Translations under genes and position numbers: made by a program
Origin: Escherichia coli
GTDB taxonomy: Bacteria > Pseudomonadota > Gammaproteobacteria > Enterobacterales > Enterobacteriaceae
DNA length: 64,000 nt
Reading direction: 5' to 3' (one strand)
NCBI RefSeq assembly: GCF_003334785.1
Contig: NZ_QOWV01000001.1
Shown here: positions 1 through 64,000 of the stretch, in pieces
Layout: the number at the start of each line of letters is the position of its first letter
How positions within the stretch are numbered: position 1 is the stretch's first letter
Notes under the pieces: model-generated
Seen by the model: the letters and a program-made list of their open reading frames with translations, nothing else
Databases searched by the model: none
Told to the model about the DNA's origin: nothing

Positions 1-76
1 GGGTCGTTAGCTCAGTTGGTAGAGCAGTTGACTTTTAATCAATTGGTCGCAGGTTCGAATCCTGCACGACCCACCA
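1..76 (+). tRNA. lysZ: tRNA-Lys (anticodon UUU)
   Basis: 76-nt sequence with cloverleaf-compatible arms, anticodon loop cttttaa and 3' CCA; first of two identical copies. Which lys locus it is comes from the remembered K-12 order. Confidence 0.9.
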
Positions 77-208
77 ATTTAAAGGTGGTTACTGGTAGAG
101 AACGTGAAGGATAACGTTGCGTTAGCAACGGCCCGAAGGGCGAGACGAAGTCGAGTCATCCTGCACGACCCACCATCCTGAATGATTAAGGCAGCATAAT
201 CCCGCAAG

Positions 209-284
209 GGGTCGTTAGCTCAGTTGGTAGAGCAGTTGACTTTTAATCAATTGGTCGCAGGTTCGAATCCTGCACGACCCACCA
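209..284 (+). tRNA. lysQ: tRNA-Lys (anticodon UUU)
   Basis: Exact duplicate of 1-76, located immediately upstream of nadA. Confidence 0.9.
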
Positions 285-289
285 ATGTA

Positions 290-317
290 AAAAAGCGCCC
301 TAAAGGCGCTTTTTTGC
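290..317 (+). terminator. Rho-independent terminator of the tRNA operon
   Basis: GC hairpin agcgcc/ggcgct followed by a T-run. Confidence 0.75.
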
Positions 318-470
318 TATTCAGGCATCCTCAATTTCACTTTGTAAACCTGATGACATCGTCAGAGCTTACTGTGCAAGCAACTCTATGTCGGTGGAAT
401 TAGGCGTAAAATGACGCATCCTGCACATTAGGCGTAATTCGAGTGACTTTTCCCCACCATTCGACTATCT

Positions 471-488
471 TGTTTAGCATATAAAACA
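471..488. promoter_or_regulatory. Putative NadR operator (TGTTTA...TAAACA-like)
   Basis: tgtttagcatataaaaca palindrome-like motif about 75 bp upstream of the nadA start. Confidence 0.5.
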
Positions 489-560
489 AATTACACCGAT
501 AACAGCGAATATTACGCTAATGTCGGTTTTAACGTTAAGCCTGTAAAACGAGATGGTAAG

Positions 561-1604
561 ATGAGCGTAATGTTTGATCCAGACACGGCGATTTATCCTT
601 TCCCCCCGAAGCCGACGCCGTTAAGCATTGATGAAAAAGCGTATTACCGCGAGAAGATAAAACGTCTGCTAAAAGAACGTAATGCGGTGATGGTTGCCCA
701 CTACTATACCGATCCCGAAATTCAACAACTGGCAGAAGAAACCGGTGGCTGTATTTCTGATTCTCTGGAAATGGCGCGCTTCGGTGCAAAGCATCCCGCT
801 TCTACTTTGTTAGTCGCTGGGGTGAGATTTATGGGAGAAACCGCCAAAATTCTCAGTCCGGAAAAAACAATTCTGATGCCGACACTTCAGGCTGAATGTT
901 CACTGGATCTCGGCTGCCCTGTTGAAGAATTTAACGCATTTTGCGATGCCCATCCCGATCGTACTGTCGTCGTCTACGCCAACACTTCTGCTGCGGTAAA
1001 AGCGCGCGCAGATTGGGTGGTAACTTCAAGCATTGCCGTCGAACTTATTGATCATCTTGATAGTTTGGGTGAAAAAATCATCTGGGCACCCGACAAACAT
1101 CTGGGGCGTTACGTGCAAAAACAGACGGGTGGAGACATTCTATGCTGGCAGGGTGCCTGTATTGTGCATGATGAATTTAAGACTCAGGCGTTAACCCGCT
1201 TGCAAGAAGAATACCCGGATGCTGCCATACTGGTGCATCCAGAATCACCACAAGCTATTGTCGATATGGCGGATGCGGTCGGTTCCACCAGTCAACTGAT
1301 CGCTGCTGCGAAAACATTGCCACATCAGAGGCTTATTGTGGCAACCGATCGGGGTATTTTCTACAAAATGCAGCAGGCGGTGCCAGATAAAGAGTTACTG
1401 GAAGCACCAACCGCAGGTGAGGGTGCAACCTGCCGCAGCTGCGCGCATTGTCCGTGGATGGCCATGAATGGCCTTCAGGCCATCGCAGAGGCATTAGAAC
1501 AGGAAGGAAGCAATCACGAGGTTCATGTTGATGAAAGGCTGCGAGAGAGGGCGCTGGTGCCGCTCAATCGTATGCTGGATTTTGCGGCTACACTACGTGG
1601 ATAA
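561..1604 (+). CDS. nadA: Quinolinate synthase A
   Basis: 347-aa ORF; N-terminus [18 protein letters not shown] matches the NadA family. Confidence 0.95.
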
Positions 1605-1641
1605 CGAATAATAAGGCGTAACGTTACGCTTTGGGGGAAAG

Positions 1642-2361
1642 ATGGATTTTTTTAGTGTGCAGAATATCCTGGTACATATACCAATAGGGGCAGGCGGTTA
1701 TGATCTCTCATGGATCGAAGCGGTAGGCACGATCGCCGGGTTGCTGTGTATTGGCCTTGCCAGTCTGGAGAAGATCAGCAACTACTTCTTTGGCCTGATC
1801 AACGTCACCTTGTTTGGCATTATTTTCTTTCAGATTCAGCTGTATGCCAGCCTGCTATTACAGGTGTTTTTCTTTGCCGCGAATATTTACGGTTGGTATG
1901 CGTGGTCGCGACAAACCAGTCAGAACGAGGCGGAGTTGAAAATTCGCTGGTTGCCATTGCCGAAGGCACTCAGCTGGTTGGCGGTTTGCGTTGTTTCGAT
2001 TGGTCTGATGACGGTATTTATCAATCCGGTGTTTGCATTTTTGACCCGCGTGGCAGTCATGATCATGCAAGCATTAGGATTACAGGTTGTGATGCCTGAA
2101 CTGCAACCGGACGCTTTCCCGTTCTGGGATTCATGCATGATGGTGTTATCTATCGTGGCAATGATTCTGATGACGCGTAAGTATGTGGAAAACTGGCTGT
2201 TGTGGGTGATTATTAACGTGATTAGCGTCGTTATTTTTGCACTTCAGGGCGTTTACGCCATGTCTCTGGAGTACATCATCCTGACCTTTATTGCGCTCAA
2301 CGGCAGCCGGATGTGGATCAACAGCGCACGTGAAAGAGGCTCACGCGCGCTGTCCCATTAA
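1642..2361 (+). CDS. pnuC: Nicotinamide riboside transporter
   Basis: 239-aa polytopic membrane ORF directly downstream of nadA. Confidence 0.92.
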
Positions 2362-3299
2362 TGGTGATGATGTGAATGGCCAGACACCCCTTCATTCAGG
2401 TGGCAGTCTGGCCCATGACAAGGTTGATATTCCATCTGAATGGTGGCGTGCTCAATCTGATAGTGATCCATCAGGTAGTGTTGGATCTGATCCAACAAGG
2501 CATCGTGATCGTGTGGCGGGATCACCTGCACATGCAACGTCATCACCGGCTTCTCGCCTACCATCCATACATGTACATGGTGCACATTGCGGACTTCCGG
2601 GATTTCCCGGCACATACGACGCTTCAGTTCAGCGATATCCAGCGATACCGGTGCACCTTCAAGTAATTCATTCACGCTATCTTTCAACAGTCGCCACGCG
2701 CTACGCAGAACCAGAAGCGACACCAGTATCGAGAGAATGGGGTCAGCAGGTGTCCAGCCAGTCCAGATAATAATCAACGCGGCAATAATAGCCCCAACCG
2801 AACCCAGCAGGTCCCCGAGCACATGCAGTGCCGCTGCTCGTACGTTGAGGTTTTTCTCTTCGCTGCCGTGATGAAGTAACCAGAAAGAAAGTATATTTGC
2901 CAGCAACCCAGCCACGGCAATTGCCATCATCATGCCGCCCTCGACCGGACGCGGCGTGCGGAAGCGTTCTATCGCCTCCCAGACAATCAAAATGGTAATT
3001 ACCACGAGGGCTATGGCATTCACAAACGCCGCGAGCGTGGTCAGTCTTAGCCAACCGAAAGTGTGGCGAATGGTGGGAGGACGACGTGAAAATTGCACGG
3101 CGAGTAGGGCGAAAAGCAGGGCGGCAGTATCGGTCAACATATGACCCGCATCGGCCAGCAATGCCAGAGAACCAGAAAGAAAACCACCAACGACTTCTAC
3201 CAGCATAAACCCGGCAGTCACGCCGAAAGCATACAACAAGCGACGAGCATTATTATCTTCTGGCAGGTGTGAGGACGTGTGTGAGTGTGAGTGCGCCAT
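2358..3299 (-). CDS. zitB: Zn(II)/cation diffusion facilitator efflux protein
   Basis: 313-aa ORF with His-rich termini ([11 protein letters not shown]...HSHHHH) and a CDF-type transmembrane core. Confidence 0.93.
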
Positions 3300-3371
3300 G
3301 ACGAGTCATCCCTTAATTATTCTCACTTAACTTTATGACATCATACTGCTTTTAGAAGTGAAAAATTAAAA

Positions 3372-3400
3372 GGGAGAGACTCCGCTCTCCCATTATTGGC
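3372..3400 (-). terminator. Rho-independent terminator downstream of ybgS
   Basis: gggagag/ctctccc hairpin with a T-run on the minus strand. Confidence 0.6.
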
Positions 3401-3412
3401 TATTTTGCAGGG

Positions 3413-3793
3413 TTACTGCGTGGTACCGTCGGTTTTGGTATCGACATCATTATTGATGCCATCACCGGTTTGTACCTTTTTATTGATATCCGGACAGCGA
3501 CCATCTTTGCACATGGTGTTCTTGTGCTCTTCATCTTTGGTCATTCCGTCATTGTTCATTGAAGAACCATCCGAATGCAGCATTGTGCCGCCAGAACCGG
3601 TATTTACCCCGTTATTGTCGACGTTATTTGGCGCGACATTTTCACGGGCGTCAGGGGCTACCTGGCCCGCATCAGCTGCGGCGTTTGCCTGGCCGTTATT
3701 AGTTTGCGCTCCGCTATCGGCAGCCAGTGCGGCACCGCTGGCAAGGCTTAGAGTGGCAGTCAGAAATAATGTGGCCAGTTTTGTCATTTTCAT
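3413..3793 (-). CDS. ybgS: Secreted low-complexity protein YbgS
   Basis: 126-aa ORF with a signal peptide ([24 protein letters not shown]) and an N/G/D/T-rich mature region. Confidence 0.85.
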
Positions 3794-4020
3794 AGGATGC
3801 TCCTGTTATGGTCGTTATGTCGGATAACCTCTTCCAACAGTGCATTTGCAGGTGAATATAAGGCATTGGTTTAAGATTTCAGCCAGGTTATGAAACGCAG
3901 CAGAGAATCTTGAAATAATTAACAAACAAAGGAGTTACAGTTAGAAATTGTAGGAGAGATCTCGTTTTTCGCGACAATCTGGCGTTTTTCTTGCTAATTC
4001 CAGGATTAATCCGTTCATAG

Positions 4021-4038
4021 TGTAAAACCCCGTTTACA
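4021..4038. promoter_or_regulatory. TyrR box (TGTAAA-N6-TTTACA)
   Basis: Exact tgtaaa accccg tttaca about 70 bp upstream of aroG. Confidence 0.7.
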
Positions 4039-4108
4039 CATTCTGACGGAAGATATAGATTGGAAGTATTGCATTCACTAAGATAAGTATGGCAACACTG
4101 GAACAGAC

Positions 4109-5161
4109 ATGAATTATCAGAACGACGATTTACGCATCAAAGAAATCAAAGAGTTACTTCCTCCTGTCGCATTGCTGGAAAAATTCCCCGCTACTGAAAA
4201 TGCCGCGAATACGGTTGCCCATGCCCGAAAAGCGATCCATAAGATCCTGAAAGGTAATGATGATCGCCTGTTGGTTGTGATTGGCCCATGCTCAATTCAT
4301 GATCCTGTCGCGGCAAAAGAGTATGCCACTCGCTTGCTGGCGCTGCGTGAAGAGCTGAAAGATGAGCTGGAAATCGTAATGCGCGTCTATTTTGAAAAGC
4401 CGCGTACCACGGTGGGCTGGAAAGGGCTGATTAACGATCCGCATATGGATAATAGCTTCCAGATCAACGACGGTCTGCGTATAGCCCGTAAATTGCTGCT
4501 TGATATTAACGACAGCGGTCTGCCAGCGGCAGGTGAGTTTCTCGATATGATCACCCCACAATATCTCGCTGACCTGATGAGCTGGGGCGCAATTGGCGCA
4601 CGTACCACCGAATCGCAGGTGCACCGCGAACTGGCATCAGGGCTTTCTTGTCCGGTCGGCTTCAAAAATGGCACCGACGGTACGATTAAAGTGGCTATCG
4701 ATGCCATTAATGCCGCCGGTGCGCCGCACTGCTTCCTGTCCGTAACGAAATGGGGGCATTCGGCGATTGTGAATACCAGCGGTAACGGCGATTGCCATAT
4801 CATTCTGCGCGGCGGTAAAGAGCCTAACTACAGCGCGAAGCACGTTGCTGAAGTGAAAGAAGGGCTGAACAAAGCAGGCCTGCCAGCACAGGTGATGATC
4901 GATTTCAGCCATGCTAACTCGTCCAAACAATTCAAAAAGCAGATGGATGTTTGTGCTGACGTTTGCCAGCAGATTGCCGGTGGCGAAAAGGCCATTATTG
5001 GCGTGATGGTGGAAAGCCATCTGGTGGAAGGCAATCAGAGCCTCGAGAGCGGGGAGCCGCTGGCCTACGGTAAGAGCATCACCGATGCCTGCATCGGCTG
5101 GGAAGATACCGATGCTCTGTTACGTCAACTGGCGAATGCAGTAAAAGCGCGTCGCGGGTAA
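4109..5161 (+). CDS. aroG: DAHP synthase, Phe-sensitive
   Basis: 350-aa ORF; MNYQNDDLRIKEIKELLPP matches AroG. Confidence 0.95.
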   Translation: MNYQNDDLRIKEIKELLPPVALLEKFPATENAANTVAHARKAIHKILKGNDDRLLVVIGPCSIHDPVAAKEYATRLLALREELKDELEIVMRVYFEKPRTTVGWKGLINDPHMDNSFQINDGLRIARKLLLDINDSGLPAAGEFLDMITPQYLADLMSWGAIGARTTESQVHRELASGLSCPVGFKNGTDGTIKVAIDAINAAGAPHCFLSVTKWGHSAIVNTSGNGDCHIILRGGKEPNYSAKHVAEVKEGLNKAGLPAQVMIDFSHANSSKQFKKQMDVCADVCQQIAGGEKAIIGVMVESHLVEGNQSLESGEPLAYGKSITDACIGWEDTDALLRQLANAVKARRG

Positions 5162-5170
5162 GGTTTAATT

Positions 5171-5246
5171 GTCGGATGCGCCGTCAGAGTGGCGTATCCG
5201 ATGAATCACCACAGGCCTGATAAGTCGCGCAGCGTCGCATCAGGCA
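5171..5246. repeat. REP-type palindromic elements
   Basis: Imperfect GC-rich palindromes (gtcggatgcg..., gcctgataag...catcaggc) between convergent genes. Confidence 0.6.
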
Positions 5247-5265
5247 ATGTGCTCCATTGTTAGCA

Positions 5266-5305
5266 ACAAAAAAGCCGACTCACTTGCAGTCGGCTTTCTC
5301 ATTTT
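5266..5305. terminator. Bidirectional Rho-independent terminator (aroG / gpmA)
   Basis: agccgact...agtcggct hairpin flanked by an A-run and a T-run. Confidence 0.75.
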
Positions 5306-5318
5306 AAACGAATGACGT

Positions 5319-6071
5319 TTACTTCGCTTTACCCTGGTTTGCAACCGCCGCTGCTTTCGCTGCGATCTCGTCAGCATTACCCAGATAATAGCGTTTCAGC
5401 GGTTTGAAATTCTCGTCGAACTCATACACCAGCGGCACGCCAGTCGGGATATTAAGCTCAAGAATCTCTTCTTCGCTCATGTTATCAAGATATTTCACCA
5501 GCGCACGTAAAGAGTTACCGTGTGCAGCGATGATCACGCGCTCACCGCTCTTCATACGCGGCAGAATAGTTTCATTCCAGTAAGGGATCACGCGGTCAAT
5601 GGTCAGCGCCAGGCTTTCCGTCAGCGGCAGTTCTTTCTCGCTCAGTTTCGCGTAACGCGGATCGTGACCCGGATAACGCTCATCATCTTTAGTCAGTTCC
5701 GGCGGAGTCACTGCAAAACCACGACGCCACTGTTTCACCTGCTCGTCGCCATACTTTTCAGCAGTTTCCGCTTTGTTCAGACCCTGCAACGCACCGTAGT
5801 GACGTTCGTTCAGTTTCCAGGATTTCTCAACGGGCAGCCATGCCTGATCCAGTTCGTCCAGCACATTCCACAGGGTATGGATAGCGCGTTTCAGCACAGA
5901 AGTGTAAGCAAAGTCAAAGCTGTAACCTTCCTCTTTCAGCAGCTTACCTGCTGCTTTTGCTTCGCTTACGCCTTTCTCAGACAGATCCACGTCGTACCAA
6001 CCGGTGAAACGGTTTTCTTTGTTCCACTGACTTTCGCCATGACGAACCAGAACCAGCTTAGTTACAGCCAT
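5319..6071 (-). CDS. gpmA: 2,3-bisphosphoglycerate-dependent phosphoglycerate mutase
   Basis: ORF-track entry trimmed to the internal ATG ([17 protein letters not shown]) preceded by a GGAG RBS; 250 aa. Confidence 0.93.
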
Positions 6072-6096
6072 ATACTTACTCCTCAAATCATCTTTT

Positions 6097-6117
6097 AATG
6101 ATAATAATTCTCATTAT
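6097..6117. promoter_or_regulatory. Fur box upstream of gpmA
   Basis: aatgataataattctcattat closely matches the GATAATGATAATCATTATC consensus. Confidence 0.65.
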
Positions 6118-6272
6118 ATTGCCGCGACGAAGCAACAGCAATGCTTACGCATAACCATAGCGAAAATAGTGGCGCAGTGTAAGGTTGTTGTGAATATTGA
6201 GTTGCAAATATGTCGGTGTTTGCTGGTGATTTGAACAATATGAGATAAAGCCCTCATGACGAGGGCGTAACA

Positions 6273-7313
6273 TTACTCAGCAATAAACTGATATTCCGTC
6301 AGGCTGGAATACTCTTCGCCAGGACGCAGGAAGCAGTCCGGTTGCGGCCATTCAGGGTGGTTCGGGCTGTCCGGTAGAAACTCGCTTTCCAGAGCCAGCC
6401 CTTGCCAGTCGGCGTAAGGTTCGGTTCCCCGCGACGGTGTGCCGCCGAGGAAGTTGCCGGAGTAGAATTGCAGAGCCGGAGCGGTGGTGTAGACCTTCAG
6501 CTGCAATTTTTCATCTGCTGACCAGACATGCGCCGCCACTTTCTTGCCATCGCCTTTGGCCTGTAACAAGAATGCGTGATCGTAACCTTTCACTTTGCGC
6601 TGATCGTCGTCGGCAAGAAACTCACTGGCGATGATTTTGGCGCTGCGGAAATCAAAAGACGTTCCGGCGACAGATTTCAGGCCGTCGTGCGGAATGCCGC
6701 CTTCATCAACCGGCAGATATTCGTCCGCCAGAATCTGCAACTTGTGATTGCGCACGTCAGACTGCTCGCCGTCAAGATTGAAATAGACGTGATTAGTCAT
6801 ATTCACCGGGCAAGGTTTATCAACTGTGGCGCGATAAGTAATGGAGATACGGTTATCGTCGGTCAGACGATATTGCACCGTCGCGCCGAGATTACCCGGG
6901 AAGCCCTGATCACCATCATCTGAACTCAGGGCAAACAGCACCTGACGATCGTTCTGGTTCACAATCTGCCAGCGACGTTTGTCGAACCCTTCCGGCCCGC
7001 CGTGCAGCTGGTTAACGCCCTGACTTGGCGAAAGCGTCACGGTTTCACCGTCAAAGGTATAACGGCTATTGGCGATACGGTTGGCATAACGACCAATAGA
7101 GGCCCCCAGAAACGCGGCCTGATCCTGATAGCATTCCGGGCTGGCACAGCCGAGCAGCGCCTCGCGGACGCTGCCATCGGAAAGCGGAATACGGGCGGAA
7201 AGTAAAGTCGCACCCCAGTCCATCAGCGTGACTACCATCCCTGCGTTGTTACGCAAAGTTAACAGTCGGTACGGCTGACCATCGGGTGCCAGTGCGGGAG
7301 TTTCGTTCAGCAC
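6273..7313 (-). CDS. galM: Aldose 1-epimerase (galactose mutarotase)
   Basis: 346-aa ORF; last gene of the gal operon. Confidence 0.95.
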
Positions 7314-8455
7314 TGTCCTGCTCCTTGTGATGGTTTACAAACGTAAAAAGTCTCTTTAATACCTGTTTTTGCTTCATATTGTTCAGCGACAGCTTGCTGT
7401 ACGGCAGGCACCAGCTCTTCCGGGATCAGCGCGACGATACAGCCGCCAAATCCGCCGCCGGTCATGCGTACGCCACCTTTGTCGCCAATCACAGCTTTGA
7501 CGATTTCTACCAGAGTGTCAATTTGCGGCACGGTGATTTCGAAATCATCGCGCATAGAGGCATGAGACTCCGCCATCAACTCGCCCATACGTTTCAGGTC
7601 GCCTTGCTCCAGCGCGCTGGCAGCTTCAACGGTGCGGGCGTTTTCAGTCAGTATATGACGCACGCGTTTTGCCACGATCGGGTCCAGTTCATGCGCAACA
7701 GCGTTGAACTCTTCAATGGTGACATCACGCAGGGCTGGCTGCTGGAAGAAACGCGCACCGGTTTCGCACTGTTCACGACGGGTGTTGTATTCGCTGCCAA
7801 CCAGGGTACGTTTGAAGTTACTGTTGATGATGACGACAGCCACACCTTTGGGCATGGAAACTGCTTTGGTCCCCAGTGAGCGGCAATCGATCAGCAAGGC
7901 ATGATCTTTCTTGCCGAGCGCGGAAATTAGCTGATCCATGATCCCGCAGTTACAGCCTACAAACTGGTTTTCTGCTTCCTGACCGTTAAGCGCGATTTGT
8001 GCGCCGTCCAGCGGCAGATGATAAAGCTGCTGCAATACGGTTCCGACCGCGACTTCCAGTGAAGCGGAAGAACTTAACCCGGCACCCTGCGGCACATTGC
8101 CGCTGATCACCATGTCCACGCCGCCGAAGCTGTTGTTACGCAGTTGCAGATGTTTCACCACGCCACGAACGTAGTTAGCCCATTGATAGTTTTCATGTGC
8201 GACAATGGGCGCATCGAGGGAAAACTCGTCGAGCTGATTTTCATAATCGGCTGCCATCACGCGAACTTTACGGTCATCGCGTGGTGCACAACTGATCACG
8301 GTTTGATAATCAATCGCGCAGGGCAGAACGAAACCGTCGTTGTAGTCGGTGTGTTCACCAATCAAATTCACGCGGCCAGGCGCCTGAATGGTGTGAGTGG
8401 CAGGGTAGCCAAATGCGTTGGCAAACAGAGATTGTGTTTTTTCTTTCAGACTCAT
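7307..8455 (-). CDS. galK: Galactokinase
   Basis: 382-aa ORF with GHMP kinase motifs; overlaps the galM start. Confidence 0.95.
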
Positions 8456-8458
8456 TTC

Positions 8459-9505
8459 TTACACTCCGGATTCGCGAAAATGGATATCGCTGACTGCGCG
8501 CAAACGCTCTGCTGCCTGTTCTGCGGTCAGGTCTCGCTGGGTCTCTGCCAGCATTTCATAACCAACCATAAATTTACGTACGGTGGCGGAGCGCAGCAGA
8601 GGCGGATAAAAGTGCGCGTGCAGCTGCCAGTGTTGATTCTCTTCGCCATTAAATGGCGCGCCGTGCCAGCCCATAGAGTAGGGGAAGGAGCACTGGAAGA
8701 GGTTGTCATAACGACTGGTCAGCTTTTTCAACGCCAGCGCCAGATCGCTGCGCTGGGCGTCGGTCAAATCGGTGATCCGTAAAACGTGGGCTTTGGGCAG
8801 CAGTAGCGTTTCGAACGGCCAGGCAGCCCAGTAAGGCACGACGGCTAACCAGTGTTCGGTTTCGACAACGGTACGGCTACCGTCTGCCAGCTCGCGCTGA
8901 ACATAATCCACCAGCATTGGTGATTTCTGTTCGGCAAAATATTCTTTTTGCAGGCGGTCTTCGCGCTCAGCTTCGTTAGGCAGGAAGCTATTTGCCCAAA
9001 TCTGACCGTGCGGATGCGGGTTAGAGCAGCCCATCGCCGCGCCTTTGTTTTCAAAAACCTGCACCCATGGGTACGTTTTCCCCAGTTCTGCGGTTTGCTC
9101 CTGCCAGGTTTTGACGATTTCCGTCAATGCTGCAACGCTGAGCTCTGGCAGCGTTTTACTGTGATCCGGTGAAAAGCAGATCACCCGGCTGGTGCCGCGC
9201 GCGCTCTGGCAACGCATCAGCGGATCGTGACTTTCTGGCGCATCTGGCGTGTCAGACATCAAAGCCGCAAAGTCATTAGTGAAAACGTAAGTCCCGGTGT
9301 AATCGGGGTTTTTATCGCCTGTCACCCGCACATTACCTGCGCAGAGGAAGCAATCTGGATCGTGCGCAGGTAACACCTGTTTGGCTGGCGTTTCCTGCGC
9401 CCCCTGCCAGGGGCGCTTAGCGCGGTGCGGTGAAACCAGAATCCATTGCCCGGTGAGCGGGTTGTAGCGGCGATGTGGATGATCAACGGGATTAAATTGC
9501 GTCAT
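8459..9505 (-). CDS. galT: Galactose-1-phosphate uridylyltransferase
   Basis: 348-aa ORF with the HPH active-site motif (SNPHPHGQ). Confidence 0.95.
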
Positions 9506-9514
9506 GGTCGTTCC

Positions 9515-10531
9515 TTAATCGGGATATCCCTGTGGATGGCGTGACTGCCAGTGCCAGGTGTCCTGCGCCATTTCATCGAGTGTGCGCGTTACGCGCCAGT
9601 TCAGTTCACGGTCGGCTTTGCTGGCGTCCGCCCAGTAGGCCGGAAGGTCGCCCTCGCGACGCGGTGCAAAATGATAATTAACCGGTTTGCCGCAGGCTTT
9701 GCTGAAGGCATTAACCACGTCCAGCACGCTGTTGCCTACGCCAGCGCCGAGGTTGTAGATGTGTACGCCTGGCTTGTTCGCCAGTTTTTCCATCGCCACG
9801 ACGTGACCGTCCGCCAGATCCATTACGTGGATGTAATCGCGTACGCCAGTACCATCTTCGGTCGGATAATCGTTACCAAAAATCGCCAGCGAGTCGCGAC
9901 GGCCTACAGCAACCTGGGCGATGTATGGCATCAGGTTATTCGGAATGCCTTGCGGATCTTCGCCCATATCGCCCGACGGATGCGCGCCAACCGGGTTGAA
10001 GTAGCGCAGCAGGGCAATGCTCCAGTCCGGCTGGGCTTTTTGCAGATCGGTGAGGATCTGTTCCACCATCAGCTTGCTTTTGCCGTAAGGGCTTTGCGGT
10101 GTGCCGGTCGGGAAGCTTTCAACGTATGGAATTTTGGGCTGATCGCCATAAACGGTGGCGGAGGAGCTAAAAATAAAGTTTTTGACGTTAGCGGCGCGCA
10201 TGGCGCTAATCAGGCGCAGAGTGCCGTTGACATTGTTGTCGTAATATTCCAGCGGTTTTTGTACCGATTCGCCCACGGCTTTCAGCCCGGCGAAGTGGAT
10301 CACGGTGTCGATAGCGTGATCGTGCAGGATCTCGGTCATCAACGCTTCGTTACGAATATCGCCTTCAACAAACGTTGGATGTTTGCCGCCTAAACGCTCG
10401 ATAACAGGCAGTACGCTGCGCTTACTGTTACAGAGGTTATCAAGAATGATGACATCATGACCGTTTTGCAGTAATTGCACACAGGTATGACTTCCAATGT
10501 AACCGCTACCACCGGTAACCAGAACTCTCAT
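9515..10531 (-). CDS. galE: UDP-glucose 4-epimerase
   Basis: Start placed at MRVLVTGGSGYIGSH (Rossmann fold); the ORF-track 14-aa extension was rejected; 338 aa. Confidence 0.93.
   Translation of the reverse strand: MRVLVTGGSGYIGSHTCVQLLQNGHDVIILDNLCNSKRSVLPVIERLGGKHPTFVEGDIRNEALMTEILHDHAIDTVIHFAGLKAVGESVQKPLEYYDNNVNGTLRLISAMRAANVKNFIFSSSATVYGDQPKIPYVESFPTGTPQSPYGKSKLMVEQILTDLQKAQPDWSIALLRYFNPVGAHPSGDMGEDPQGIPNNLMPYIAQVAVGRRDSLAIFGNDYPTEDGTGVRDYIHVMDLADGHVVAMEKLANKPGVHIYNLGAGVGNSVLDVVNAFSKACGKPVNYHFAPRREGDLPAYWADASKADRELNWRVTRTLDEMAQDTWHWQSRHPQGYPD
10497..10512. promoter_or_regulatory. gal internal operator OI (GalR/GalS)
   Basis: atgtaaccgctaccac is the reverse complement of GTGGTAGCGGTTACAT, inside the galE 5' coding region. 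Confidence 0.7.
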
Positions 10532-10609
10532 AATTCGCTCCATTAGGCTTATGGTATGAAATAACCATAGCATAACAAAGATGCGAAAAGTGTGACATGG
10601 AATAAATTA

Positions 10610-10625
10610 GTGGAATCGTTTACAC
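10610..10625. promoter_or_regulatory. gal external operator OE (GalR/GalS), with adjacent CRP site
   Basis: gtggaatcgtttacac upstream of galE; a tgtga CRP half-site lies at about 10591-10595. Confidence 0.7.
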
Positions 10626-10791
10626 AAGAATTTAGCCGTTTTTTATGCGCGATTAAGTGATTATAAAACAGAGGGTTTATGAATGATTGCGCTTTTTATC
10701 TGAAAAAAGACGCGGTTTCATGCCTGCATGCGTCGAACCGTTGGCCGGAGAGGGCGCTAAGGCCGCCTCCGGCAAGGTCAGCACTACCGAC

Positions 10792-12264
10792 TCAATATAT
10801 TTTTGTCAGCACATAGCGATAGAGTCCACCGTCCGGCACGAACTCAAGACGATGGGTAATACAGGCAGGCGCATCTTCAGCGTGGTGCGAAACAAACAAC
10901 AATTGCGTTTCACCTTCGCTAATCAGCACATCAACAAAACGGCGGATAAGCTGGCGATTCAGCGGATCAAGCCCCTGTAGTGGTTCATCGAGAATAAGCA
11001 ACGTCGGATGTTTCACCAGTGCGCGGACAATCAGCGCCAGACGCTGCTGTCCCCAGGAAAGACTATGGAACGGAGCGTCAGCCGTGCGTTTATCAATGCC
11101 GAGAATATCCAGCCACTGCTGCACCAGTTTTTGCTGGCGATCCGAAACGGCCTGATAAATGCCAATCGAATCAAAATAGCCAGAAAGAATCACATTACGC
11201 ACGGTAGTGCTGACCCGGTAATCCAGATGCAAACTACTGCTGACGTAACCGATATGCTTTTTGATATCCCAGATGGTTTCGCCGCTGCCGCGACGTCGTC
11301 CGAAAAGCGTCAAATCGTTGCTGTAACCTTGCGGATGATCGCCAGTAACCAGGCTTAATAACGTCGATTTTCCTGCACCATTTGGCCCGACAATTTGCCA
11401 GTGTTCGCCTGGATTCACCTGCCAGCTAAGGTTATTAAGAATGGGGCGATCGTTATAAGAAACCACGCCATTGTTCAGCACAATGCGCGGTTCGTTGGCG
11501 GGTAAGGCGTGACGTGCTGAAGGTTCATCCGGCTCCGGCAGTTGCACACCTTCAAGCTGTTCACTATGCGCCAGTTGCGCGACGAGTGCTTGTTGGAGCA
11601 GTTCCTCTTTAGCGCCAGTTTCCGCTAACGTGCAATCCGCCAGCACGCCAGCAAACTGGACAAACTCCGGGATCTCATCGAAGCGATTGAGCACCAGTAC
11701 CAGAGTAATACCGGACTGATGTAACGAGGCGAGTCGCTCAGCCAGCTGCTGACGTGAGGCAACATCCAGGCCATCGAACGGCTCATCAAGAATCAACAAG
11801 TCAGGCTCCGACATCAGCGCCTGACACAGCAGGGTTTTTCGCGTCTCGCCAGTGGAAAGGTATTTAAAGCGTCGGTCGAGGAGGGCGGTAATACCGAACT
11901 GCTGCGCCAGTTGCATGCAACGCGGTGCATCCTTTACTTCATCCTGAATGATCTCAGCCGTAGTGCGTCCGGTGTCATCTTCGCCAGGGCCGAGCATATC
12001 GGTGTTATTCCGCTGCCATTCGTCGCTGACGAGTTTTTGCAATTGCTCGAAGGAGAGACGAGTGATGTGGGAAAACTGGCTTTGCCGTTCACCTTTCAAA
12101 AGCGGAAGTTCCCCCGCCAGCGCGCGGGCCAGGGCCGATTTCCCGCTTCCATTCGAACCGACAAACGCCCAACTATCACCCGCGTTTAACGTTAGCTGAG
12201 GCAATTGCAGCGTTTTTGTGTCGCTAAGACGAAACGTGCCTTGCAAAATTTGCAACGATGACAT
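10792..12264 (-). CDS. modF: Fused double-NBD ABC ATPase ModF
   Basis: Two Walker A motifs (GSNGSGKS and GPNGAGKS) in one polypeptide; start placed at MSSLQILQ; 490 aa. Confidence 0.9.
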   Translation of the reverse strand: MSSLQILQGTFRLSDTKTLQLPQLTLNAGDSWAFVGSNGSGKSALARALAGELPLLKGERQSQFSHITRLSFEQLQKLVSDEWQRNNTDMLGPGEDDTGRTTAEIIQDEVKDAPRCMQLAQQFGITALLDRRFKYLSTGETRKTLLCQALMSEPDLLILDEPFDGLDVASRQQLAERLASLHQSGITLVLVLNRFDEIPEFVQFAGVLADCTLAETGAKEELLQQALVAQLAHSEQLEGVQLPEPDEPSARHALPANEPRIVLNNGVVSYNDRPILNNLSWQVNPGEHWQIVGPNGAGKSTLLSLVTGDHPQGYSNDLTLFGRRRGSGETIWDIKKHIGYVSSSLHLDYRVSTTVRNVILSGYFDSIGIYQAVSDRQQKLVQQWLDILGIDKRTADAPFHSLSWGQQRLALIVRALVKHPTLLILDEPLQGLDPLNRQLIRRFVDVLISEGETQLLFVSHHAEDAPACITHRLEFVPDGGLYRYVLTKIY

Positions 12265-12331
12265 TTTATATCCCACTTTGTGCAGCGATTACTGACAGGG
12301 ATACGTGTTTCATAACAAATTGTCAACACGC

Positions 12332-13120
12332 TTAGCACAGCGTGGCGATAATCACGCTGTCGGCATTAAAGTAGGCCGTGACATTCTGTCCTTGCTGAAG
12401 AGAAGTCGCTTCATTTACCGGCACTGTGGCGCACAGTGTTTGCCCGTCGGGTAGCGCCATTAATACTTCGCACTGCTCTGCGCCGCGCTCAATATGACTA
12501 ATAATACCCGGTAATTGGTTGTCAGCGTTTTGCGCGACCGCCTCGTCCTGAGTAATACCTACCCACGGCGCTTTTAGCAATATCAACACTTCTTTGCCTT
12601 CATCCAGCCCCAGACGCGCGCCGCTTTGTGCGGTAATTGCGACTTTCAGGCGTGTTTTTCCGTCAGCCAGTAAGACATCAACATGCTGTTGAACGTCATC
12701 ATGATCGCGGGCGGTGATGGTACCGAACCACTGGTTACGGGCGCTGGTTTGCAGTGAAAAACGTGAGATCGCGGCCAGCAGGCTGTTCAGCGGCAGGGCG
12801 TCATCGTCACTTAACACATCAAAGGCTTTTTGCTGGATTTGCGCCAGTAAGTCATAGAGCTGAATCAGTCGCTGACCATAGCGGGTCAGTACTGCGCCGC
12901 CGCCACCTTTACCGCCTGTTGCGCGCTCGACCAGAATATGCTCACTTAACTGATTCATCTCGTTAATGGCATCCCAGGCGCTTTTATAGCTAATACCGGC
13001 ATCTTTCGCTCCCTGGCTAATGGAACCGGAAAGCGCAATGTGTTTTAGTAGCGAAATGCGGCGCGGGTCGGCGAATAATTTTTGTTGGAGCTTAAGGGTG
13101 AGAAGGATTTCGGCCTGCAT
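12332..13120 (-). CDS. modE: Molybdate-responsive transcriptional regulator ModE
   Basis: 262-aa ORF with an N-terminal HTH and a C-terminal tandem Mop domain. Confidence 0.93.
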   Translation of the reverse strand: MQAEILLTLKLQQKLFADPRRISLLKHIALSGSISQGAKDAGISYKSAWDAINEMNQLSEHILVERATGGKGGGGAVLTRYGQRLIQLYDLLAQIQQKAFDVLSDDDALPLNSLLAAISRFSLQTSARNQWFGTITARDHDDVQQHVDVLLADGKTRLKVAITAQSGARLGLDEGKEVLILLKAPWVGITQDEAVAQNADNQLPGIISHIERGAEQCEVLMALPDGQTLCATVPVNEATSLQQGQNVTAYFNADSVIIATLC

Positions 13121-13230
13121 AACAATGTCCTGGCAAAAGTCTTATTGTGACGGAAAACGAACGCCACGCAAAGCTGACCGCACAAAAGGGGAGTGCTTTT
13201 CTGTGCTTAGCGGTTAGAATAGTCTCATGA

Positions 13231-13398
<168 letters not shown>

Positions 13399-13405
13399 TT
13401 CCCTG

Positions 13406-13436
13406 AATGCCCGCTTAGTCGGGCATTTTCTTTTTC
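13406..13436 (+). terminator. Rho-independent terminator after acrZ
   Basis: aatgccc/gggcatt hairpin followed by ttttcttttt. Confidence 0.75.
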
Positions 13437-13521
13437 TCAACTTCCTGCTTTTCCTGCCGATATTTTTTCTTATCTACCTCACAAAGGTTAGCAATAACTG
13501 CTGGGAAAATTCCGAGTTAGT

Positions 13522-13545
13522 CGTTATATTGTCGCCTACATAACG
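13522..13545. promoter_or_regulatory. ModE operator at the modA promoter
   Basis: cgttatattgtcgcctacataacg inverted repeat about 20 bp upstream of the modA ATG. Confidence 0.7.
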
Positions 13546-13564
13546 TTACATTAAGGGGTTACCA

Positions 13565-14338
13565 ATGGCTCGTAAATGGTTGAACTTGTTTGCCGGGGCG
13601 GCACTCTCTTTCGCTGTTGCTGGCAATGCACTGGCAGATGAAGGGAAAATCACGGTGTTCGCCGCCGCATCACTGACTAACGCAATGCAGGACATTGCTA
13701 CGCAGTTTAAAAAAGAGAAAGGCGTGGATGTGGTTTCTTCTTTCGCTTCGTCATCTACTCTCGCCCGTCAGATTGAAGCGGGTGCGCCTGCGGATCTGTT
13801 TATTTCTGCCGATCAGAAATGGATGGATTATGCGGTTGATAAAAAAGCGATCGATACAGCTACGCGTCAGACACTGCTCGGCAATAGCCTGGTCGTTGTA
13901 GCACCGAAAGCCAGCGTGCAGAAAGATTTCACCATCGACAGCAAAACCAACTGGACTTCACTGCTGAATGGCGGTCGCCTGGCGGTTGGCGATCCGGAAC
14001 ATGTTCCCGCTGGCATTTATGCAAAAGAAGCACTGCAAAAACTGGGCGCATGGGATACGCTCTCTCCGAAACTGGCCCCAGCGGAAGATGTTCGTGGGGC
14101 GCTGGCGCTGGTCGAACGTAACGAAGCGCCTCTGGGCATTGTCTACGGTTCTGACGCAGTTGCCAGCAAAGGGGTAAAAGTGGTTGCCACCTTCCCGGAA
14201 GATTCACATAAAAAAGTGGAATATCCGGTTGCTGTTGTGGAAGGGCATAACAATGCGACAGTGAAAGCATTTTATGATTATCTGAAGGGACCGCAGGCAG
14301 CGGAAATCTTTAAACGTTACGGATTTACAATCAAGTAA
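13565..14338 (+). CDS. modA: Molybdate ABC transporter periplasmic binding protein
   Basis: 257-aa ORF with a signal peptide. Confidence 0.95.
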   Translation: MARKWLNLFAGAALSFAVAGNALADEGKITVFAAASLTNAMQDIATQFKKEKGVDVVSSFASSSTLARQIEAGAPADLFISADQKWMDYAVDKKAIDTATRQTLLGNSLVVVAPKASVQKDFTIDSKTNWTSLLNGGRLAVGDPEHVPAGIYAKEALQKLGAWDTLSPKLAPAEDVRGALALVERNEAPLGIVYGSDAVASKGVKVVATFPEDSHKKVEYPVAVVEGHNNATVKAFYDYLKGPQAAEIFKRYGFTIK

Positions 14339-15027
14339 TGATACTGACCGATCCAGAATGGCAGGCAGTTTTATTAAGCCTGAAAGTTTCTTCCCTGGCT
14401 GTGCTGTTTAGCCTGCCGTTTGGGATCTTTTTTGCCTGGTTACTGGTGCGTTGCACGTTTCCGGGCAAAGCTCTGCTCGACAGCGTACTGCATCTACCGC
14501 TGGTGTTACCGCCCGTGGTCGTCGGTTACTTATTATTAGTTTCGATGGGACGGCGCGGATTTATCGGTGAACGTCTGTATGACTGGTTTGGTATTACCTT
14601 CGCCTTTAGCTGGCGCGGCGCGGTTCTCGCTGCCGCCGTCATGTCGTTTCCGCTGATGGTGCGGGCAATTCGTCTGGCGCTGGAAGGGGTTGATGTCAAA
14701 CTGGAACAGGCCGCAAGAACACTGGGGGCCGGGCGCTGGCGCGTTTTCTTTACTATCACGTTACCGCTGACCTTACCGGGAATTATTGTTGGTACGGTAC
14801 TGGCTTTTGCTCGTTCTCTCGGTGAGTTTGGTGCAACCATCACCTTTGTGTCGAACATTCCTGGTGAAACGCGAACCATTCCTTCTGCCATGTATACCCT
14901 GATCCAGACCCCCGGCGGGGAAAGTGGAGCGGCGAGACTGTGCATTATTTCTATTGCGCTGGCGATGATCTCCCTGTTGATTTCAGAATGGCTGGCCAGA
15001 ATCAGCCGTGAACGGGCGGGGCGCTAA
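14338..15027 (+). CDS. modB: Molybdate ABC transporter permease
   Basis: 229-aa membrane ORF; stop/start overlap with modA. Confidence 0.95.
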
Positions 15028-15029
15028 TC

Positions 15030-16088
15030 ATGCTGGAACTGAATTTTTCCCAGACGTTGGGCAACCATTGCCTGACTATTAATGAAACGCTGCCCGCCAA
15101 TGGCATCACTGCTATCTTTGGCGTCTCCGGTGCCGGAAAAACTTCGCTGATTAACGCCATCAGTGGACTGACGCGCCCGCAAAAAGGGCGGATTGTCCTC
15201 AATGGGCGGGTACTAAATGATGCCGAAAAAGGTATCTGCCTGACGCCGGAAAAGCGTCGCGTTGGCTATGTTTTTCAGGATGCGCGGCTGTTCCCGCATT
15301 ACAAAGTGCGTGGCAATCTGCGCTACGGCATGTCGAAAAGTATGGTCGATCAGTTCGATAAGCTGGTGGCGCTTTTAGGCATTGAACCGTTGCTTGACCG
15401 TTTACCAGGCAGCCTGTCCGGAGGCGAAAAACAGCGCGTGGCGATTGGTCGGGCTTTGCTGACAGCACCGGAATTGCTGTTGCTGGATGAACCGCTGGCG
15501 TCACTGGATATTCCGCGTAAACGCGAACTGTTGCCTTATCTGCAACGGCTGACACGGGAAATCAACATTCCGATGTTGTATGTCAGCCATTCGCTGGATG
15601 AGATCCTCCATCTGGCAGACAGAGTGATGGTACTGGAAAACGGTCAGGTGAAAGCCTTTGGCGCGCTGGAGGAAGTGTGGGGCAGTAGCGTGATGAATCC
15701 GTGGCTGCCGAAAGAGCAACAAAGTAGCATTCTGAAAGTGACGGTGCTTGAGCATCATCCGCATTACGCGATGACCGCGCTGGCGCTGGGCGATCAGCAT
15801 TTGTGGGTCAATAAGCTGGACGAACCGCTGCAAGCTGCGCTACGTATCCGCATTCAGGCTTCCGATGTTTCTCTGGTTTTACAACCGCCGCAGCAAACCA
15901 GCATTCGTAACGTATTGCGGGCAAAAGTTGTTAATAGTTATGACGACAACGGCCAGGTGGAAGTGGAACTGGAAGTCGGCGGTAAAACGCTGTGGGCGCG
16001 TATCAGCCCGTGGGCCAGGGATGAACTGGCGATCAAACCTGGCCTGTGGCTGTACGCGCAAATTAAAAGTGTGTCGATAACCGCCTGA
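15030..16088 (+). CDS. modC: Molybdate ABC transporter ATPase
   Basis: 352-aa ORF with Walker [10 protein letters not shown]. Confidence 0.95.
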
Positions 16089-16907
16089 TTAAATCAGGTG
16101 GCTATAAATGAACTGGGCAATGCTGTCGGTGGTGTTATCACCAATCACAATGTTGGCGCGCGCTTTTACCGCGTCATCGGCGTTGCCCATCGCCACGCCT
16201 GTACCAGCGGCTTCCAGCATACTGATATCATTAAAGTTATCGCCGAATGCCACGACGTTTTCCATCGACCAACCTTGCGCCTCAACCCATTTCGTCAAAC
16301 GTTTACCTTTGCTGTTGCCGCCGCGTGCAATATCAACCTGATCGTGCCAGGACCATTCACACTCCAGTCCCAGTTCATGTTCGACATGCTTACCAAAATG
16401 CTGCAATTGCGGCAGGTCATCGTGCGTCAGGGCGAACTTCCATACGGCGTTAACTTGTTGCGCCGTTTCAGCCAGAGAAGCGACTTGTGTGAAAGTCGGA
16501 CGCTGTTCCGGCGGCAGGGTTTGCGCCCAGTTAGATGTGCGAATGACATGCCCGGTCGGGTGCTCATAGACCATTGCATCATCGACATACATCAGACCGT
16601 GAATGTGGTGTTCATTCAGCATCTCAATGAGTTGCAGGGCTTTAATAACGGGCATTGGGTCCGCTTCCAGCACGGTTTTTGCATGATAATCATACAAATA
16701 GGTGCCATTACAGCAAATAGCAGGTGTATCCAGCGCCAGCGCCTGATAAAAAGGATGAATAGCGACGTGATGGCGACCTGTGACGATGATTAATTGATAG
16801 CCTGCTTCGCGAGCGCGGGCCAGGGCTTCTATCGATGAAGGAAGCAGGGTCTTTTTCGGGGTCAATAAGGTGCCGTCTAAGTCGAGAGCAATCACGCGTG
16901 TGGTCAT
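16089..16907 (-). CDS. ybhA: HAD-family phosphatase (pyridoxal phosphate phosphatase YbhA)
   Basis: Start placed at MTTRVIALDLDGTLL (HAD motif I DxDGT); 272 aa. Confidence 0.88.
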   Translation of the reverse strand: MTTRVIALDLDGTLLTPKKTLLPSSIEALARAREAGYQLIIVTGRHHVAIHPFYQALALDTPAICCNGTYLYDYHAKTVLEADPMPVIKALQLIEMLNEHHIHGLMYVDDAMVYEHPTGHVIRTSNWAQTLPPEQRPTFTQVASLAETAQQVNAVWKFALTHDDLPQLQHFGKHVEHELGLECEWSWHDQVDIARGGNSKGKRLTKWVEAQGWSMENVVAFGDNFNDISMLEAAGTGVAMGNADDAVKARANIVIGDNTTDSIAQFIYSHLI

Positions 16908-17025
16908 GGCGTATTCCAGATTAAGGTTAAGAATTTTCGTCTGCGCGAATGGTACACCGATACCACTATCGGACAAAATTCTGCGTTTTAATTCAGCATT
17001 CACCGCCAAAAGCGACTAATTTTAG

Positions 17026-18057
<1,032 letters not shown>

Positions 18058-18097
18058 CCGCTGATTTACCCGGCGCAGTCTCTCCTGCGCCGGTGTA

Positions 18098-19051
18098 TTA
18101 ACCTATCTCCTGTAACGCGTGTCTCTGGCGTTCGACGATATTGGTCCACAAATTGTCTTTATCGTCAGTCCATAAATTAATCAGCAAGGCAAAAAAGCGT
18201 TCTGCTGCTGGAGAAAGTACGGCATCTTTACGGCGAATTATTCCCAATGTTCGACGTATAACGGGTTCCACCAATGGGATACCAATAATCGAAGAATAGG
18301 GCGCATGAGGCATTGCCAGGCCAGGAAGCGCCGAAATCCCCAGTCCCGCCTCCACCAGTCCTAATGACGTCGAAAGATGACGCACTTCGTAAAACCAGTC
18401 CAGCTTCCAGGGCTTGTCGGCCAGCTGTTGTTCTATCAACAGTCGGTTGCCGCTGGAGGAGCGTACGCCAATCATTTTGTAACCCACTAACTCCTGCCAT
18501 TCTACAAGCTGCTTTTTGGCCAATGGATGGTCACGCCGACAGGCCAGCACGAACGGCTCGTTGACCAGTGGGGTAAAATCAATGGATGAATTTGTGACGT
18601 TGTTCATGTTTATGCCAAAGTCTGATTCGTTACACAGCACCGATTCCATGCAATTATTCGTGCCTTGTTCCAGAATCCGCACTTTAATATTGGGATACAG
18701 CTCATTAAATTTACCGATTGCCAGCGGTAAAAAATAAAATACTGCGGTCGGAATACACGCTAACGTCACCATACCACGATGATAAGCATTCATATCACGA
18801 ATATTAAAAAGCGTTTCATCGAATTTCTTTATTAATTCCCGCGCCTCCGGGAGCAACCTTTTTCCTGCTTTTGTTAACGTAACCTTGCGAGTTGTACGCT
18901 CAAATAGTTGAATATGTAAATCTTCCTCCATCTTTTTTATTCTTCGCGTTAATGCAGGTTGCGTAATATTGAGTAATTTAGCGGCATTGTTAAACGAACT
19001 GGACTCTGCCAGTATGACAAATGCCTTCATACTTGATAATTCATGCTTCAT
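18098..19051 (-). CDS. ybhD: LysR-family transcriptional regulator
   Basis: Start placed at MKHELSSMKAF; N-terminal HTH; 317 aa; divergent from ybhH. Confidence 0.85.
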   Translation of the reverse strand: MKHELSSMKAFVILAESSSFNNAAKLLNITQPALTRRIKKMEEDLHIQLFERTTRKVTLTKAGKRLLPEARELIKKFDETLFNIRDMNAYHRGMVTLACIPTAVFYFLPLAIGKFNELYPNIKVRILEQGTNNCMESVLCNESDFGINMNNVTNSSIDFTPLVNEPFVLACRRDHPLAKKQLVEWQELVGYKMIGVRSSSGNRLLIEQQLADKPWKLDWFYEVRHLSTSLGLVEAGLGISALPGLAMPHAPYSSIIGIPLVEPVIRRTLGIIRRKDAVLSPAAERFFALLINLWTDDKDNLWTNIVERQRHALQEIG

Positions 19052-19234
19052 TATTACTCCGGAAAATGGAAGCGACGATTTTGGGTGGCTGGCCGTTAAA
19101 AATTTTAACTGCATTTAGCCAACTTAAATTAATGAAAAAATGTTATTAATCGTTGAGCTAAAGTCATTAGAGATGCTTTGCCCTTAATGTAACCATATCG
19201 CAATAAGTTATGTTTTTAAATTGAGGGCATTATT

Positions 19235-20287
19235 ATGAAAAAAATACCCTGCGTGATGATGCGAGGTGGAACCTCGAGGGGCGCGTTCCTGTTAGCGGAA
19301 CATTTACCCGAAGATCAAACGCAGCGCGATAAAATATTGATGGCAATTATGGGTTCCGGTAACGATCTGGAAATTGACGGTATTGGCGGCGGTAATCCAC
19401 TGACCAGTAAAGTCGCCATTATTAGCCGTTCCAGCGATCCGCGTGCTGATGTCGATTATCTGTTTGCGCAGGTAATCGTTCATGAGCAACGTGTCGATAC
19501 CACGCCTAACTGCGGCAATATGCTGTCTGGTGTTGGGGCATTCGCCATTGAAAATGGTTTGATTGCAGCGACTTCGCCAGTTACTCGCGTACGTATCCGC
19601 AACGTCAATACGGGTACGTTCATCGAAGCTGATGTGCAAACGCCAAATGGTGTTGTCGAGTACGAGGGTAGCGCCAGAATTGACGGCGTACCGGGTACTG
19701 CCGCACCGGTTGCGCTCACTTTCCTGAATGCCGCTGGAACCAAAACCGGAAAAGTTTTCCCGACTGATAATCAGATTGATTATTTTGACGATGTCCCGGT
19801 GACCTGTATCGATATGGCGATGCCAGTCGTCATTATTCCGGCTGAATATCTGGGAAAAACAGGTTATGAATTACCGGCGGAACTGGATGCCGACAAAGCA
19901 TTATTAGCCCGCATTGAATCTATCCGTCTACAAGCGGGTAAAGCAATGGGCTTAGGTGATGTCAGTAATATGGTTATCCCTAAACCTGTGCTTATTTCTC
20001 CAGCGCAGAAAGGCGGGGCAATTAATGTGCGTTATTTTATGCCGCATTCTTGCCATCGCGCGCTGGCGATAACCGGTGCTATTGCTATTTCCAGTAGTTG
20101 TGCATTGGAAGGCACCGTCACCCGACAAATCGTCCCTTCTGTAGGATACGGCAATATCAATATTGAACACCCCAGTGGTGCGCTCGACGTTCATTTAAGT
20201 AATGAAGGTCAGGATGCCACGACGTTACGCGCATCTGTTATTCGGACGACCAGAAAAATATTTTCCGGTGAAGTTTATCTTCCCTGA
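19235..20287 (+). CDS. ybhH: PrpF/AcnD-accessory-like isomerase family protein
   Basis: 350-aa ORF; the family assignment is from memory. Confidence 0.8.
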   Translation: MKKIPCVMMRGGTSRGAFLLAEHLPEDQTQRDKILMAIMGSGNDLEIDGIGGGNPLTSKVAIISRSSDPRADVDYLFAQVIVHEQRVDTTPNCGNMLSGVGAFAIENGLIAATSPVTRVRIRNVNTGTFIEADVQTPNGVVEYEGSARIDGVPGTAAPVALTFLNAAGTKTGKVFPTDNQIDYFDDVPVTCIDMAMPVVIIPAEYLGKTGYELPAELDADKALLARIESIRLQAGKAMGLGDVSNMVIPKPVLISPAQKGGAINVRYFMPHSCHRALAITGAIAISSSCALEGTVTRQIVPSVGYGNINIEHPSGALDVHLSNEGQDATTLRASVIRTTRKIFSGEVYLP

Positions 20288-20362
20288 AAAAATTCGTTGT
20301 CAGGATAAGGACAATCAATAAAGGACTTCTGTATGAGTCATACAGAAAGAACAGGATTTTAA

Positions 20363-21796
20363 ATGAATAAGAAATCGTTATGGAAGCTAATTCTGATATT
20401 AGCGATCCCATGTATTATTGGTTTTATGCCAGCTCCGGCAGGATTAAGCGAACTGGCGTGGGTGCTTTTTGGTATTTACCTGGCGGCCATTGTGGGGCTG
20501 GTTATCAAGCCTTTCCCGGAACCTGTCGTACTGTTAATTGCCGTTGCTGCCTCAATGGTGGTGGTCGGTAACTTATCCGACGGTGCGTTTAAAACCACCG
20601 CCGTATTAAGCGGTTACTCTTCAGGTACCACCTGGCTGGTGTTCTCGGCGTTTACCTTAAGCGCCGCATTTGTGACCACCGGTTTAGGTAAACGTATTGC
20701 CTATCTGCTGATTGGTAAAATCGGTAACACCACGCTGGGTCTGGGTTACGTTACGGTATTCCTCGATCTGGTACTGGCTCCGGCAACACCGTCTAACACC
20801 GCGCGTGCGGGCGGCATTGTGTTACCGATCATCAACAGCGTGGCGGTGGCTTTGGGGTCCGAACCGGAAAAAAGTCCGCGTCGTGTCGGACATTACCTGA
20901 TGATGTCCATTTACATGGTCACCAAAACCACCAGCTATATGTTCTTTACCGCAATGGCGGGGAACATTCTGGCGCTGAAAATGATCAACGACATTCTGCA
21001 CCTGCAAATTAGCTGGGGTGGATGGGCGCTGGCAGCCGGATTGCCGGGCATCATTATGCTGCTGGTCACCCCGCTGGTGATTTACACCATGTATCCACCA
21101 GAAATTAAGAAGGTGGATAACAAAACCATCGCTAAAGCGGGCCTTGCCGAACTAGGACCGATGAAAATCCGCGAAAAAATGCTGCTCGGTGTCTTTGTGC
21201 TGGCGCTGCTGGGCTGGATTTTCAGTAAGTCTCTGGGGGTTGATGAATCCACCGTGGCAATCGTTGTTATGGCAACCATGCTGCTGCTGGGTATCGTTAC
21301 CTGGGAAGACGTGGTTAAAAATAAAGGCGGCTGGAATACCTTAATCTGGTACGGCGGTATTATCGGCTTAAGCTCCTTATTATCGAAAGTTAAATTCTTC
21401 GAATGGTTAGCTGAAGTCTTTAAAAATAACCTGGCATTTGATGGTCACGGTAACGTTGCTTTCTTCGTTATTATTTTCCTCAGCATTATCGTGCGTTATT
21501 TCTTCGCTTCCGGTAGTGCCTATATCGTTGCTATGTTACCGGTATTTGCCATGCTGGCGAACGTCTCCGGCGCACCGTTAATGTTAACCGCGCTGGCACT
21601 GTTGTTCTCCAACTCCTATGGCGGCATGGTTACTCACTATGGCGGCGCGGCAGGTCCGGTCATCTTTGGCGTGGGTTATAACGATATTAAATCCTGGTGG
21701 TTGGTCGGTGCGGTACTGACGATATTAACCTTCCTGGTGCATATCACCCTCGGCGTGTGGTGGTGGAATATGCTGATCGGCTGGAACATGCTGTAA
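20363..21796 (+). CDS. ybhI: DASS-family anion (di/tricarboxylate-type) transporter
   Basis: 477-aa polytopic membrane ORF. Confidence 0.82.
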   Translation: MNKKSLWKLILILAIPCIIGFMPAPAGLSELAWVLFGIYLAAIVGLVIKPFPEPVVLLIAVAASMVVVGNLSDGAFKTTAVLSGYSSGTTWLVFSAFTLSAAFVTTGLGKRIAYLLIGKIGNTTLGLGYVTVFLDLVLAPATPSNTARAGGIVLPIINSVAVALGSEPEKSPRRVGHYLMMSIYMVTKTTSYMFFTAMAGNILALKMINDILHLQISWGGWALAAGLPGIIMLLVTPLVIYTMYPPEIKKVDNKTIAKAGLAELGPMKIREKMLLGVFVLALLGWIFSKSLGVDESTVAIVVMATMLLLGIVTWEDVVKNKGGWNTLIWYGGIIGLSSLLSKVKFFEWLAEVFKNNLAFDGHGNVAFFVIIFLSIIVRYFFASGSAYIVAMLPVFAMLANVSGAPLMLTALALLFSNSYGGMVTHYGGAAGPVIFGVGYNDIKSWWLVGAVLTILTFLVHITLGVWWWNMLIGWNML

Positions 21797-21926
21797 ATAT
21801 TCTCGTCATACTTCAAGTTGCATGTGCTGCGTCTGCGTTCGCTCACCCCAGTCACTTACTTATGTAAGCTCCTGGGGATTCACTCGCTTGTCGCCTTCCT
21901 GCAACTCGAATTATTTAGAGTATATC
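21797..21926. repeat. ERIC (IRU) element
   Basis: Contains cgctcaccccagtcacttactt and atgtaagctcctggggattcac, the canonical ERIC core inverted repeat. Confidence 0.85.
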
Positions 21927-21978
21927 CATTTATTATCTTTCTGCGCACTTCACGGTGCGCAGATATCTGGAGCATTTG

Positions 21979-24240
21979 ATGATCAAGTTATCTGAAAAAG
22001 GCGTGTTTCTCGCCAGTAATAACGAAATAATTGCCGAAGAACATTTCACCGGCGAAATTAAAAAAGAAGAAGCCAAAAAAGGCACTATTGCCTGGTCTAT
22101 TCTCTCTTCGCATAATACGTCCGGAAATATGGATAAACTTAAAATTAAGTTTGATTCATTAGCCTCTCACGATATTACCTTTGTTGGTATTGTACAGACC
22201 GCTAAAGCGTCCGGTATGGAACGTTTCCCGCTGCCGTATGTGCTGACCAACTGCCATAACTCACTCTGCGCCGTCGGCGGCACTATTAACGGTGATGACC
22301 ATGTTTTTGGTTTATCGGCGGCCCAGCGTTATGGCGGTATTTTTGTGCCTCCGCATATTGCGGTCATCCATCAATATATGCGTGAGATGATGGCAGGCGG
22401 CGGCAAAATGATCCTCGGGTCAGACAGCCACACCCGTTACGGTGCATTAGGGACAATGGCAGTCGGTGAGGGCGGCGGTGAGTTGGTAAAACAGCTGCTT
22501 AATGACACCTGGGATATCGACTATCCGGGCGTGGTTGCGGTGCATCTGACCGGAAAACCTGCGCCGTATGTGGGGCCACAGGATGTGGCGCTGGCTATCA
22601 TTGGCGCGGTGTTCAAAAACGGTTACGTCAAAAACAAAGTCATGGAGTTCGTTGGACCGGGCGTTAGCGCGCTCTCTACCGATTTCCGTAACAGCGTTGA
22701 CGTGATGACCACTGAAACGACCTGTTTAAGTTCTGTCTGGCAAACCGATGAAGAAGTCCATAACTGGCTGGCGCTGCACGGTCGCGGCCAGGATTACTGC
22801 CAGCTTAACCCTCAACCGATGGCGTACTACGATGGCTGCATCAGCGTTGATTTAAGCGCCATCAAACCAATGATTGCGCTGCCGTTCCACCCGAGCAACG
22901 TGTATGAAATCGACACACTGAACCAGAACCTGACCGACATTCTGCGTGAGATTGAAATTGAGTCCGAACGCGTGGCGCACGGTAAAGCCAAACTCTCGCT
23001 GCTGGATAAAGTGGAAAATGGTCGCCTGAAAGTGCAGCAGGGGATTATCGCGGGCTGTTCTGGCGGTAACTACGAAAACGTCATCGCGGCGGCGAATGCA
23101 CTGCGCGGTCAATCCTGTGGCAATGACACCTTCTCGCTGGCAGTTTACCCGTCATCACAGCCGGTGTTTATGGATCTCGCCAAAAAAGGTGTGGTAGCAG
23201 ATTTGATTGGCGCAGGCGCAATCATCAGAACCGCGTTCTGCGGCCCATGCTTTGGCGCGGGCGATACGCCAATCAACAACGGTTTGAGTATTCGCCACAC
23301 CACGCGTAACTTCCCGAACCGCGAAGGCTCTAAGCCAGCTAATGGGCAGATGTCAGCGGTGGCGTTGATGGACGCTCGTTCTATCGCTGCGACTGCGGCA
23401 AACGGTGGCTATTTAACCTCTGCCAGCGAACTTGATTGCTGGGACAACGTGCCGGAGTACGCCTTCGATGTAACGCCGTATAAAAACCGTGTTTATCAGG
23501 GCTTTGTGAAAGGGGCAACTCAGCAACCGCTGATTTACGGGCCGAACATTAAAGACTGGCCGGAATTGGGTGCGCTGACTGACAATATCGTCCTGAAAGT
23601 GTGCTCGAAGATCCTCGACGAAGTGACCACCACCGACGAACTGATTCCTTCCGGTGAAACCTCTTCTTATCGTTCAAATCCGATTGGTCTGGCGGAGTTT
23701 ACCCTGTCTCGCCGCGATCCCGGTTATGTTAGCAGAAGTAAAGCGACTGCTGAGCTGGAAAATCAGCGTCTGGCGGGGAATGTCAGCGAGCTGACAGAGG
23801 TGTTTGCGCGCATTAAGCAGATTGCTGGTCAGGAGCATATTGATCCGCTGCAAACTGAAATTGGCAGCATGGTCTATGCGGTGAAACCAGGCGATGGTTC
23901 TGCGCGTGAACAGGCGGCGAGCTGCCAGCGTGTGATTGGCGGTCTGGCGAATATTGCCGAGGAGTACGCGACTAAACGCTATCGTTCTAACGTCATCAAC
24001 TGGGGGATGTTACCGCTGCAAATGGCGGAAGTACCAACCTTTGAAGTGGGGGATTACATTTACATCCCTGGCATTAAAGCGGCGCTGGATAATCCGGGTA
24101 CGACGTTTAAAGGTTATGTGATCCATGAAGATGCGCCGGTAACGGAAATTACGCTCTATATGGAAAGTCTGACTGCTGAAGAGCGCGAGATTATCAAGGC
24201 GGGTAGTTTGATTAACTTCAATAAAAACCGTCAGATGTAA
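21979..24240 (+). CDS. ybhJ: Aconitase-family protein
   Basis: Start placed at [10 protein letters not shown] with a GGAG RBS; 753 aa. Confidence 0.85.
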
Positions 24241-24249
24241 AAAGCGCCA

Positions 24250-24465
<216 letters not shown>

Positions 24466-24473
24466 AATTGCTC

Positions 24474-25757
24474 TTACTTCTTCGCCTCTGCAACCACTTT
24501 ACTACCCACGCCGCGGTTATTGTATTCCCACATGCGGTTGTAGTTAGTGTCATTCAGATTGCGCTGTATTTCGTCGTTATCATCTACGCTGCCGGTATTA
24601 CCCGCAAACGGACGATTAGAGATCACCGCATCGGCCCACGGTTTAGCCGTGTTAAAACCTTCGTTGATGGCGCTATCACGGATCACCACCTGACCGTTGG
24701 TATTGGCATCAACATCCAGCGAGCGGCCCAGTTGCGCCACACCATCACCGAAAGCATTGAAACGGCTGTTTACGGCGAGGAAACCGTAGTAAATGTTGGA
24801 CAGCGTAGCCGGTGCAAACACATACGCTTCTTGCTGAGTACGTGAGTTCACCACGCGGAATTCGGTGTTATCGAACACCACTGCGCCGCGACCAGAAACG
24901 ATATCCACATCCCCTTCAATGTAGCTGTTGGTCACCAGCGTACGCGGCTGACGATTTGTTTCCAGACGGTTCTGCACACCGCTGTTGGTGACAAAGAAGG
25001 TGTTCTGACGACCGAGAATGTTAACGTTGTTAATCTGTACCTGGTCACCATCAGTACGCAGTGCCACCGCCGGATGGTTACCTGCATCTACGCTATCGCC
25101 CAGCGTGTTTTCGATGGTCAGATTTTGCAGTTGCAGGCCATTGTTTTGTGACCAGAAGACCGCAGAGCAGAGAACACCGATACTGTCGCTGCGTTTGCTC
25201 TGGCAGCTATCGTACATATACCACGCTGGTTTACCTGGCATATATTTGCCGCGCGGGTTGACGTCGTGACGCCAGTCGGCAGGGCTCATGCCACCATCAA
25301 GGGAAAGCCCAATCTTCACATCAATCGGTTTTTCACCTGTACCGTACAGAGTAATTCCACCCGGAGCGGCAGGGACATATACCGTTCCCTGATACTCACC
25401 AGGCATCACGGCAATATACTGGCGCTTGTTGGTACGCTTGATAATTGCCGCATCTACCGCCGCCTGAATCGTGGTATGCGTTACACCTTGAGTGCCCGCC
25501 GGGCCGACAACAAAGTCAGGTTGCGCAGGCAGGGTAATCGGGGAAGGATTCCACGCTGCAGCACCTGGTGTCAGGGATGCAAAATAGTGTTGAGCATCGA
25601 AATTCTGCGCTTCTTTTGCCGACAGAATCGGGCGAGAAGAGGTACCAGGCGCGGTTTGATCAGAAGGACGTTGATCGGGCGGGGTTGAGCTACAGGCGGT
25701 CAGCGTCACGCCAAAAGCCAATGCCAGCGCCAGACGGGAAACTGAAAATGTGTTCAC
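24474..25757 (-). CDS. ybhC: Outer-membrane lipoprotein, pectinesterase-like fold (putative acyl-CoA thioesterase)
   Basis: 427-aa ORF with a lipoprotein signal (LTAC). Confidence 0.85.
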   Translation of the reverse strand: MNTFSVSRLALALAFGVTLTACSSTPPDQRPSDQTAPGTSSRPILSAKEAQNFDAQHYFASLTPGAAAWNPSPITLPAQPDFVVGPAGTQGVTHTTIQAAVDAAIIKRTNKRQYIAVMPGEYQGTVYVPAAPGGITLYGTGEKPIDVKIGLSLDGGMSPADWRHDVNPRGKYMPGKPAWYMYDSCQSKRSDSIGVLCSAVFWSQNNGLQLQNLTIENTLGDSVDAGNHPAVALRTDGDQVQINNVNILGRQNTFFVTNSGVQNRLETNRQPRTLVTNSYIEGDVDIVSGRGAVVFDNTEFRVVNSRTQQEAYVFAPATLSNIYYGFLAVNSRFNAFGDGVAQLGRSLDVDANTNGQVVIRDSAINEGFNTAKPWADAVISNRPFAGNTGSVDDNDEIQRNLNDTNYNRMWEYNNRGVGSKVVAEAKK

Positions 25758-25908
25758 AGGTTGCTCCGGGCTATGAAATAGAAAAATGAATCCGTTGAAG
25801 CCTGCTTTTTTATACTAACTTGAGCGAAACGGGAAGGTAAAAAGACAAAAAGTTGTTTTTAATACCTTTAAGTGATACCAGATGGCATTGCGCCATCTGG
25901 CAGAGTGA

Positions 25909-26385
25909 TTAACTAAACATCGCAGTAATCGAGGCGCTTGCCAGAGAGTGGAAATGAACGTTAAACCCGACCATCGCGCCGCTGGCACCTTCATCGACAT
26001 CAATACGTTCTATATCCAGCGCGTGAACGGTAAAAATGTAGCGATGAGTTTCGCCTTTCGGCGGTGCTGCGCCATCGTACCCGGTTTTACCAAAGTCGGT
26101 ACGCGTCTGCAAAACGCCGTCTGGCATTGCTACCAGACCAGAGCCAAACCCTTGCGGTAATACGCGGGTATCAGCGGGTAAGTTAACAACTACCCAGTGC
26201 CACCAGCCGGAGCCGGTTGGCGCATCCGGGTCGTAGCAGGTGACAACAAAACTTTTCGTTCCCGCAGGAACATCATCCCACGCCAGATGCGGTGAAATAT
26301 TATCGCCATCGTAACCCATGCCGTTAAAGACATGACGATGCGGCAATTTATCGCCATCGCGCAGATCGTTACTGATGAGTTTCAT
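25909..26385 (-). CDS. ybhB: PEBP/RKIP-family protein
   Basis: 158-aa ORF immediately downstream of bioA on the same strand. Confidence 0.85.
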   Translation of the reverse strand: MKLISNDLRDGDKLPHRHVFNGMGYDGDNISPHLAWDDVPAGTKSFVVTCYDPDAPTGSGWWHWVVVNLPADTRVLPQGFGSGLVAMPDGVLQTRTDFGKTGYDGAAPPKGETHRYIFTVHALDIERIDVDEGASGAMVGFNVHFHSLASASITAMFS

Positions 26386-26443
26386 GAACCCTCCTTTCTT
26401 GTTTGCAGAAAGTGTAGCCAGAAACCCTCACGCGGACTTCTCG

Positions 26444-27733
26444 TTATTGGCAAAAAAATGTTTCATCCTGTACCGCGCGGTTAACCGCTGCGGTCAGACG
26501 CTGCAACTGTTGCGGGAGAATAATATAGGGCGGCATCAGGTAAATCAGTTTGCCAAAAGGCCGGATCCAGACACCCTGTTCGACAAAGAATTTTTGCAGC
26601 GCCGCCATATTCACCGGATGAGTGGTTTCGACCACGCCAATGGCCCCCAGTACGCGCACATCGGCAACCATTTCGGCATCACGGGCGGGGGCAAGTTGCT
26701 CGCGCAGCTGTACTTCAATATCCGCCACCTGTTGCTGCCAGTCGCCAGATTCGAGAATCGCCAGGCTGGCGTTTGCTGCCGCGCAGGCCAGCGGATTGCC
26801 CATAAAAGTTGGCCCATGCATAAAGCAACCGGCTTCACCGTTACTGATGGTTTCTGCAACCTCGCGCGTGGTGAGTGTGGCGGAAAGGGTCATTGTGCCG
26901 CCGGTTAAGGCTTTACCGAGGCACAAAATGTCCGGCGCGATTTCTGCATGTTCACAGGCAAACAGTTTCCCGGTACGACCAAATCCAGTGGCGATCTCGT
27001 CGGCAATCAGCAAGATACCTTCGCGATCGCATATTTTGCGGATTCGTTTTAACCATTCCGGATGGTACATGCGCATCCCGCCTGCGCCCTGGACAATCGG
27101 CTCAATGATCACCGCCGCGATTTCATGACGATGCGCCGCCATCAGGCGGGCAAAGCCCACCATATCGCGCTCATCCCATTCGCCATCCATGCGGCTTTGC
27201 GGGGCGGGAGCAAACAGGTTTTCTGGCAGGTAGCCTTTCCACAGACTGTGCATTGAGTTATCCGGATCGCACACCGACATCGCGCCAAAGGTATCGCCAT
27301 GATAACCATTGCGGAAGGTCAGAAAACGCTGGCGCGCTTCGCCTTTGGCTTGCCAGTACTGCAACGCCATTTTCATCGCCACTTCCACCGCTACGGAACC
27401 GGAGTCCGCGAGAAAAACGCACTCCAGCGGTTGCGGCGTCATCGCCACCAGTTTGCGGCACAGCTCAATGGCTGGCGCATGGGTGATACCGCCAAACATC
27501 ACATGCGACATGGCATCAATTTGCGACTTCATCGCCGCATTAAGCTGCGGGTGATTGTAGCCGTGGATCGCCGCCCACCAGGACGACATACCGTCAACCA
27601 GGCGTCTGCCGTCAGACAAAATCAGCTCGCAACCTTCGGCGCTCACCACCGGATAAACCGGCAGAGGGGAGGTCATGGATGTGTATGGGTGCCAGATATG
27701 GCGTTGGTCAAAGGCAAGATCGTCCGTTGTCAT
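26444..27733 (-). CDS. bioA: Adenosylmethionine-8-amino-7-oxononanoate aminotransferase
   Basis: Start placed at [20 protein letters not shown]; the ORF-track 37-aa extension, which would cover the bio operator, was rejected; 429 aa. Confidence 0.93.
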
Positions 27734-27738
27734 AATCG

Positions 27739-27778
27739 ACTTGTAAACCAAATTGAAAAGATTTAGGTTTACAAGTCT
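27739..27778. promoter_or_regulatory. bio operator (BirA binding site) with divergent bio promoters
   Basis: 40-bp imperfect palindrome ttgtaaacc...ggtttacaa between bioA and bioB. Confidence 0.8.
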
Positions 27779-27819
27779 ACACCGAATTAACAACAAAAAA
27801 CACGTTTTGGAGAAGCCCC

Positions 27820-28860
27820 ATGGCTCACCGCCCACGCTGGACATTGTCGCAAGTCACAGAATTATTTGAAAAACCGTTGCTGGATCTGCTGTTTGAAGCG
27901 CAGCAGGTGCATCGCCAGCATTTCGATCCTCGTCAGGTGCAGGTCAGCACGTTGCTGTCGATTAAGACCGGAGCTTGTCCGGAAGATTGCAAATACTGCC
28001 CGCAAAGCTCGCGCTACAAAACCGGGCTGGAAGCCGAGCGGTTGATGGAAGTTGAACAGGTGCTGGAGTCGGCGCGCAAAGCGAAAGCGGCAGGATCGAC
28101 GCGCTTCTGTATGGGCGCGGCGTGGAAGAATCCCCACGAACGCGATATGCCGTACCTGGAACAAATGGTGCAGGGGGTAAAAGCGATGGGGCTGGAGGCG
28201 TGTATGACGCTGGGCACGTTGAGTGAATCTCAGGCGCAGCGCCTCGCGAACGCCGGGCTGGATTACTACAACCACAACCTGGACACCTCGCCGGAGTTTT
28301 ACGGCAATATCATCACCACACGCACTTATCAGGAACGCCTCGATACGCTGGAAAAAGTGCGCGATGCCGGGATCAAAGTCTGTTCTGGCGGCATTGTGGG
28401 CTTAGGCGAAACGGTAAAAGATCGCGCCGGATTATTGCTGCAACTGGCAAACCTGCCGACGCCGCCGGAAAGCGTGCCAATCAACATGCTGGTGAAGGTG
28501 AAAGGCACGCCGCTTGCCGATAACGATGATGTCGATGCCTTTGATTTTATTCGCACCATTGCGGTCGCGCGGATCATGATGCCAACCTCTTACGTGCGCC
28601 TTTCTGCCGGACGCGAGCAGATGAACGAACAGACTCAGGCGATGTGCTTTATGGCAGGCGCAAACTCGATTTTCTACGGTTGCAAACTGCTGACCACGCC
28701 GAATCCGGAAGAAGATAAAGACCTGCAACTGTTCCGCAAACTGGGGCTAAATCCGCAGCAAACTGCCGTGCTGGCAGGGGATAACGAACAACAGCAACGT
28801 CTTGAACAGGCGCTGATGACCCCGGACACCGACGAATATTACAACGCGGCAGCATTATGA
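27820..28860 (+). CDS. bioB: Biotin synthase (radical SAM)
   Basis: 346-aa ORF with CPEDCKYC. Confidence 0.95.
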
Positions 28861-30011
28861 GCTGGCAGGAGAAAATCAACGCGGCGCTCGATGCGCGGCG
28901 TGCTGCCGATGCCCTGCGTCGCCGTTATCCGGTGGCGCAAGGAGCCGGACGCTGGCTGGTGGCGGATGATCGCCAGTATCTGAACTTTTCCAGTAACGAT
29001 TATTTAGGTTTAAGCCATCATCCGCAAATTATCCGTGCCTGGCAGCAGGGGGCGGAGCAATTTGGCATCGGTAGCGGCGGCTCCGGTCACGTCAGCGGTT
29101 ATAGCGTGGTGCATCAGGCACTGGAAGAAGAGCTGGCCGAGTGGCTTGGCTATTCGCGGGCACTGCTGTTTATCTCTGGTTTCGCCGCTAATCAGGCAGT
29201 TATTGCCGCGATGATGGCGAAAGAGGACCGTATTGCTGCCGACCGGCTTAGCCATGCCTCATTGCTGGAAGCTGCCAGTTTAAGCCCGTCGCAGCTTCGC
29301 CGTTTTGCTCATAACGATGTCACTCATTTGGCGCGATTGCTTGCTTCCCCCTGTCCGGGGCAGCAAATGGTGGTGACAGAAGGCGTGTTCAGCATGGACG
29401 GCGATAGTGCGCCACTGGCGGAAATCCAGCAGGTAACGCAACAGCACAATGGCTGGTTGATGGTCGATGATGCCCACGGCACGGGCGTTATCGGGGAGCA
29501 GGGGCGCGGCAGCTGCTGGCTGCAAAAGGTAAAACCAGAATTGCTGGTAGTGACTTTTGGCAAAGGATTTGGCGTCAGCGGGGCAGCGGTGCTTTGCTCC
29601 AGTACGGTGGCGGATTATCTGCTGCAATTCGCCCGCCACCTTATCTACAGCACCAGTATGCCGCCCGCTCAGGCGCAGGCATTACGTGCGTCGCTGGCGG
29701 TCATTCGCAGTGATGAGGGTGATGCACGGCGCGAAAAACTGGCGGCACTCATTACGCGTTTTCGTGCCGGAGTACAGGATTTGCCGTTTACGCTTGCTGA
29801 TTCATGCAGCGCCATCCAGCCATTGATTGTCGGTGATAACAGCCGTGCGTTACAACTGGCAGAAAAACTGCGCCAGCAAGGCTGCTGGGTCACGGCGATT
29901 CGCCCGCCAACCGTACCCGCTGGTACTGCGCGACTGCGCTTAACGCTAACCGCTGCGCATGAAATGCAGGATATCGACCGTCTGCTGGAGGTGCTGCATG
30001 GCAACGGTTAA
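28857..30011 (+). CDS. bioF: 8-amino-7-oxononanoate synthase
   Basis: 384-aa PLP-dependent ORF; overlaps the bioB stop. Confidence 0.95.
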
Positions 30012-30753
30012 TAAACAAGCCATTGCAGCGGCATTTGGTCGGGCAGCCGCACACTATGAGCAACATGCAGATCTACAGCGCCAGAGTGCTGACGCCTTAC
30101 TGGCAATGCTTCCACAGCGTAAATACACCCACGTACTGGACGCGGGTTGTGGACCTGGCTGGATGAGCCGCCACTGGCGGGAACGTCACGCGCAGGTGAC
30201 GGCCTTAGATCTCTCGCCGCCAATGCTTGTTCAGGCACGCCAGAAGGATGCCGCAGACCATTATCTGGCGGGAGATATCGAATCCCTGCCGTTAGCGACT
30301 GCGACGTTCGATCTTGCATGGAGCAATCTCGCAGTGCAGTGGTGCGGTAATTTATCCACGGCACTCCGCGAGCTGTATCGGGTGGTGCGCCCCAAAGGCG
30401 TGGTCGCGTTTACCACGCTGGTGCAGGGATCGTTACCCGAACTACATCAGGCGTGGCAGGCGGTGGACGAGCGTCCGCATGCTAATCGCTTTTTACCGCC
30501 AGATGAAATCGAACAGTCGCTGAACGGCGTGCATTATCAACATCATATTCAGCCCATCACGCTGTGGTTTGATGATGCGCTCAGTGCCATGCGTTCGCTG
30601 AAAGGCATCGGTGCCACGCATCTTCATGAAGGGCGCGACCCGCGAATATTAACGCGTTCGCAGTTGCAGCGATTGCAACTGGCCTGGCCGCAACAGCAGG
30701 GGCGATATCCTCTGACGTATCATCTTTTTTTGGGAGTGATTGCTCGTGAGTAA
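29998..30753 (+). CDS. bioC: Malonyl-ACP O-methyltransferase
   Basis: Start placed at [15 protein letters not shown]; SAM methyltransferase motif LDAGCGPG; 251 aa. Confidence 0.92.
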
Positions 30754-31423
30754 ACGTTATTTTGTCACCGGAACGGATACCGAAGTGGGGAAAACTGTCG
30801 CCAGTTGTGCACTTTTACAAGCCGCAAAGGCAGCAGGCTACCGGACGGCAGGTTATAAACCGGTCGCCTCTGGCAGCGAAAAGACCCCGGAAGGTTTACG
30901 CAATAGCGACGCGCTGGCGTTACAGCGCAACAGCAGCCTGCAGCTGGATTACGCAACAGTAAATCCTTACACCTTCGCAGAACCCACTTCGCCGCACATC
31001 ATCAGCGCGCAAGAGGGCAGACCGATAGAATCATTGGTAATGAGCGCCGGATTACGCGCGCTTGAACAACAGGCTGACTGGGTGTTAGTGGAAGGTGCTG
31101 GCGGCTGGTTTACGCCGCTTTCTGACACTTTCACTTTTGCAGATTGGGTAACACAGGAACAACTGCCGGTGATACTGGTAGTTGGTGTGAAACTCGGCTG
31201 TATTAATCACGCGATGTTGACTGCACAGGTAATACAACACGCCGGACTGACTCTGGCGGGTTGGGTGGCGAACGATGTTACGCCTCCGGGAAAACGTCAC
31301 GCTGAATATATGACCACGCTCACCCGCATGATTCCCGCGCCGCTGCTGGGAGAGATCCCCTGGCTTGCAGAAAATCCAGAAAATGCGGCAACCGGAAAGT
31401 ACATAAACCTTGCCTTGTTGTAG
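30746..31423 (+). CDS. bioD: Dethiobiotin synthetase
   Basis: GTG start giving [17 protein letters not shown] (P-loop); 225 aa. Confidence 0.92.
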
Positions 31424-31582
31424 CCATTCTGTATTTGGTTAAATTGCGAGCGAGATCGCGTCTTCGATTGACTGCAATTTAACCAATTAAATTCTAAAAT
31501 AATCACGAAAAAAATTTTACTTCCGCCTCATGCGGCGAATGTGGGAATTGCCCAGGCGGCGGGGGATAGGGGCTGGAGACAG

Positions 31583-31605
31583 TTATCCACTATTCCTGTG
31601 GATAA
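31583..31605. promoter_or_regulatory. Inverted pair of DnaA-box-like motifs upstream of uvrB
   Basis: ttatccact and tgtggataa (both matching TTATNCACA) in head-to-head orientation. Confidence 0.6.
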
Positions 31606-31907
31606 CCATGTGTATTAGAGTTAGAAAACACGAGGCAAGCGAGAGAATACGCGGCTTGCACGCGAATTGGCGTTAAAGACGGCTCAAAGAAATATCTTTT
31701 ATTTTTTAACTGGTTAGATAAATGCAATGGCAGTCACTGAACAGGCATCTCTTGCCATAAAACTGTCATCACTCATCTTGACAAATGTTAAAAAAGCCGT
31801 TGCTTTGGGGATAACCCGGTAAGGCCGGAGTTTTATCTCGCCACAGAGTAAATTTTGCTCATGATTGACAGCGGAGTTTACGCTGTATCAGAAATATTAT
31901 GGTGATG

Positions 31908-31927
31908 AACTGTTTTTTTATCCAGTA
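31908..31927. promoter_or_regulatory. LexA (SOS) box of uvrB
   Basis: aactgtttttttatccagta contains CTG-N10-CAG about 75 bp upstream of uvrB. Confidence 0.8.
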
Positions 31928-32001
31928 TAATTTGTTGGCATAATTAAGTACGACGAGTAAAATTACATACCTGCCCGCCCAACTCCTTCAGGTAGCGACT
32001 C

Positions 32002-34023
<2,022 letters not shown>

Positions 34024-34060
34024 CAGGATAGCGAAGAAGACTGATGACAAACGGAAAACA

Positions 34061-34159
34061 GCCTGATGCGCTACGCTTATCAGGCCTACATTTTCTCCGC
34101 AATATATTGAATTTGCGCGGTTTGTAGGCCGGATAAGGCGTTCACGCCGCATCCGGCAT
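34061..34159. repeat. Composite REP-spacer-REP element (BIME/RIP-like)
   Basis: gcctgatgcgctacgcttatcaggcc ... caatatattgaatttgc ... gtaggccggataaggcg..gccgcatccggc. Confidence 0.8.
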
Positions 34160-34214
34160 AAACAACGCGCACTTTGTCTTCAATAGGAAGCCGGAATTTT
34201 CCTTCGGATTTCCG

Positions 34215-35183
<969 letters not shown>

Positions 35184-35320
35184 TTAACCTGCCAATATTG
35201 AGGATACAAACTATTTTCTTCTACCTCTAAAGGACGATGCACGCTATGCCTCCCTGATGATGTATATCAAAGTAAAACCGCCATTTTCCCTTATTCTGTA
35301 GCGAAATAGCACGATCATGA

Positions 35321-35344
35321 CGCTATATACATGATTACATAGCG
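35321..35344. promoter_or_regulatory. ModE operator at the moa promoter
   Basis: cgctatatacatgattacatagcg inverted repeat, similar to the modA operator. Confidence 0.65.
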
Positions 35345-35389
35345 AAAGTGTGGATGGTAAAAATCTCATTTACACGCTAGTATCGGCAT

Positions 35390-35519
35390 AACCACTAAAC
35401 ACTCTAGCCTCTGCACCTGGGTCAACTGATACGGTGCTTTGGCCGTGACAATGCTCGTAAAGATTGCCACCAGGGCGAAGGAAGAAATGACTTCGCCTCC
35501 CGTATCTGGAAAGGTGTAC
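35390..35519 (+). ncRNA. Probable molybdenum cofactor (Moco) riboswitch leader
   Basis: Long structured 5' leader before moaA whose end overlaps the RBS; identified from the known moaA leader architecture, boundaries approximate. Confidence 0.5.
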
Positions 35520-36509
35520 ATGGCTTCACAACTGACTGATGCATTTGCGCGTAAGTTTTACTACTTGCGCCTGTCGATTACCGATGTGTGTAACTTTCGT
35601 TGCACCTACTGCCTGCCGGATGGCTACAAACCGAGCGGCGTCACCAATAAAGGCTTTCTTACCGTCGATGAAATTCGCCGGGTTACGCGCGCCTTCGCCA
35701 GTCTGGGCACCGAAAAAGTGCGCCTGACAGGAGGAGAGCCGTCTTTACGCCGCGACTTTACCGATATCATCGCCGCTGTGCGGGAAAACGACGCTATCCG
35801 CCAGATTGCGGTCACAACCAATGGTTACCGTCTGGAACGCGATGTGGCGAGCTGGCGCGATGCGGGACTTACTGGCATTAACGTCAGTGTCGACAGTCTG
35901 GACGCCCGCCAGTTTCACGCTATTACCGGGCAGGATAAATTCAACCAGGTCATGGCAGGGATTGATGCTGCATTTGAGGCCGGTTTTGAGAAGGTCAAAG
36001 TCAATACCGTGCTGATGCGTGATGTTAATCATCACCAGCTCGACACCTTTCTGAACTGGATCCAGCATCGCCCTATCCAGCTGCGTTTCATCGAACTGAT
36101 GGAAACGGGCGAGGGCAGCGAGCTCTTCCGTAAGCATCACATCTCTGGTCAGGTTCTGCGTGACGAGCTACTGCGTCGCGGCTGGATCCACCAATTACGT
36201 CAACGCAGCGACGGTCCCGCGCAAGTCTTTTGCCATCCAGATTACGCCGGAGAGATTGGCCTTATCATGCCGTATGAAAAAGACTTCTGCGCCACTTGCA
36301 ACCGCCTGCGCGTTTCCTCCATTGGTAAACTCCATCTCTGCCTGTTTGGTGAAGGCGGCGTTAACCTGCGCGATCTGCTGGAAGACGATACCCAGCAACA
36401 GGCGCTGGAAGCGCGTATTTCAGCGGCGCTGCGGGAGAAGAAACAGACCCATTTCCTGCATCAAAACAACACCGGTATTACGCAAAACTTATCGTACATT
36501 GGCGGCTAA
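35520..36509 (+). CDS. moaA: GTP 3',8-cyclase (radical SAM)
   Basis: Start placed at [17 protein letters not shown]; CNFRCTYC motif; 329 aa. Confidence 0.93.
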
Positions 36510-36530
36510 AACGTCAAAAGGAGAGATCAG

Positions 36531-37043
36531 ATGAGTCAGGTAAGCACTGAATTTATCCCGACCCGTATTGCTATTCTTACGGTTTCTAATCGTCGCGGTG
36601 AAGAAGACGATACCTCCGGTCACTATCTGCGCGATTCGGCGCAAGAAGCGGGCCATCACGTTGTCGATAAAGCCATTGTGAAAGAAAACCGCTATGCTAT
36701 TCGCGCTCAGGTATCTGCGTGGATCGCCAGCGACGATGTACAAGTGGTATTGATTACGGGTGGTACTGGCCTGACGGAAGGTGATCAGGCTCCCGAAGCA
36801 TTGCTGCCGTTGTTCGACCGTGAAGTTGAAGGTTTTGGTGAAGTGTTCCGGATGTTGTCGTTTGAAGAGATTGGCACTTCCACGTTGCAATCTCGTGCGG
36901 TAGCGGGCGTCGCCAACAAAACGCTGATTTTCGCCATGCCGGGTTCGACCAAAGCGTGCCGTACCGCATGGGAAAATATCATCGCGCCGCAGCTGGATGC
37001 CCGTACGCGTCCGTGTAATTTCCATCCACATTTGAAGAAATAA
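36531..37043 (+). CDS. moaB: Molybdenum cofactor biosynthesis protein B
   Basis: 170-aa ORF. Confidence 0.93.
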
Positions 37044-37045
37044 GT

Positions 37046-37531
37046 ATGTCGCAACTGACCCATATCAACGCCGCTGGCGAAGCGCACATGGTGGATGTCT
37101 CCGCCAAAGCGGAAACCGTGCGTGAAGCGCGGGCGGAAGCCTTTGTCACCATGCGCAGCGAGACGCTGGCGATGATTATTGATGGTCGCCACCACAAAGG
37201 CGACGTATTTGCCACTGCGCGTATTGCCGGTATTCAGGCGGCAAAACGCACCTGGGATCTGATCCCGCTCTGTCATCCGCTGATGCTCAGCAAAGTTGAA
37301 GTCAATTTACAGGCCGAGCCGGAGCACAATCGGGTGCGTATAGAAACCTTATGCCGCCTGACCGGGAAAACCGGTGTCGAAATGGAAGCATTAACCGCGG
37401 CCTCCGTGGCGGCGCTGACCATTTATGACATGTGCAAAGCGGTGCAAAAAGATATGGTGATTGGTCCGGTACGTTTGCTGGCGAAGAGCGGCGGCAAGTC
37501 GGGTGACTTTAAGGTGGAAGCGGATGATTAA
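37046..37531 (+). CDS. moaC: Cyclic pyranopterin monophosphate synthase
   Basis: 161-aa ORF. Confidence 0.93.
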
Positions 37532-37769
37532 AGTTCTTTTTTTCGCCCAGGTGCGCGAGTTGGTGGGAACAGATGCAACCGAAGTGGCTGCGGATTTCCC
37601 AACTGTTGAAGCGTTACGCCAGCACATGGCTGCGCAGAGCGATCGCTGGGCGCTGGCGCTGGAAGATGGCAAATTACTGGCTGCCGTCAACCAGACGCTG
37701 GTGAGTTTTGACCATCCGCTGACTGACGGCGACGAAGTAGCTTTCTTCCCGCCGGTAACCGGAGGTTAA
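37524..37769 (+). CDS. moaD: Molybdopterin synthase sulfur-carrier subunit
   Basis: Start placed at [13 protein letters not shown]; C-terminal GG; 81 aa; overlaps the moaC stop. Confidence 0.9.
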
Positions 37770-37770
37770 G

Positions 37771-38223
37771 ATGGCAGAAACCAAAATTGTTGTTGGTCCG
37801 CAGCCGTTCAGCGTAGGAGAAGAGTACCCGTGGCTGGCGGAGCGTGACGAAGACGGTGCGGTAGTCACCTTTACTGGTAAGGTGCGCAACCATAACCTGG
37901 GCGACAGCGTCAACGCATTAACCCTCGAACACTATCCGGGGATGACTGAAAAAGCACTGGCAGAAATTGTTGATGAAGCGCGTAACCGCTGGCCGCTGGG
38001 GCGCGTCACTGTGATTCACCGCATCGGGGAATTATGGCCGGGCGATGAAATCGTTTTTGTCGGTGTCACCAGTGCGCATCGCAGCAGTGCGTTTGAAGCC
38101 GGGCAGTTTATTATGGATTATCTCAAAACCCGCGCACCGTTCTGGAAGCGCGAAGCCACGCCGGAAGGCGACCGCTGGGTTGAAGCTCGGGAGAGCGATC
38201 AGCAGGCGGCAAAACGCTGGTAG
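37771..38223 (+). CDS. moaE: Molybdopterin synthase catalytic subunit
   Basis: 150-aa ORF. Confidence 0.93.
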   Translation: MAETKIVVGPQPFSVGEEYPWLAERDEDGAVVTFTGKVRNHNLGDSVNALTLEHYPGMTEKALAEIVDEARNRWPLGRVTVIHRIGELWPGDEIVFVGVTSAHRSSAFEAGQFIMDYLKTRAPFWKREATPEGDRWVEARESDQQAAKRW

Positions 38224-38233
38224 TTTTTTGTTA

Positions 38234-38260
38234 GCCGGATAAGGCACCGCTGCGTCCGGC
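38234..38260. repeat. Single REP-like palindrome
   Basis: gccggataaggcaccgctgcgtccggc downstream of moaE. Confidence 0.55.
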
Positions 38261-38359
38261 AATTTCACCGCTCAGTACATACGTTTACGCTGCGTCGATG
38301 CACAGCCTCATCATTTTGCAGTATCCTTAAGATATTCCTTATATCTTCAGGAGATCGTC

Positions 38360-39064
38360 ATGGACAGATTCCCACGTTCTGATTCAATCGTACAACCCCG
38401 GGCTGGCTTGCAAACTTATATGGCTCAAGTCTATGGCTGGATGACCGTTGGCTTGTTGCTGACCGCATTTGTTGCCTGGTATGCGGCTAATTCCGCGGCC
38501 GTGATGGAGCTGTTGTTCACTAACCGTGTCTTTTTAATCGGTCTGATCATCGCGCAATTAGCATTGGTTATTGTGTTATCAGCGATGATTCAAAAGCTGA
38601 GCGCAGGTGTAACGACGATGCTCTTTATGCTTTATTCGGCGCTGACGGGTCTTACGCTTTCCAGTATATTCATTGTCTATACCGCTGCTTCTATCGCCAG
38701 TACTTTCGTCGTTACTGCCGGGATGTTCGGCGCAATGAGCCTGTACGGTTACACCACGAAGCGCGATTTAAGTGGCTTTGGCAATATGCTGTTTATGGCG
38801 TTAATCGGCATTGTGCTGGCATCGCTGGTCAACTTCTGGTTGAAAAGCGAAGCATTGATGTGGGCAGTTACCTACATCGGCGTGATTGTCTTTGTCGGAT
38901 TGACGGCGTATGACACGCAGAAACTGAAAAATATGGGTGAGCAGATTGATACCCGCGACACGTCGAACCTGCGCAAATATTCCATTCTTGGCGCGTTAAC
39001 CTTGTATCTGGACTTCATCAACCTGTTCCTGATGTTGTTGCGGATCTTCGGCAACCGCCGTTAA
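38360..39064 (+). CDS. ybhL: Bax-inhibitor-1/YccA-family inner membrane protein
   Basis: 234-aa ORF with seven predicted TM segments. Confidence 0.85.
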   Translation: MDRFPRSDSIVQPRAGLQTYMAQVYGWMTVGLLLTAFVAWYAANSAAVMELLFTNRVFLIGLIIAQLALVIVLSAMIQKLSAGVTTMLFMLYSALTGLTLSSIFIVYTAASIASTFVVTAGMFGAMSLYGYTTKRDLSGFGNMLFMALIGIVLASLVNFWLKSEALMWAVTYIGVIVFVGLTAYDTQKLKNMGEQIDTRDTSNLRKYSILGALTLYLDFINLFLMLLRIFGNRR

Positions 39065-39082
39065 TTCTTTTTCACCATCACT

Positions 39083-39110
39083 ATCCCGGCCATGTGTCGG
39101 GATTTTTTTC
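39083..39110 (+). terminator. Rho-independent terminator after ybhL
   Basis: atcccg/cgggat hairpin followed by ttttttt. Confidence 0.7.
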
Positions 39111-39268
39111 TTACTAAAAACGACACTTAACAAGTACCAGGTATAAAATATGCCTTATGGACGAGCGGAAGCGTTTTCTGTATCCATAAATGCAAAAGTA
39201 TTTTGTATGCGTGGTTTTAAATTTATTGATGGTGAATATTAATATTTTTTCTAAGGATAACTAAAAGA

Positions 39269-39982
39269 ATGGAATCATACTCGCAAAACAGCAATAAATT
39301 AGATTTTCAGCACGAGGCCAGGATATTAAACGGTATATGGCTCATTACCGCTTTAGGTTTGGTGGCAACCGCAGGACTAGCCTGGGGAGCTAAGTATCTC
39401 GAAATTACGGCAACCAAATATGATTCACCACCAATGTATGTCGCCATAGGGTTATTATTACTTTGTATGTATGGCTTAAGTAAGGATATCAACAAGATAA
39501 ATGCCGCCATCGCGGGCGTAATATATCTGTTTTTACTCTCTTTGGTGGCGATTGTCGTTGCAAGTTTAGTTCCTGTATATGCCATTATCATCGTGTTCAG
39601 CACTGCGGGCGCGATGTTTTTAATCAGTATGCTGGCCGGTTTATTATTTAATGTTGATCCTGGTTCTCACCGTTTTATCATTATGATGACGTTGACAGGG
39701 TTGGCCCTGGTAATCATCGTGAATGCGGCATTAATGAGTGAACGGCCCATTTGGGTAATAAGTTGCTTAATGATTGTGTTATGGTCAGGCATTATCTCGC
39801 ATGGACGAAATAAGCTCCTTGAATTGGCGGGGAAATGCCATAGTGAAGAGTTGTGGAGTCCGGTTCGTTGCGCTTTTACAGGTGCATTAACACTCTATTA
39901 CTATTTTATCGGCTTCTTTGGGATACTTGCCGCGATAGCTATAACGCTTGTCTGGCAAAGGCATACGCGTTTTTTTCATTAG
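39269..39982 (+). CDS. ybhM: BI-1-like inner membrane protein
   Basis: 237-aa polytopic membrane ORF; AT-rich by eye. Confidence 0.8.
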   Translation: MESYSQNSNKLDFQHEARILNGIWLITALGLVATAGLAWGAKYLEITATKYDSPPMYVAIGLLLLCMYGLSKDINKINAAIAGVIYLFLLSLVAIVVASLVPVYAIIIVFSTAGAMFLISMLAGLLFNVDPGSHRFIIMMTLTGLALVIIVNAALMSERPIWVISCLMIVLWSGIISHGRNKLLELAGKCHSEELWSPVRCAFTGALTLYYYFIGFFGILAAIAITLVWQRHTRFFH

Positions 39983-40017
39983 CCGTAAATGCACATACTA
40001 AAGAACTTAACTAAACT

Positions 40018-40974
40018 TCACATCGCCGCTTCATTTTTCGCCCGTAGCTTCTTCGCCTGGCTTTCCAGCAACAGGTAACAGATCAGCGCCAGCAGCAGTG
40101 GGATAAAGTAATACAGCACACGGTAAGCGAGTAGGGCGGCGATAATTGTACCTTTGGAGGTATGCTCCCCAGCCAGTAGTGCGATAAACACCGCTTCCAG
40201 CACACCGATCCCCGCCGGAATATGCACGATGACGCCAGCAATACTACTAACCAGTAACACGCCCAGTACAAAGAAATAGTTCACGCTTTGACCAAGTAAC
40301 AGCCAGATAATCGCCCCCATTACCATCCAGTTAACGCTGGAAATCAGCATCTGAGCGAGGGCGAATTTCCATGAAGGCAGCACCAGCTTTTGCCCTTTGA
40401 TGGTCATATGGCGGTGCTTCGCGAAAGCGCAAAACCACAAATAAACCGCGATAATCATCAGTAAGCCAATGCCGAGAATACGCAGCGTAGTTTGATCGAC
40501 ATACCAGTGATCCGGCAACTCCACCACGCCTGCGGTAAAGATAATCCCTGCCAGTAAAATGTAGCCCAGCCAGTTGGTGGTAATACTGAGCGAGAAAATC
40601 CGCGTAATAGTGCTACCGGGCAACCCCAGACGAGAGTACAAACGATAGCGCATACCAATGCCGCCGACCCAGGTACTGAGCGTCAGGTTGAAGGCGTAGC
40701 AGATAAACGACACCAGCATCACCTGGCGCTTCGCCAGTTTGTGACCGCAGTAAAAGCGGGCGAGCAGGTCATAGCAGCCGTAAATCAGATAGCTGACGAC
40801 CACCAGCCCGACCGCACTAAGCAGCGCAACGCGATTGTAGTCGCGGATGACCTTCCAGACCTCTTCCCAGTCCACTTTTTTGGCGTAGACCACCAGCAAC
40901 ACAATCACCGCGATAAAAAACAGCCAGGTGAGGATCTTCTTTGCTAAGCGCCAGCGCGGGTGTGATTTACTCAT
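40018..40974 (-). CDS. ybhN: Inner membrane protein, UPF0104 / lysyl-PG-synthase-like C-terminal domain family
   Basis: 318-aa membrane ORF; its start overlaps the clsB stop (TGATG). Confidence 0.85.
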   Translation of the reverse strand: MSKSHPRWRLAKKILTWLFFIAVIVLLVVYAKKVDWEEVWKVIRDYNRVALLSAVGLVVVSYLIYGCYDLLARFYCGHKLAKRQVMLVSFICYAFNLTLSTWVGGIGMRYRLYSRLGLPGSTITRIFSLSITTNWLGYILLAGIIFTAGVVELPDHWYVDQTTLRILGIGLLMIIAVYLWFCAFAKHRHMTIKGQKLVLPSWKFALAQMLISSVNWMVMGAIIWLLLGQSVNYFFVLGVLLVSSIAGVIVHIPAGIGVLEAVFIALLAGEHTSKGTIIAALLAYRVLYYFIPLLLALICYLLLESQAKKLRAKNEAAM

Positions 40975-42215
40975 CAGGGTTTTACCCCCGTGTTTTCAGT
41001 TTCTACCCGATCCTGCGTTTCCATTGTCGGTTGTGCGGGCGGATCAACCTGCGCCAGACGTGGCGTGTGTGCCGGAAGCCAGCCAACCAGCGCCGGGAAG
41101 TGGCGTAAAAAGTGGAACGCCAGCACGCTTTTGGTCAGGTTCCACCAGGTGCGTTTGGGCAGCATGGTTTCATCCACCTGCTGACAATCTGCGGCAATAA
41201 TGCCGTTCAGATTATCGCGCAGCGTCTGGTTAAAATGACGATCGTGGATGATGACATTTGCTTCGAGATTCAGTGACAAACTGAGCGGATCGAGATTACT
41301 GGACCCTACTGTCGCCCAGTGATCGTCCATCAATGCCACTTTGCCGTGGAGCGGGCGGCGGCGGTACTCAAAAACCTGAACGCCGCCTTTAACCAGATAG
41401 TTATACAGCAAGCGCGCACCGACTCTGACAATCGGCATATCCGGTTCGCCCTGAATGATCAGTTTGATCCGCACCCCGCGCCGTGCCGCTTTACGCAAGG
41501 CGTGTAAAAATCGATAGCCGGGGAAGAAGTAGGCGTTGGCGATAATCACTTCCCGCCGCGCCTGAGTGAGCATTTTCAAATAATGGCGTTCAATATCATC
41601 GCGATGTTCTTCGTTATCGCGCCAGACCAGCAATACCTGCGCTTCTCCCGGCTGGCGGTTCTCTTCCGCTTTGTGATGACGTCGCCACCAGCGTCGTGCC
41701 GCGCTCTGTCCAGGCAGGTTTTCCAGCTCAAACTGGAGAATATCTTCGACAATCGGCCCTTCAAGGCGTACCGCGTAATCCTGTTTAGCCTCTGGACCGT
41801 AGCTGGACATATGCTCGGCGGAGTAATTCAGCCCGCCAATAAAGGCTATACGCGCGTCGATCACCACAATTTTGCGATGCATCCGGCGAAACACATTGGT
41901 GCGCATACCAAAAAGGCGAGGGCGGGGATCGTAGTAGCGGAACACTACGCCAGCTGCCGTCAGTTCATTGACAAACTCATCGCTGAGATCCGGCGAACCG
42001 TAGCCATCCAGCAAGACTTCCGCTTTAACCCCGCGTTGCGCTGCTGCCAGTAGTGCCGCATGCAGTTGTTTGCCGACGTCATCCTCAAACCAGATAAACG
42101 TTTCAAGAATGATGCGTTCTTGTGCCTCGCCAATCGCCTTAAACACCGCGGGATAATATTGCTCGCCGTTTTCCAGCAACTGGATCTTATTGCCTTCGCG
42201 CCAGCTACATTTCAT
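40974..42215 (-). CDS. clsB: Cardiolipin synthase B (PLD superfamily)
   Basis: 413-aa ORF with two HxK(x4)D-type motifs ([16 protein letters not shown]). Confidence 0.9.
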
Positions 42216-42973
42216 AAATGAATCTCCGCACTTAAAGGGGCATGATCAGAAAGGTGTCGCCATGTCCGCAGCGGCAACGCGGTTGGCGCGCTGGCGCTGG
42301 CATTTTTGACGTAGATCCTGTCCAGTCGTAGTAGAGGAAATTGCACCGGAAACGTGCGCGCCGGGCGTCCGTGGGCGCGGGTAAAAATCTCATCCAGTCC
42401 GGCCTGCACTTTTAACGGATGATTAGCTTTTTGCCGCCAGTCATTGAAATCACCCGCCACCAATACCGGTTCGCCGTCCGGTAGCTCATTCACCCATTCG
42501 GCGAGCATCGCAAGCTGCGCCTGACGGTGCGCCTCACGCAGGCCCAGATGTACGCACATCACATGAATCGCTTTTCCGGTCATCGGCGGCACAATGCGGC
42601 AGTAGAGCACGCCGCGCTTTTCCGCACCATCGACCGAAACATCGCGATTCTCATAATGTTCAATGGGATAACGCGACAGTACGGCGTTGCCGTGATGCCC
42701 TTCCGGGTATACGGCATTGCGACCGTAGGCAAAATCGCTCCACATAGTGTCGGCGAGAAACTCGTAGTGCGAGGTATCGGGCCAGTTTTCCACATGCAGC
42801 GGATGAACTTCGTGCGCGCCCATCACTTCCTGCAGGCAAACAATATCGGCGCTGACGGTACGCACGGCGTCGCGAAGTTCCGGCAAAATGAAGCGTCGGT
42901 TAAACGCGGTAAAGCCTTTGTGAATATTGATGGTGAGCACCTTGAACGAAAATTGTTGTGTTTGATCGGGCAT
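42212..42973 (-). CDS. ybhP: Endonuclease/exonuclease/phosphatase-family protein
   Basis: 253-aa ORF; its stop overlaps the clsB start (ATGA). Confidence 0.85.
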
Positions 42974-43105
42974 AATTTTCCTGTCTTTGCCTCTTATCTC
43001 ATTGAAATAGTGTAGTCGGCGTCACAAAAAGGTGCGGTCTTACGGAATTTTCCGTAAAGTTCGGTACTCTGAGTAAGTAGAGATAAATTCTTCAGGAGAG
43101 AAGCC

Positions 43106-43516
43106 ATGAAGTGGCAACAACGTGTTCGTGTCGCAACGGGTCTAAGTTGCTGGCAGATTATGTTGCATTTACTGGTAGTGGCGCTGCTGGTGGTGGGCTG
43201 GATGAGTAAGACTCTGGTTCACGTCGGCGTGGGATTATGCGCACTGTATTGTGTCACGGTAGTGATGATGCTGGTGTTTCAGCGCCACCCCGAGCAACGC
43301 TGGCGTGAGGTGGCAGACGTGCTGGAAGAGCTGACCACGACCTGGTATTTTGGCGCAGCGCTGATTGTGCTGTGGCTGTTGTCCCGCGTTCTGGAAAACA
43401 ACTTTTTGCTGGCAATTGCAGGGCTGGCAATCCTTGCCGGCCCGGCGGTAGTGTCTTTGCTGGCGAAAGATAAGAAGTTACATCACCTTACGTCTAAACA
43501 TCGCGTACGCCGCTGA
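43106..43516 (+). CDS. ybhQ: Inner membrane protein
   Basis: 136-aa ORF with four predicted TM segments. Confidence 0.8.
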
Positions 43517-44584
43517 CCCTGTCGTGGCCGTTATCACCAGTAGCGGCCACAAACTATTCCACACAATATCCAGACTCGCATCCTTCAAATAAATCTGCTT
43601 GGTAATGTCCGTAAAGTGGCGAATAGGGTTAATCCACGTCAGGTTTTGCAGCCATACCGGCATGTTTTCCACCGGAGAAACGTAACCGGAAAGGAGAATG
43701 GCGGGCATCATAAAGACAAACACGCCGATAAACGCCTGCTGTTGTGTTGAACAGAGTGATGAAATCAACAGACCGAATCCCACCAGCGATAAACCATAAA
43801 TCACCATCGTAAAGTAGAACAGCGCCAGCGATCCGGCGAAGGGGATTTGATACGCCCAGATACCAATCGCCAGCACAATGGTGGCCTGGAAGGTGGCGAC
43901 AATTAACGCCGGTACGGCTTTGCCGATGAAGATCTGCCAGGTGGTGAGCGGCGAAACCAGTAGCTGATCGAGCGTACCTTGTTCACGTTCGCGGGCGACG
44001 GAAAGTGAAGTGACGATCATTACGCCGATAGTGGTGATCATGGCGATCAGTGACGGCACCACAAACCATTTGTAGTCGAGATTCGGGTTATACCAGTTGC
44101 GTACCACCAGCTCGCTGTTGTTAGGTTTCGGTTTTCCTTCCAGCAGCTCCTGCTGATAATTTTTGACGATCTGTTGCAGGTAGTTGGCGGCAATTTGCGC
44201 ACTGTTGGAGTTACGCCCGTCGAGGATCAACTGCAAAGGCGCGGTCTGGAAGGTATCCAGTTTGCGCGAGAAGTCAGCCGGGAAACGCACCAGTAGTAAC
44301 GCCTTTTGTGTGTCGATGGTTGGGCGGATCTCCTGTGGGCTTTTCAGCAGCAGCACATGAGTAAAGGCGCTGGCGCGGGCAAAACGTTGGGTCAGCTCCA
44401 CCGAATGCTCGCCGTTATCTTCATCGTAGATGGCGATGGTGGCGTTAGTCACTTCCAGCGTGGCGGCGAACGGGAACAGGATCACCTGAATTAGCACGGG
44501 TAAAATCAGAATCGCGCGGGTTTGCGGTTCGCGCAGCAACGACTGCAACTCTTTGCGGATTAACGTCCATAAGCGATGAAACAT
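43478..44584 (-). CDS. ybhR: ABC-2-type transporter permease
   Basis: 368-aa membrane ORF. Confidence 0.88.
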
Positions 44585-44594
44585 GCTCTTCTCC

Positions 44595-45720
44595 CTAATC
44601 CAGCCGACGTTTGGTTTTCAGCCACGTCAGGCCGATAAACATCACCGCCGAAGCGATCAAAAACAGCACGTTTACCACCAGCACCACTGGAATATTCCCG
44701 GCGAGGAACAGGCTTTGCAGGGTGCTGACGAAATAACGAGCGGGAATAATGTACGTCACCGCGCGGATCACCGCGGGCATACTGTCGATCTGAAAAATAA
44801 AGCCGGAAAGCATAATCGACGGCAGAAAAGCGGCGTTCAGGGCGACCTGAGCGGCATTGAACTGGTTGCGGGTAATCGTGGAAATCAGCAGCCCCATCCC
44901 CAGGGTACTGAGTAAAAACAGGCTGGAGATAAAAAACAGAATCAGCAGCGACCCGCGATACGGCACGCCGAGAATAAACACTGACACCAGCATACACAGC
45001 AACATCGCCAGCATCCCGAGAAAGTAATAAGGGATCAGCTTACACAGCAGCAGTTCCGTGCGGGTAATCTCCGTAGAGAGCAGAGCCTCCATGGTGCCGC
45101 GTTCCCATTCTCGCGCCACCACCAGCGAGGTGAGAATCGCGCCGATGACCGTCATGATAATGGTCACCGCACCGGGGATAATGAAGTGCTGGCTAATCGC
45201 CGCCGGGTTAAACCAGTAGCGGGTTTGTACATCAATAAGCGGTTCAAAAGTCTGCCCGTTGTCCTCCGCTCGCTGCATTTGCCAGATCTGCCAGATCCCT
45301 TCGACATACCCCTGTACAAAGTTAGCGGTATTCGGCTCACTGCCGTCGGTGATCACCTGAATCGGTGCGGTGGCGTTGGCGCGCTCCATCTGTTCCGCAA
45401 AATCCACCGGAATAACCACCAGACCGCGAATTTTCCCCGCCTGCATTTTGGCGATCAGTTCCTGACGGTTATCGCTGATGGTGGCGTCGATGTAGGGCGA
45501 ACCGGTCATGGTGTGGGTGAAATCCAGCGCCGCTTCGCTACGCTGTTCCAGTAAAATCCCGACCCGCAGCTTGCTGGAGTCGAGGTTAATGCCGTAACCA
45601 AAAATAAACAGCAGTAGCAGCGGGATCACTACCGCAATCAGCCAGCTACTCGGATCGCGAACGATCTGCCGCGTCTCTTTAACGCACAGCGCCCGTACGC
45701 GACGCCAGGACAGGATCGGG

Positions 45721-45728
<8 letters not shown>
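44595..45728 (-). CDS. ybhS: ABC-2-type transporter permease
   Basis: 377-aa membrane ORF, paralogous to ybhR. Confidence 0.88.
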
Positions 45729-49119
<3,391 letters not shown>

Positions 49120-49347
49120 CGCACAGTCCATTCTTAATCAAATGATTGATTAAGATTATGACTCCATAGGGGAGTTGTCCAGTATGGCTAAGAATTTTAG
49201 CAACGCCAGTCACAGGGATAATTTATGCGCTGTGTCACAAAAACTGCTACACTCCGCTCCCTCATGACATTGTGGTTTTTGTCATTTTCCTTTTCAGTAT
49301 CTCCCTGAAAACTACACCGGTAACGGTCGGGGCGGTTCGGAGTAGTT

Positions 49348-50712
49348 ATGTCTTTCGATTCTTTGGGTTTAAGCCCTGATATCCTGCGCGCCGTTGCCGA
49401 GCAGGGTTACCGTGAACCCACCCCTATTCAGCAGCAGGCGATCCCTGCGGTGCTGGAAGGCCGCGACCTGATGGCTAGCGCCCAGACCGGCACCGGCAAA
49501 ACAGCGGGCTTTACGCTGCCGCTGTTGCAACACCTGATCACTCGCCAGCCGCACGCCAAAGGGCGTCGTCCGGTACGTGCGCTCATTCTTACCCCGACCC
49601 GTGAACTGGCGGCGCAGATTGGCGAAAACGTCCGTGATTACAGCAAATACCTGAACATTCGTTCGCTGGTGGTGTTTGGTGGTGTGAGTATTAACCCGCA
49701 GATGATGAAACTGCGTGGCGGCGTTGATGTGCTGGTGGCAACCCCGGGACGTTTGCTGGACCTGGAACATCAGAATGCAGTGAAGCTGGATCAGGTTGAA
49801 ATCCTCGTCCTCGATGAAGCTGACCGCATGCTCGACATGGGCTTTATCCACGATATCCGTCGCGTGTTAACAAAACTACCTGCGAAGCGCCAGAACCTGT
49901 TATTCTCCGCGACCTTCTCTGACGATATTAAAGCCCTGGCGGAAAAACTGTTGCACAACCCGCTGGAAATCGAAGTGGCACGCCGCAATACCGCGTCTGA
50001 TCAGGTGACCCAGCACGTTCACTTTGTCGATAAGAAACGCAAACGCGAATTGCTGTCGCACATGATTGGGAAAGGGAACTGGCAGCAGGTGCTGGTGTTT
50101 ACCCGTACCAAACACGGCGCTAACCATCTGGCTGAACAGCTCAATAAAGATGGCATCCGTAGTGCGGCGATCCACGGCAATAAATCGCAAGGTGCGCGTA
50201 CTCGTGCGCTGGCTGATTTTAAATCGGGCGATATTCGTGTACTGGTGGCAACTGACATCGCTGCGCGCGGCCTGGATATTGAAGAGCTGCCGCACGTCGT
50301 CAACTATGAACTGCCAAACGTACCTGAAGATTATGTCCACCGTATCGGGCGTACCGGTCGTGCGGCTGCTACCGGTGAAGCGTTGTCGCTGGTGTGTGTT
50401 GATGAACACAAACTGCTGCGTGATATCGAAAAACTGCTGAAAAAAGAGATCCCGCGCATTGCGATTCCGGGCTATGAGCCGGACCCGTCAATCAAAGCCG
50501 AACCGATCCAGAACGGTCGCCAGCAACGTGGCGGCGGCGGTCGTGGGCAAGGTGGTGGTCGCGGTCAACAGCAACCACGCCGTGGGGAAGGTGGCGCAAA
50601 ATCTGCAAGCGCGAAACCTGCAGAAAAACCGTCTCGCCGCCTCGGCGATGCCAAACCGGCAGGCGAACAACAACGTCGCCGCCGTCCGCGTAAACCTGCC
50701 GCTGCGCAGTAA
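49348..50712 (+). CDS. rhlE: ATP-dependent DEAD-box RNA helicase
   Basis: 454-aa ORF; GKT Walker A, DEAD box (VLDEADRM), RG-rich basic C-terminal tail. Confidence 0.95.
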
Positions 50713-50764
50713 TCTTTTATGCCGGGCTATGCCCGGCATCAGGCTGATGAACAAACGCAAAACT

Positions 50765-50864
<100 letters not shown>

Positions 50865-50943
50865 TTCACAACAAGCACTTGTCAGCAATTTGAGAACACG
50901 GGAAAAAATTTATCTGTTTTACCGCCCATAAGCCACCGAGACG

Positions 50944-51426
50944 TTACTTCTCTATAGCCAATTGTTCGCGCAACTCCATTAAAAGGTAGCCCAGTCGATT
51001 CTTGCCCTTACCATGACCACCGTCTCCCCAGTAAGCATCGTTTTCCGTATGCTCAACCAGTTTTGCGGGCGCGGTTGCCAGCAAGAGCGCACGCAGTTCT
51101 GCATGCTGTTCGAATTTAGCGCGAAGTGCTTTTCGCATCACCTGTTCTTTGACCGACTCCCAGTTTTTACGCAGAGGCTTAGAACGATCGCGCCCCATGC
51201 GTGCGGCGACCATAGGGGAAGAAACCCGACGGATCTCTTCGCGGTATTTTTCATCAAGGAATTTTTGTGCCTGAAAATAGTGTTCTGAGGTGGGCCAGGT
51301 TTTCCCGTCAACCTTGATGGGCCAGGCGGCAAAGTTAGAAAAATCACCGTAGTCATCGCTGGTGCTGTAGAAATTTATGATGGTGTCTTGCATGACGTGT
51401 TGGATCCTTTGTGCTCGAACGGGCAT
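50944..51426 (-). CDS. ybiA: YbiA-family N-glycosidase (DUF1768)
   Basis: 160-aa ORF; divergent from dinG. Confidence 0.85.
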   Translation of the reverse strand: MPVRAQRIQHVMQDTIINFYSTSDDYGDFSNFAAWPIKVDGKTWPTSEHYFQAQKFLDEKYREEIRRVSSPMVAARMGRDRSKPLRKNWESVKEQVMRKALRAKFEQHAELRALLLATAPAKLVEHTENDAYWGDGGHGKGKNRLGYLLMELREQLAIEK

Positions 51427-51511
51427 TAAACCGCATTATGTTGGTGGTTATTGCGAGCCGCTTTCCAGAAACAGAAAAACCATTACCCCTGAAAACCGAA
51501 AAATGCCACAA

Positions 51512-51531
51512 TATTGGCTGTTTATACAGTA
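51512..51531. promoter_or_regulatory. Non-canonical LexA box of dinG
   Basis: tattggctgtttatacagta has TTG-N10-CAG spacing that mimics the SOS box; about 15 bp upstream of the dinG ATG. Confidence 0.7.
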
Positions 51532-51545
51532 TTTCAGGTTTTCTC

Positions 51546-53696
51546 ATGGCATTAACCGCCGCGCTTAAAGCGCAAATTGCCGCCTGGTATAAGGCGCTTC
51601 AGGAACAGATCCCCGACTTTATTCCCCGTGCGCCGCAGCGGCAGATGATTGCGGACGTCGCCAAAACGCTGGCCGGAGAAGAAGGGCGACATCTGGCGAT
51701 TGAAGCCCCCACCGGCGTTGGGAAAACGCTCTCTTATTTGATTCCCGGCATCGCCATTGCCCGCGAAGAGCAAAAAACGCTGGTGGTGAGTACCGCCAAC
51801 GTGGCATTGCAGGATCAGATTTACAGCAAAGATTTACCGCTGCTGAAAAAGATCATTCCCGATCTTAAATTCACTGCCGCTTTTGGGCGTGGGCGCTACG
51901 TTTGTCCGCGTAATCTGACGGCGCTCGCCAGTACTGAACCCACGCAACAGGATCTGCTGGCGTTTCTTGACGACGAACTGACGCCGAACAATCAGGAAGA
52001 GCAAAAACGTTGTGCGAAGCTGAAGGGCGATCTCGATACTTATAAATGGGATGGTCTGCGCGATCATACTGATATCGCTATAGATGACGATCTCTGGCGT
52101 CGTTTAAGTACCGACAAAGCCAGCTGCCTCAACCGCAATTGTTACTACTATCGTGAATGCCCGTTTTTTGTCGCTCGTCGGGAGATTCAGGAAGCGGAAG
52201 TGGTGGTGGCAAACCATGCGCTGGTGATGGCGGCGATGGAAAGCGAAGCGGTATTGCCTGACCCGAAAAATTTACTGCTGGTGCTGGACGAAGGCCATCA
52301 CCTGCCGGATGTGGCGCGGGATGCGCTTGAGATGAGCGCCGAAATCACCGCGCCGTGGTATCGGCTACAGCTGGACTTGTTCACGAAACTGGTCGCTACC
52401 TGCATGGAGCAGTTTCGCCCGAAGACCATCCCACCGCTGGCGATCCCTGAACGTTTGAATGCGCATTGTGAAGAGTTGTATGAGCTTATCGCCTCGTTAA
52501 ACAACATTCTCAATCTCTACATGCCTGCCGGGCAGGAGGCAGAGCACCGTTTTGCGATGGGCGAACTGCCAGATGAAGTGCTGGAGATCTGCCAGCGGCT
52601 GGCAAAACTCACCGAGATGCTGCGTGGCCTGGCGGAGTTATTTCTTAACGATTTAAGTGAGAAAACCGGCAGCCATGACATTGTACGTCTGCATCGGTTG
52701 ATTTTGCAGATGAACCGCGCGTTGGGGATGTTCGAGGCGCAAAGCAAACTCTGGCGGCTGGCTTCGCTGGCGCAATCTTCCGGTGCACCGGTGACCAAAT
52801 GGGCGACGCGGGAAGAGCGCGAAGGGCAGCTACACCTCTGGTTTCACTGCGTGGGAATACGTGTCAGCGATCAGCTGGAAAGGCTGCTGTGGCGCAGTAT
52901 TCCGCACATTATTGTCACCTCCGCAACCTTGCGTTCGCTGAACAGTTTTTCGCGTTTGCAGGAGATGAGTGGTCTGAAAGAGAAAGCGGGCGACCGTTTT
53001 GTGGCGCTGGATTCCCCCTTTAACCACTGCGAACAGGGCAAAATTGTTATTCCCCGGATGCGCGTTGAGCCTTCCATCGACAACGAAGAGCAGCATATTG
53101 CCGAAATGGCGGCCTTTTTCCGTAAGCAGGTGGAGAGCAAAAAACATCTCGGTATGTTGGTACTGTTTGCCAGCGGACGGGCGATGCAGCGCTTTCTCGA
53201 CTATGTGACGGATTTACGTCTGATGTTGCTGGTTCAGGGCGATCAGCCGCGTTACCGTTTAGTTGAACTGCACCGCAAACGCGTCGCCAACGGTGAGCGC
53301 AGCGTGCTGGTGGGCTTACAGTCATTTGCCGAAGGGCTTGATTTGAAAGGTGATCTGCTCAGCCAGGTGCATATCCACAAAATCGCTTTTCCGCCCATCG
53401 ACAGCCCGGTGGTGATCACCGAAGGGGAATGGCTGAAAAGCCTCAACCGCTATCCGTTTGAGGTGCAAAGCCTGCCGAGCGCCTCGTTTAACCTGATTCA
53501 GCAGGTTGGGCGACTGATTCGAAGCCACGGTTGCTGGGGCGAAGTGGTTATCTACGACAAACGCTTGCTGACCAAAAATTATGGCAAGCGACTACTGGAT
53601 GCATTACCGGTATTTCCGATAGAGCAACCGGAAGTCCCTGAAGGTATAGTTAAAAAGAAAGAAAAAACGAAATCCCCACGCCGTCGGCGGCGTTAA
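51546..53696 (+). CDS. dinG: ATP-dependent DNA helicase DinG (XPD-like)
   Basis: Start placed at MALTAALKAQIAAWYKAL; Walker A APTGVGKT; DEGHH box; 716 aa. Confidence 0.93.
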   Translation: MALTAALKAQIAAWYKALQEQIPDFIPRAPQRQMIADVAKTLAGEEGRHLAIEAPTGVGKTLSYLIPGIAIAREEQKTLVVSTANVALQDQIYSKDLPLLKKIIPDLKFTAAFGRGRYVCPRNLTALASTEPTQQDLLAFLDDELTPNNQEEQKRCAKLKGDLDTYKWDGLRDHTDIAIDDDLWRRLSTDKASCLNRNCYYYRECPFFVARREIQEAEVVVANHALVMAAMESEAVLPDPKNLLLVLDEGHHLPDVARDALEMSAEITAPWYRLQLDLFTKLVATCMEQFRPKTIPPLAIPERLNAHCEELYELIASLNNILNLYMPAGQEAEHRFAMGELPDEVLEICQRLAKLTEMLRGLAELFLNDLSEKTGSHDIVRLHRLILQMNRALGMFEAQSKLWRLASLAQSSGAPVTKWATREEREGQLHLWFHCVGIRVSDQLERLLWRSIPHIIVTSATLRSLNSFSRLQEMSGLKEKAGDRFVALDSPFNHCEQGKIVIPRMRVEPSIDNEEQHIAEMAAFFRKQVESKKHLGMLVLFASGRAMQRFLDYVTDLRLMLLVQGDQPRYRLVELHRKRVANGERSVLVGLQSFAEGLDLKGDLLSQVHIHKIAFPPIDSPVVITEGEWLKSLNRYPFEVQSLPSASFNLIQQVGRLIRSHGCWGEVVIYDKRLLTKNYGKRLLDALPVFPIEQPEVPEGIVKKKEKTKSPRRRRR

Positions 53697-53723
53697 TGAT
53701 GTGAGTCAGGTAAGGAGTCGTAA

Positions 53724-54686
<963 letters not shown>

Positions 54687-54692
54687 TTCTTT

Positions 54693-54769
<77 letters not shown>

Positions 54770-54814
54770 ACGCCCGGCGTGCAGCATAAAAATACAACAA
54801 ACACATAACATAAA

Positions 54815-55912
<1,098 letters not shown>

Positions 55913-55946
55913 AAAAAAGCCCGTCCAGTGGCGGACGGGCAAACAA
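55913..55946. terminator. Bidirectional terminator (hcxB / ybiJ)
   Basis: gcccgtccagtggcggacgggc hairpin with an A-run on the plus strand, that is a T-run for the minus-strand ybiJ transcript. Confidence 0.7.
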
Positions 55947-56060
55947 GGGTAACATAGGATCAATGAGGGTTAGAGCATATGCGTCTGTCGGCAAACAGAC
56001 AGGGAAATACTTGTGCTGGACGTAGCGTAAACGCCTGATCCGTCCAACGGTTCGGATTTT

Positions 56061-56135
56061 GTAGGCCTGATAAGACGCGGTAGCGTCGCATCAGGCATCT
56101 GTTGCCGGATGCGGCGTAAACGCCTTATCCGTCCT
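56061..56135. repeat. REP palindromes
   Basis: gtaggcctgataagacgcg...gcatcaggc and gccggatgcggcgtaaacgccttatccg. Confidence 0.65.
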
Positions 56136-56140
56136 ACGAA

Positions 56141-56401
56141 TTACTTATAAATTACCGCAGTACCGCTTAATTTATTGTTGTTGGTGGCGGAAGTGATGCT
56201 GTATCCACTGGCACCGGCTGCCGCGGCTTTCTCAGCCAGTTTCGCTTCCAGGGCATCGAGGGTGGATGCGCCATCGGCAGAAACCACGCCGATTTTATTC
56301 ATGTTCTGTGCCTGGGATGCCGTTACCGGTTCCGCCGCGAACACGCCAAATGACAGAGTTGAAAGAGCCATAGCAGCAACAACAGTATTGATAGTTTTCA
56401 T
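56141..56401 (-). CDS. ybiJ: DUF1471 (YhcN-family) periplasmic small protein
   Basis: 86-aa ORF with a signal peptide and a C-terminal ...GTAVIYK. Confidence 0.85.
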   Translation of the reverse strand: MKTINTVVAAMALSTLSFGVFAAEPVTASQAQNMNKIGVVSADGASTLDALEAKLAEKAAAAGASGYSITSATNNNKLSGTAVIYK

Positions 56402-56665
56402 AATTAATCTCTCGCAGGTGATTTTTGTATAAGTGACGTTGTTTCGTCGATGTGATGAGTATCACGTTTTTTTACGAGAGATAAAATCGAAGAGAATTGA
56501 CCGCCTTGTTCAAATAAATTGATTGATATCTAACCTACTGATAAACCATTTATTTGTTGTACTTATGAACTTGTTTTATACCGCGTGGCAGTCACAGCAG
56601 CGTTAAAGGCACGGAATGACACGCAAAATACAAATTATACTCGCTATGCATCTCGCCAGTTGTAG

Positions 56666-56932
56666 TTAACGTAACTGGCTGTCTTTCGAACCTCTGCGAT
56701 TATATCCTGTATAAGCTGGTTTTTGTAAATCTTTCTCCTGCTGACAATGAATACATAAGCGCACGCCAGGAATGGCTTCCCGACGGGCCTGCGGGATGGG
56801 GGCACCGCACTCTTCACATTCATCCAGGCTTTCGCCGCGCGGAATTTCACCCCGAGCGCGGGCAATCGCATCTTCAATTGTACTGTTGATCTGTTCGTTG
56901 ACGGCGTCATCGTTAGCCCAACCGGATGCCAT
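56666..56932 (-). CDS. ybiI: DksA/TraR-family C4 zinc-finger protein
   Basis: 88-aa ORF with CEECGAPIP...CIHCQ. Confidence 0.85.
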   Translation of the reverse strand: MASGWANDDAVNEQINSTIEDAIARARGEIPRGESLDECEECGAPIPQARREAIPGVRLCIHCQQEKDLQKPAYTGYNRRGSKDSQLR

Positions 56933-57005
56933 ATCGACCTCCCCATATCAATACTTGTACAGTTAAGTGTAGCTAATCCAGGGACGAACTCGGGCAGTTC
57001 AAGCA

Positions 57006-57683
57006 TCAGATCTCCGACCATTCCCGCAGCAGATTATGATAAAGATTAAGCAGCGACAGGATCTCTTCACTTTCGCCGTAGCGGCTTTTCAGCGACTGAA
57101 TATTGTTGTCCAGTTCAAACAGCATGGCGCGCTTTTTATCATCGCGGATCATCGACTGGATCCACATAAATGATGCCACTCGTACGCCGCGGGTTACGGG
57201 TGTCACGCAATGCAGGCTGCTGGAGGGATACAACACGAGATCGCCTGCCGGGAGTTTTACCCGATGTTGTCCGAAGGTGTCATTAACGACCAGTTCGCCG
57301 CCGTCGTAGCTTTGTGGATCGCTTAAAAACAGCGTGGCAGAAAGGTCAGTACGCATCCAGCCGTTTTGTGGATGGCTGCGTACTGCGCCATCCACATGGA
57401 AACCATAGGTTTCATTGTTCTGATAGCGATTAAACAGCGGCGTGGAAAGGGTACGCGGCAAGGCCGCGGCAAAGAATAAAGCATGTTGGTTAACCGCGTT
57501 CAGCACCTCATTTTGCAGGGCGGCGTATAACGTGCTGCGGGTGTCGACCTGTTGATTGTTCTTAACTTGCGCACCTTGTGCGCCGGTGGTGACGCGTCCA
57601 TCCACCCATTCGGCTTGTTCCAGTTGTTCGCGAAAACGAGCGACGTCCTGTGGCGATAACACGCCGGGAATGTGGTACATCAT
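57006..57683 (-). CDS. ybiX: PKHD-type Fe(II)/2-oxoglutarate-dependent hydroxylase
   Basis: Start placed at [13 protein letters not shown]; 225 aa; 41 bp downstream of fiu. Confidence 0.85.
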
Positions 57684-57724
57684 ACAATTTCTCCAAAAAG
57701 TGGGGCCTGCGCCCCACATCTGAA

Positions 57725-60007
57725 TCAGAAATGCATATTGGCTGTGAGCAAGAAGGTTCTTGGCTCGCCCGGGTGATAACGGTAGCCGCTCTTGTTGATT
57801 GAGGCGACGTAATCGGTATCAAACAGGTTGTAAACGTTTAGCTGGAAGTCGAGATTGCGATTAACTCGATACCCCAGTTTGGCATCGGCGACCCAGTAAC
57901 CTTCGGTAAACGCTGGCGTTCCCACCGCGCCGTCTGAACCTTTATGCATACTGCCGATATAGCGTGCGCCCGCGCCAACAGAGATATCGTCGGTTGCCTG
58001 ATATTGGCTCCATAAGGTGAAGGCGTGCTCCGGGGTATACGGCAGCGATGAGGAACCATCCTGGGCAACATCTTTGCCGTTTTTGATGGTTGCTTTTTGC
58101 TGGGTATAGCCGCCAATCACCTGCCACGCGGGAGTGATATTCCCGGCCACGGATATCTCATAGCCTTCGACGCGTTTCTTACCGTATTGCGAGTAAGTTC
58201 CGTCATCATTTTGCTCAACTTCATTTTCGATATCAGTGCGGAACAGCGCGGCGGTGAGCAACAGACGTTTATCCAGAACCTGCCATTTGGTGCCAATCTC
58301 GCTGGTGTTGGCTTTTTGCGGTTTAAAATCGGTGCGGTTGGCACTGTTACCGCTGCCAGACTGCGCAAGGGCGAAGTTGTTGCCGCCCGGAGGCTGCTGG
58401 GAAACGGCATAGTTAATATAGACATTGCCGTTTTCCGTCAGGTGATACAGCGCCCCGGCTTTCCAGTTCATCAGATTGCCCGACTTGGCGGTGTCGACGG
58501 TGGTGACCGGAGAACCTTTTGCCACACCAGTTGGGCAGGTGATGGCACCGCGTCCGCTGCCGCCGCAGGCGGTGGCACTGTCATATTCAGTATGATAATT
58601 ATCCAGACGGATCCCGCCGTTCAGCTCAAAATCACGGGTGATTTGCAGCGTATCAAAGGCGTAAATTGCGAAGGTATCCGTCTGACCATTGGCGTTTGCG
58701 CCGTTGCGCGTCAGGCCGCCGGGATGAATGCTGCTGTCAGGATGATAAATATTTACCGCGGGTAACGTCACCGGATTAACGCCGTAGTTAGTCTGCGTTT
58801 CACGGGTAAATTCCACGCCGGTACTGACATCATGACCGATAGAACCGGTATAGAACGTCGAGGTCAGGTTGGTCTGGTTGGTGAGAATTTTATTACTCAC
58901 ATCTTTGGTATTCGCCGTGCGTGACCAGGTCCAGCTATTCACATCGCTGGTGGGCTGAGTAATATTCGACGCCCCGCCCATAATCGCCGTCATCAGGTAA
59001 TCCTGCTTTACGCGCGACCAACGGGTAGTATTGCGAATGGTGGTGTTATCGTTGATGTCGTGCTCAAAACGCATGGTGGCGGTGTCGGTGGTCGAATCGT
59101 CGTAATCGGAATCCGTGCCGTAAAAGTTATGAGTATCAACTTTTCCGGAATGATTCAGGGCCGCCGTTCCCGCAGATGGGGCAGAATAGCCCGGCAAACC
59201 GATGGTCGGAATGCCGCCGTCTGGCGTGTTGTGCTGGGTGACATGCAGATAATTAAGATACAAACGATTCGCTGTACCAAGGCCAAAAGCGACAGAAGGG
59301 GCGACGCCGTAACGCTCATTTTTGACTTTGTCGCGTCCGGCATCGTGCGTTTTTTCGCCCATTACATTCAGGCGCACCGCGGTGGTATCACCAATGACCT
59401 GATTGACGTCCAGCGTGCCGCGGCGGAACCAGGCGCTGCCAATACTGGCGGAGGCGTCAATGCCGGAATCATTGCGCGGCTGCTTGCTGATCATATTGAT
59501 CGAGCCTGTCGGTGCGCTGCGCCCGTAGTCGGTGCCGGACGGCCCTTTAATCACTTCGACCTGCTCGGTATTGAAGGTGTCGCGCGAGACGCTGCCGATA
59601 TCGCGAATGCCATCAATATAAATACTGTTAGAGGTATCGGCACCACGCATATAAATGGCGTCGCCAGTGGTGGAGTTACCGTTCTCACCCGCAAAAAACG
59701 CACCCACGCCGGGGACGTTTTTGAGCGCGTCGGTAAGGTTGGTTGCGCCCTGATCTTTAATCACTTGTTCAGAAATTACCGTCATCGTGCGGGTAGTATC
59801 CGCTACCGGACGCGAGAATTTCGGATCGGCAGATTGTTGTGGCGCATAAAGCGAAGGCGTTGATGCTTCGACAACCAGCGTGTCATCCGCGTTAGTTTGC
59901 CCTTCGGCGGCGAGTGCCTGAGCCACAGGCGTGATGCCAATACAAAGACCGGCAAAGAACGTGAGCGAATGAAATTGTCTGGCAGGGAAATTGCGATTGT
60001 TTTCCAT
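57725..60007 (-). CDS. fiu: TonB-dependent catecholate siderophore receptor
   Basis: 760-aa ORF with a signal peptide, TonB box region, beta-barrel and C-terminal aromatic residue (F). Confidence 0.92.
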
Positions 60008-60111
60008 TTTGCAGGTGACTTTTTCTTATATGTTGAAATTTTCACTGCCACGAGAAAGCCTCTCTGCGGATGCGATGCCACTGTTAATCCCGTGATAGTG
60101 ATCGTGAAAGT

Positions 60112-60136
60112 GATAATAATTTTGATAAGCATTATC
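60112..60136. promoter_or_regulatory. Fur box upstream of fiu
   Basis: gataataattttgataagcattatc is a strong Fur consensus match about 105 bp upstream of the fiu start. Confidence 0.75.
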
Positions 60137-60271
60137 ACTTGGAGCGATTTTCTATCACCCATTGCGCGAAAAAGAAATACATTTATTTACATTGAGTTCA
60201 TATTTGATGTTTTTTGATTACAAAACAGACGAAAACTGCATCCAGAGGCGAATGCAGTTACGTTGGTGGGG

Positions 60272-60532
60272 TTATTTGTAGATGGTTGCAGTACCGAACA
60301 TCTGGTCATTTCCGCCTGCGGAATTAATGACATAACCTTTCGCGCCTTGTTCGCGCGCTTTTTCTGCCAGTTTATCCTCCAGATCGCTTAGGTTTGATGC
60401 GCCAGTTGCCGAAACGGTACCGGCGGGCCGTAGCTGACCGCTGTCCAGGTTACTCATCGGTTGCGCGGCATAAGCCGTGAGAGAGATTCCGCTCAGGACG
60501 GTGGCAATCAGTAGTGTGAGGCACTTTTTCAT
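60272..60532 (-). CDS. mcbA: DUF1471 (YhcN-family) periplasmic small protein McbA
   Basis: Start placed at MKKCLTLLIATVLSG (signal peptide); 86 aa; C-terminal ...GTATIYK; paralog of ybiJ. Confidence 0.85.
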   Translation of the reverse strand: MKKCLTLLIATVLSGISLTAYAAQPMSNLDSGQLRPAGTVSATGASNLSDLEDKLAEKAREQGAKGYVINSAGGNDQMFGTATIYK

Positions 60533-60807
60533 AATGACATCCTCATAAATACAACGGGTAGTGCCTGATAAGTGTAGGTCGCCTGCGCGATGCAAATGAC
60601 GCAAAAAATTGACAGAGATGTGCTTATTTTTTGAACGATATATTTTTACAAAATAAGACAAATCAATGACATGCATAATGCTGATTTTTATGATGAATTG
60701 CCATAAACCATAGCCATGTTAAGGTTTTGGGGAATGATAAACGCAGCCAGATATTTACCCTGTCGCGTTATGCGGGTATCTTACGCCGCTGCTTAAAGGA
60801 GAATGCT

Positions 60808-61734
60808 ATGTCCGCCCAGAAACCGGGGTTGCATCCGCGCAACCGTCATCACAGCCGCTACGATCTCGCCACGCTTTGTCAGGTCAATCCTGAACTCAGG
60901 CAATTCCTCACGCTTACACCCGCCGGGGAGCAAAGCGTAGACTTTGCCAATCCGCTGGCGGTGAAGGCGCTCAATAAGGCGTTGCTGGCCCATTTTTACG
61001 CCGTAGCGAACTGGGATATCCCCGACGGTTTTCTCTGCCCACCAGTACCGGGCCGGGCGGATTATATTCATCACCTTGCCGATTTACTGGCAGAAGCAAG
61101 CGGAACAATTCCAGCGAATGCCAGCATTCTGGATATCGGCGTTGGTGCGAACTGTATTTATCCGCTGATTGGCGTACATGAATATGGCTGGCGTTTTACC
61201 GGTAGTGAAACCAGCAGCCAGGCGTTAAGCAGTGCGCAGGCGATTATCAGTTCTAATCCGGGGCTTAACCGCGCCATTCGTCTGCGTCGGCAAAAAGAGA
61301 GTGGGGCGATTTTTAACGGCATCATCCATAAAAACGAGCAATACGACGCGACCTTGTGTAACCCGCCATTCCACGATTCCGCCGCTGCGGCACGGGCAGG
61401 TAGTGAGCGTAAACGCCGTAACCTGGGGCTGAACAAAGACGATGCACTGAACTTTGGCGGCCAGCAACAGGAGTTGTGGTGTGAAGGCGGTGAAGTCACC
61501 TTTATCAAAAAGATGATTGAAGAGAGCAAAGGCTTCGCGAAGCAGGTGATGTGGTTTACATCACTGGTATCTCGTGGTGAAAACTTACCGCCGTTGTATC
61601 GTGCCCTGACGGACGTGGGCGCGGTGAAGGTGGTTAAAAAAGAGATGGCCCAGGGGCAAAAGCAGAGTCGCTTTATTGCCTGGACCTTTATGAACGACGA
61701 GCAGCGCCGCCGTTTTGTCAATCGCCAGCGTTAA
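60808..61734 (+). CDS. rlmF: 23S rRNA m6A1618 methyltransferase
   Basis: Start placed at [20 protein letters not shown]; NPPF motif; 308 aa. Confidence 0.9.
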
Positions 61735-63956
61735 AGCGTTGGTTCCCCCGGCGGTAACGGTTCAGCCGGGGTCGCGCCCGGAGCAGGCAGCACCTGATAA
61801 GTCTGCACTGGCGCGCGAACGCCCGCCAGGTCGAAATGTTTTTTCACCTGGCTGTCGAGGGCAAAGCGTACCGTCCACTGTTTGAGTGGCAGCGTGGTGA
61901 ACGAAACACGCAGTGTAAACGCGGTATTGCTTAAGCCGACAATCCCGGCAAAATTCGGTTCACCAATAATCAGCCCGCGAATTTCTTCGTTTTCCATTAA
62001 TTCCGCTACCGCATCTTTCAGTGCCTGATTGGCTTTATCAGCATCTTCATGGCGATCAACATCATAATTTGCCACCACCGAACCAATGCCGCGGACAAAG
62101 TTAGCAAAGGTGGTTATCGAAGACCACGGAATGATGTGATACGCCCCGGTATCCTGTCGTACGCCCACGGAGCGAATCGACATCCGTTCCACTGTGCCGG
62201 TCAACGGCCCGATAGTCACCAAATCTCCAGTGTTCATGCCGTTTTCAAACTGAATAAATACCCCGGTGATAATATCTTTCACCAGCGTTTGCGAACCAAA
62301 CGAGATAGCCAGACCTAATGCCCCGGCACCTGCCAGCAATGGCGCGATATTGACGCCGATTTCCGACAACACAATCATGATGGTGATGGTACTGATAATC
62401 ACCGCCAGCGCGTTACGAAACAGCGTAAGCAGGGTACGCGTGCGGGCGCTGGGTAGCGGGCGGCCATGAATATCCGAAGCCAGCCGGTTTTCGATCAAAC
62501 TGGCGAGCACCGTCCAGCCAACCGCCGAGAAGAAAAGAATGAGTGCGATACGGATCAGGATATCTACGGTTTTCTGCCCCGCGCCGTTTTGCAGCCAGTT
62601 CCAGAAATCGAACAATCCCCATGCGCTCAACAGCAACATTACCGCCACGCAGACTGTCAGAATACGCGCCGTTTTCAGCGCCGCCGACAGCCAGCCATTC
62701 AACCGTTTTTGCAGCTCCGGATAGTTACGCTGAGTATGTGGCGAGAGAGTGATGGTTTTCGCCAGCCAGCGGGAAAACATACCGGAAACAAACGCTGCGA
62801 TACCAATAATCGCCAGGCTGCGCACCGTTGCACCCATCATAAATTTCAGGCTGTTGCCCGGATCGAACAACGAAAAGAAAAACAGCACGATAAAATAGGC
62901 GCTTGCCAGCCAGTGCCACACCAGCGCAAAGGCGCGGATAAACAGGCTGAAAAAGGCCAGCGAATGCTCCGCGAAGTTGAGCAAATGCTGGGTAATCTCT
63001 TTTTTATTACGAAAGATCAGGTACAACGCCCAGACGGTCATGCACAGCATAATGATGACGTTCGCCAGCGCACCTATCTGTACATTCACCTGATTAGAGA
63101 TAATCGGCACGGCCACAATCAGGCCATAACCTATCAAACTGCTTAACCAGCTCAGGCGACGACTCCAGTAACGGGCGCTCTCGTCCTGAATCGTGAACGG
63201 GCGCAGCTCCGCCACGTTTGGGCAAAAAATCAGGCGTAGTACGGCTTTGAAAAATTCAATGAGGGCAAAGGCGTTGAGAAACAAACTTTGTTGGAAAGCG
63301 ATGGTGCGACTGCCTGCATTCAGGTTGTCGCTTAATACCTGGCCGACAAATAATGTCAGGGCCAGTAACAGCAGGTCGATAATAAACGCCCCGATAATCA
63401 TCGCCGGAAGCTGCAACCAGTTGCTGCGCTCACGATTTTTTTGCCGCGCCCACTGACCCATTTTGCGATACAGCGGCAGTGCGCACAGGCGAATCAGCCA
63501 GTAAAAACCAAACACTAATACCGCTAACATTGAAAAATGGGTCAGCGCATTGCTGAAGGTTTGTGGATTAAACGGCTTATGCGGGGAGCCGGTGATATTG
63601 CGATAAAGTTGCCCGAAGCGGGCGGAAAGGGCTTCACCATAATGGCGGCTGACTTCGGTGACCTTTTGCAGCACGGTTTGCTCTTCGACCAGCGTCGGCG
63701 GCACTATTTTTGGTACCGGTTCAGCAGGGGGCGTAGCGGCAACGGTGCGCAACTGGTCGATCAACTCTTTACGCGAGGTGTCATTATCCAGCACATCCGC
63801 CAGTGCGCCATAGGCCGCTTTTTTTTGTTCGATATCCGGTTCCGGGGCCGGTTCAGTCGTTGAGTCCGTTGCCGTTGTGGTTGTAACGCCGGGTATGGAT
63901 ACCGCGTGGGCAGGTGCGCCCAGCAGGCAGAAGAGGATGAACAGGATCCACCGCAT
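61731..63956 (-). CDS. ybiO: MscS-family mechanosensitive channel with large N-terminal extension
   Basis: Start placed at [18 protein letters not shown] (signal peptide); 741 aa; continues close to the window end. Confidence 0.88.
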
Positions 63957-64000
63957 GACTCCTCCAGTGAGAAAATAGAGCAAAAAGATAAGTATAGATG

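Follow-up and report, generated by a model that had tools for sequence, protein, structure and literature searches.

What is a perfect inverted repeat doing immediately downstream of bioD, the last gene of bioBFCD, and does it act as RNA, as DNA or not at all? The question comes from a preliminary description of the stretch of 64,000 nucleotides of Escherichia coli DNA analysed here (the window), which reported a perfect 13-bp repeat with its left arm at 31436-31448 and a gap of 25 nt, and proposed for it either a protein-binding palindrome or an atypical terminator. An inverted-repeat search found the repeat, its exact complementarity and the right arm as described; the left arm, however, starts at 31435 and the gap is 26 nt (Table 1). 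The repeat begins 11 nt past the bioD stop codon on the sense strand and corresponds to positions 812,959-813,010 of MG1655 (window coordinate + 781,524; sequence identical). When one mismatch is allowed it grows to 16 nt (31432-31447 and 31474-31489, 94% complementary), and in the RNA form G31448 and U31473 make a 14th pair of the stem.

Table 1. Features of the bioD-uvrB region, in window coordinates except for the ABC ATPase gene, for which the locus is named
Feature	Position	Strand	Remarks
bioD, last gene of bioBFCD	30746-31423	+	MG1655 b0778, 812270-812947
Left arm TTGGTTAAATTGC	31435-31447	+	13 nt, from inverted-repeat search
Loop between arms	31448-31473	+	26 nt; includes a GATC site and a degenerate 7/10 match to CRP-like TGTGA-N6-TCACA
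Right arm GCAATTTAACCAA	31474-31486	+	13 nt, exact reverse complement of left arm
Rest of Escherichia-specific filler	31487-31545	+	A/T-rich stretch and small polymorphic GC hairpin
DARS1 core, DnaA box I	31583-31591		overlaps uvrB p3; from alignment and literature
DARS1 core, DnaA box II	31597-31605		as box I
DARS1 core, DnaA box III	31609-31617		as box I
ABC ATPase gene of other genera	L072 3665-4387; L013 3665-4546; L020 3665-4528	-	between bioD and DARS1

No other perfect inverted repeat of at least 13 bp with a loop of 3-60 nt occurs in the window. Dinucleotide shuffles contained on average 0.16 such repeats per window, with one or more in 8% of the shuffles, and by sequence statistics alone the repeat is unusual but not wildly so. 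Lowering the length to at least 12 bp added a single short-range perfect repeat, at 27738-27777 upstream of the bio genes (12-bp arms GACTTGTAAACC and GGTTTACAAGTC, 16-nt spacer), which we identify as the BirA operator bioO. The 631-bp segment around the repeat was found in 5425 of 5426 complete E. coli genomes and is 100% identical in BL21 and many other strains. A search for the same palindrome elsewhere in the genome, one of the checks suggested in the preliminary description, found none: E. coli has a single copy of the repeat (over the 5425 genomes, the median number of places is one), and the arm motif does not recur in the 64-kb window beyond chance. Records labelled as plasmids also gave matches, each of them an E. 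coli copy at 100% identity. Six of these copies lie in records of 0.7-4.9 Mb, sizes suggestive of chromosomal DNA under a wrong label, and one lies in a record of 55.7 kb. A dispersed repeat, MITE or REP/BIME was ruled out, the element being single copy and having no relatives on real plasmids, and an Rfam search of 31200-32200 returned only a chance miRNA match (E = 0.92).

Several smaller symmetries surround the repeat. The right arm lies inside a small local palindrome, AATTTAA-CCAA-TTAAATT (31476-31493), and the 7-mer TTAAATT/AATTTAA occurs three times in alternating orientation (31439, 31476 and 31487). Further downstream there is a small GC hairpin, CCGCCTCATGCGG, at 31519-31535, with A7T4 just before it, which is highly polymorphic among E. 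coli haplotypes; read on the minus strand the hairpin is followed by AAGTAAAATTTTTTT and is loosely terminator-like, but its U-run is 8 nt from the stem.

The preliminary description gave the bioD-uvrB spacer as about 580 bp and considered this unusually long. The figure is accurate (578 bp, from the end of the bioD stop at 31423 to the uvrB start at 32002), but the premise of an unexplained spacer was mistaken, as this is the known DARS1 and uvrB p1-p3 region: DARS1 has been placed between bioD and uvrB, overlapping uvrB p3 (PMC4187155, PMC6015884, PMC6868365). The alignment of Enterobacteriaceae contains an invariant block, GTTATCCACTATTCCTGTGGATAACC-TGTG-ATTAGAGTTAGAAAAC, followed by conserved motifs down to the LexA box and uvrB p1/p2, and the strongly conserved block upstream of uvrB (31552-31836), in which identity across genera is 73-77% and some stretches are invariant, corresponds to DARS1 with the overlapping uvrB p3. 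Other invariant motifs in this block are TTGACAAATGTTAAAA (31778-31793) and the DnaA-box-like TGGGGATAACC (about 31806-31816). A small ORF at 31727-31822 with a terminator-like hairpin at 31816-31828 was considered as a hidden gene and rejected, since it is not conserved as an ORF and the conservation of the block is that of DnaA boxes and promoter-like motifs. The spacer also receives insertions: E. coli ZH063 (NZ_CP014522) has a prophage in it (junction at about 31769, with a terminase gene adjacent) that separates the DARS1 core from the uvrB p1/p2 promoters, and strain VL7S7 has an IS1 in it.

The repeat does not belong to DARS1. It lies about 97 bp from DnaA box I on the bioD side, outside the 70-bp core used in vitro (PMC6868365), and contains no DnaA box; the flank that stimulates ADP release is the one "flanking the last DnaA box" (PMC4585315), that is, on the opposite side. 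Moreover, the DnaA-box core is invariant in all the genera aligned, whereas the repeat is confined to Escherichia. The two are nevertheless joined in the standard deletion. In the DARS1::cat allele (primers of Frimodt-Moller et al. 2015; PMC4585315) the homology arms end at 31435 and start again at 31877, so that the 441 bp from 31436 to 31876 are deleted. The loss covers essentially the whole repeat, the DARS1 core and uvrB p3, together with the conserved motifs further on, and stops about 40 bp short of the LexA box.

We compared the bioD neighbourhood in 80 species to find out where the repeat came from. The genes bioD and uvrB are separated by about 580 bp in Escherichia and in Citrobacter koseri, C. 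amalonaticus and C. sedlakii. In Salmonella the separation is about 660 bp, and in most of the remaining species, among them Klebsiella, Enterobacter, Kosakonia and the C. freundii group, it is about 1,460 bp. What lengthens the long spacers is an orphan minus-strand gene for a UrtE/LivF-like ABC ATPase, convergent with bioD and overlapping its 3' end. Independent losses of this gene seem to have occurred in Escherichia, Salmonella and the C. koseri/amalonaticus/sedlakii group; in Citrobacter sp. R56 the loss is partial and a remnant is kept. The homology of E. coli to all other genera begins only at about 31543-31567; the preceding 120 bp, repeat included, align with sequence that in other genera precedes the start of the ABC gene. 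Since Escherichia lost the gene, its old 5' region now adjoins bioD. A deletion scar with remnants of ABC coding sequence was rejected, because the filler matches the upstream region and not the coding part.

With respect to Citrobacter (ATGGTGAAAATGC) the left arm shows three differences, and with respect to the GCTGTTAGCTGAT-type sequence of other genera the right arm shows about seven, which indicates that the complementarity was derived in Escherichia. E. coli, the cryptic clades, E. whittamii and E. albertii all carry the repeat; conservation in related species, another of the checks suggested beforehand and one whose failure was to count as refuting, failed outside the genus, with no comparable repeat at this place in any other genus and no consensus structure on either strand in the long-spacer genera. 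As judged from these alignments, the perfect hairpin is an Escherichia innovation on 5'-region DNA recycled after the loss of the ABC gene. The segment TGCGA-GCGAGA-TCGCG (31445-31460) is the E. coli counterpart of a CRP-like motif, TGTGA-N6-TCNCA, found in other genera immediately ahead of the ABC gene start, where it scores 8-9/10 in 28 of 58 loci as against about 3% of shuffles (L020, L021, L024 and L055 are among those that carry it in the same alignment columns). In E. coli and Citrobacter the score has fallen to 7/10, and the Klebsiella loci examined gave nothing comparable (best 6/10, at other positions). A functional CRP site in the loop was discarded because 7/10 is chance level, and so was an ancestral conserved hairpin around the CRP-like site, as other genera show chance-level repeats of 5-8 bp and an alifold energy of 0. 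As to the other lineages without the gene, in Salmonella a GC hairpin of 8 bp, followed by a U-rich tail, stands shortly past bioD, and C. koseri and C. sedlakii gained no comparable hairpin. C. amalonaticus (L010, about 3703-3785) carries a different, GC-rich inverted repeat, GTCTGCCAGACGCGC ... GCGCTCTGGCAGGC, whose arms are about 50 nt apart and bracket an A/T-rich segment after bioD (129-nt fold of -47.4 kcal/mol, z -4.2); in this lineage, too, the ABC gene was lost, and a hairpin may have been gained there independently.

RNA folding, which had also been suggested as a check, disclosed a stable structure on the plus strand (-20.9 kcal/mol, z -4.3; none of 200 shuffles was as good). The minus-strand RNA of E. 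coli K-12 folds equally well (-21.0 kcal/mol, z -6.0), and the single-stranded DNA folds reach about -14 kcal/mol on each strand. A stable sense-strand hairpin just past the last ORF is what is expected of a stabilising stem-loop. For an intrinsic terminator, on the other hand, the stem is GC-rich and of about 5-14 bp with a loop of 3-8 nt, and the repeat has 4 G-C pairs out of 13 and a 26-nt loop. The statement that the repeat is AT-rich and unlike a typical GC-rich terminator therefore held good, with four G/C per arm and a tail, UUAAAUUCU, that has no U-tract. Indeed, a U-tract 3' of the stem is absent on both strands (UUAAAUUCUAAAAUAAUC on the plus and AAUACAGAAUGG on the minus strand), and a terminator consensus scan did not call the repeat. 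Given the lack of a U-tract and the A/U-rich stem, efficient intrinsic termination is unlikely.

Within the genus the arms have changed less than their surroundings. In an alignment of 12 Escherichia sequences over 120 bp, variable columns amounted to 6/26 in the arms (4/13 left, 2/13 right), 14/26 in the loop, 11/11 in the 5' flank and 29/56 in the 3' flank. The difference between the arms and the rest of the same 120 bp (54/93) was significant (Fisher p = 0.002) and persisted when only A/T columns were considered (3/18 vs 23/50, p = 0.046); the outer six pairs of the stem did not vary. A metagenome scan anchored outside the arms yielded 88 contigs and 25 haplotypes with nearly invariant arms and with polymorphic flanks and small GC hairpin (about 31520-31540), the only arm variants being C31447T (common), the clade pair A31441G with C31475T, and the singleton T31480C. 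These comparisons suggest that the repeat is mildly constrained.

The changes that did occur in the arms fit the plus-strand RNA better than its complement. Across the genus, 97.7% of the alignment cells remain paired on the plus strand (8 G-U, 3 mismatches) as against 92.3% on the minus strand (10 mismatches), and the RNAalifold consensus energies are -15.5 and -6.8 kcal/mol, respectively. The hairpin is retained by means of G-U pairs in E. albertii (-22.1 kcal/mol) and in a cryptic clade (-28.2 kcal/mol), and the mean folding z of the equivalent 85-nt segment is -2.6 in Escherichia vs -0.6 in other genera. Independent events are few, about 7-8 for the maintenance of pairing; the tally of about 5-6 plus-compatible transitions and 2 minus-compatible ones, with 2 transversions besides, is not significant and only suggestive in this respect. 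No base pair showed a double compensatory change, that is, there is no true covariation, and in lineage L004, with three changes in the left arm, the fold is weak (z -0.8).

Published transcript maps were consulted for the 3' end of the bio mRNA. In LB and M63, Adams et al. 2021 list neither a curated 3' end on either strand nor a Rho-termination region in MG1655 8129xx-8134xx, that is, none at the repeat and none elsewhere in that interval, and the TRS tables give no 3' end at the spacer among the entries listed. This absence is a weak negative, because bio is poorly expressed in rich medium and in most of the conditions surveyed. In a long-read analysis bioBFCD and uvrB fall into a single transcription-unit cluster, which means read-through. 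A Rho-dependent terminator was rejected, since no Rho region is listed in Adams et al. 2021 and the downstream sequence is, by eye, A/U-rich and not C-rich. With regard to proteins, the uvrB p3 fragment of Wurihan et al. (-567 to -280) spans the repeat, and the sections of that paper dealing with the DnaA and LexA footprints on it describe protection only at the DnaA/LexA boxes (PMC6015884). In an RpoD genomic-SELEX table the only entry for the spacer is uvrB P1, with no H-NS flag. In these sources there is no positive evidence at the repeat for termination or protein binding. Of the two proposals made at the outset, the atypical terminator keeps some support as an RNA hairpin, but the lack of a listed 3' end and of a U-tract and the reported read-through tell against it as a terminator; the protein-binding palindrome finds none, for reasons given below.

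We tentatively favour, at somewhat less than even confidence, a 3' stem-loop of the bioBFCD mRNA that would act as a stabiliser or weak terminator and possibly buffer DARS1 and p3. Upon exit of RNA polymerase from bioD, the transcript would fold into an A/U-rich stem of 13-14 bp with a structured top of 24-26 nt. Such a hairpin would block 3'-to-5' exonucleases, defining and stabilising the 3' end of the operon, and it may cause some pausing or weak termination, which would reduce bio transcription into the DARS1 DnaA-box cluster and uvrB p3, some 100 bp downstream. The hairpin arose in the Escherichia lineage after the loss of the convergent ABC ATPase gene, its arms being built by substitutions in the leftover 5' region around the decaying CRP-like site. 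The position past the bioD stop, the stability of the fold, the constraint on the arms, the plus-strand bias and the outlying z of Escherichia argue for this explanation, as does, by analogy, the Salmonella hairpin with its U-rich tail after bioD. The missing U-tract, the lack of a listed 3' end, the read-through, the absence of covariation and the decay in L004 count against it, and so does the want of a comparable hairpin in C. koseri and C. sedlakii, where the ABC gene was likewise lost. The analysis shows a repeat that is real, stably folding, single copy and genus-specific, with the origin described and with arms better conserved than what surrounds them; that the RNA form matters, through stabilisation of the mRNA or insulation of DARS1, we infer.

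Nearly as likely as the mRNA hairpin is a neutral quasi-palindrome, produced by one or a few templated mutations in non-functional DNA left over from the loss of the ABC gene and having no function. Intra-strand template switching is the classical mechanism of quasi-palindrome correction, and the roughly ten substitutions that separate the arms from Citrobacter all create complementarity and fall mostly in the right arm, as a templated event would probably leave them. The restriction of the repeat to one genus, with homologous sequence elsewhere showing neither repeat nor consensus structure, agrees with such an origin, and so do the decayed hairpin of L004, the shuffle test (p about 0.08 per window when taken alone) and the lack of compensatory changes, listed 3' ends, further copies and, in the footprint sections cited above, any described footprint. 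The difficulty for a neutral origin lies in the arms, which vary significantly less than loop and flanks with base composition controlled, and in the persistence of the repeat since the E. albertii split while about half of the flanking columns changed; its answer would be that the arms vary little because the repeat is young and A/T-rich and the independent lineages are few.

It is unlikely that the arms are instead half-sites of a protein-binding palindrome, for example for a regulator of uvrB p3/DARS1 or for an A/T-preferring nucleoid protein. The symmetry is perfect, the arms are conserved without covariation, a pattern expected of a DNA site, and the repeat lies within the fragment usually treated as the DARS1 region or uvrB p3. 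By eye, each arm also bears a loose resemblance (8/10) to the H-NS nucleation motif, TCGATAAATT. Nonetheless, the half-site centres lie 39 bp from each other, or about 3.7 helical turns, a spacing that does not suit a simple dimer; the motif is single copy and occurs nowhere else in the window beyond chance; it is missing from other genera in which DARS1 and p3 are fully conserved; the arm substitutions lean to RNA-compatible G-U pairs; and neither the footprint sections of PMC6015884 nor the SELEX table point to binding there.

A more ambitious version of the mRNA hairpin, which we consider distinctly improbable, would make it an Escherichia-specific insulator, evolved after the loss of the intervening ABC gene, that keeps biotin-regulated read-through away from the DARS1 DnaA-reactivation complex and from uvrB p3; some phenotypes of DARS1 deletions could then stem partly from altered bio/uvrB transcription. 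Such confounding is conceivable because the standard deletion (31436-31876) takes the repeat and p3 as well; if it were true, the strong mouse-colonisation defect ascribed to DARS1 could partly reflect bio/uvrB transcription and not the loss of DnaA boxes. A function on the minus strand, as a leftover antisense transcript of the old ABC promoter or a bidirectional terminator, is the least probable of all, since the equally good fold of the K-12 minus strand and the origin of the region as the 5' region of a minus-strand gene are outweighed by the mismatches accumulated on that strand across Escherichia, its missing U-tract and the absence of minus-strand 3' ends in the spacer in Adams et al. 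2021.

Whatever the role of the repeat, the analysis has by-products in the identification of the spacer as DARS1, the history of gene loss and the caveat on the deletion allele. The locus is an example of the recycling of regulatory DNA, in which the 5' region of a lost gene, decaying CRP-like site included, was reshaped into a perfect hairpin right beside a replication-control element. As the 441-bp deletion takes the repeat and p3, mutants of the DARS1 core only would be a cleaner comparison for DnaA-reactivation phenotypes.

Among known systems, DARS1 shares with the repeat the intergenic spacer and the standard deletion that removes both, and differs from it in the position, flank and DnaA boxes described above. 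bioO is, like the repeat, an A/T-rich, perfect, short-range inverted repeat of at least 12 bp in the bio operon, but its spacer is 16 bp long, its TTGTAAACC half-sites are arranged the opposite way, and by eye the arms are unrelated except for a GGTT core; half-site sequence and arrangement rule out a BirA/bioO-like site. REP/BIME elements are likewise extragenic palindromes between convergent or tandem genes, able to stabilise the upstream mRNA, although the repeat is single copy, has no Rfam match and lacks the GC-rich REP consensus. A canonical Rho-independent terminator has in common with it a hairpin after the stop codon, and Salmonella offers an example in the corresponding position, its GC stem followed by a U-rich tail; the repeat lacks the GC-rich stem, the short loop and the U-tract, the scan was negative and read-through is reported. 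The closest likeness is to the stabilising stem-loops or weak terminators at operon ends, including processed Rho-dependent ends (Dar & Sorek 2018, PMC6061677). These share with the repeat a stable sense-strand hairpin past the last stop and, like it, are without strong-terminator features, so that read-through is possible; the repeat stands apart in being unusually A/U-rich, with a 26-nt interior, single copy, genus-specific and without a listed 3' end or Rho region. If functional, it would be at most another hairpin of this operon-end kind.

Follow-up and report, generated by a model that had tools for sequence, protein, structure and literature searches.

The window analysed here, a stretch of 64,000 nucleotides of Escherichia coli DNA, contains the bioBFCD-uvrB-yvcK-moaA region. 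Between bioD and uvrB lies a spacer of 578 bp (31424-32001), to which 5425 of 5426 complete E. coli genomes gave a match with the flanks annotated as bioD and uvrB. Positions 31276-32176 are base for base those of K-12 MG1655 (NC_000913.3, 812800-813700), and a core of three DnaA boxes at 31583-31617 corresponds to 813107-813141 (0.81 Mb) in the bioD-uvrB intergenic region of that strain. A LexA box and the proximal uvrB promoters follow further downstream (Table 1). An Rfam scan of 31000-32400 with E-values up to 1 yielded no match to an RNA family. Two small open reading frames, 31530-31676 (+) and 31590-31727 (-), were taken as non-coding, because the alignments contain indels and conservation follows blocks instead of codons.

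Table 1. Features in and around the bioD-uvrB spacer, in positions of the window.
Feature	Position	Strand	Sequence and remarks
bioD	30746..31423	+	upstream neighbour, end of the bioBFCD operon
DnaA box I, DARS1 core	31583..31591	+	TTATCCACT; one mismatch (position 9) to TTATNCACA; MG1655 813107-813115
DnaA box II, DARS1 core	31597..31605	-	reads TGTGGATAA; perfect TTATCCACA
DnaA box III, DARS1 core	31609..31617	-	TAATACACA; one mismatch
DARS1 core flank	31618..31680		conserved TTAGAAAA and CGAGAG..CGCGGCTTG; matches the published ~50-bp regulatory region of the 101-bp DARS1
Conserved block TTAGATAAATGCAA	31716..31730		near-invariant columns in 12 Enterobacterales
Conserved block CTTGACAAATGTTAAAAA	31776..31794		fixed distance from the distal box in Enterobacteriaceae
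Distal DnaA box	31806..31814	-	TTATCCCCA; one mismatch; oriented as boxes II/III; 223 bp from box I start
LexA (SOS) box, LexA-box1	31910..31925		CTGTTTTTTTATCCAG; 20-mer 31908-31927 with 15/20 matches to TACTGTATATATATACAGTA
uvrBp2 -10 element	31926..31931	+	TATAAT; directly abuts the LexA box
uvrBp1-like promoter	31935..31963	+	TTGGCA-N17-TAAAAT; 10/12 matches in the promoter scan; -10 and -35 conserved in Enterobacteriaceae
uvrB CDS	32002..34023	+	673 aa; ATG at 32002

Arrangement of the DnaA boxes, the LexA box and the promoters

A preliminary description of this DNA had reported two DnaA-consensus nonamers facing each other about 400 bp upstream of uvrB. Both were found there, 397 bp (box II) and 419 bp (box I) from the uvrB ATG, and box II is indeed a perfect consensus; box I, however, deviates from it by one mismatch, and the third box, at 31609-31617, had escaped the description. 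Boxes I and II are convergent (head-to-head) with 5 bp between them, while boxes II and III share one orientation and are separated by a 3-bp spacer, so that the core reads I-N5-II-N3-III with 1, 0 and 1 mismatches in the consensus scan. In the numbering of Wurihan (2018; PMC6015884), which runs from proximal to distal, boxes I and II are DnaA-box7 and DnaA-box6.

Taken singly, DnaA boxes with no more than one mismatch occur about as often as expected in the window (45 against 47 expected). Convergent pairs with a 5-bp spacer and at most one mismatch in total were searched for in the window and in 1000 dinucleotide shuffles of it. The window holds one such pair, the analytic expectation being 0.0005 per 64 kb and 0.04 per E. 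coli genome; any pair of this kind arose in one of the 1000 shuffles and the trio with box III in none. The convergent box pair is far above chance.

The LexA box that the description had placed near the proximal promoter was recovered as well, abutting TATAAT of uvrBp2 and lying 10 bp upstream of the -35 element of the p1-like promoter, and it overlaps core promoter elements. It has the layout CTG-N10-CAG, with A or T at 9 of the 10 spacer bases and CCAG in place of ACAG as its right arm. In footprint work the box lies between the -35 and -10 elements of uvrBp2 and is protected at the lowest LexA concentration tested, i.e., it is bound tightly, and a TG-to-GC mutant of the box has been published as well (PMC6015884). 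By sequence alone the match is unremarkable, as CTG-N10-CAG with an A/T-rich spacer turned up in half of the shuffles; the authenticity of the box follows from its position, its invariance in 11 other Enterobacterales and the published footprints. In all 11 of these species sampled, CTG, CAG and the T-rich spacer are unchanged and the box is situated 53-99 nt upstream of uvrB, and two of three Vibrio loci possess one too (CTGTATATATATACAG). Over all loci considered, a LexA box occurred upstream of uvrB in 13 of 76 against a shuffled mean of 3.8, confined to the Enterobacterales and the two Vibrio loci. Like other gammaproteobacterial LexA boxes of the form CTGT-N8-ACAG (recA, uvrA, sulA), the uvrB box has CTG and CAG arms 10 nt apart, an A/T-rich spacer, an overlap with the promoter and a LexA footprint. 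It differs by its right arm, which is CCAG in 10 of 12 Enterobacterales, whereas the Vibrio box is a perfect palindrome. The CCAG arm creates TTATCCAG, a weak DnaA-like nonamer (DnaA-box1; Wurihan, 2018), and in the window such a nonamer, TTATCCAGT at 31918-31926, overlaps the LexA box. Placed between the -35 and -10 elements of p2, the LexA box would bring uvrB into the SOS regulon, with LexA-repressed p2 and p1 together giving SOS induction.

The distal promoter, uvrBp3, is presumed by us to lie ~320 bp upstream of p2. Its placement rests on the literature and not on the sequence, since a consensus scan detected no sigma-70 promoter-like site at 31570-31630. A terminator or attenuator between p3 and p2 at 31807-31840, including the scan hit formed by CCGGTAAGGCCGG and AGTTTTATCT, was considered and dropped, because its single-sequence fold was only slightly better than those of shuffles (z of -2.1) and the consensus fold of seven Enterobacteriaceae came to -1.2 kcal/mol with no compensatory pairs.

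Conservation of the core and of a fourth DnaA box

To follow the core across species, a scan anchored on UvrB was run with one genome per species, which gave 80 loci; the pair was allowed at most one mismatch and box III at most two. Of the 80 species loci, 24 had the I-N5-II-N3-III core upstream of uvrB with its orientation unchanged, and 50 rounds of shuffled loci gave none. These 24 comprise all 11 Enterobacterales sampled besides E. coli, Aeromonas, three Vibrio, Shewanellaceae, Colwelliaceae, Pseudoalteromonas, Rheinheimera and one unclassified MAG, i.e., four named gammaproteobacterial orders and the MAG. Box II is perfect in every one of them, and box I always has exactly one mismatch, at position 9 or 4. 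The gene upstream is not in every case bioD, so the element keeps company with uvrB rather than bioD. The core is also retained in Pseudoalteromonas and Rheinheimera, where a gene for a MATE-family transporter is located between it and uvrB. Since the LexA box is limited to Enterobacterales and two Vibrio loci, the core has a broader distribution than core and LexA box together.

An alignment of 12 Enterobacterales species has a mean column identity of 61%, in which core and flank stand out as invariant islands; further islands are the short blocks at 31716-31730 and 31776-31794, TTTGGGGATAA at 31804-31814, the LexA box and the p1 elements. The conserved block CTTGACAAATGTTAAAAA was also inspected as a promoter on either strand and rejected, as no acceptable -10/-35 pair at 16-18 bp was seen by eye and none was returned by the scan. 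Within E. coli, an identity of 99% or more over 31577-31680 was recorded for 5405 of 5425 genomes, and over the adjacent 104-bp segments for 3223 and 3460 of 5423 (~60%). Near the core one SNP is common, at 31576, which does not fall into any of the boxes, and one natural strain has an IS1 inserted between p3 and p2. Taken as sequence comparisons, these data are consistent with an element selected for itself.

The distal DnaA box was surveyed in 28 loci with a core, from nine lineages, requiring at most one mismatch and the same orientation. Counted from the start of box I, it was found at +222 to +225 in Enterobacterales (11 of 12), +204 to +205 in Shewanellaceae, +201 in Pseudoalteromonas, +197, +207 and +220 in Vibrio, +204 and +236 in Aeromonas and +232 in the MAG L014; Rheinheimera and Colwelliaceae have boxes with two mismatches at +196 to +203 in four of five loci. 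The bins from +175 to +264 collected 24 locus hits from six of the nine lineages, and the other 45-nt bins between +40 and +490 zero to two each. The distance from core to distal box is nearly fixed within a lineage, and that from distal box to the uvrB ATG varies (118-200 bp in Enterobacterales, 259-620 bp in Shewanellaceae).

In published DnaA ChIP-seq data, DARS1 is among 16 bound regions, at 16-fold over control, and Table 1 of that study gives for it the 'double DnaA box' cTAATACACAtggTTATCCACAg (PMC11317965), which is the reverse complement of 31596-31618 and comprises boxes II and III. The summit listed for DARS1, 813331 (PMC11317965), was read in the numbering of NC_000913.3 despite the footnote of the table, because the polA, purH and datA summits then fall 2-12 bp from their boxes. 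Read in this way it equals position 31807 of the window, on the distal box and ~200 bp downstream of core boxes II/III, not on the core. Summit offsets elsewhere were -2 (polA), -2 (datA), -12 (purH), -36/+26 (DARS2), +53 (nrdD) and +92 (nrdA), the offset at DARS1 being the largest among the loci checked. As a caveat, the peak at DARS1 is a low one (16-fold), and an offset is also seen at nrdA, the other peak of low strength.

'Potential' boxes were listed in the area of the distal box with no function given (Wurihan, 2018; PMC6015884), and in the papers on DARS1 consulted here, among them Wurihan (2018), Sugiyama (2019), Katayama (2017) and Kasho (2025), we found no description of the distal box as a conserved part of DARS1. 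Located 197-236 bp downstream of the core, the distal box probably belongs to the DARS1 module and not to the uvrB promoter. A tentative extension, which we hold to be possible but rather doubtful, is that DARS1 is a two-part element composed of the 101-bp core and flank plus a fourth box at a lineage-specific fixed distance. The distal box may loop back onto the core complex and there load or stabilise DnaA, a role known from datA and DARS2, in which distant sites loop back on the core. Alternatively, DnaA bound to it could form a roadblock, specific for orientation, which would shield DARS1 and p3 from the proximal promoters of uvrB.

Assignment of the core to DARS1 and comparison with related sites

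A DARS core consists of boxes I-III, with box I opposite box II at 5 bp and, in DARS1, a box II of complete consensus (Sugiyama, 2019; PMC6868365). The region studied here has three 9-mer DnaA boxes with box I opposite II and III, the 5-bp (I-II) and 3-bp (II-III) spacers of DARS1 and DARS2, a full-consensus box II flanked by one mismatch each in I and III, and a position between bioD and uvrB. Box II was reported as the only full consensus in DARS1, the others having single mismatches (Kasho, 2025; PMC11724364), and the agreement of the 1/0/1 pattern in the window with this report supports the identity. DARS1 was delimited to 101 bp, consisting of the core and a region of ~50 bp which boosts ADP dissociation in vitro (Katayama, 2017, review); a flank of this kind adjoins box III in the window and is strongly conserved, its stimulatory activity being taken from the literature. 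Moreover, DnaA-boxes 5, 6 and 7, which are the three distal ones in the promoter region of uvrB, have been equated with DARS1, inside uvrBp3 (Wurihan, 2018; PMC6015884). The original description is that of Fujimitsu et al. (2009), represented here by its citation in PMC6868365, PMC5742627 and PMC6015884. Nothing was observed that speaks against the assignment. With high confidence, the region is thus regarded as two adjacent known modules, DARS1 (~31578-31680) and the proximal uvrB promoters p2 and p1 under LexA.

What the present analysis contributes to this is the sequence identity, geometry and conservation of DARS1; the steps of reactivation come from the literature, where they were demonstrated in vitro and in vivo for this very sequence. 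There, the protomers bound to boxes I and II lose their ADP by way of an AAA+ contact in head-to-head arrangement, for which Gln208 is required, and box III supports assembly (Sugiyama, 2019; PMC6868365); box I, opposite box II, is essential for ADP release (PMC6868365; PMC11724364). In this published scheme, ADP-DnaA first occupies the perfect box II, from which further protomers are recruited, head-to-head to box I and head-to-tail to box III. ADP is then expelled by the head-to-head dimer that boxes I and II carry, and apo-DnaA departs and binds ATP, by which ATP-DnaA is regenerated. DARS1, as established in the literature, acts on DnaA by ADP release and regeneration of ATP-DnaA, rather than being simply acted on, and the head-to-head geometry is the defining feature of DARS function. 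Because of this geometry, because the flank is conserved and because the core persists at a distance from uvrB, we infer that the function selected for in the core is the reactivation of DnaA. Deletion of DARS1 was published to lower the number of origins per mass as well as fitness in LB and in mouse gut colonisation. DARS1 is nevertheless dispensable and its deletion phenotype mild, so that published opinion differs on how much it matters quantitatively. The activity of DARS1 is lost when transcription is forced through it, and the native site was reported to have very low transcription.

At the same locus, DARS1 of E. coli K-12 has the identical sequence with nothing different; the window carries the reference allele. 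DARS2, upstream of mutH, has the same core offsets of 0, +14 and +26 in MG1655, where box I (+) starts at 2969135, box II (-) at 2969149 and box III (-) at 2969161. It differs from DARS1 by mismatches in all three core boxes, by a perfect box at +211 from box I in the orientation opposite to the distal box of DARS1, and by its requirements: DARS2 depends on IHF, Fis and negative supercoiling via a long regulatory region, whereas DARS1 in vitro needs DnaA alone and is independent of supercoiling, according to the literature. The datA locus, at which DnaA-ATP is hydrolysed, resembles DARS1 as a non-coding cluster of DnaA boxes that alters the nucleotide state of DnaA and is a ChIP-seq target; however, it promotes ATP hydrolysis and not ADP release, needs IHF and has another box arrangement. 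Boxes II and III, with their 3-bp spacer and the repression of p3, are comparable to the same-orientation 'double DnaA boxes' of the DnaA-repressed nrdA, mioC, dnaA, polA and purH, but those sites have been described without the convergent N5 box, the feature tied to ADP release.

Operator and reactivator roles of the box pair

DnaA involvement at a distal uvrB promoter, as the preliminary description had proposed, is documented. ATP-DnaA protects DARS1 strongly in DNase I footprints (Wurihan, 2018; PMC6015884), and a TG-to-CA change in the perfect box II derepressed uvrBp3-lacZ 5.9-fold (PMC6015884). In the same paper, chromosomal uvrB transcription was more than 3-fold up in dnaA(A345S) cells, and relative to the full region p3 alone gave ~20% and p1-2 ~30% of the plasmid activity (PMC6015884). 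Reviews credit DnaA control of the distal promoter to van den Berg (1985). Among the checks named in that description were DnaA ChIP and fusions with mutated boxes, and its refutation was to be an absence of occupancy and of any mutational effect; both occupancy (PMC11317965) and an effect of mutation (PMC6015884) are in print. The proposed coupling of excision repair to initiation status has stood in so far as it is documented, but it is secondary, and the main identity of the head-to-head pair, DARS1, had been missed.

According to the literature, the boxes overlap the weak promoter uvrBp3 and their occupancy by DnaA represses p3 too, as plasmid fusions of the mutants show. It could be asked whether the pair is primarily a DnaA operator of uvrBp3, through which excision repair follows initiation status in parallel to LexA at the proximal promoter. 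Footprints, box II mutant and dnaA(A345S) cells (PMC6015884) all agree with this, as does the fact that all Enterobacterales and two of three Vibrio loci have both the core and a LexA box upstream of uvrB. Yet a simple operator needs neither a head-to-head pair with a third box at the exact spacing of DARS2 nor a conserved flank of ~60 bp, and the core is kept both where a gene for a MATE transporter intervenes between it and uvrB and in lineages that have no LexA box upstream of uvrB. The modest output of p3 alone, the very low chromosomal transcription reported for DARS1 and the IS1 between p3 and p2 in one natural strain likewise argue against p3 control as the main purpose, which we consider very unlikely. 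Operator and reactivator roles can coexist, and this low estimate concerns the operator as primary or only role.

Two further readings do without DnaA as the selected partner. The inverted repeat might have been selected as an RNA or DNA hairpin, for example a terminator of bioBFCD read-through or a cruciform, with the likeness to DnaA boxes being secondary: GTTATCCAC-N7-GTGGATAAC was picked up in the terminator scan as a stem of 9 bp with a tail moderately rich in T, and as transcription is reported to abolish DARS1 activity, a terminator upstream would make sense. However, compensatory change is missing, for lineages with TTACCCACA as box I keep TTATCCACA as box II, so that C is opposed to A in the stem; what is conserved in either arm is the DnaA consensus and not merely complementarity to the other arm, the tail CATGTGTATT is box III itself, and Rfam gave no match, which leaves this reading hardly any probability. 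Chance co-occurrence of motifs without function, in an intergenic region rich in A and T, could be argued from the chance rate of single near-consensus boxes and from the LexA-like matches in half of the shuffles. The scarcity of the pair and the absence of the trio in shuffled sequence, the conservation of pair, trio and LexA box across orders and the published binding and mutant data are at odds with it; given conservation and shuffle results this explanation, practically without likelihood, is already refuted.

Apart from the distal box, the finding is one already known, with DARS1 described in 2009, the distal uvrB promoter and its DnaA boxes in 1985 and 2018, and the uvrB SOS box in the early 1980s. 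The sole addition of this work is the conserved distal box anchored to the core at about +200 to +225, which may be undescribed. Returning to DARS1, its physical overlap with the promoter of an SOS gene does connect the control of replication with repair, a connection already examined experimentally, and the head-to-head geometry signals an element that resets the nucleotide state of the initiator and is not just a repressor site. If the distal box is functional, it would suggest a wider definition of DARS1 and a regulatory architecture in vivo.

A distal DnaA box downstream of DARS1

Beyond the three DnaA boxes of the DARS1 core in the bioD-uvrB spacer, a fourth box was found (see table), and comparison of the loci showed that it is kept, oriented like boxes II and III, 197-236 bp downstream of the core in at least six lineages. 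The position of this distal box is tied to the DARS1 core and not to uvrB. A published DnaA ChIP-seq summit, 813331, corresponds to window position 31807 and hence lies on the distal box. Coordinates in Table 1 of the ChIP-seq study that lists DARS1 are given, according to its footnote, as NC_000913.2 (PMC11317965); when this table was compared with NC_000913.3, the double boxes of polA, purH, datA, nrdA, nrdD and DARS2 fitted the peaks only in NC_000913.3 numbering. Two strongly conserved blocks separate DARS1 from the distal box, the second of which, CTTGACAAATGTTAAAAA, is restricted to Enterobacteriaceae and stands at a constant distance from that box.

Features of the bioD-uvrB spacer and of compared uvrB loci (L-numbers)
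Feature	Location	Position	Strand	Remark
Long inverted repeat GGTTAAATTGC...GCAATTTAACC	window	31438-31485		directly past bioD stop codon
Strongly conserved block TTAGATAAATGCAA	window	31716-31730		between DARS1 and distal DnaA box
Strongly conserved block CTTGACAAATGTTAAAAA	window	31776-31794		between DARS1 and distal DnaA box
Fourth (distal) DnaA box	window	31806-31814	-	orientation as boxes II and III
Counterparts of distal DnaA box	L002-L017, L022, L025, L027, L028, L033, L035			
Target duplication ATGGTGATG of IS1 (L092)	window	31899-31907		9 bp; directly upstream of LexA box
Weak DnaA-like nonamer TTATCCAGT	window	31918-31926		inside LexA box; DnaA-box1 of Wurihan 2018
MATE-family transporter gene	L025	1610-2989		
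MATE-family transporter gene	L021	1572-2936		

The LexA box and separation of the core from uvrB

In 10 of 12 Enterobacterales the uvrB LexA box has CCAG as its right arm, where the consensus has ACAG, and this difference gives rise to the nonamer TTATCCAGT. Two of the three Vibrio loci possess the perfect palindrome CTGTATATATATACAG as LexA box. In a single isolate, E. coli VL7S7 from human stool (L092, NZ_CM177009.1), an IS1 element physically parts DARS1 and the weak distal promoter uvrBp3 from the proximal uvrB promoters. A gene for a MATE-family efflux transporter, encoded on the same strand, is situated between a DARS1-like core and uvrB in both Pseudoalteromonas and Rheinheimera, with the core approximately 330-415 bp upstream of this gene.

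The DARS1 core and its surroundings

Sequence search revealed the DARS1 region to be absent from one of 5426 E. coli genomes, and in the E. coli genome search matches to it occurred on plasmid-typed records in two places. The inverted repeat behind bioD, which was not scored in the terminator scan, may be the terminator of the bio operon, shielding DARS1 from read-through.

Within the core (window 31583-31605 and the core loci), box II matches the consensus perfectly in all 24 species possessing it, whereas box I is perfect in none and deviates by exactly one mismatch in each of the 24 loci, either at position 9 (T, C or G) or at position 4 (C). This pattern suggests selection for an asymmetric head-to-head pair of a strong and a weak box, or selection against a perfect palindrome.

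Follow-up and report, generated by a model that had tools for sequence, protein, structure and literature searches.

Two BIME-1 copies downstream of uvrB and rhlE in Escherichia coli, and hairpin duplications at the borders of the BIME-1 unit

BIME-1 is a non-autonomous repeat of about 152 nt that is found in Escherichia and close relatives and consists of an outer motif, an inverted z1 REP, an L linker of 34–36 nt, a y REP and a second outer motif. The definition of the family is given in PMC3333891, PMC2817692 and PMC2892488, and the names RIB (reiterative IHF BIME) and RIP (repetitive IHF-binding palindromic element) are synonyms of BIME-1. RIBs lie at the 3′ end of transcription units according to Boccard & Prentki 1993, as reported in PMC2817692. 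IHF binding to the L linker is published for the family rather than for the two copies described here. More generally, transcribed REP hairpins block 3′–5′ exonucleases and thereby define and stabilise mRNA 3′ ends (PMC6061677), and REPs can attenuate transcription in a partly Rho-dependent manner (PMC2817692; PMC6061677; bioRxiv 10.64898/2026.03.23.713779). In the published model, transcription reads through the REP, Rho terminates it downstream and exonucleases trim the transcript back to the hairpin, which leaves a stabilised mRNA (PMC6061677). A 2026 preprint describes REPs as dual terminator-stabilisers whose effect depends on context, and reports that REPs between convergent genes accompany higher expression of both genes (bioRxiv 10.64898/2026.03.23.713779).

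We analysed two elements of this type in a 64,000-nt stretch of E. coli DNA (the window). Addition of 781,524 to a window position gives the corresponding position in NC_000913.3 (E. coli K-12 MG1655), the open reading frames coincide with the annotation of that genome, and a 2.2-kb query around the first element (element 1) is 100% identical to K-12 and to many other strains. The RefSeq annotation of NC_000913.3 lists no repeat features in the element region and thus supplies no RIP or REP label. The neighbouring genes, as annotated, are the following.

32002–34023, plus strand: uvrB, left neighbour of element 1
34215–35123, minus strand: ybhK (yvcK), right neighbour of element 1
49348–50712, plus strand: rhlE, left neighbour of element 2
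50944–51426, minus strand: ybiA, right neighbour of element 2

The first-pass annotation had described two composites of common architecture and about 90% identity, placed at the 3′ ends of plus-strand genes beside minus-strand genes, and our data confirm both statements. The uvrB/ybhK and rhlE/ybiA genes form convergent pairs with one element between each, and at both loci the element is a single unit and not a tandem array. Element 1 fills approximately 80% of the 191-nt uvrB–ybhK intergenic region. In a global alignment, 34061–34159 (99 nt) and 50765–50864 (100 nt) are identical in 91 of 101 columns (90%), both consist of a z1 REP, a linker and an inverted y REP, and both contain the motif caatatattgaatttgc. 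The elements had thus been located correctly but drawn too short and not identified as members of a known family; the similarity reaches about 25 nt further to the left and about 31 nt further to the right; with the flanks included, the two copies are 92% identical over 141 nt. The features of the two loci are listed below.

34036–34190, no strand assigned: full BIME-1 (RIB/RIP) element 1 between uvrB and ybhK, about 152–155 nt, delimited by the consensus of 63–64 copies and the empty allele of CCUG 73778
34036–34060, plus strand: left outer motif of element 1, GAAGACTGATGACAAACGGAAAACA (family consensus TGAGACTGATGACAAACGCAAAATT), conserved in most copies
34061–34089, plus strand: z1-type REP of element 1, inverted (iREP), 29 nt, GCCTGATGCGCTACGCTTATCAGGCCTAC, ending in CTAC
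34090–34123, no strand assigned: L linker of element 1, 34 nt, with a small internal palindrome CGCAA...TTGCG
34100–34112, minus strand: IHF consensus match in element 1, ATTCAATATATTG, 12/13 positions to WATCAANNNNTTR
34082–34123, minus strand: Rfam RF02751 match in element 1, L linker plus the GTAGGCCT head of z1, 43.4 bits
34124–34158, plus strand: y-type REP of element 1, 35 nt, starting with GTAG
34159–34190, plus strand: right outer motif of element 1, TAAACAACGCGCACTTTGTCTTCAATAGGAAG (consensus TGAACAAAGCGCACTTTGTCAGCAATCTGA)
34186–34214, no strand assigned: locus-specific hairpin adjoining element 1, GGAAGCCGGAATTTTCCTTCGGATTTCCG, −10.6 kcal/mol
50719–50739, no strand assigned: locus-specific hairpin at the left end of element 2, ATGCCGGGCTATGCCCGGCAT, −16.4 kcal/mol, 7 nt past the rhlE stop codon
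50739–50893, no strand assigned: full BIME-1 (RIB/RIP) element 2 between rhlE and ybiA, about 155 nt, delimited by alignment to the consensus and to element 1
50765–50793, plus strand: z1-type iREP of element 2, identical to the z1 iREP of element 1
50794–50828, no strand assigned: L linker of element 2, 35 nt
50804–50816, minus strand: IHF consensus match in element 2, ATTCAATATATTG, 12/13 positions
50786–50828, minus strand: Rfam ES036 match in element 2, 43.3 bits
50829–50863, plus strand: y-type REP of element 2, 35 nt, starting with GTAG

In both elements the reverse complement of the left arm is GTAGGCCTGATAAGCGTAGCGCATCAGGC, while the right arm, GTAGGCCGGATAAGGCGTT(C/T)ACGCCGCATCCGGCA, is inverted relative to the left arm GCCTGATGCGCTACGCTTATCAGGCCTAC. 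We assign the left arm to the z1 type and the right arm to the y type. The outer motifs, presumably the "A/B" flanking motifs named by Gilson et al. 1991, are related to each other, the right one being an imperfect inverted repeat of the left one (GACAAA / TTTGTC). The pair reads TGAGACTGATGACAAA... / ...TTTGTCAGCAATCTGA as putative terminal inverted repeats, and the outer helix that it forms is approximately 70% paired. Both intergenic regions fold better than shuffled sequences on both strands (z of −3.9 to −4.8), with each REP forming a separate hairpin. Across 63 copies, 97.8% of the stem cells are paired in z1 and 96.1% in y; in the covariation test on these copies the stems were 96–98% paired, and double (compensatory) changes were so few that they do not demonstrate selection on structure in addition to conservation of the sequence.

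Alignments of 63–64 copies reveal a conserved unit with the order TGAGACTGATGACAAACGCAAAATT, z1, L, y, TGAACAAAGCGCACTTTGTCAGCAATCTGA, and full-length copies span 148–166 nt with a mode of 152–153 nt. Many copies of the composite are present in Escherichia and Pseudocitrobacter genomes, which rules out that the two elements resemble each other by chance. In particular, among the matches listed (one genome per species), each Escherichia or Pseudocitrobacter genome contains the exact 18-nt linker core 7–15 times, almost invariably with a z1 REP on one side and a y REP on the other; the genomes concerned are those of E. albertii, E. whittamii, Escherichia sp. E1V33, two divergent "E. coli" lineages and Pseudocitrobacter. 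In unrelated taxa, the matches listed are mostly single cores without REP flanks, as expected by chance, and four short contigs assigned to unrelated taxa that carry a REP-flanked core look like E. coli contamination. The REP-linker-REP architecture is also present in 87 of 120 metagenome matches. When the K-12 uvrB linker was used as the query, it was found in 5419 of 5426 complete E. coli genomes, at a median of at least 11 places per genome and at up to 24; these counts are lower bounds given the short query, and about 11 close linker matches per genome is likewise the lower bound for the copy number in K-12.

The linker has a characteristic length, 34–36 nt in 135 of 144 strand-wise matches at enterobacterial loci, compared with 14–16 nt in BIME-2-type pairs. 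Copies that were collected through their REPs rather than through the core retain the ...ATTGAATTT... centre with one or two changes. Thus, the conservation of the linker is not an artefact of how copies were collected. With respect to gene orientation, 31 of 51 classifiable BIME-1 loci lie between convergent genes, 19 between tandem genes and one between divergent genes, and these counts reproduce the published rule that the elements occupy the 3′ ends of transcription units. The two sequences in the window are therefore canonical copies of BIME-1 and carry no novelty as such, the family having been described in 1991–1993 and annotated in K-12.

Both linkers (34 and 35 nt) contain GCAATATATTGAATTTGC. 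The proposal that a central motif of IHF type lies between the inverted REPs is supported, as the linker is the IHF site published for BIME-1 and, on the minus strand of both copies, agrees with 12 of the 13 positions of the IHF consensus WATCAANNNNTTR. Such matches are not specific on their own, since the 64-kb window contains 74 of them compared with 50 ± 8 by chance. IHF would probably bend the linker DNA between the two REPs. Neither the genes nor the coordinates concerned are mentioned in the Kasho 2021 GeF-seq supplements. Of the functions proposed for the elements, that of a nucleoid anchor is the weaker half: REP-REP pairs lack long-range chromosomal contacts in Hi-C, a result that questions a chromosome-organising role (bioRxiv 10.64898/2026.03.23.713779).

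The other proposed function, stabilisation of mRNA, is in keeping with the REP literature (PMC6061677; bioRxiv 10.64898/2026.03.23.713779). As the elements lie between convergent genes, we infer that each is located in the 3′ UTR of both of its neighbours. The z1 (−13.2 kcal/mol) and y (−20.9 kcal/mol) REP hairpins are positioned 38–53 nt past the stop codons, and the first hairpin that is met on either strand would act as a protective 3′ cap, presumably z1 on the uvrB and rhlE transcripts and y on those of ybhK and ybiA. Actual termination would probably take place further on, via Rho.

Stable GC-rich hairpins on both strands could instead mean that the elements are bidirectional intrinsic (Rho-independent) terminators of the convergent gene pairs, and 78 REPs are indeed contained within 306 predicted bidirectional terminators between convergent genes (bioRxiv 10.64898/2026.03.23.713779). 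However, a terminator scan revealed no U-tract or T-run after any REP hairpin in either element on either strand, which indicates that the elements are not intrinsic terminators. The same scan returned one weak site, located in the locus-specific hairpin at 34191–34207, and none in element 2. Moreover, supplementary file 2 of PMC7815308 lists a minus-strand Rho termination region at MG1655 position 815186, which transcription from ybhK would reach about 375 nt after element 1. Its position implies that minus-strand transcription crosses element 1 and is consistent with read-through of the element followed by Rho termination, and the attenuation published for REPs and BIMEs is likewise Rho-dependent. 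The lack of a U-tract and the downstream Rho region led us to reject intrinsic termination, which we consider improbable at these loci. The curated Term-seq 3′ ends of PMC7815308 (Adams 2021, supplementary file 1) include none within about 100 nt of either element, which may simply reflect low expression of uvrB and rhlE.

The linkers also match an Rfam family. The minus strands of elements 1 and 2 score 43.4 and 43.3 bits, respectively, against RF02751, "ES036 (CssrF) sRNA", and both exceed its gathering score of 37.6. Taken at face value, these scores would make the linker a small-RNA gene (RF02751, ES036/CssrF) on the minus strand to which the REPs are incidental. A northern blot of cssrF in Shigella flexneri detected an RNA of about 290 nt between dacB and yhbZ (PMC3071730), and an RNA overlapping another RIP, RIP126, was also seen by northern blot (PMC2773258), albeit with a caution from the authors about cross-hybridisation among RIPs. 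However, the 43-nt RF02751 model aligns over its full length to both linkers and consists of the L linker of BIME-1 together with the first 8 nt of z1 (GTAGGCCT). The model therefore matches every BIME-1. A consensus scan identified no sigma-70-like promoter in either intergenic region, and on the minus strand the ybhK and ybiA 3′ UTRs contain the linkers, so that any RNA is more simply a decay fragment protected by the REP. We therefore rejected an independent sRNA gene and judge it very improbable, still more so than intrinsic termination. RF02751 covers both linkers but appears to be a fragment of BIME-1 rather than a distinct gene, and it most likely describes REP-protected fragments of BIME-1 transcripts.

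As a whole, the elements are best explained as members of BIME-1 that share the functions of the family, with roles at these two loci as an mRNA 3′ cap, in read-through to Rho and as an IHF-bent linker that are inferred from it; we assign this reading a probability of about 0.85.

We compared the two sites among strains. A 621-nt uvrB–ybhK query is matched over at least 80% of its length by 3677 of 5426 E. coli genomes, whereas about a third of the genomes do not match, and the non-matching alleles that we sampled contain either an empty site or an unrelated insert. Thus, element 1 is dispensable, as judged by the sampled strains that lack it. In the empty allele of CCUG 73778, the spacer is 37 nt and harbors one perfect hairpin, ACGAAGCCGGAATATTCTTCCGGCTTCGT; relative to this allele, K-12 carries 34040–34190 as an insertion with GAAG at both junctions. 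Other strains contain an unrelated insert of about 115 nt with a boxC-like appearance at the site of element 1, and in one strain an IS1 is located exactly at the right boundary of the uvrB–ybhK BIME-1. At rhlE–ybiA, one strain has an IS621 inserted at the CTAC foot of the z1 REP and other strains carry islands after rhlE. Both intergenic regions are thus hot spots of strain variation, with an empty site, a boxC-like insert, IS1, IS621 and islands, and BIME-1 behaves as a discrete unit of insertion and deletion. Bachellier et al. are said to have described in 1997 the excision of a whole BIME-1, boxC insertions and the targeting of BIMEs by IS elements. In E. albertii and two divergent Escherichia lineages, element 1 occupies the identical site although uvrB is 86–94% identical, which argues that its occupancy there is old.

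At many BIME-1 copies, the same host sequence, which itself forms a terminator-like hairpin, directly borders the approximately 152-nt unit on its left and on its right. An abutting direct duplication of 11–29 nt is present at 23 of 42 non-redundant full-length loci (genome and metagenome loci pooled). Permutation of the flanks among loci (500 trials) yielded 0.16 such loci on average and never more than 3, and an independent replication came from the metagenome sample. At 35 of the 42 loci, at least one side has a hairpin of −8 kcal/mol or lower within 30 nt. Examples of duplicated flanks include CGGGTGGTAACACCACCCGT / CGGGTGGCAACGCCACCCGT, as well as ATGCCGGGTTTAAGCCCGGCATT and AACTCCCCCGCGAGAAGCGGGGGA, each of which is present twice. 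The flanks are correctly described as direct copies of one palindromic hairpin rather than as sequences of inverted complementarity.

Empty alleles with exactly one copy of the hairpin were found at three loci (uvrB–ybhK, agp–yccJ and metE–ysgA). At uvrB–ybhK, CCUG 73778 contains the single hairpin, strain E69 contains hairpin, BIME-1 and hairpin in that order, and K-12 contains BIME-1 with the right-hand hairpin and a GAAG remnant. The hairpin at 34186–34214, to the right of element 1, is therefore the surviving copy of the target hairpin. At agp–yccJ, the Nissle-derived strain SYNB1934 has the empty site, and E. coli 1919D3 and E. whittamii carry the element; at metE–ysgA, E. coli N1083 lacks the element and E. 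albertii carries it. In the empty metE allele, the hairpin is followed by TCTTTTCTC and forms an intrinsic terminator with it, and after insertion the T-tract stays with the downstream copy; thus, BIME-1 is incorporated into the 3′ UTR. Each of the two K-12 elements adjoins one hairpin, to the right of element 1 and to the left of element 2 (50719–50739), and the left-hand arrangement of element 2 is shared by CFT073.

We tentatively propose that BIME-1 is, or has been, a mobile unit of about 152 bp that integrates beside terminator-type hairpins and duplicates the whole hairpin (11–29 bp), a proposal to which we give somewhat less than even odds. Nicking at both feet of an extruded cruciform or hairpin would account for a variable stagger that equals the length of the palindrome, and such nicks could come from a hairpin-recognising enzyme, for example a REP-associated Y1 transposase. 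As judged from the sequences, a duplication of palindrome length suggests cleavage of this kind, and an alternative origin could be a replication template switch at the hairpin. The mechanism of REP insertion in vivo was described in March 2026 as still "not fully established" (bioRxiv 10.64898/2026.03.23.713779).

The same data bear on whether the elements serve the host at all. At these loci they might have no function for the host and be selfish or neutral mobile DNA that persists because insertion beside terminator hairpins is harmless. This would account for the presence or absence of the whole unit among strains, for other small repeats or IS elements at the same sites and for the MITE-like combination of imperfect terminal inverted repeats and target duplications; in addition, the complete hairpin copy left downstream of the insertion preserves the original 3′-end signal. 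Against it, element 1 has persisted for long, as K-12 shares its exact position with E. albertii and two divergent Escherichia lineages; conservation is much higher in the REP stems and linker core than in the intergenic DNA around them; and REPs have measurable effects on flanking mRNAs (PMC6061677; bioRxiv 10.64898/2026.03.23.713779). We regard an absence of host function as less likely than not, and prefer BIME-1 copies with the functions of their family.

Our results refine a known family in its true unit length, its strain polymorphism and its overlap with Rfam ES036. For repeat annotation, the approximately 152-nt unit is preferable to the 99-nt REP-linker-REP core, and the Rfam "sRNA" ES036 is a piece of the BIME-1 repeat. 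When BIME-1 inserts, the gene's own terminator is moved downstream, so that the repeat comes to lie within the 3′ UTR. Only the flanking hairpin duplication may be new; the more recent literature searched contained no description of this signature. The duplication constrains the mechanism of BIME-1 insertion and, if unreported, its occurrence at about half of BIME-1 copies is a signature that any model of REP/BIME mobility must explain.

Among described systems, the two elements match BIME-1/RIB/RIP (Gilson et al. 1991; Boccard & Prentki 1993; Oppenheim et al. 1993) on every tested feature, with no difference. They share with it the inverted z1 and y REPs, the L linker of 34–36 nt with an IHF consensus and the single copy per locus, as well as an extragenic position at gene 3′ ends, a multi-copy distribution and confinement to enterics; the addition made here is the copied unit of about 152 nt. 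BIME-2 and atypical BIMEs (e.g. REP325/naRNA4) have the y REP and the GTAG/CTAC heads in common with BIME-1. BIME-2 differs in its S linker of 14–16 nt that lacks an IHF site, in the use of z2 instead of z1, in tandem amplification and in gyrase binding. BIME-2-type arrays are present in the window at 24264–24459 and 56014–56138.

The RAYT-mobilised REPINs of Pseudomonas resemble BIME-1 as inverted REP doublets that form a long imperfect palindrome and are non-autonomous and extragenic. Their REP sequences are different, an IHF linker is not described for them and flanking hairpin duplication is not mentioned in the literature searched. The Correia/NEMIS elements of Neisseria share several features with BIME-1: both are short intergenic repeats of palindromic sequence, both contain a functional IHF site at the centre and both are co-transcribed with neighbouring genes (PMC2229807). 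Their sequence is unrelated to BIME-1 and they have classical terminal inverted repeats, whereas BIME-1 is bordered by hairpin duplications of a variable 11–29 nt. The target duplication of Correia elements is a fixed TA; that of BIME-1 is atypical in that its length varies and equals the hairpin.

A direct duplication of a locus-specific hairpin of 11-29 nt was found on both flanks of 23 of the 42 non-redundant full-length BIME-1 loci, pooled from genomes and metagenomes (0.16 in the null in which flanks were permuted among loci). The copies that bear on this are L019, L023, L039, L054, L056, L058, L060, L094, L099, L101, L108, L116, L117, L149, L155, L188 and L203 (L handles denote loci from other genomes or assemblies compared with the window; coordinates that follow a handle lie within that locus), together with two hairpins in the window:

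34186-34214, hairpin at element 1, the BIME-1 between uvrB and ybhK
50719-50739, hairpin at element 2, the BIME-1 between rhlE and ybiA

At uvrB-ybhK, agp-yccJ and metE-ysgA, alleles that lack the element have the hairpin only once. The flank duplication of BIME-1 looks like a target duplication that is defined by structure. In the flanks of L019/L181 and L188, the two copies of a duplicated hairpin differ by stem-preserving changes, for example GGTAACACC versus GGCAACGCC, and because these divergent changes leave each stem paired, they suggest that both copies remain under structural selection.

In Escherichia sp. E1V33, BIME-1 units are present as a tandem pair spaced by ~180-200 nt (L099 2374-2700; L098 161-420). 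At srmB-yfiE the repeated module consists of a BIME-1 plus the hairpin, which suggests that the tandem arose by unequal exchange between duplicated hairpins.

E. coli strains differ in their uvrB-ybhK spacer (window 34040-34190 compared with L122, NZ_CP041337, and L123, NZ_CP038505). Some strains have the K-12 type allele with BIME-1 present, others an unoccupied site bearing a single perfect hairpin, and a third allele harbors an unrelated insert of ~115 nt that includes CCCTCGCCCCTCCGGAGAGAGGGTTAGGGTGAGGGGA, a sequence resembling boxC. In E. coli SCPM-O-B-8794 (L043 2620-2700) the element 1 orthologue lacks 18 nt internally, so that the 5' half of its y REP hairpin is missing (GTAG------GCCGTATCCGGCA); the remaining sequence is intact.

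Elements 1 and 2 are themselves targets of insertion sequences. One IS1 insertion falls precisely on the right edge of element 1, following ...AATAGGAAG (L124, NZ_CP195969, 680-690), and one of IS621, of the IS110 family, at the CTAC foot of the element 2 z1 REP (L127, NZ_CP101269, 880-905). In some strains similarity to K-12 stops just 3' of rhlE (L125, NZ_CM135146; L126, O157:H7, NZ_CP038423); the sequence replacing the K-12 type encodes an antitoxin PaaA2/RelE-ParE toxin pair or, in O157:H7, carries the effector gene espX2.

Two matches to the Rfam model RF02751, "ES036 (CssrF) sRNA", lie in the window:

34082-34123, minus strand, RF02751 match
50786-50828, minus strand, RF02751 match

The model corresponds, position for position, to the L linker of BIME-1 together with the initial 8 nt of the z1 REP, and a match is therefore expected at every BIME-1 copy. 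What RF02751 labels as an sRNA is probably a fragment of the repeat.

Adams et al. 2021 (PMC7815308) list a Rho termination region at MG1655 815186 on the minus strand (window 33662), antisense within uvrB. Along the path of ybhK transcription this region lies ~375 nt past element 1, which implies that transcription reads through BIME-1 and is then terminated by Rho.

Perfect or near-perfect E. coli-type BIME-1 copies were also observed on short contigs of four non-enterobacterial assemblies, most likely reflecting E. coli contamination:

L003, Bacteroides MAG
L006, Desulfosporosinus sp. OT, 262 nt
L089, Alkalicoccobacillus, 720 nt
L091, Methylobacterium frigidaeris, 261 nt

The window contains further REP clusters, two of which are BIME-2-type arrays with linkers of 15-16 nt, and other RNA features:

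24264-24459, 56014-56138, 10737-10775 and 5168-5201, other REP clusters
24335-24405, plus strand, and 56064-56134, minus strand, Rfam naRNA4 (CssrE), threshold reached in BIME-2-type arrays
35388-35532, plus strand, Moco riboswitch upstream of moaA (Rfam, 103.6 bits)
1-291, two identical tRNA genes and an RtT RNA match at the window start

The Moco riboswitch and the tRNA/RtT RNA features are already known.

What the first reader, a model, noticed from the sequence alone, without database searches (positions are those of the whole stretch)
38360..39982. Tandem BI-1-family membrane proteins ybhL and ybhM with contrasting base composition
Two adjacent same-strand polytopic membrane proteins of the Bax-inhibitor-1/YccA type are separated by a terminator and an AT-rich promoter-like spacer. 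ybhM is visibly more AT-rich than ybhL and the surrounding core genes, which suggests separate acquisition or relaxed selection. BI-1 homologues modulate FtsH-dependent proteolysis or ion leak, and the function of this pair is unknown.
Basis: partly seen in the sequence, partly recalled or inferred. Interest (0 to 1): 0.4.

Follow-up and report, generated by a model that had tools for sequence, protein, structure and literature searches.

The report
ybhM: leftover of a variable islet
The two neighbouring E. coli membrane-protein genes ybhL and ybhM are both real Bax-inhibitor-1 relatives, but ybhL is a conserved core gene and ybhM is a fast-evolving, AT-rich add-on left from a variable gene islet that most related bacteria lack.

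Summary
The window is E. coli K-12-like DNA. ybhL (38360-39064) and ybhM (39269-39982) both match Pfam Bax1-I. A strong terminator hairpin and a 33% GC spacer with a promoter separate them.

ybhM is compositionally foreign. Its GC is 0.426, against 0.501±0.011 expected for the same protein with neighbour codon usage. Its GC3 is 0.451 against 0.614±0.029. ybhL is as expected.

ybhM is not conserved in the family. Only 3 of 80 YbhL-anchored Enterobacterales species have any YbhM-like gene there. In 36 of them ybhN follows ybhL within 150 bp. One E. coli genome shows the empty site.

Within E. coli the slot holds 0 to 6 genes, up to three of them YbhM-like. About 11% of complete genomes lack a near-full-length (at least 80%) ybhM match. 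dN/dS for ybhM is 0.10-0.61, against 0-0.06 for most neighbours (moaD up to 0.16).

YbhM has lost both aspartates of the BI-1 pH sensor, which YbhL keeps.

Longer versions of the islet carry immunity-type genes: SUKH-4 in E. coli and Sip4-like genes in Salmonella. An immunity-like protective role is therefore possible but untested.

The genes are already annotated. Interest is moderate.

The parts
38299..38327 (+). ybhL promoter reported by genomic SELEX (TGCACA-17-TATCCT) in the moaE-ybhL spacer
   Evidence: The hexamers were read in the sequence. The promoter is listed in PMC3946193. It was not tested here.
38360..39064 (+). ybhL, a core BI-1/TMBIM-family inner-membrane protein of 234 aa that keeps the di-aspartate sensor (D185, D218)
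   Evidence: Pfam Bax1-I 1.1e-62. It aligns to BsYetJ 4pgr at E=1e-8, including the YD and LYLDFINLF motifs. Those motifs are kept in 77/80 and 80/80 orthologues. Orthologues of 71-100% identity occur across Enterobacterales. dN/dS is 0-0.03.
39083..39110 (+). ybhL intrinsic terminator: an 8-bp GC-rich hairpin plus a T7 run. In species without ybhM the same hairpin lies between the convergent genes ybhL and ybhN.
   Evidence: dG -11.6, z -3.5. The hairpin is conserved next to the ybhN 3' end in the empty-site E. coli L015 and in Pseudocitrobacter L027.
39107..40013 (.). AT-rich inserted segment of about 907 bp, the K-12 form of the variable islet between the ybhL terminator and the ybhN stop codon
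   Evidence: Boundaries come from alignment with the empty site of E. coli L015, where 45 bp separate ybhL and ybhN. The low-GC trough of 0.36-0.44 coincides with the segment. Inside it, 39111-39235 is replaced by an 840-bp segment carrying a further BI-1 gene in 754 of 5426 E. coli genomes.
39120..39149 (+). ybhM promoter (ACGACA-16-TATAAA) in an H-NS-bound spacer
   Evidence: Consensus scan. The RpoD genomic SELEX table lists this promoter with an HNS flag (PMC3946193).
39269..39982 (+). ybhM, an accessory and divergent BI-1-fold protein of 237 aa with 7 predicted helices. The sensor aspartates are replaced by G179 and Y212.
   Evidence: Pfam Bax1-I 1.1e-20. AF2 model with pLDDT 85, pTM 0.80 and 7 helices. 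Only one full-length 50%-identity cluster among 1.84 billion representatives, with the next relatives at 35% identity or less. GC and codon deviation. dN/dS 0.10-0.61.
40018..40974 (-). ybhN, the convergent core gene that forms the right border of the slot (MprF-type flippase-like domain)
   Evidence: ybhN lies directly next to ybhL in 36 of 80 species.

Best explanation
ybhL is a conserved housekeeping BI-1/TMBIM-family gene. It ends at a strong hairpin terminator that, in most Enterobacteriaceae, abuts the 3' end of the convergent gene ybhN.

In Escherichia and a few other lineages, an AT-rich accessory islet sits in the gap just after that hairpin. Its hallmark cargo is a small, fast-diverging clade of BI-1-fold seven-helix membrane proteins ('YbhM-like'). 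These are present in one to three tandem copies, often with other small genes.

E. coli K-12 carries a reduced form: ybhM alone, about 907 bp of 42% GC DNA. ybhM is transcribed from its own sigma-70 promoter in a spacer that binds H-NS, so it is probably poorly expressed. ybhM is still under purifying selection, but much weaker than its neighbours, and it is dispensable: it is deleted, truncated or hit by IS elements in many strains.

Mechanism (inferred, about 0.3): YbhM has lost both aspartates of the BI-1 pH-sensing latch. Longer islets carry recognised immunity-type genes. YbhM-like proteins therefore most likely act as membrane-embedded protective (immunity-like) factors against membrane-depolarising insults, and not as pH-gated Ca2+/H+ leak channels.

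The gene identities, composition, distribution, polymorphism and selection measures are shown here. The expression level and the protective role are inferred.
For: Identity and anatomy.

Foreign composition that amino-acid content does not explain. The low-GC trough matches the insert boundaries.

Sporadic distribution:
- A YbhM-like gene is present downstream of ybhL in 3 of 80 species loci. ybhN lies within 150 bp in 36.
- An empty site exists in E. coli L015.
- An exhaustive phmmer search finds one full-length cluster and about ten related clusters at 35% identity or less.
- By Foldseek, the AFDB neighbours are almost only enterobacterial YbhM-like proteins, with TM 0.8-0.94.

Variable islet:
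- mid+ybhM occurs in 754 of 5426 E. coli genomes.
- Four-gene and six-gene forms exist (L095, L096).
- L008 has an array of ybhL plus three YbhM-like genes.
- Salmonella has a YbhM-like gene plus two membrane genes in the slot (L014). The same cassette lies beside an IS element at another locus (L011/L012).
- L010 has two copies plus fragments.

Relaxed but real selection: dN/dS is 0.10, 0.40, 0.13, 0.61 and 0.28, against 0-0.06 for most flanking genes (moaD up to 0.16). 4788 of 5426 genomes have a near-full-length match, and the rest are truncated or deleted. IS1, IS200 and IS5 insertions are seen.

H-NS site and own promoter: PMC3946193.

Loss of the di-aspartate sensor: YbhL has D185 and D218, aligned to the BsYetJ motifs and conserved in 77-80 of 80 orthologues. 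YbhM has G179 and Y212.

Immunity-type neighbours:
- The L096 186-aa protein matches Pfam SUKH-4 immunity protein at 3.7e-5.
- The Salmonella 202-aa and 186-aa proteins match NCBIfam Sip4 immunity at 7e-5 and 8e-8. Sip4 is an inner-membrane immunity protein to the pore-forming T6SS effector Ssp4 (PMC12669606).
- In other species the same slot holds a PLD-family protein with three tandem Sel1-repeat lipoproteins, and a toxin-antitoxin-like pair (that naming is my reading of the sequences).
Against: - No toxin or effector gene lies next to any YbhM-like gene examined.
- The Sip4 and SUKH-4 matches are weak (23-32 bits against a curated cut-off of 240; E 3.7e-5). Those genes are absent from K-12.
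- YbhM-like and Sip4-like proteins are not homologous (hhalign probability 0.4%).
- No integrase, tRNA or clear target duplication marks the insert. The transfer mechanism is therefore unknown and may be flanking homologous recombination.
- One YbhM-like gene (Phytobacter, L071) is GC-rich like its host, so AT-richness is not universal.
- The direction of evolution in E. coli was not resolved by a phylogeny: K-12 could be a reduced remnant, or the longer forms could be later accretions.
- H-NS silencing and low expression rest on one SELEX table and on composition, not on expression data.
Confidence: 0.7

Rival explanations
1. ybhM is a decaying relic with no present function. Under this reading its AT-richness and fast evolution reflect only relaxed selection after duplication or acquisition.
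For: About 11% of complete E. coli genomes lack a near-full-length match, most through a 324-bp internal deletion. IS1, IS200, IS5 and IS91 events are seen. Many truncated protein clusters exist. dN/dS is 3 to 20 times that of most neighbours, reaching 0.4-0.6 in some pairs. E. albertii L016 holds an 81-aa remnant.
Against: dN/dS is below 1 in all five comparisons and is 0.10-0.13 across the deepest E. coli splits, where dS is about 0.22-0.26. A near-full-length match is kept in 88% of genomes despite up to 7% nucleotide divergence. YbhM is 88-89% identical in E. albertii and E. fergusonii. Invariant residues are shared across the whole YbhM-like clade at 23-34% identity.
Confidence: 0.2
2. 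YbhM works like canonical BI-1 family proteins. It would be either a pH-gated Ca2+/H+ leak channel (as BsYetJ) or an FtsH/HflKC-associated modulator (as YccA, or TMBIM5 with the m-AAA protease), serving as a condition-specific paralogue of YbhL.
For: It matches Pfam Bax1-I at 1.1e-20 over 203 of 207 model positions. It has seven predicted helices. It is homologous to YbhL at E=1e-12. It is adjacent to ybhL. The YccA-FtsH and TMBIM5-AFG3L2 precedents come from established knowledge and PMC9379554.
Against: Both aspartates of the di-aspartyl sensor are replaced (G179, Y212). The TM7 aspartate is lost in nearly all clade members. There is no match to the NCBIfam YccA model, and even YbhL scores only 23 bits against a cut-off of 353. 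The YbhM-like profile finds no PDB sequence, and the model does not retrieve YetJ. The sporadic, strain-variable distribution is unlike a housekeeping modulator.
Confidence: 0.25
3. ybhM is an old core tandem duplicate of ybhL. Under this reading its AT-richness simply reflects a hydrophobic amino-acid composition and low expression.
For: Both genes are BI-1 family, on the same strand and adjacent. Membrane proteins are T-rich at codon positions 1 and 2, and ybhL itself has GC 0.487 for that reason.
Against: GC3 and overall GC are 5.6 and 6.8 standard deviations below expectation for the same protein sequence. The gene is absent from 77 of 80 species at this locus. An empty site exists within E. 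coli. The slot protein is 27% identical between E. coli and Salmonella where flanking proteins are 87-94% identical.
Confidence: 0.03

Closest known systems
BsYetJ / TMBIM (Bax inhibitor-1) family, Pfam PF01027
   Same: Both YbhL and YbhM match the family profile over its full length and have seven predicted helices. YbhL aligns to the BsYetJ crystal-structure sequence, including the two sensor aspartates.
   Different: YbhM has G179 and Y212 in place of the di-aspartyl latch. It belongs to a narrow enterobacterial clade at 35% identity or less to anything else. Its model matches canonical BI-1 AlphaFold models only at TM 0.5-0.77, and it does not retrieve BsYetJ.
E. coli YccA (FtsH modulator) and mitochondrial TMBIM5 (inhibitor of the m-AAA protease)
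   Same: They belong to the same superfamily. They are the only bacterial and mitochondrial members with a worked-out role that does not need ion conduction alone (established knowledge; PMC9379554).
   Different: YbhM gives no match to the NCBIfam YccA equivalog, and YbhL scores far below its cut-off. YccA is a conserved core gene. ybhM is strain-variable and compositionally foreign.
Orphan immunity-gene islands of polymorphic toxin and T6SS systems (for example Sip4, the inner-membrane immunity protein to the pore-former Ssp4, and SUKH-family immunity proteins)
   Same: The islet is AT-rich, varies in copy number and is polymorphic for presence or absence. It has tandem diverged paralogues and contains Sip4-like (Salmonella) and SUKH-4 (E. 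coli GF4-3) genes. Sip4 also sits in a small insertion within a core operon.
   Different: No cognate toxin is nearby. YbhM-like proteins are not homologous to Sip4. No BI-1-fold immunity protein is described in the literature I could search. The family matches are weak.
H-NS-bound, horizontally acquired AT-rich islets of E. coli
   Same: The islet has low GC, an H-NS site in the upstream spacer, a sporadic distribution and an empty site in a conspecific genome.
   Different: It has no integrase, tRNA or att site. It is very small (0.9 kb in K-12). Its cargo is homologous to the adjacent core gene ybhL, so its origin may be local duplication followed by exchange, and not import from afar.

Membership tests
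BI-1/TMBIM (Pfam Bax1-I PF01027) | Significant full-length match to the family profile | tested here: met
   YbhL 1.1e-62 (model positions 1-207). YbhM 1.1e-20 (model positions 3-205).
BI-1/TMBIM (Pfam Bax1-I PF01027) | Seven transmembrane helices | tested here: met
   The AF2 model of YbhM has 7 helices, pLDDT 85.2 and pTM 0.80. Membrane topology was not tested.
BI-1/TMBIM (Pfam Bax1-I PF01027) | Di-aspartyl pH sensor in TM6/TM7 (the YD and LYLDF motifs of BsYetJ; which BsYetJ aspartates form the sensor is from my knowledge of that structure) | tested here: not met
   YbhL has D185 and D218, aligned to the BsYetJ motifs and kept in 77/80 and 80/80 orthologues. YbhM has G179 and Y212. The TM7 aspartate is absent in 11 of 12 YbhM-like sequences. 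So the feature is met for YbhL and not met for YbhM.
BI-1/TMBIM (Pfam Bax1-I PF01027) | Structural superposition on the solved BsYetJ fold | tested here: inconclusive
BI-1/TMBIM (Pfam Bax1-I PF01027) | pH-dependent Ca2+/H+ leak activity | not testable with these tools
   This needs proteoliposome flux assays.
YccA-type FtsH modulator (NCBIfam NF007765) | Score above the curated equivalog cut-off | tested here: not met
   YbhL scores 23.3 bits against a cut-off of 353. YbhM has no hit.
YccA-type FtsH modulator (NCBIfam NF007765) | Binding to or degradation by FtsH/HflKC | not testable with these tools
   This needs biochemistry or genetics.
Horizontally acquired genomic islet | Atypical base composition and codon usage relative to the flanks | tested here: met
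   GC z -4.8. GC3 is 5.6 sd below the protein-matched expectation. Karlin B is 0.507 against 0.285±0.036.
Horizontally acquired genomic islet | Sporadic phylogenetic distribution with an empty site in close relatives | tested here: met
   3 of 80 species carry a YbhM-like gene there. The E. coli L015 empty site shows the hairpin directly followed by the ybhN end.
Horizontally acquired genomic islet | Mobility determinants (integrase, tRNA or att site, flanking repeats) | tested here: not met
   No such ORFs were found. Only short, weak repeats were found. An IS element lies next to the related cassette only at the second Salmonella locus. No real plasmid or phage copies were found.
Polymorphic-toxin or T6SS orphan immunity island | Presence of recognised immunity-protein families in the island | tested here: met
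   SUKH-4 PF14435 at 3.7e-5 in E. coli GF4-3. Two Sip4-like proteins in Salmonella at 7e-5 and 8e-8. All matches are weak, and none of these genes is in K-12.
Polymorphic-toxin or T6SS orphan immunity island | Tandem diverged paralogues with strain-to-strain copy-number variation | tested here: met
   0 to 3 YbhM-like genes per slot.
Polymorphic-toxin or T6SS orphan immunity island | A cognate toxin that the protein neutralises | tested here: not met
   No effector or toxin gene lies next to any YbhM-like gene in the 12 or so contexts examined. Neutralisation itself is not testable here.
Known anti-phage defence systems (PADLOC) | Match to a defence-system protein model | tested here: not met
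   No hit for YbhM, mid, P0079, the Salmonella cassette or the accessory ORFs. No PHROG hits for the accessory ORFs.

The most novel reading that the evidence does not exclude
YbhM-like proteins are a previously unrecognised family of inner-membrane immunity (protective) proteins built on the BI-1 fold. They would be kept as orphan arrays downstream of ybhL in Escherichia, Salmonella and a few relatives. They would neutralise or tolerate pore-forming, membrane-depolarising toxins delivered by competitors (T6SS, CDI or bacteriocins). Under this reading the BI-1 fold has been recruited from ion-leak and protease-modulating roles into inter-bacterial defence.
Probability: 0.2. Interest if true: 0.7.

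Novelty: new variant of a known kind. Interest (0 to 1): 0.4.

Why it matters
ybhL and ybhM are usually listed together as 'the BI-1 paralogues of E. coli'. This analysis shows that they are very different kinds of gene.

ybhL is the conserved orthologue, with an intact pH-sensor motif. It is the right subject for BI-1 physiology in enterobacteria.

ybhM is a genus-restricted, H-NS-associated accessory gene without that motif. Negative phenotypes in K-12 and function transfer from YetJ or YccA are therefore both uninformative for it.

The site between the ybhL terminator and ybhN is a small recombination or insertion hotspot. It collects immunity-type cargo in several genera. That gives a concrete, testable lead for a family with no known function: protection against membrane-targeting toxins. 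If the lead fails, the result is still useful as a clean example of a core and accessory paralogue pair and of islet erosion in laboratory E. coli.

Tried and rejected
- A profile of the YbhM-like clade against PDB sequences gave no hit.
- PADLOC found nothing for YbhM-like and accessory proteins, and PHROGs found nothing for the accessory ORFs. I dropped a phage-defence or prophage reading.
- tblastn against plasmids and phages returned only mislabelled chromosomal records, or nothing. There is no evidence for plasmid or phage carriage.
- hhalign of YbhM-like against Sip4-like proteins showed no homology. I rejected the idea that Sip4 is itself a reduced BI-1 fold.
- Rfam found nothing in 38150-40100. 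The spacer holds no known RNA element.
- The profile search of the 5.8-billion-protein database with alignment A3 was swamped by E. coli YbhM words and added little. P0214 and P0215 turned out to be ordinary BI-1 genes in unrelated bacteria.
- The search for target-site duplications at the insert borders found only short, weak repeats that may be chance.
- A classical CAI could not be computed because the reference weights were not available in the sandbox. I used a neighbour-referenced codon-bias distance and protein-matched simulations instead.
- A literature search for BI-1-type immunity proteins found none.
Full report
**1. What is there**

The window matches E. coli K-12: it differs from MG1655 by 13 mismatches over 41.9 kb. 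The finding's coordinates run exactly from the start of ybhL (38360-39064, +, 234 aa) to the stop of ybhM (39269-39982, +, 237 aa). The moaABCDE operon lies upstream. Downstream, the convergent genes ybhN-clsB-ybhP begin 35 bp after ybhM.

Both proteins match Pfam Bax1-I over nearly the whole model: YbhL at 1.1e-62 and YbhM at 1.1e-20. They are 25% identical to each other over 151 residues, E=1e-12.

An intrinsic terminator follows ybhL. It is a hairpin at 39083-39103 followed by T7, with dG -11.6 kcal/mol and z -3.5.

The 204-bp spacer is 32.8% GC. It contains a sigma-70-like site at 39120-39149. Its -35 hexamer is the one in the ybhM promoter (ACGACA-16-TATAAA) that a genomic SELEX study of RpoD holoenzyme lists, and that study also flags an H-NS site in this spacer (PMC3946193). 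No Rfam family matches the region.

**2. The composition contrast is real and is not an amino-acid effect**

Among 37 annotated genes around the locus, ybhM has the lowest GC (0.423 against 0.538±0.024, z -4.8). It has the second-lowest GC3 (0.454 against 0.588±0.057).

I redrew synonymous codons for the YbhM protein from the pooled usage of its neighbours. That gives GC 0.501±0.011 and GC3 0.614±0.029. None of 2000 draws came down to the observed GC3. The codon-bias distance of ybhM to its neighbours is 0.507, against 0.285±0.036 expected.

The same test for ybhL gives observed values equal to expectation (GC 0.489 against 0.505; GC3 0.620 against 0.632). The mildly low GC of ybhL is therefore just what a hydrophobic protein costs.

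The low-GC trough (0.36-0.44) runs from just after the ybhL terminator to the ybhN stop codon.

**3. ybhM is not conserved at this position**

A scan of one genome per GTDB species, anchored on YbhL, returned 80 loci across Enterobacterales with YbhL 71-100% identical.

| Gene arrangement downstream of ybhL | Loci (of 80) |
|---|---|
| ybhN within 150 bp | 36 |
| ybhN at 151-500 bp | 3 |
| ybhN at more than 500 bp | 7 |
| next recognisable core gene is clsB, ybhQ or ybhR | 28 |
| no such gene inside the fetched locus | 6 |
| any YbhM-like gene downstream of ybhL | 3 |

The three loci with a YbhM-like gene are Escherichia albertii, a Pseudocitrobacter MAG and Phytobacter massiliensis.

The E. 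coli species representative itself (L015) has an empty site. The ybhL terminator hairpin is followed within a few bases by the ybhN 3' end, with 45 bp between the genes. The same hairpin-then-ybhN layout is seen in Pseudocitrobacter faecalis. This places the K-12 insert at about 39107-40013.

Between E. coli and Salmonella the flanking proteins MoaC, MoaE, YbhL, YbhN, ClsB and YbhP are 87-94% identical. The protein occupying the ybhM position is only 27% identical.

**4. YbhM belongs to a small, fast-diverging clade**

An exhaustive phmmer search of 1.84 billion cluster representatives found one full-length YbhM cluster. The next relatives are at 35% identity or less (P0079, E=3e-27). About ten clusters have E<1e-10, and only 97 hits have E<1e-3, although the BI-1 family is very large.

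A word-indexed search of 5.8 billion proteins found only Escherichia and Shigella sequences, many of them truncated.

An AlphaFold2 model (pLDDT 85, pTM 0.80, seven helices) finds its close structural neighbours (TM 0.8-0.94) almost only among enterobacterial YbhM-like proteins. These come from E. fergusonii (89% identity), E. albertii, Kluyvera georgiana, Superficieibacter electus, many Salmonella serovars, Phytobacter and Kosakonia. Canonical BI-1/YccA models match at TM 0.5-0.77.

Searches against solved structures did not recover BsYetJ. I treat that as inconclusive.

**5. The slot is a variable islet, and K-12 carries a short form**

- In 754 of 5426 complete E. coli genomes, the 125 bp at 39111-39235 are replaced by 840 bp encoding a further BI-1-family gene ('mid', 234 aa, GC 0.435) between ybhL and ybhM.
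- Strain E400634 has mid, ybhM, a DUF3969 gene and a 73-aa ORF.
- Strain GF4-3 has six genes: mid, ybhM, a third YbhM-like gene (P0079-like), DUF3969, a 152-aa ORF and a 186-aa ORF. Its slot GC is 0.359.
- An assembly recorded as GCA_002207125.1 has ybhL followed by three YbhM-like genes.
- The P0079/DUF3969 block is rare in E. coli: 29 of 5426 genomes.
- ybhM is detectable in 5400 of 5426 genomes, but only 4788 have a match covering at least 80% of the gene. Many of the rest carry a 324-bp internal deletion that leaves a 129-aa ORF.
- IS1, IS200, IS5 and IS91 events hit the gene or the slot.

Other genera:
- Salmonella enterica has a YbhM-like gene plus 202-aa and 186-aa membrane proteins in the slot.
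- The same three-gene cassette, 36-39% identical, occurs at a second Salmonella locus beside an IS transposase and genes of the ybeQ/ybeR/djlB type (Sel1 repeat, DUF1266 and DjlB_C proteins).
- An unassigned enterobacterial contig has two copies plus fragments, interleaved with small ORFs.
- Superficieibacter and Kosakonia have YbhM-like proteins but none in this slot, so their copies lie elsewhere.

No real plasmid or phage copy was found.

**6. Selection**

Nei-Gojobori estimates for K-12 ybhM against five other alleles:

| Comparison | dN/dS for ybhM |
|---|---|
| ST131/B2 strain | 0.10 |
| O157:H7 | 0.40 |
| a divergent wastewater strain | 0.13 |
| O113 allele | 0.61 |
| L008 allele | 0.28 |

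Most of the 13 flanking genes give 0-0.06, and ybhL gives 0-0.03. The 81-codon moaD reaches 0.13-0.16 in two pairs.

ybhM also shows the lowest nucleotide identity in the region: 93.1% to B2 strains, with 1256 genomes in the 90-95% band. Constraint is therefore much weaker than on core genes but has not vanished. The gene is dispensable yet not simply dead.

**7. What the protein can and cannot do**

YbhL aligns with the Bacillus subtilis YetJ crystal-structure sequence (4pgr, E=1e-8). It keeps both aspartates in the two aligned motifs, AYD185TQ and LYLD218F. From my knowledge of the BsYetJ structure, these form the di-aspartyl pH sensor. The motifs are present in 77 of 80 and 80 of 80 orthologues.

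In YbhM the aligned residues are G179 and Y212. Across the YbhM-like clade the first position is often Glu but variable, and the second is lost in all but one member. The canonical pH-gated Ca2+/H+ leak mechanism therefore cannot be assumed for YbhM.

Neither protein reaches the NCBIfam YccA equivalog cut-off.

**8. A lead on function**

Guilt by association points to inter-bacterial defence:
- The 186-aa protein of the six-gene E. coli islet matches Pfam SUKH-4 immunity protein, E=3.7e-5.
- Both membrane proteins of the Salmonella cassette match the NCBIfam model for Sip4 (E 7e-5 and 8e-8, near full length, far below the curated cut-off). [quoted passage not shown]
- In other species the same slot holds a PLD-family protein with three tandem Sel1-repeat lipoproteins, and a pair of small ORFs that I read from their sequences as a toxin-antitoxin-like pair (not tested). 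It also holds unrelated cargo: a catalase, an EptA-like transferase and a transporter.

Three results count against this lead:
- No toxin gene sits beside any YbhM-like gene.
- YbhM-like and Sip4-like proteins are unrelated.
- No BI-1-type immunity protein is described in the papers I could search.

I give the protective, immunity-like role about 0.3 as the mechanism within the best explanation. I give about 0.2 to the stronger claim that this is a true new immunity family.

**9. Verdict**

The genes are annotated and individually unremarkable.

The added value is threefold:
- ybhL and ybhM should not be treated as equivalent paralogues.
- ybhM is what remains in K-12 of a small hypervariable, H-NS-associated islet.
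- The YbhM-like clade is a BI-1 variant without the sensor motif that keeps company with immunity genes.

Interest is moderate (0.4). The novelty class is a new variant of a known kind.

Noticed in passing
window 39174-39194 and 39973-39993: A 21-nt direct repeat, 81% identical. One copy is in the ybhL-ybhM spacer and the other spans the ybhM stop codon (D2). It may be a relic of the 3' end of a lost tandem YbhM-like copy, or it may be chance.
   Followed up: no
L043 7763-12553 (Enterobacter sp. BIGb0383, same slot): A 611-aa PLD-family protein (Pfam PLDc_2) is followed by three tandem, about 328-aa Sel1-repeat lipoproteins. From my own knowledge the layout resembles T6SS Tle5/Tli5-type effector-immunity islands.
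   Followed up: partly
L096 1847-5802 (E. coli GF4-3): This is the longest E. coli form of the islet, with six genes between ybhL and ybhN. They include three YbhM-like genes, DUF3969 and a SUKH-4 immunity-family protein. Slot GC is 0.359.
   Followed up: partly
L011 1-6683 and L012 (Salmonella enterica): The cassette of a YbhM-like gene plus two Sip4-like membrane genes also occurs away from ybhL. There it lies next to an IS (rve) transposase and Sel1, DUF1266 and DjlB_C genes.
   Followed up: partly
L016 8063-11247 (Escherichia albertii): The slot holds an EptA/CptA-like phosphoethanolamine transferase, an 81-aa C-terminal remnant of ybhM, a P0079-like gene and DUF3969.
   Followed up: partly
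L004 4160-7102 (E. coli EC14): An IS91-family element replaces everything from the 3' part of ybhL to the middle of clsB. This removes ybhM and ybhN.
   Followed up: no
L010 1355-1795, L029 3141-3581, L013 199-606: A conserved 135-146-aa protein with one N-terminal hydrophobic helix precedes a YbhM-like gene on three independent contigs. A related 104-162-aa soluble protein follows the gene on two of them (L010, L029). Neither protein matches any family.
   Followed up: partly
window 19235-20287 (ybhH): ybhH has the lowest GC3 (0.439) of the 37 genes analysed, even lower than ybhM, with overall GC 0.488.
   Followed up: no
window 43478-43516: The convergent genes ybhQ (+) and ybhR (-) overlap by 39 bp at their 3' ends.
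   Followed up: no
L034 and L048 (Superficieibacter electus, Kosakonia cowanii): AFDB lists YbhM-like proteins for these species, but their ybhL-ybhN slots contain none. Their copies must therefore lie elsewhere in the genome.
   Followed up: no
L052 7821-8416, L044 8234-10474, L092 8282-10853: Other cargo found in the same slot: a pair of small ORFs (80 and 118 aa) that I read as toxin-antitoxin-like in Siccibacter, a catalase plus a lipocalin-like lipoprotein in Pluralibacter, and an aminotransferase plus an MFS transporter in Photorhabdus. These names are my reading of the sequences.
   Followed up: no

Follow-up and report, generated by a model that had tools for sequence, protein, structure and literature searches.

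What does cardiolipin synthase B (ClsB) do for the cell, and what is contributed by the two genes encoded together with it? ClsB is dispensable for cardiolipin, yet Salmonella needs it to make its immunostimulatory trehalose phospholipids, for which "unknown additional requirements" were noted (PMC6446866). The genes ybhP, clsB and ybhN lie side by side in the stretch of Escherichia coli DNA that we analysed (64,000 nt of contig NZ_QOWV01000001.1, from here on the window). The locus is textbook-annotated and the window itself holds no discovery; its interest lies in the physiological job of ClsB and in the flipping of newly made phospholipids at the inner membrane.

The locus has the sequence features of a translationally coupled operon: genes on the same strand, overlapping stop and start codons and internal Shine-Dalgarno-like sequences. 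The latter are GGAG at 42227-42224, inside ybhP and 8 nt before the clsB ATG, and GGGGG at 40989-40985, inside clsB and 10 nt before the ybhN ATG. A preliminary description of the window had placed three minus-strand genes with ATGA and TGATG overlaps here, and the ORF listing and the sequence both agree with it (Table 1). The overlapping codons suggest translational coupling of the three genes and nothing beyond that. The stoichiometric co-expression claimed in the same description was overstated, since in published RNA-seq data induction falls along ybhP, clsB and ybhN (17.6-, 12.3- and 4.4-fold, PMC5105897). Both overlap types are ordinary, the commonest junctions of bacterial operons. Within 43 kb around the locus, 8 of the 13 tightly spaced co-directional gene pairs overlap, or 6 of 11 when the pairs of this operon are left out. 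Over 3.25 kb the sequence shows no difference from E. coli K-12 MG1655 (100% identity), where the genes are annotated as ybhP, clsB and ybhN. Of 5,426 complete E. coli genomes, 5,423 carry this stretch with a coverage of ≥80%. An Rfam gathering scan of the whole window placed no RNA family within 40018-43105.

Table 1. Coordinates of the ybhP-clsB-ybhN locus in the window.
Feature	Position	Strand	Description
ybhP	42212..42973	minus	253 aa, ATG start, TGA stop; first operon gene; soluble EEP-family metal-dependent phosphoesterase (predicted)
clsB	40974..42215	minus	413 aa, ATG start, TGA stop; PLD-superfamily phosphatidyltransferase (cardiolipin synthase B), without transmembrane helix
ybhN (proposed name pplT)	40018..40974	minus	318 aa, ATG start, TGA stop; polytopic inner-membrane protein, MprF TMD1 homologue
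ATGA junction, ybhP stop/clsB start	42212..42215	minus	4-nt overlap (ORF listing and sequence)
TGATG junction, clsB stop/ybhN start	40972..40976	minus	1-nt overlap (ORF listing and sequence)
ClsB HKD motif 1, HRKIVVID, residues 113-120	41856..41879	minus	regex match; coordinates counted from start 42215
ClsB HKD motif 2, HGKVALMD, residues 290-297	41325..41348	minus	regex match
Conserved ybhQ-ybhP intergenic block, CCGCACC..TTTGTGAC..GACTACACT	43009..43037	minus	putative operon promoter

In other genera the 4-nt ybhP/clsB overlap is conserved, not universal. It occurs in Pantoea, and no fewer than 39 of the 72 orthologous loci keep it, counting those whose start 4 nt before the ybhP stop is the candidate nearest to residue 1 in the ClsB alignment. 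A count of about 58 of the 72 loci with a start codon exactly 4 nt before the ybhP stop was discounted, because any TGA stop after A, G or T makes such a start codon. The 1-nt clsB/ybhN overlap was retained in Pantoea, Pluralibacter and one Lautropia locus; the other loci mostly have a 4-nt or 14-nt overlap or a short gap.

The conserved block upstream of ybhP is the sole well-conserved stretch between the ybhQ-ybhP intergenic regions of E. coli and Pantoea. Within it, some 36 nt before the ybhP start codon, lies a -10 element of the sigma-S type (C + TACACT, 43015-43009), and the sequence of the block also occurs in a Salmonella primer named 'clsB operon 5' promoter' (PMC9241728). We propose it as the operon promoter because of this conservation and the literature, and not because of the sigma-70 consensus: scans of 39800-43300 for sigma-70 promoters and intrinsic terminators returned no more than expected from shuffled sequence, with no minus-strand promoter ahead of ybhP. 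RpoS dependence of ybhPO was reported as 251-fold and 7-fold (PMC2907692). The operon is co-induced with otsBA and treF (PMC10100675), and the joint induction of all three genes supports their co-transcription (PMC5105897, PMC10100675).

The gene identities given in the preliminary description, an EEP-family phosphoesterase, a PLD-type cardiolipin synthase and a polytopic membrane protein, were borne out. ClsB matches the NCBIfam equivalog NF008427 with 751.2 bits against a cutoff of 281, over residues 1-408 of 413. Both HxKxxxxD catalytic motifs are present, and H290, the residue whose mutation into alanine inactivated Salmonella ClsB (PMC9241728), lies in the second one. Unlike ClsA with its N-terminus, ClsB has no transmembrane helix (no 19-residue window with a Kyte-Doolittle value of 1.6 or more), and it has been described as a protein without such a helix that acts at the cytoplasmic face (PMC11698083, PMC12846801). 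No solved structure in the PDB was related to ClsB by sequence at E≤0.001. In the literature, ClsB uses PG as an acceptor to give cardiolipin and glycerol to give PG; with trehalose it gives phosphatidyltrehalose (PT) and diphosphatidyltrehalose (diPT) in Salmonella and in some E. coli K-12 strains (PMC6446866, PMC9241728, PMC12846801). S. Typhimurium 14028s and E. coli BW25113 are producers of PT and diPT.

YbhN matches Pfam PF03706 (LPG_synthase_TM) with an E-value of 4.6e-15 over residues 21-295. It has multiple hydrophobic segments and an excess of basic residues (30 K+R vs 12 acidic residues). It aligns to positions 3-301 of the 841 positions of the NCBIfam bifunc_MprF profile, and phmmer aligned it to residues 40-342 of P. 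aeruginosa MprF (E 3.4e-22). We found no Pfam synthase-domain match in its 318 aa, and all matches end by residue ~342 of MprF or profile position 301. The relation to the C-terminal synthase domain of MprF that had been suggested for YbhN is therefore wrong, and the similarity is to the N-terminal flippase/scramblase part. YbhN had also been said to have no assigned role, like YbhP. This holds for YbhP but not for YbhN, which was renamed PplT and proposed as a phospholipid translocator with a two-hybrid contact to ClsB (2022 preprint, bioRxiv 10.1101/2022.03.11.483950).

In its logic the locus resembles MprF, where a headgroup-modifying enzyme at the cytoplasmic face is coupled to a PF03706 membrane module that sends the product to the outer leaflet. 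However, the enzyme at ybhP-clsB-ybhN is a PLD transphosphatidylase on a separate polypeptide, while that of MprF is a tRNA-dependent aminoacyl transferase; neither TMD2 nor the C-terminal synthase domain is present in YbhN, and the EEP protein has no MprF counterpart. In vitro, full-length MprF of P. aeruginosa scrambles lipids passively and promiscuously, very large headgroups included, and its proposed scrambling groove lies between TMD1 and TMD2 (PMC11980842). YbhN is the counterpart of TMD1 only, which counts against scrambling of ClsB products by YbhN.

YbhP matches the EEP family (PF03372, E 3e-23) over the full length of the profile, and its predicted model has the four-layer alpha/beta sandwich of the superfamily. 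The seven metal-binding and catalytic residues of EEP enzymes (N, E, D, N, D, D-H) are all invariant in an alignment of 10 sequences. Across 86 sequences, N16 and D175 never vary, and each of E49, N177, D218, D243 and H244 is retained in ≥90%. Judged by these residues, YbhP is a predicted catalytically intact EEP phosphoesterase of the Mg2+ type. Its model, which has high confidence, is nearest to phosphodiesterase-type EEPs (TDP2, neutral sphingomyelinases), with AP endonucleases and DNase I further away. The fold comparison singles out no lipid substrate, as TDP2, nocturnin and CCR4-type enzymes score about the same as the sphingomyelinases. The top four structural matches are bacterial EEPs without assigned function, and the identity to neutral sphingomyelinases and TDP2 is just 18-21%.

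Loss of the three-gene linkage in other genera had been named beforehand as evidence against a common module. Our first search for YbhP homologues gave only matches with at least 70% identity, of which those named to organism were all Enterobacterales, and was useless for deep synteny. We gathered 80 loci by a genome scan with YbhP alignment (52-75% identity), which are not phylogenetically independent samples. They span Pseudomonas, Stutzerimonas, Polaromonas, Ramlibacter, Variovorax, Rhizobacter, Mitsuaria, Xylophilus, Lautropia, Alcaligenaceae, Luteimonas, Pantoea and Pluralibacter. A ClsB-type gene lies directly 3' of ybhP on the same strand in 73 of the 80 loci, and in 68 it is followed by a YbhN-type gene. 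The order ybhP, clsB, ybhN is preserved across Gamma- and Betaproteobacteria. The flanking ybhQ and ybhL were retained only in Enterobacterales, and with their adjacency so confined YbhQ and YbhL/YbhM were rejected as additional members of the module.

More distant contexts were collected by tblastn against plasmids and chromids, by the genome scan and from representatives of 50% clusters. Among 16 informative contexts of YbhP relatives with 28-50% identity, 14 have a PLD gene beside the EEP gene or fused to it. In Burkholderia, Mycetohabitans and Cupriavidus we observed PLD::VTT(DedA) fusions followed by the EEP gene, and EEP::PLD fusions in a single polypeptide were found in at least four divergent protein clusters. 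A singleton metagenomic YbhP-ClsB fusion with a scrambled linker (P0033) was set aside as a probable indel or assembly artefact. Against the association, stand-alone YbhP homologues occur in Legionella, at three Burkholderiales loci and, as one distant homologue, on a short metagenome contig.

The membrane partner in these distant contexts is PplT in three and DedA/VTT in six. Since both families were linked to lipid scrambling in the literature, the replacement of one by the other points to lipid flipping as the role of this partner. VTT proteins, related to the DedA/VTT scramblases VMP1/TMEM41B and B. subtilis PetA (PMC11980842), fill the YbhN slot in the three genera named above and in several metagenomic contigs, where they are fused to the PLD protein or adjoin the EEP gene. 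The E. coli locus differs in that it uses a PF03706 protein, and the VTT-paired PLDs are only ~25-28% identical to ClsB. A literature search for the EEP/PLD/DedA triad and for PA2154-PA2156 returned nothing relevant.

The gene glgX has ybhP-clsB-ybhN downstream of it in Pseudomonas kuykendallii, at three Stutzerimonas loci and in P. oligotrophica. P. kuykendallii and the three Stutzerimonas loci have glgB and treS beyond the operon on the opposite strand, and P. kuykendallii has treY on the upstream side of glgX. A YbhP gene on its own fills the space from glgX to glgB-treS in P. japonica, P. entomophila and two more loci; where these loci are long enough to show it, treY lies upstream and glgE further on. 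In B. multivorans the PLD::VTT-EEP pair is followed by glgE-treS. The P. aeruginosa gene PA2155 presumably also lies in a glg/tre cluster; here we observed this context in other Pseudomonas and Stutzerimonas species.

The trehalose-cluster neighbourhood fits the requirement for ClsB in the synthesis of trehalose phospholipids (PMC6446866), the ClsB-dependent formation of PT and the co-induction with otsBA and treF. Since PT and diPT were undetected in P. aeruginosa, Bordetella and Shigella although these have clsB orthologues (PMC6446866), the trehalose reading is weaker outside Salmonella and E. coli. The conserved gene order, the fusions and the embedding in trehalose clusters make YbhP and YbhN obvious candidates for the missing requirements of PT synthesis. 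The three activities tend to be encoded side by side, at times in fused form, and this makes the role of YbhP directly testable.

The operon as such is already known. It is the "clsB operon" of Salmonella (2022), and the contact of YbhN, as PplT, with ClsB comes from a 2022 preprint; the E. coli/Salmonella 'clsB operon' (RefSeq; PMC9241728; bioRxiv 10.1101/2022.03.11.483950) is the same locus, with no sequence difference. Published linkage covers only genera of Enterobacteriaceae (Escherichia, Shigella, Klebsiella and Pantoea). YbhP, the replacement by DedA, the fusions and the trehalose-cluster context are absent from these accounts and come from the present comparison.

Putting the gene identities, junctions, synteny, fusions and neighbourhood from our analysis together with the ClsB products, RpoS dependence and two-hybrid contact taken from papers, we lean towards a three-gene operon, induced by stress and in stationary phase, that makes and distributes minor lipids formed by phosphatidyl transfer. 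Induction would depend on RpoS and ppGpp, as the literature indicates. ClsB would act as a soluble, membrane-associated PLD-type transphosphatidylase at the cytoplasmic face, transferring the phosphatidyl group from PE or PG to an alcohol acceptor. YbhN/PplT would most likely equilibrate the bulky-headgroup product across the inner membrane, giving this lipid access to the periplasmic leaflet and the outer membrane. As for YbhP, a phosphodiesterase or phosphatase is most likely, with the phospho-headgroup of the ClsB substrate or product as its target, either in phospholipase-C-like turnover or in headgroup trimming. The lipid remodelling and translocation module put forward in the preliminary description gains support as a functional linkage from the synteny in 68 of 80 loci and from the PLD::DedA and EEP::PLD fusions, while scrambling of ClsB products by YbhN and a lipid substrate of YbhP are what we infer. 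A broader version is only tentative. It would make an EEP phosphoesterase, a PLD phosphatidyltransferase and a scramblase (PplT or DedA) a widespread unrecognised pathway of Proteobacteria that makes, trims or turns over and exports a non-canonical glyco- or phospho-lipid, possibly phosphatidyltrehalose in enterics and some pseudomonads. In this pathway YbhP would carry out the enzymatic step that is missing, and the Mincle-activating lipid would have YbhN as its dedicated exporter.

Alternatively, the genes could be co-located without functional dependence, sharing only a stress promoter, with ClsB as a redundant cardiolipin synthase, YbhN as a general scramblase of bulk phospholipids and YbhP as an unrelated hydrolase. 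We consider this unlikely, although several published results are in its favour. Plasmid-borne clsB alone restored PT and diPT in a Salmonella clsB mutant (PMC6446866). This means that ClsB can function without over-expressed partners; chromosomal ybhP, and perhaps ybhN, remained in that strain. PplT also has two-hybrid contacts with PgpA/B/C, suggestive of a general role, and deletion of pplT/ybhN in E. coli CFT073 left the phospholipid pattern on TLC unaltered, with cardiolipin and minor lipids below detection, and caused a mild growth defect (bioRxiv 10.1101/2022.03.11.483950). The absence of a lipid effect in deletions, named earlier as evidence against the module, has in this way been observed in part, for ybhN and for the lipids within detection. 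Overlapping junctions are, moreover, common in any operon. However, two proteobacterial classes share the gene order with varying flanks, and without a common pathway it would be hard to account for the fusions and for partners that pair up again and again at 28-50% identity.

YbhP could also be an activator or partner of ClsB instead of a pathway enzyme, with YbhN mainly anchoring the soluble ClsB at the membrane. The model for this is clsC-ymdB, which likewise encodes a stationary-phase-induced PLD-type Cls paralogue together with an accessory soluble protein of a hydrolase fold. Tan et al. are said to have found in 2012 that YmdB is needed for full ClsC activity; ClsB would depend on YbhP by analogy. 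The accessory fold differs (a macrodomain vs EEP), and clsC-ymdB has no gene for a membrane translocator. Each E. coli cls gene lies in a small operon with an accessory gene, and clsA-yciU and the 'clsB operon' have been used as units (PMC9241728). The missing transmembrane helix of ClsB, its contact with YbhN and the physical proximity implied by both kinds of fusion also agree with such a partnership. Yet all catalytic residues stay invariant or nearly so even in relatives whose identity to YbhP falls to 28%, a sign of selection for catalysis, and a YbhP paralogue persists in the trehalose/glycogen cluster with no neighbouring ClsB. We therefore regard an activator role as improbable and prefer YbhP as an enzyme of the ClsB pathway.

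That YbhP is a nucleic-acid enzyme (a 'predicted DNase' in older annotations), linked to clsB by historical accident, is very improbable. In its favour, ExoIII, DNase I and TDP2 all belong to the EEP superfamily, TDP2 ranks high among the structural matches, and the weak sequence matches of YbhP are to exodeoxyribonuclease III, with a marginal ExoIII match as the only result of a PDB sequence search.

The ybhP-clsB-ybhN locus is an already annotated and published E. coli operon with overlapping junctions of an ordinary kind. The coordinates of three minus-strand genes joined by ATGA and TGATG overlaps are borne out exactly by the ORF list and the reverse-strand sequence. At the ybhP/clsB junction (TTT-ATGA-AAT, ATGA at 42215-42212) the clsB ATG (42215-42213) lies over the ybhP TGA (42214-42212). 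At the clsB/ybhN junction (CCC-TGATG-AGT, TGATG at 40976-40972) the ybhN ATG (40974-40972) has one base in common with the clsB TGA (40976-40974). Purine-rich, Shine-Dalgarno-like motifs were found within the preceding coding sequence, GGAG 8 nt 5' of the clsB start and GGGGG 10 nt 5' of the ybhN start. In the 43 kb around the operon, 8 of the 13 co-directional gene pairs spaced by 21 nt or less overlap (besides the two junctions, ybhG(hlyD)/ybhF, ybhF/ybhS, moaC/moaD, bioB/bioF, bioF/bioC and bioC/bioD), so 4-nt and 1-nt overlaps are normal for E. coli operons and unremarkable per se. Judged from sequence, the overlaps suggest translational coupling, not equal protein output. The stoichiometric co-expression claimed in the preliminary description was an over-reading, since the published RNA-seq induction after LolCDE inhibition drops along the operon, from ybhP (17.6/33-fold) through clsB (12.3/24-fold) to ybhN (4.4/9-fold) (PMC5105897).

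Genes of the operon and RNA elements located in the window
Feature	Window position	Strand	Details	Basis
ybhP	42973..42212	minus	253 aa, ATG start, TGA stop	ORF list and sequence
clsB	42215..40974	minus	413 aa, ATG start, TGA stop	ORF list and sequence
ybhN	40974..40018	minus	318 aa, ATG start, TGA stop	ORF list and sequence
Moco riboswitch	35388-35532		upstream of moaA	Rfam gathering score
Two naRNA4 elements	24335-24405, 56064-56134		REP-type	Rfam gathering score
Two ES036 elements	34082-34123, 50786-50828			Rfam gathering score
Two tRNAs and RtT element	1-281		window start	Rfam gathering score

The ClsB protein matched the NCBIfam ClsB equivalog over its full length (751 bits, cutoff 281) and is named cardiolipin synthase ClsB in RefSeq. 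It carries two HKD motifs (residues 113-120 and 290-297) and is without a hydrophobic helix; the H290A mutation inactivates Salmonella ClsB (PMC9241728). YbhN, in RefSeq a lysylphosphatidylglycerol synthase domain-containing protein, matched Pfam PF03706 and positions 3-301 of the 841-position NCBIfam model of bifunctional MprF, and aligned to residues 40-342 of P. aeruginosa MprF (E 3.4e-22). By these matches YbhN is the predicted counterpart of the N-terminal flippase/scramblase membrane module of MprF, and its proposed kinship to the C-terminal synthase domain was wrong. P. aeruginosa MprF is in vitro a passive, promiscuous scramblase that moves very large headgroups, and YbhN was cited as a stand-alone example (PMC11980842).

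A scan with a YbhP alignment, taking one genome per GTDB species, gave 80 loci, with YbhP identities of 52-75%. The sources are Pantoea, Pluralibacter, 33 Pseudomonas, 6 Stutzerimonas, Luteimonas, several unclassified MAGs and many Burkholderiales, including Polaromonas, Ramlibacter, Variovorax, Rhizobacter, Mitsuaria, Xylophilus, Lautropia, Pusillimonas and Alcaligenaceae. By tblastn, 73 loci have a ClsB-type gene (38-78% identity) directly downstream of ybhP in the same orientation (one cut by the contig end), and in 68 a YbhN-type gene (39-79% identity) comes next, two more loci ending too early. Since the ybhQ and ybhL flanks are absent beyond Enterobacterales, the conserved unit is exactly ybhP, clsB and ybhN. 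When junctions were scored at the start codon closest to the aligned position of E. coli residue 1, 39 of 72 loci had a 4-nt overlap of ybhP and clsB. The clsB/ybhN overlap was 4 nt in 23 loci, 1 nt in 4 and of other lengths in 13 more (14 nt in ten, all Pseudomonas), with short gaps in the rest; Pantoea metagenomic contigs have the 4-nt and 1-nt overlaps of E. coli. A 2022 preprint drew the operon for Escherichia, Shigella, Klebsiella and Pantoea and renamed YbhN PplT (bioRxiv 10.1101/2022.03.11.483950). The first interpretation of these genes is partly supported: the synteny in other genera speaks for the proposed lipid head-group remodelling and translocation module, and the points to correct are the MprF domain error and the over-read stoichiometry.

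More distant contexts came from YbhP tblastn searches against plasmid/chromid records and from the gene neighbourhoods of 50%-cluster representatives (the YbhP family comprising 381 representatives at E<=1e-30), and 16 were informative, at 28-50% identity. In 14 of them a phospholipase-D superfamily (PLD) gene adjoins or is fused to the YbhP homologue, which belongs to the endonuclease/exonuclease/phosphatase (EEP, PF03372) family; the two contexts without PLD were Legionella adelaidensis and one short contig. The order is PLD-EEP in Thioclava and EEP-PLD in Hoeflea, both with a 4-nt overlap, while Rhizobium etli p42f and Shinella have PLD, an opposite-strand PF03706 protein (28% identity to YbhN, E 8e-27), then EEP. 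In Burkholderia multivorans (L006 3686-5926), Mycetohabitans and Cupriavidus, EEP immediately follows a gene for a ~710-750-aa polypeptide in which a two-HKD PLD at the N terminus is joined to a VTT/DedA domain at the C terminus (PF09335, E 1.3e-24); RefSeq calls it only 'VTT domain-containing protein'. Single metagenomic contigs showed VTT-EEP (4-nt overlap) with a convergent PLD; VTT, then PLD-EEP; EEP-PLD-PF03706; and an inositol-monophosphatase-family gene before PLD-EEP, with a 4-nt overlap at the PLD start (L096 1947-4753), a further phosphatase joined to the pair.

EEP and PLD also occur as a single 648-aa chain (P0220, L092 3180-5126), 42% identical to YbhP in its N-terminal part and 27% to ClsB in its PLD part (E 3e-36); encoded next to it are a VTT::pyridine-nucleotide-disulfide-oxidoreductase fusion of 710 aa and a PlsC-type acyltransferase. 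Since four more divergent metagenomic clusters (P0271, P0272, P0274, P0284) have the EEP+PLD architecture, the fusion is not an assembly artefact. Such Rosetta-stone fusions, and the repeated re-pairing with different PLD subfamilies, tie EEP and PLD functionally. As predicted membrane partner, PplT (3 contexts) and DedA/VTT (6 contexts) stand in for each other. The two families have each been linked to lipid scrambling, as MprF with its PF03706 module scrambles in vitro and VTT/DedA include known scramblases (PMC11980842), and their interchange is the strongest available argument for lipid movement across the bilayer as the role of YbhN in this operon. Our literature search found no paper describing the EEP/PLD/scramblase triad.

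Trehalose/α-glucan genes lie within 8 kb of 9 of the 80 loci and of one distant locus. P. kuykendallii has treY, a small ORF, glgX, two more ORFs and ybhP-clsB-ybhN in succession, then glgB and treS/pep2 in the opposite orientation (NCBIfam equivalogs). Three Stutzerimonas loci have glgX upstream of the operon and glgB-treS beyond, and P. oligotrophica has glgX upstream. P. japonica (L081 7929-8735) and P. entomophila (L083 8001-8726) have malQ-treY-small ORF-glgX-ybhP, with glgB, treS/pep2 and glgE beyond it on the other strand; shorter loci from one further Pseudomonas and one MAG (L082, L067) share a glgX-ybhP-glgB-treS core. Near ybhP in these last four settings clsB and ybhN were not found; another YbhP of P. 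japonica sits with clsB-ybhN at a separate site (L071), and the trehalose-cluster YbhP of this species is 70-75% identical to those of Stutzerimonas and P. kuykendallii. In the distant B. multivorans locus, a glgE-like gene and treS follow the PLD::VTT-EEP pair within 0.7 kb. The nine loci probably represent only two or three independent lineages. Even so, as these genes take up a single small stretch of a genome of 5-6 Mb, such proximity is unlikely to arise by chance, and it is an independent link of the YbhP family, and via YbhP of the whole module, to trehalose metabolism. The two ORFs separating glgX from ybhP in P. kuykendallii (L021 4940-6720) overlap each other and were not seen in the other loci; the 341-aa one has no NCBIfam hit and the 252-aa one is weakly BshB1-like (LmbE/PIG-L-type deacetylase).

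This neighbourhood matches published work on Salmonella, where ClsB is dispensable for cardiolipin and essential for 6-phosphatidyltrehalose (PT) and 6,6'-diphosphatidyltrehalose (diPT), with the caveat that neither lipid was detected in P. aeruginosa under the study conditions (PMC6446866). Some E. coli K-12 strains make trehalose phospholipids and others do not, though their clsB coding sequences are identical, which the authors ascribed to "unknown additional requirements" or "interacting proteins" (PMC6446866). Our additions are all comparative (synteny breadth, PplT/DedA interchange, fusions, trehalose-cluster context), and they nominate YbhP and YbhN as these "additional requirements" for ClsB-dependent lipids. 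The plasmid pWSK29-ybhP-clsB-ybhN, carrying the "whole clsB operon", restored and over-produced cardiolipin in a Salmonella clsABC triple mutant (PMC9241728).

We lean, with modest confidence, towards a general three-component pathway. ClsB would be drawn to the inner membrane on its cytoplasmic side, perhaps via YbhN, and transfer phosphatidyl groups to available alcohols. Under RpoS/osmotic conditions, with trehalose accumulating, its products would include PT and diPT besides cardiolipin; YbhN would bring these bulky products to the periplasmic leaflet by scrambling, and its partner YbhP would hydrolyse a phosphoester in the same pathway. PplT has ClsB and PgpA/B/C as two-hybrid partners, and an E. 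coli CFT073 pplT mutant had an unchanged TLC phospholipid pattern and a mild temperature-dependent fitness defect (bioRxiv 10.1101/2022.03.11.483950). That the three proteins have separate functions under a shared promoter is, beside the EEP::PLD fusions, unlikely.

No function assigned to YbhP was found in the searchable literature; RefSeq names it an endonuclease/exonuclease/phosphatase family protein. In a structural comparison of its high-confidence model, the four best matches were bacterial EEPs. TDP2 scored 24.8 and human neutral sphingomyelinase SMPD2 24.2; after SMPD2 came nocturnin, CNOT6L, PDE12, ANGEL2 and Streptomyces sphingomyelinase C (21.3), with ExoIII (20.9) and inositol 5-phosphatases (~17) lower. 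Among 86 sequences N16 and D175 never vary, and each of E49, N177, D218, D243 and H244 is kept in at least 90%. Since the canonical EEP catalytic residues are retained down to 28% identity, YbhP is almost certainly an active metal-dependent phosphoesterase, from the phosphodiesterase-like part of the fold family. The substrate cannot be read from the modelled fold. YbhP could turn over PT, diPT or cardiolipin by phospholipase-C-type cleavage to sugar phosphate or diacylglycerol, or could remove phosphate from a phosphorylated headgroup; any one specific reaction is improbable at best. By analogy with YmdB and ClsC, YbhP might instead be a non-catalytic or scaffold activator, and beside the retained catalytic residues we give this a rather slim chance. 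That it is a nuclease, with ExoIII among the lower matches, is highly improbable.

Published data place the operon under RpoS control. RpoS dependence of ybhPO in EDL933 was 251-fold and 7-fold (PMC2907692), the operon is listed as ppGpp-regulated and induced alongside otsBA and treF (PMC10100675), and a sigma-E ChIP peak lies in the Salmonella ybhP/ybhQ intergenic region (PMC4577112). A consensus scan found no sigma-70 promoter 5' of ybhP. When the ybhQ-ybhP intergenic regions of E. coli and Pantoea were aligned, one conserved block stood out, CCGCACC..TTTGTGAC..GACTACACT (window 43037-43009), which ends 3' in C then TACACT, sigma-S -10-like, and is also found in the Salmonella "clsB operon 5' promoter" primer. 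A putative sigma-S promoter here would agree with the RpoS dependence in the literature.

The window as a whole is plain E. coli K-12 chromosomal sequence. By megablast, 39900-43150 is present at 80% coverage or more in 5,423 of 5,426 complete E. coli genomes and 100% identical in K-12 MG1655, C600 and others. The operon is flanked by divergent ybhQ and convergent ybhM; ybhQ (plus strand, 43106-43516) and ybhR (minus strand, 43478-44584) converge with a 39-nt overlap of their 3' ends (43478-43516). Otherwise identical loci are split in two by IS1 in E. coli PSJ-12 (H1, NZ_AP027622.1) and by the IS5-like ISKpn26 in TOE17 (H2, NZ_CP069093.1). In two enterobacterial metagenome products YbhP continues past its stop, into ClsB sequence in P0033 (389 aa, 2.4-kb ENA contig) and into an out-of-frame tail in P0002 (315 aa); an indel at the ATGA junction or an assembly error is the probable cause of both. 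Several PLSDB E. coli 'plasmids' of 0.7-4.9 Mb (H13-H19) bear the chromosomal ybhP-clsB locus and look like mislabelled chromosomes or chromosome fragments.

Follow-up and report, generated by a model that had tools for sequence, protein, structure and literature searches.

The 39-bp tail-to-tail overlap of ybhQ and ybhR in Escherichia coli: dual coding, transcript ends and the question of coupled expression

The genes ybhQ and ybhR of Escherichia coli converge on one another and share their last nucleotides. This arrangement raises the question of whether the overlap couples expression of the small membrane protein YbhQ to that of an efflux operon, as an earlier note on this DNA had proposed, or whether it persists through the two proteins that it encodes. 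Here, the geometry of the overlap, its conservation, the positions of the transcript ends and published expression data are considered together.

The overlapping genes and their proteins

Positions refer to the window, the whole 64,000-nucleotide stretch of DNA that was analyzed. The two genes and their shared segment are arranged as follows.

43106-43516, + strand: ybhQ coding sequence, 136 aa, with the stop TGA at 43514-43516 (open reading frame list, sequence and RefSeq)
43478-44584, − strand: ybhR coding sequence, 368 aa, with the stop TAA as the complement of 43478-43480 (open reading frame list and RefSeq)
43478-43516, both strands: 39-bp dual-coding overlap, comprising the last 12 codons and the stop of each gene

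The earlier note had described a 39-bp convergent 3′ overlap at 43478-43516, and the open reading frame list, the raw sequence and RefSeq all bear this out exactly. The same overlap is present in the RefSeq annotation of strain 720632 and of K-12 MG1655, where ybhQ lies at 824630..825040 (+) and ybhR at 825002..826108 (−), MG1655 and window coordinates being offset by 781524. The region is found at ≥95% identity in 5424 of 5426 complete E. coli genomes.

The ybhQ and ybhR frames share a register in which codon positions 1, 2 and 3 of the former face positions 3, 2 and 1 of the latter. The ybhR stop TAA is the complement of the ybhQ Leu125 codon TTA, and the ybhQ stop TGA is that of the ybhR Ser357 codon TCA. 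Stops in the ybhQ frame can arise in this register only from the ybhR codons TTA, CTA and TCA, which account for 16 of its 368 codons. Based on ybhR's own codon usage, a 13-codon antisense run stays open with a probability of about 0.59, and the length of the overlap is therefore unremarkable. It lies within chance expectation; what exceeds chance is its conservation.

YbhQ is an inner-membrane protein with homologues across Enterobacteriaceae. Its residues 1-132 match Pfam PF11076 (YbhQ family; E 2.6e-73), and no NCBIfam model was found for it. YbhR is an ABC-2 type permease that matches ABC-2 permease profiles and whose gene comes last in the cecR-ybhG-ybhF-ybhS-ybhR cluster. Its alignment with the RbbA permease profile extends through residue 365 of 368, and its C-terminus is therefore part of the family domain.

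More distant YbhQ homologues (33-40% identity) were found at three reduced-genome loci, L086 (3001-3387), L088 (3001-3366) and L084 (3001-3387), in source records of 1.15 Mb, 0.59 Mb and 3.46 Mb, respectively. These proteins have short tails, and their genes have moa genes, ybhL or a DedA-family gene as neighbors, with no ybhR beside ybhQ at these three loci; two further contigs were too short for neighbors to be seen. The features of the three loci hint at a housekeeping role for YbhQ. Separately, databases contain YbhQ proteins of 157-165 aa (e.g., P0002) that carry a frameshift in or near the overlap (43490-43516). Such proteins represent either rare variants or errors of assembly; a real frameshift would also shift the frame of the YbhR tail.

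The class of convergent overlapping gene pairs is defined by opposite-strand reading frames that share 3′ nucleotides, by both frames being real and conserved genes, and by retention of the overlap in orthologous pairs of other species. All testable defining features are found here, with 39 shared base pairs, two conserved genes and the same overlap in related species, and ybhQ-ybhR belongs to this class as a pair of real genes with a genuine tail-to-tail overlap of long standing. About 75 such pairs are known in E. coli K-12 (PMC4161906), and it is only between converging genes that overlaps of greater length tend to be genuine (PMC2478687). Like other prokaryotic pairs of this kind, which share 3′ ends on opposite strands and are conserved among related species, ybhQ-ybhR was most likely born by displacement of a stop codon. 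It shows no essential difference from them, although its exact conservation in about 18 named genera is perhaps broader than that of an average pair.

Conservation of the geometry and constraint on the two frames

Conservation was assessed in 80 species loci, taken from a one-genome-per-species collection after alignment of diverse YbhQ homologues. The overlap measures exactly 39 bp in 66 of these Enterobacteriaceae loci, 62 of them identified by script and four on inspection (L006, L023, L037 and L048); three of the latter (L023, L037 and L048) have frameshifted ybhR sequences in which the geometry is still 39 bp. No overlap longer than 39 bp occurs among the 80 loci. The exact overlap is present in Escherichia, Salmonella, Citrobacter, Leclercia, Enterobacter, Kluyvera, Yokenella, Superficieibacter, Atlantibacter, Mangrovibacter, Siccibacter, Cedecea, Trabulsiella, Intestinirhabdus and Huaxiibacter, and also in some members of Kosakonia, Phytobacter and Pluralibacter.

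In the remaining 14 loci the genes lie 2 to 206 bp apart. These include three Kosakonia, two Phytobacter and three Raoultella species and Pluralibacter gergoviae. YbhQ has a different and mostly longer tail at the separated loci (...KSFGLHQ.G.AANP..HR-stop), and the alternative long tail is common to Kosakonia and Raoultella.

Two side observations arose from this collection. At two Raoultella loci (L070, 3436-3618; L074, 3439-3644), the spacer between ybhQ and ybhR repeats the tail codons of ybhQ together with spacer sequence over about 100 nt, in what looks like a local tandem duplication. Two near-identical loci of Enterobacteriaceae type, L056 and L060, are titled 'Chryseobacterium sp. 18061' and 'Citrobacter sp. 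18056', respectively, and the former is probably a mislabelled or contaminated assembly.

An overlap in annotation could in principle be an artefact, with one frame not translated to its annotated stop and the 39 bp coding for one protein only. The YbhQ tail gives some grounds for this possibility: it is variable, with poor conservation at residues 125-130, and it is short in distant homologues, which lack the terminal segment. In addition, annotated convergent overlaps of more than 60 bp often stem from 3′-end extensions (PMC2478687). However, the ybhQ frame contains no stop before 43514, annotation can misplace a start but not a stop, and the end of YbhR is homologous to its family profile.

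The pattern of substitution is also at odds with an artefact. A stop is present at the ybhQ stop position in all 66 overlap loci (TGA in 64 and TAG in 2), and both TAG cases require a non-synonymous change, Ser to Leu, in YbhR. Of the 14 separated loci, 8 have TGA at that position and 6 have a sense codon. With species counted as independent, the difference between 66/66 and 8/14 gives a Fisher p of 1e-5.

Opposite the last ybhQ codons, synonymous variation in ybhR is nearly absent, and this holds only for the overlap species. In these, codon −10 is GCG in 40 of 41 cases, codon −11 is GCG in all 24 species that keep Ala, and codon −12 is TCA in all 39 that keep Ser. Adjacent fourfold-degenerate codons use three or four synonyms, and codons −10 and −12 are relaxed in the separated species. 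This constraint on ybhR synonymous sites opposite the ybhQ end is indirect support, from sequence comparison, that both tails are likely translated. Taken together, these observations leave an annotation artefact extremely improbable.

The two tails differ in how they are conserved. The YbhR tail, TGS[A/V]AYAMFRRK.., is near-invariant in the overlap and separated groups alike. The YbhQ tail is conserved only at its last residues, KH.[V/I]R[R/H]-stop, which are the mirror reading of YbhR S-A-A-Y-A-M-F. The YbhR C-terminus therefore looks, as far as sequence comparison can suggest, like the original reading, and the basic YbhQ tail like one overprinted on the ybhR antisense strand; we infer this direction of overprinting. 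Under such a scheme, the ybhQ frame would run 13 triplets (12 codons and the stop) into the ybhR antisense strand and thereby acquire its basic C-terminal tail, and purifying selection on both proteins would then freeze the geometry. Dual coding is visible only at specific sites and not in overall nucleotide identity: identity to E. coli is 81.5% within the 39-bp overlap and 81.4% further up ybhR, and is thus not raised.

Transcript ends within the partner gene

There is no intergenic DNA at this locus, and therefore no intrinsic terminator can lie between the genes and each polymerase enters the partner gene. A consensus terminator and promoter scan of 42800-44800 returned no canonical terminator after either stop, a scan match at 43434-43448 falling inside ybhQ. 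An Rfam scan of 42900-43900, with E values up to 1, gave no match. The features that bear on the transcript ends are listed below.

43524-43550, + strand: stem-loop GTGGCCGTTA-TCACCAG-TAGCGGCCAC in the ybhQ 3′ UTR, GC-rich and conserved, inside ybhR codons
43556 (MG1655 825080), + strand: primary ybhQ mRNA 3′ end (Adams et al. 2021, Supplementary file 1)
43560-43658, + strand: C-rich, G-poor stretch leading to a Rho peak (MG1655 825182, Rho score 3.95)
43405-43477, − strand: 3′ untranslated extension of the ybhR operon, antisense to ybhQ, to a Rho peak (MG1655 824929, score 3.85)

The Term-seq 3′ end at 825080 (+) is classified as primary for ybhQ and antisense to ybhR, with two entries in Supplementary file 1 (PMC7815308). 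It lies 40 nt past the ybhQ stop, 79 nt into ybhR and 6 nt after the stem-loop. The stem-loop has a 10-11 bp stem, a minimum free energy of −18.5 kcal/mol and a z of −5.3 relative to shuffles. Across 55 species, 90% of cells in the 10-pair helix are paired, and compensatory double changes occur from GC to AU at the outer pair in 6 sequences and from CG to UA in 3. A Pro codon, CCG, in the 3′ arm is invariant (55/55). Conservation of the hairpin could be due in part to the YbhR codons that it contains (Trp-Pro, Ala-Thr) and to codon bias. Its strand preference leans weakly to the + strand, with 20 versus 7 wobble pairs and a more stable + fold in 37 of the 55 species.

Rho-dependent transcripts have been described that end precisely after a stable stem-loop with no U-run and with a rut site immediately downstream (Dar and Sorek 2018, PMC6061677). 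The ybhQ end shares the stem-loop, the precise 3′ end and the lack of a U-run, and a rut-like, C-rich region sensitive to bicyclomycin (BCM) follows it, with read-through on Rho inhibition mapped there at low positional resolution. In contrast to the ends described by Dar and Sorek, the ybhQ stem-loop lies inside the coding sequence of a convergent gene and also encodes part of the last membrane helix of YbhR. By analogy, the ybhQ mRNA can be placed among transcripts with a Rho-dependent 3′ end and a protective stem-loop. The ybhQ mRNA may thus be trimmed back to, or end at, the conserved stem-loop inside the ybhR codons, and we infer that the hairpin is the element that defines this end.

Alternatively, the hairpin could act as an intrinsic, factor-independent terminator of ybhQ, or as a bidirectional one for both genes, rather than as a barrier to exonuclease trimming after Rho action. 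Its strong and conserved stem, with a sharp 3′ end 6 nt downstream, would suit such a role. However, there is no U-tract on either strand, the + strand continuing after the hairpin with AAACTATTCC, and the consensus terminator scan did not list the element. A BCM-sensitive Rho region lies just downstream, and on the − strand the hairpin is within the translated ybhR frame.

Bidirectional intrinsic terminators (Ju et al. 2019; Wang et al., bioRxiv 10.1101/2022.10.23.513370) likewise involve a convergent pair with a stem-loop near the gene ends, and are characterized by an intergenic GC stem with an A-tract upstream and a U-tract downstream. This arrangement is seen on neither strand at ybhQ-ybhR, where the hairpin is not intergenic, A- and U-tracts are lacking and Rho dependence is reported on both strands. 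Intrinsic termination at the hairpin is thus quite improbable, and a Rho-dependent ybhQ end is the preferred reading.

Rho regions are reported on both strands, each inside the partner gene. That at 825182 (+), window 43658, is antisense to ybhR (score 3.95, p 5e-7; PMC7815308, Supplementary file 2), and that at 824929 (−), window 43405, is antisense to ybhQ (score 3.85, p 2.2e-7; PMC7815308). These regions derive from bicyclomycin read-through in 800-nt windows and are resolved only to hundreds of nucleotides. On the + strand, windows of 80 nt that cover 43460-43619 have a GC skew of −0.17 to −0.29, and the skew is near zero from 43580 on. RNA beyond each stop codon is antisense to a membrane-protein gene and, for that reason, C-rich; being untranslated as well, it would be open to termination by Rho.

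For the ybhR operon, a palindrome at 43421-43443, 35 nt past the ybhR stop on the − strand, was considered as a terminator and rejected. It is not conserved, with 64% of cells paired (− strand, 55 species) and a z of −0.75, no better than shuffles, and the end of the operon transcript is therefore attributed to Rho alone.

The dominant transcripts accordingly overlap over about 43405-43556, roughly 150 nt, or about 250 nt with read-through. The earlier note had also held that full-length transcripts of the two genes are mutually antisense. On this point the Term-seq end, the Rho regions in the partner genes, the antisense reads and the excludon listing described below agree with it.

A further Term-seq 3′ end was noted inside ybhQ at 824690 (window 43166, + strand), 60 nt into the reading frame; its Rho score is 0.6 and its intrinsic-terminator score 4.9 (Adams et al.). 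It could be a site of premature termination or of processing.

Coupling of expression and the role of the overlap

Overlapping convergent transcripts may allow one unit to depress the other, through polymerase collision or RNase III, such that YbhQ and YbhFSR would be expressed in opposition. Several observations are compatible with this possibility. The pair is among 165 convergent excludons called in ≥50% of 58 RNA-seq samples (ExcludonFinder, NAR 2025, PMC12288877), head-on polymerase collision at convergent pairs is a documented mechanism, and 66 of 80 species share the overlap. In wild-type total RNA (Huang et al. 2020, PMC7373196), sense and antisense reads are 111 and 5.0 RPM for ybhQ, 14.2 and 24.0 RPM for ybhR, and 16.2 and 1.2 RPM for ybhS, and antisense reads thus exceed sense reads over ybhR.

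Double-stranded RNA is raised to near-equal levels for the two genes. In four Illumina libraries of p19-captured RNase III dsRNA, ybhQ and ybhR reach about 205-354 RPM compared with 16-30 RPM for ybhS (PMC7373196), a roughly 10-fold excess, with the counts summed over each gene rather than resolved by position. These values are consistent with a duplex that forms at the shared end and is cut, which could matter in other conditions.

The coupling of YbhQ to the efflux operon that the earlier note suggested finds no support in the same data, which weigh to some extent against a strong effect: ybhR sense RNA (14.2 RPM) is about the same as that of the upstream gene ybhS (16.2 RPM), and RNase III mutants show no increase in either mRNA, with ybhQ at 99 and 65 RPM and ybhR at 11.6 and 6.2 RPM in rnc-14 and rnc-38, respectively (PMC7373196). 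Regions of 3′ overlap moreover yielded on average 37.9-fold less dsRNA than regions of 5′ overlap in that study (Huang et al., PMC7373196).

The excludon listing needs to be read with the geometry in mind, as such a call is automatic for overlapping coding sequences once both genes are expressed. Like other excludons, ybhQ-ybhR shows overlapping neighbor transcripts in published data. The defining outcome of excludons, however, is mutually exclusive expression; what the published data show for this pair is transcript overlap, and no de-repression is seen in rnc mutants. Conservation of the overlap is explained by protein constraint alone, and the separation of the genes in 14 species points the same way, against coupling, as do the distant ybhQ homologues that lie apart from any ybhR at the three loci noted above. 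Under standard growth, nothing in the data indicates meaningful coupling, and an excludon-type opposition of YbhQ and YbhFSR is considered unlikely.

Another convergent pair lies nearby in the window (39269-40974), where ybhM (+) and ybhN (−) are about 35 bp apart. The p19 dsRNA signal of ybhN is very high, at 434 RPM in one of the four Illumina libraries and 985-1255 RPM in the other three, and a Rho region at MG1655 821989 (+), window 40465, is antisense to ybhN. These signals point to strong transcriptional read-through from ybhM into ybhN.

Upstream of ybhQ, the divergent ybhP-ybhQ intergenic region (42974-43105) shows sigma-E binding in a Salmonella ChIP-seq study, and a ybhQ start site responds to sigma-E induction according to a tagRNA-seq study. 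A simple sigma-70 scan of the same region detected no promoter-like site. The sigma-E site and the stress-responsive ybhQ start leave room for condition-specific effects.

A more specific proposal is that the overlap and its embedded hairpin form a selected module, in which ybhQ transcription under envelope stress lowers the full-length ybhR message. Polymerase collision or RNase III would be the agent, and the hairpin would fix the site of collision or of the 3′ end. We assign this proposal only a small likelihood. Were it true, the level of an ABC efflux pump would be tied to the small membrane protein YbhQ.

The explanation that best accounts for the observations overall, and which we regard as probable, is an old dual-coding overlap with Rho-ended transcripts and no dedicated regulatory role. 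As such, the overlap is most likely a tolerated and now constrained piece of a compact genome layout.

Parts of this picture were available beforehand: the overlap itself is already known from standard annotation, the transcript overlap from the published excludon list, and the 3′ end and Rho regions from published Term-seq tables. The present analysis adds that the 39-bp geometry is held fixed in most Enterobacteriaceae, that constraint from the ybhQ frame is visible in synonymous sites of ybhR, and that the stem-loop marking the ybhQ mRNA end is conserved though it also encodes YbhR residues. If a regulatory effect were real, the pair would be one more excludon, touching the poorly understood pump YbhFSR. 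As it stands, the locus offers a tidy textbook example of how dual coding may combine with Rho-dependent end formation where two genes leave no intergenic space.
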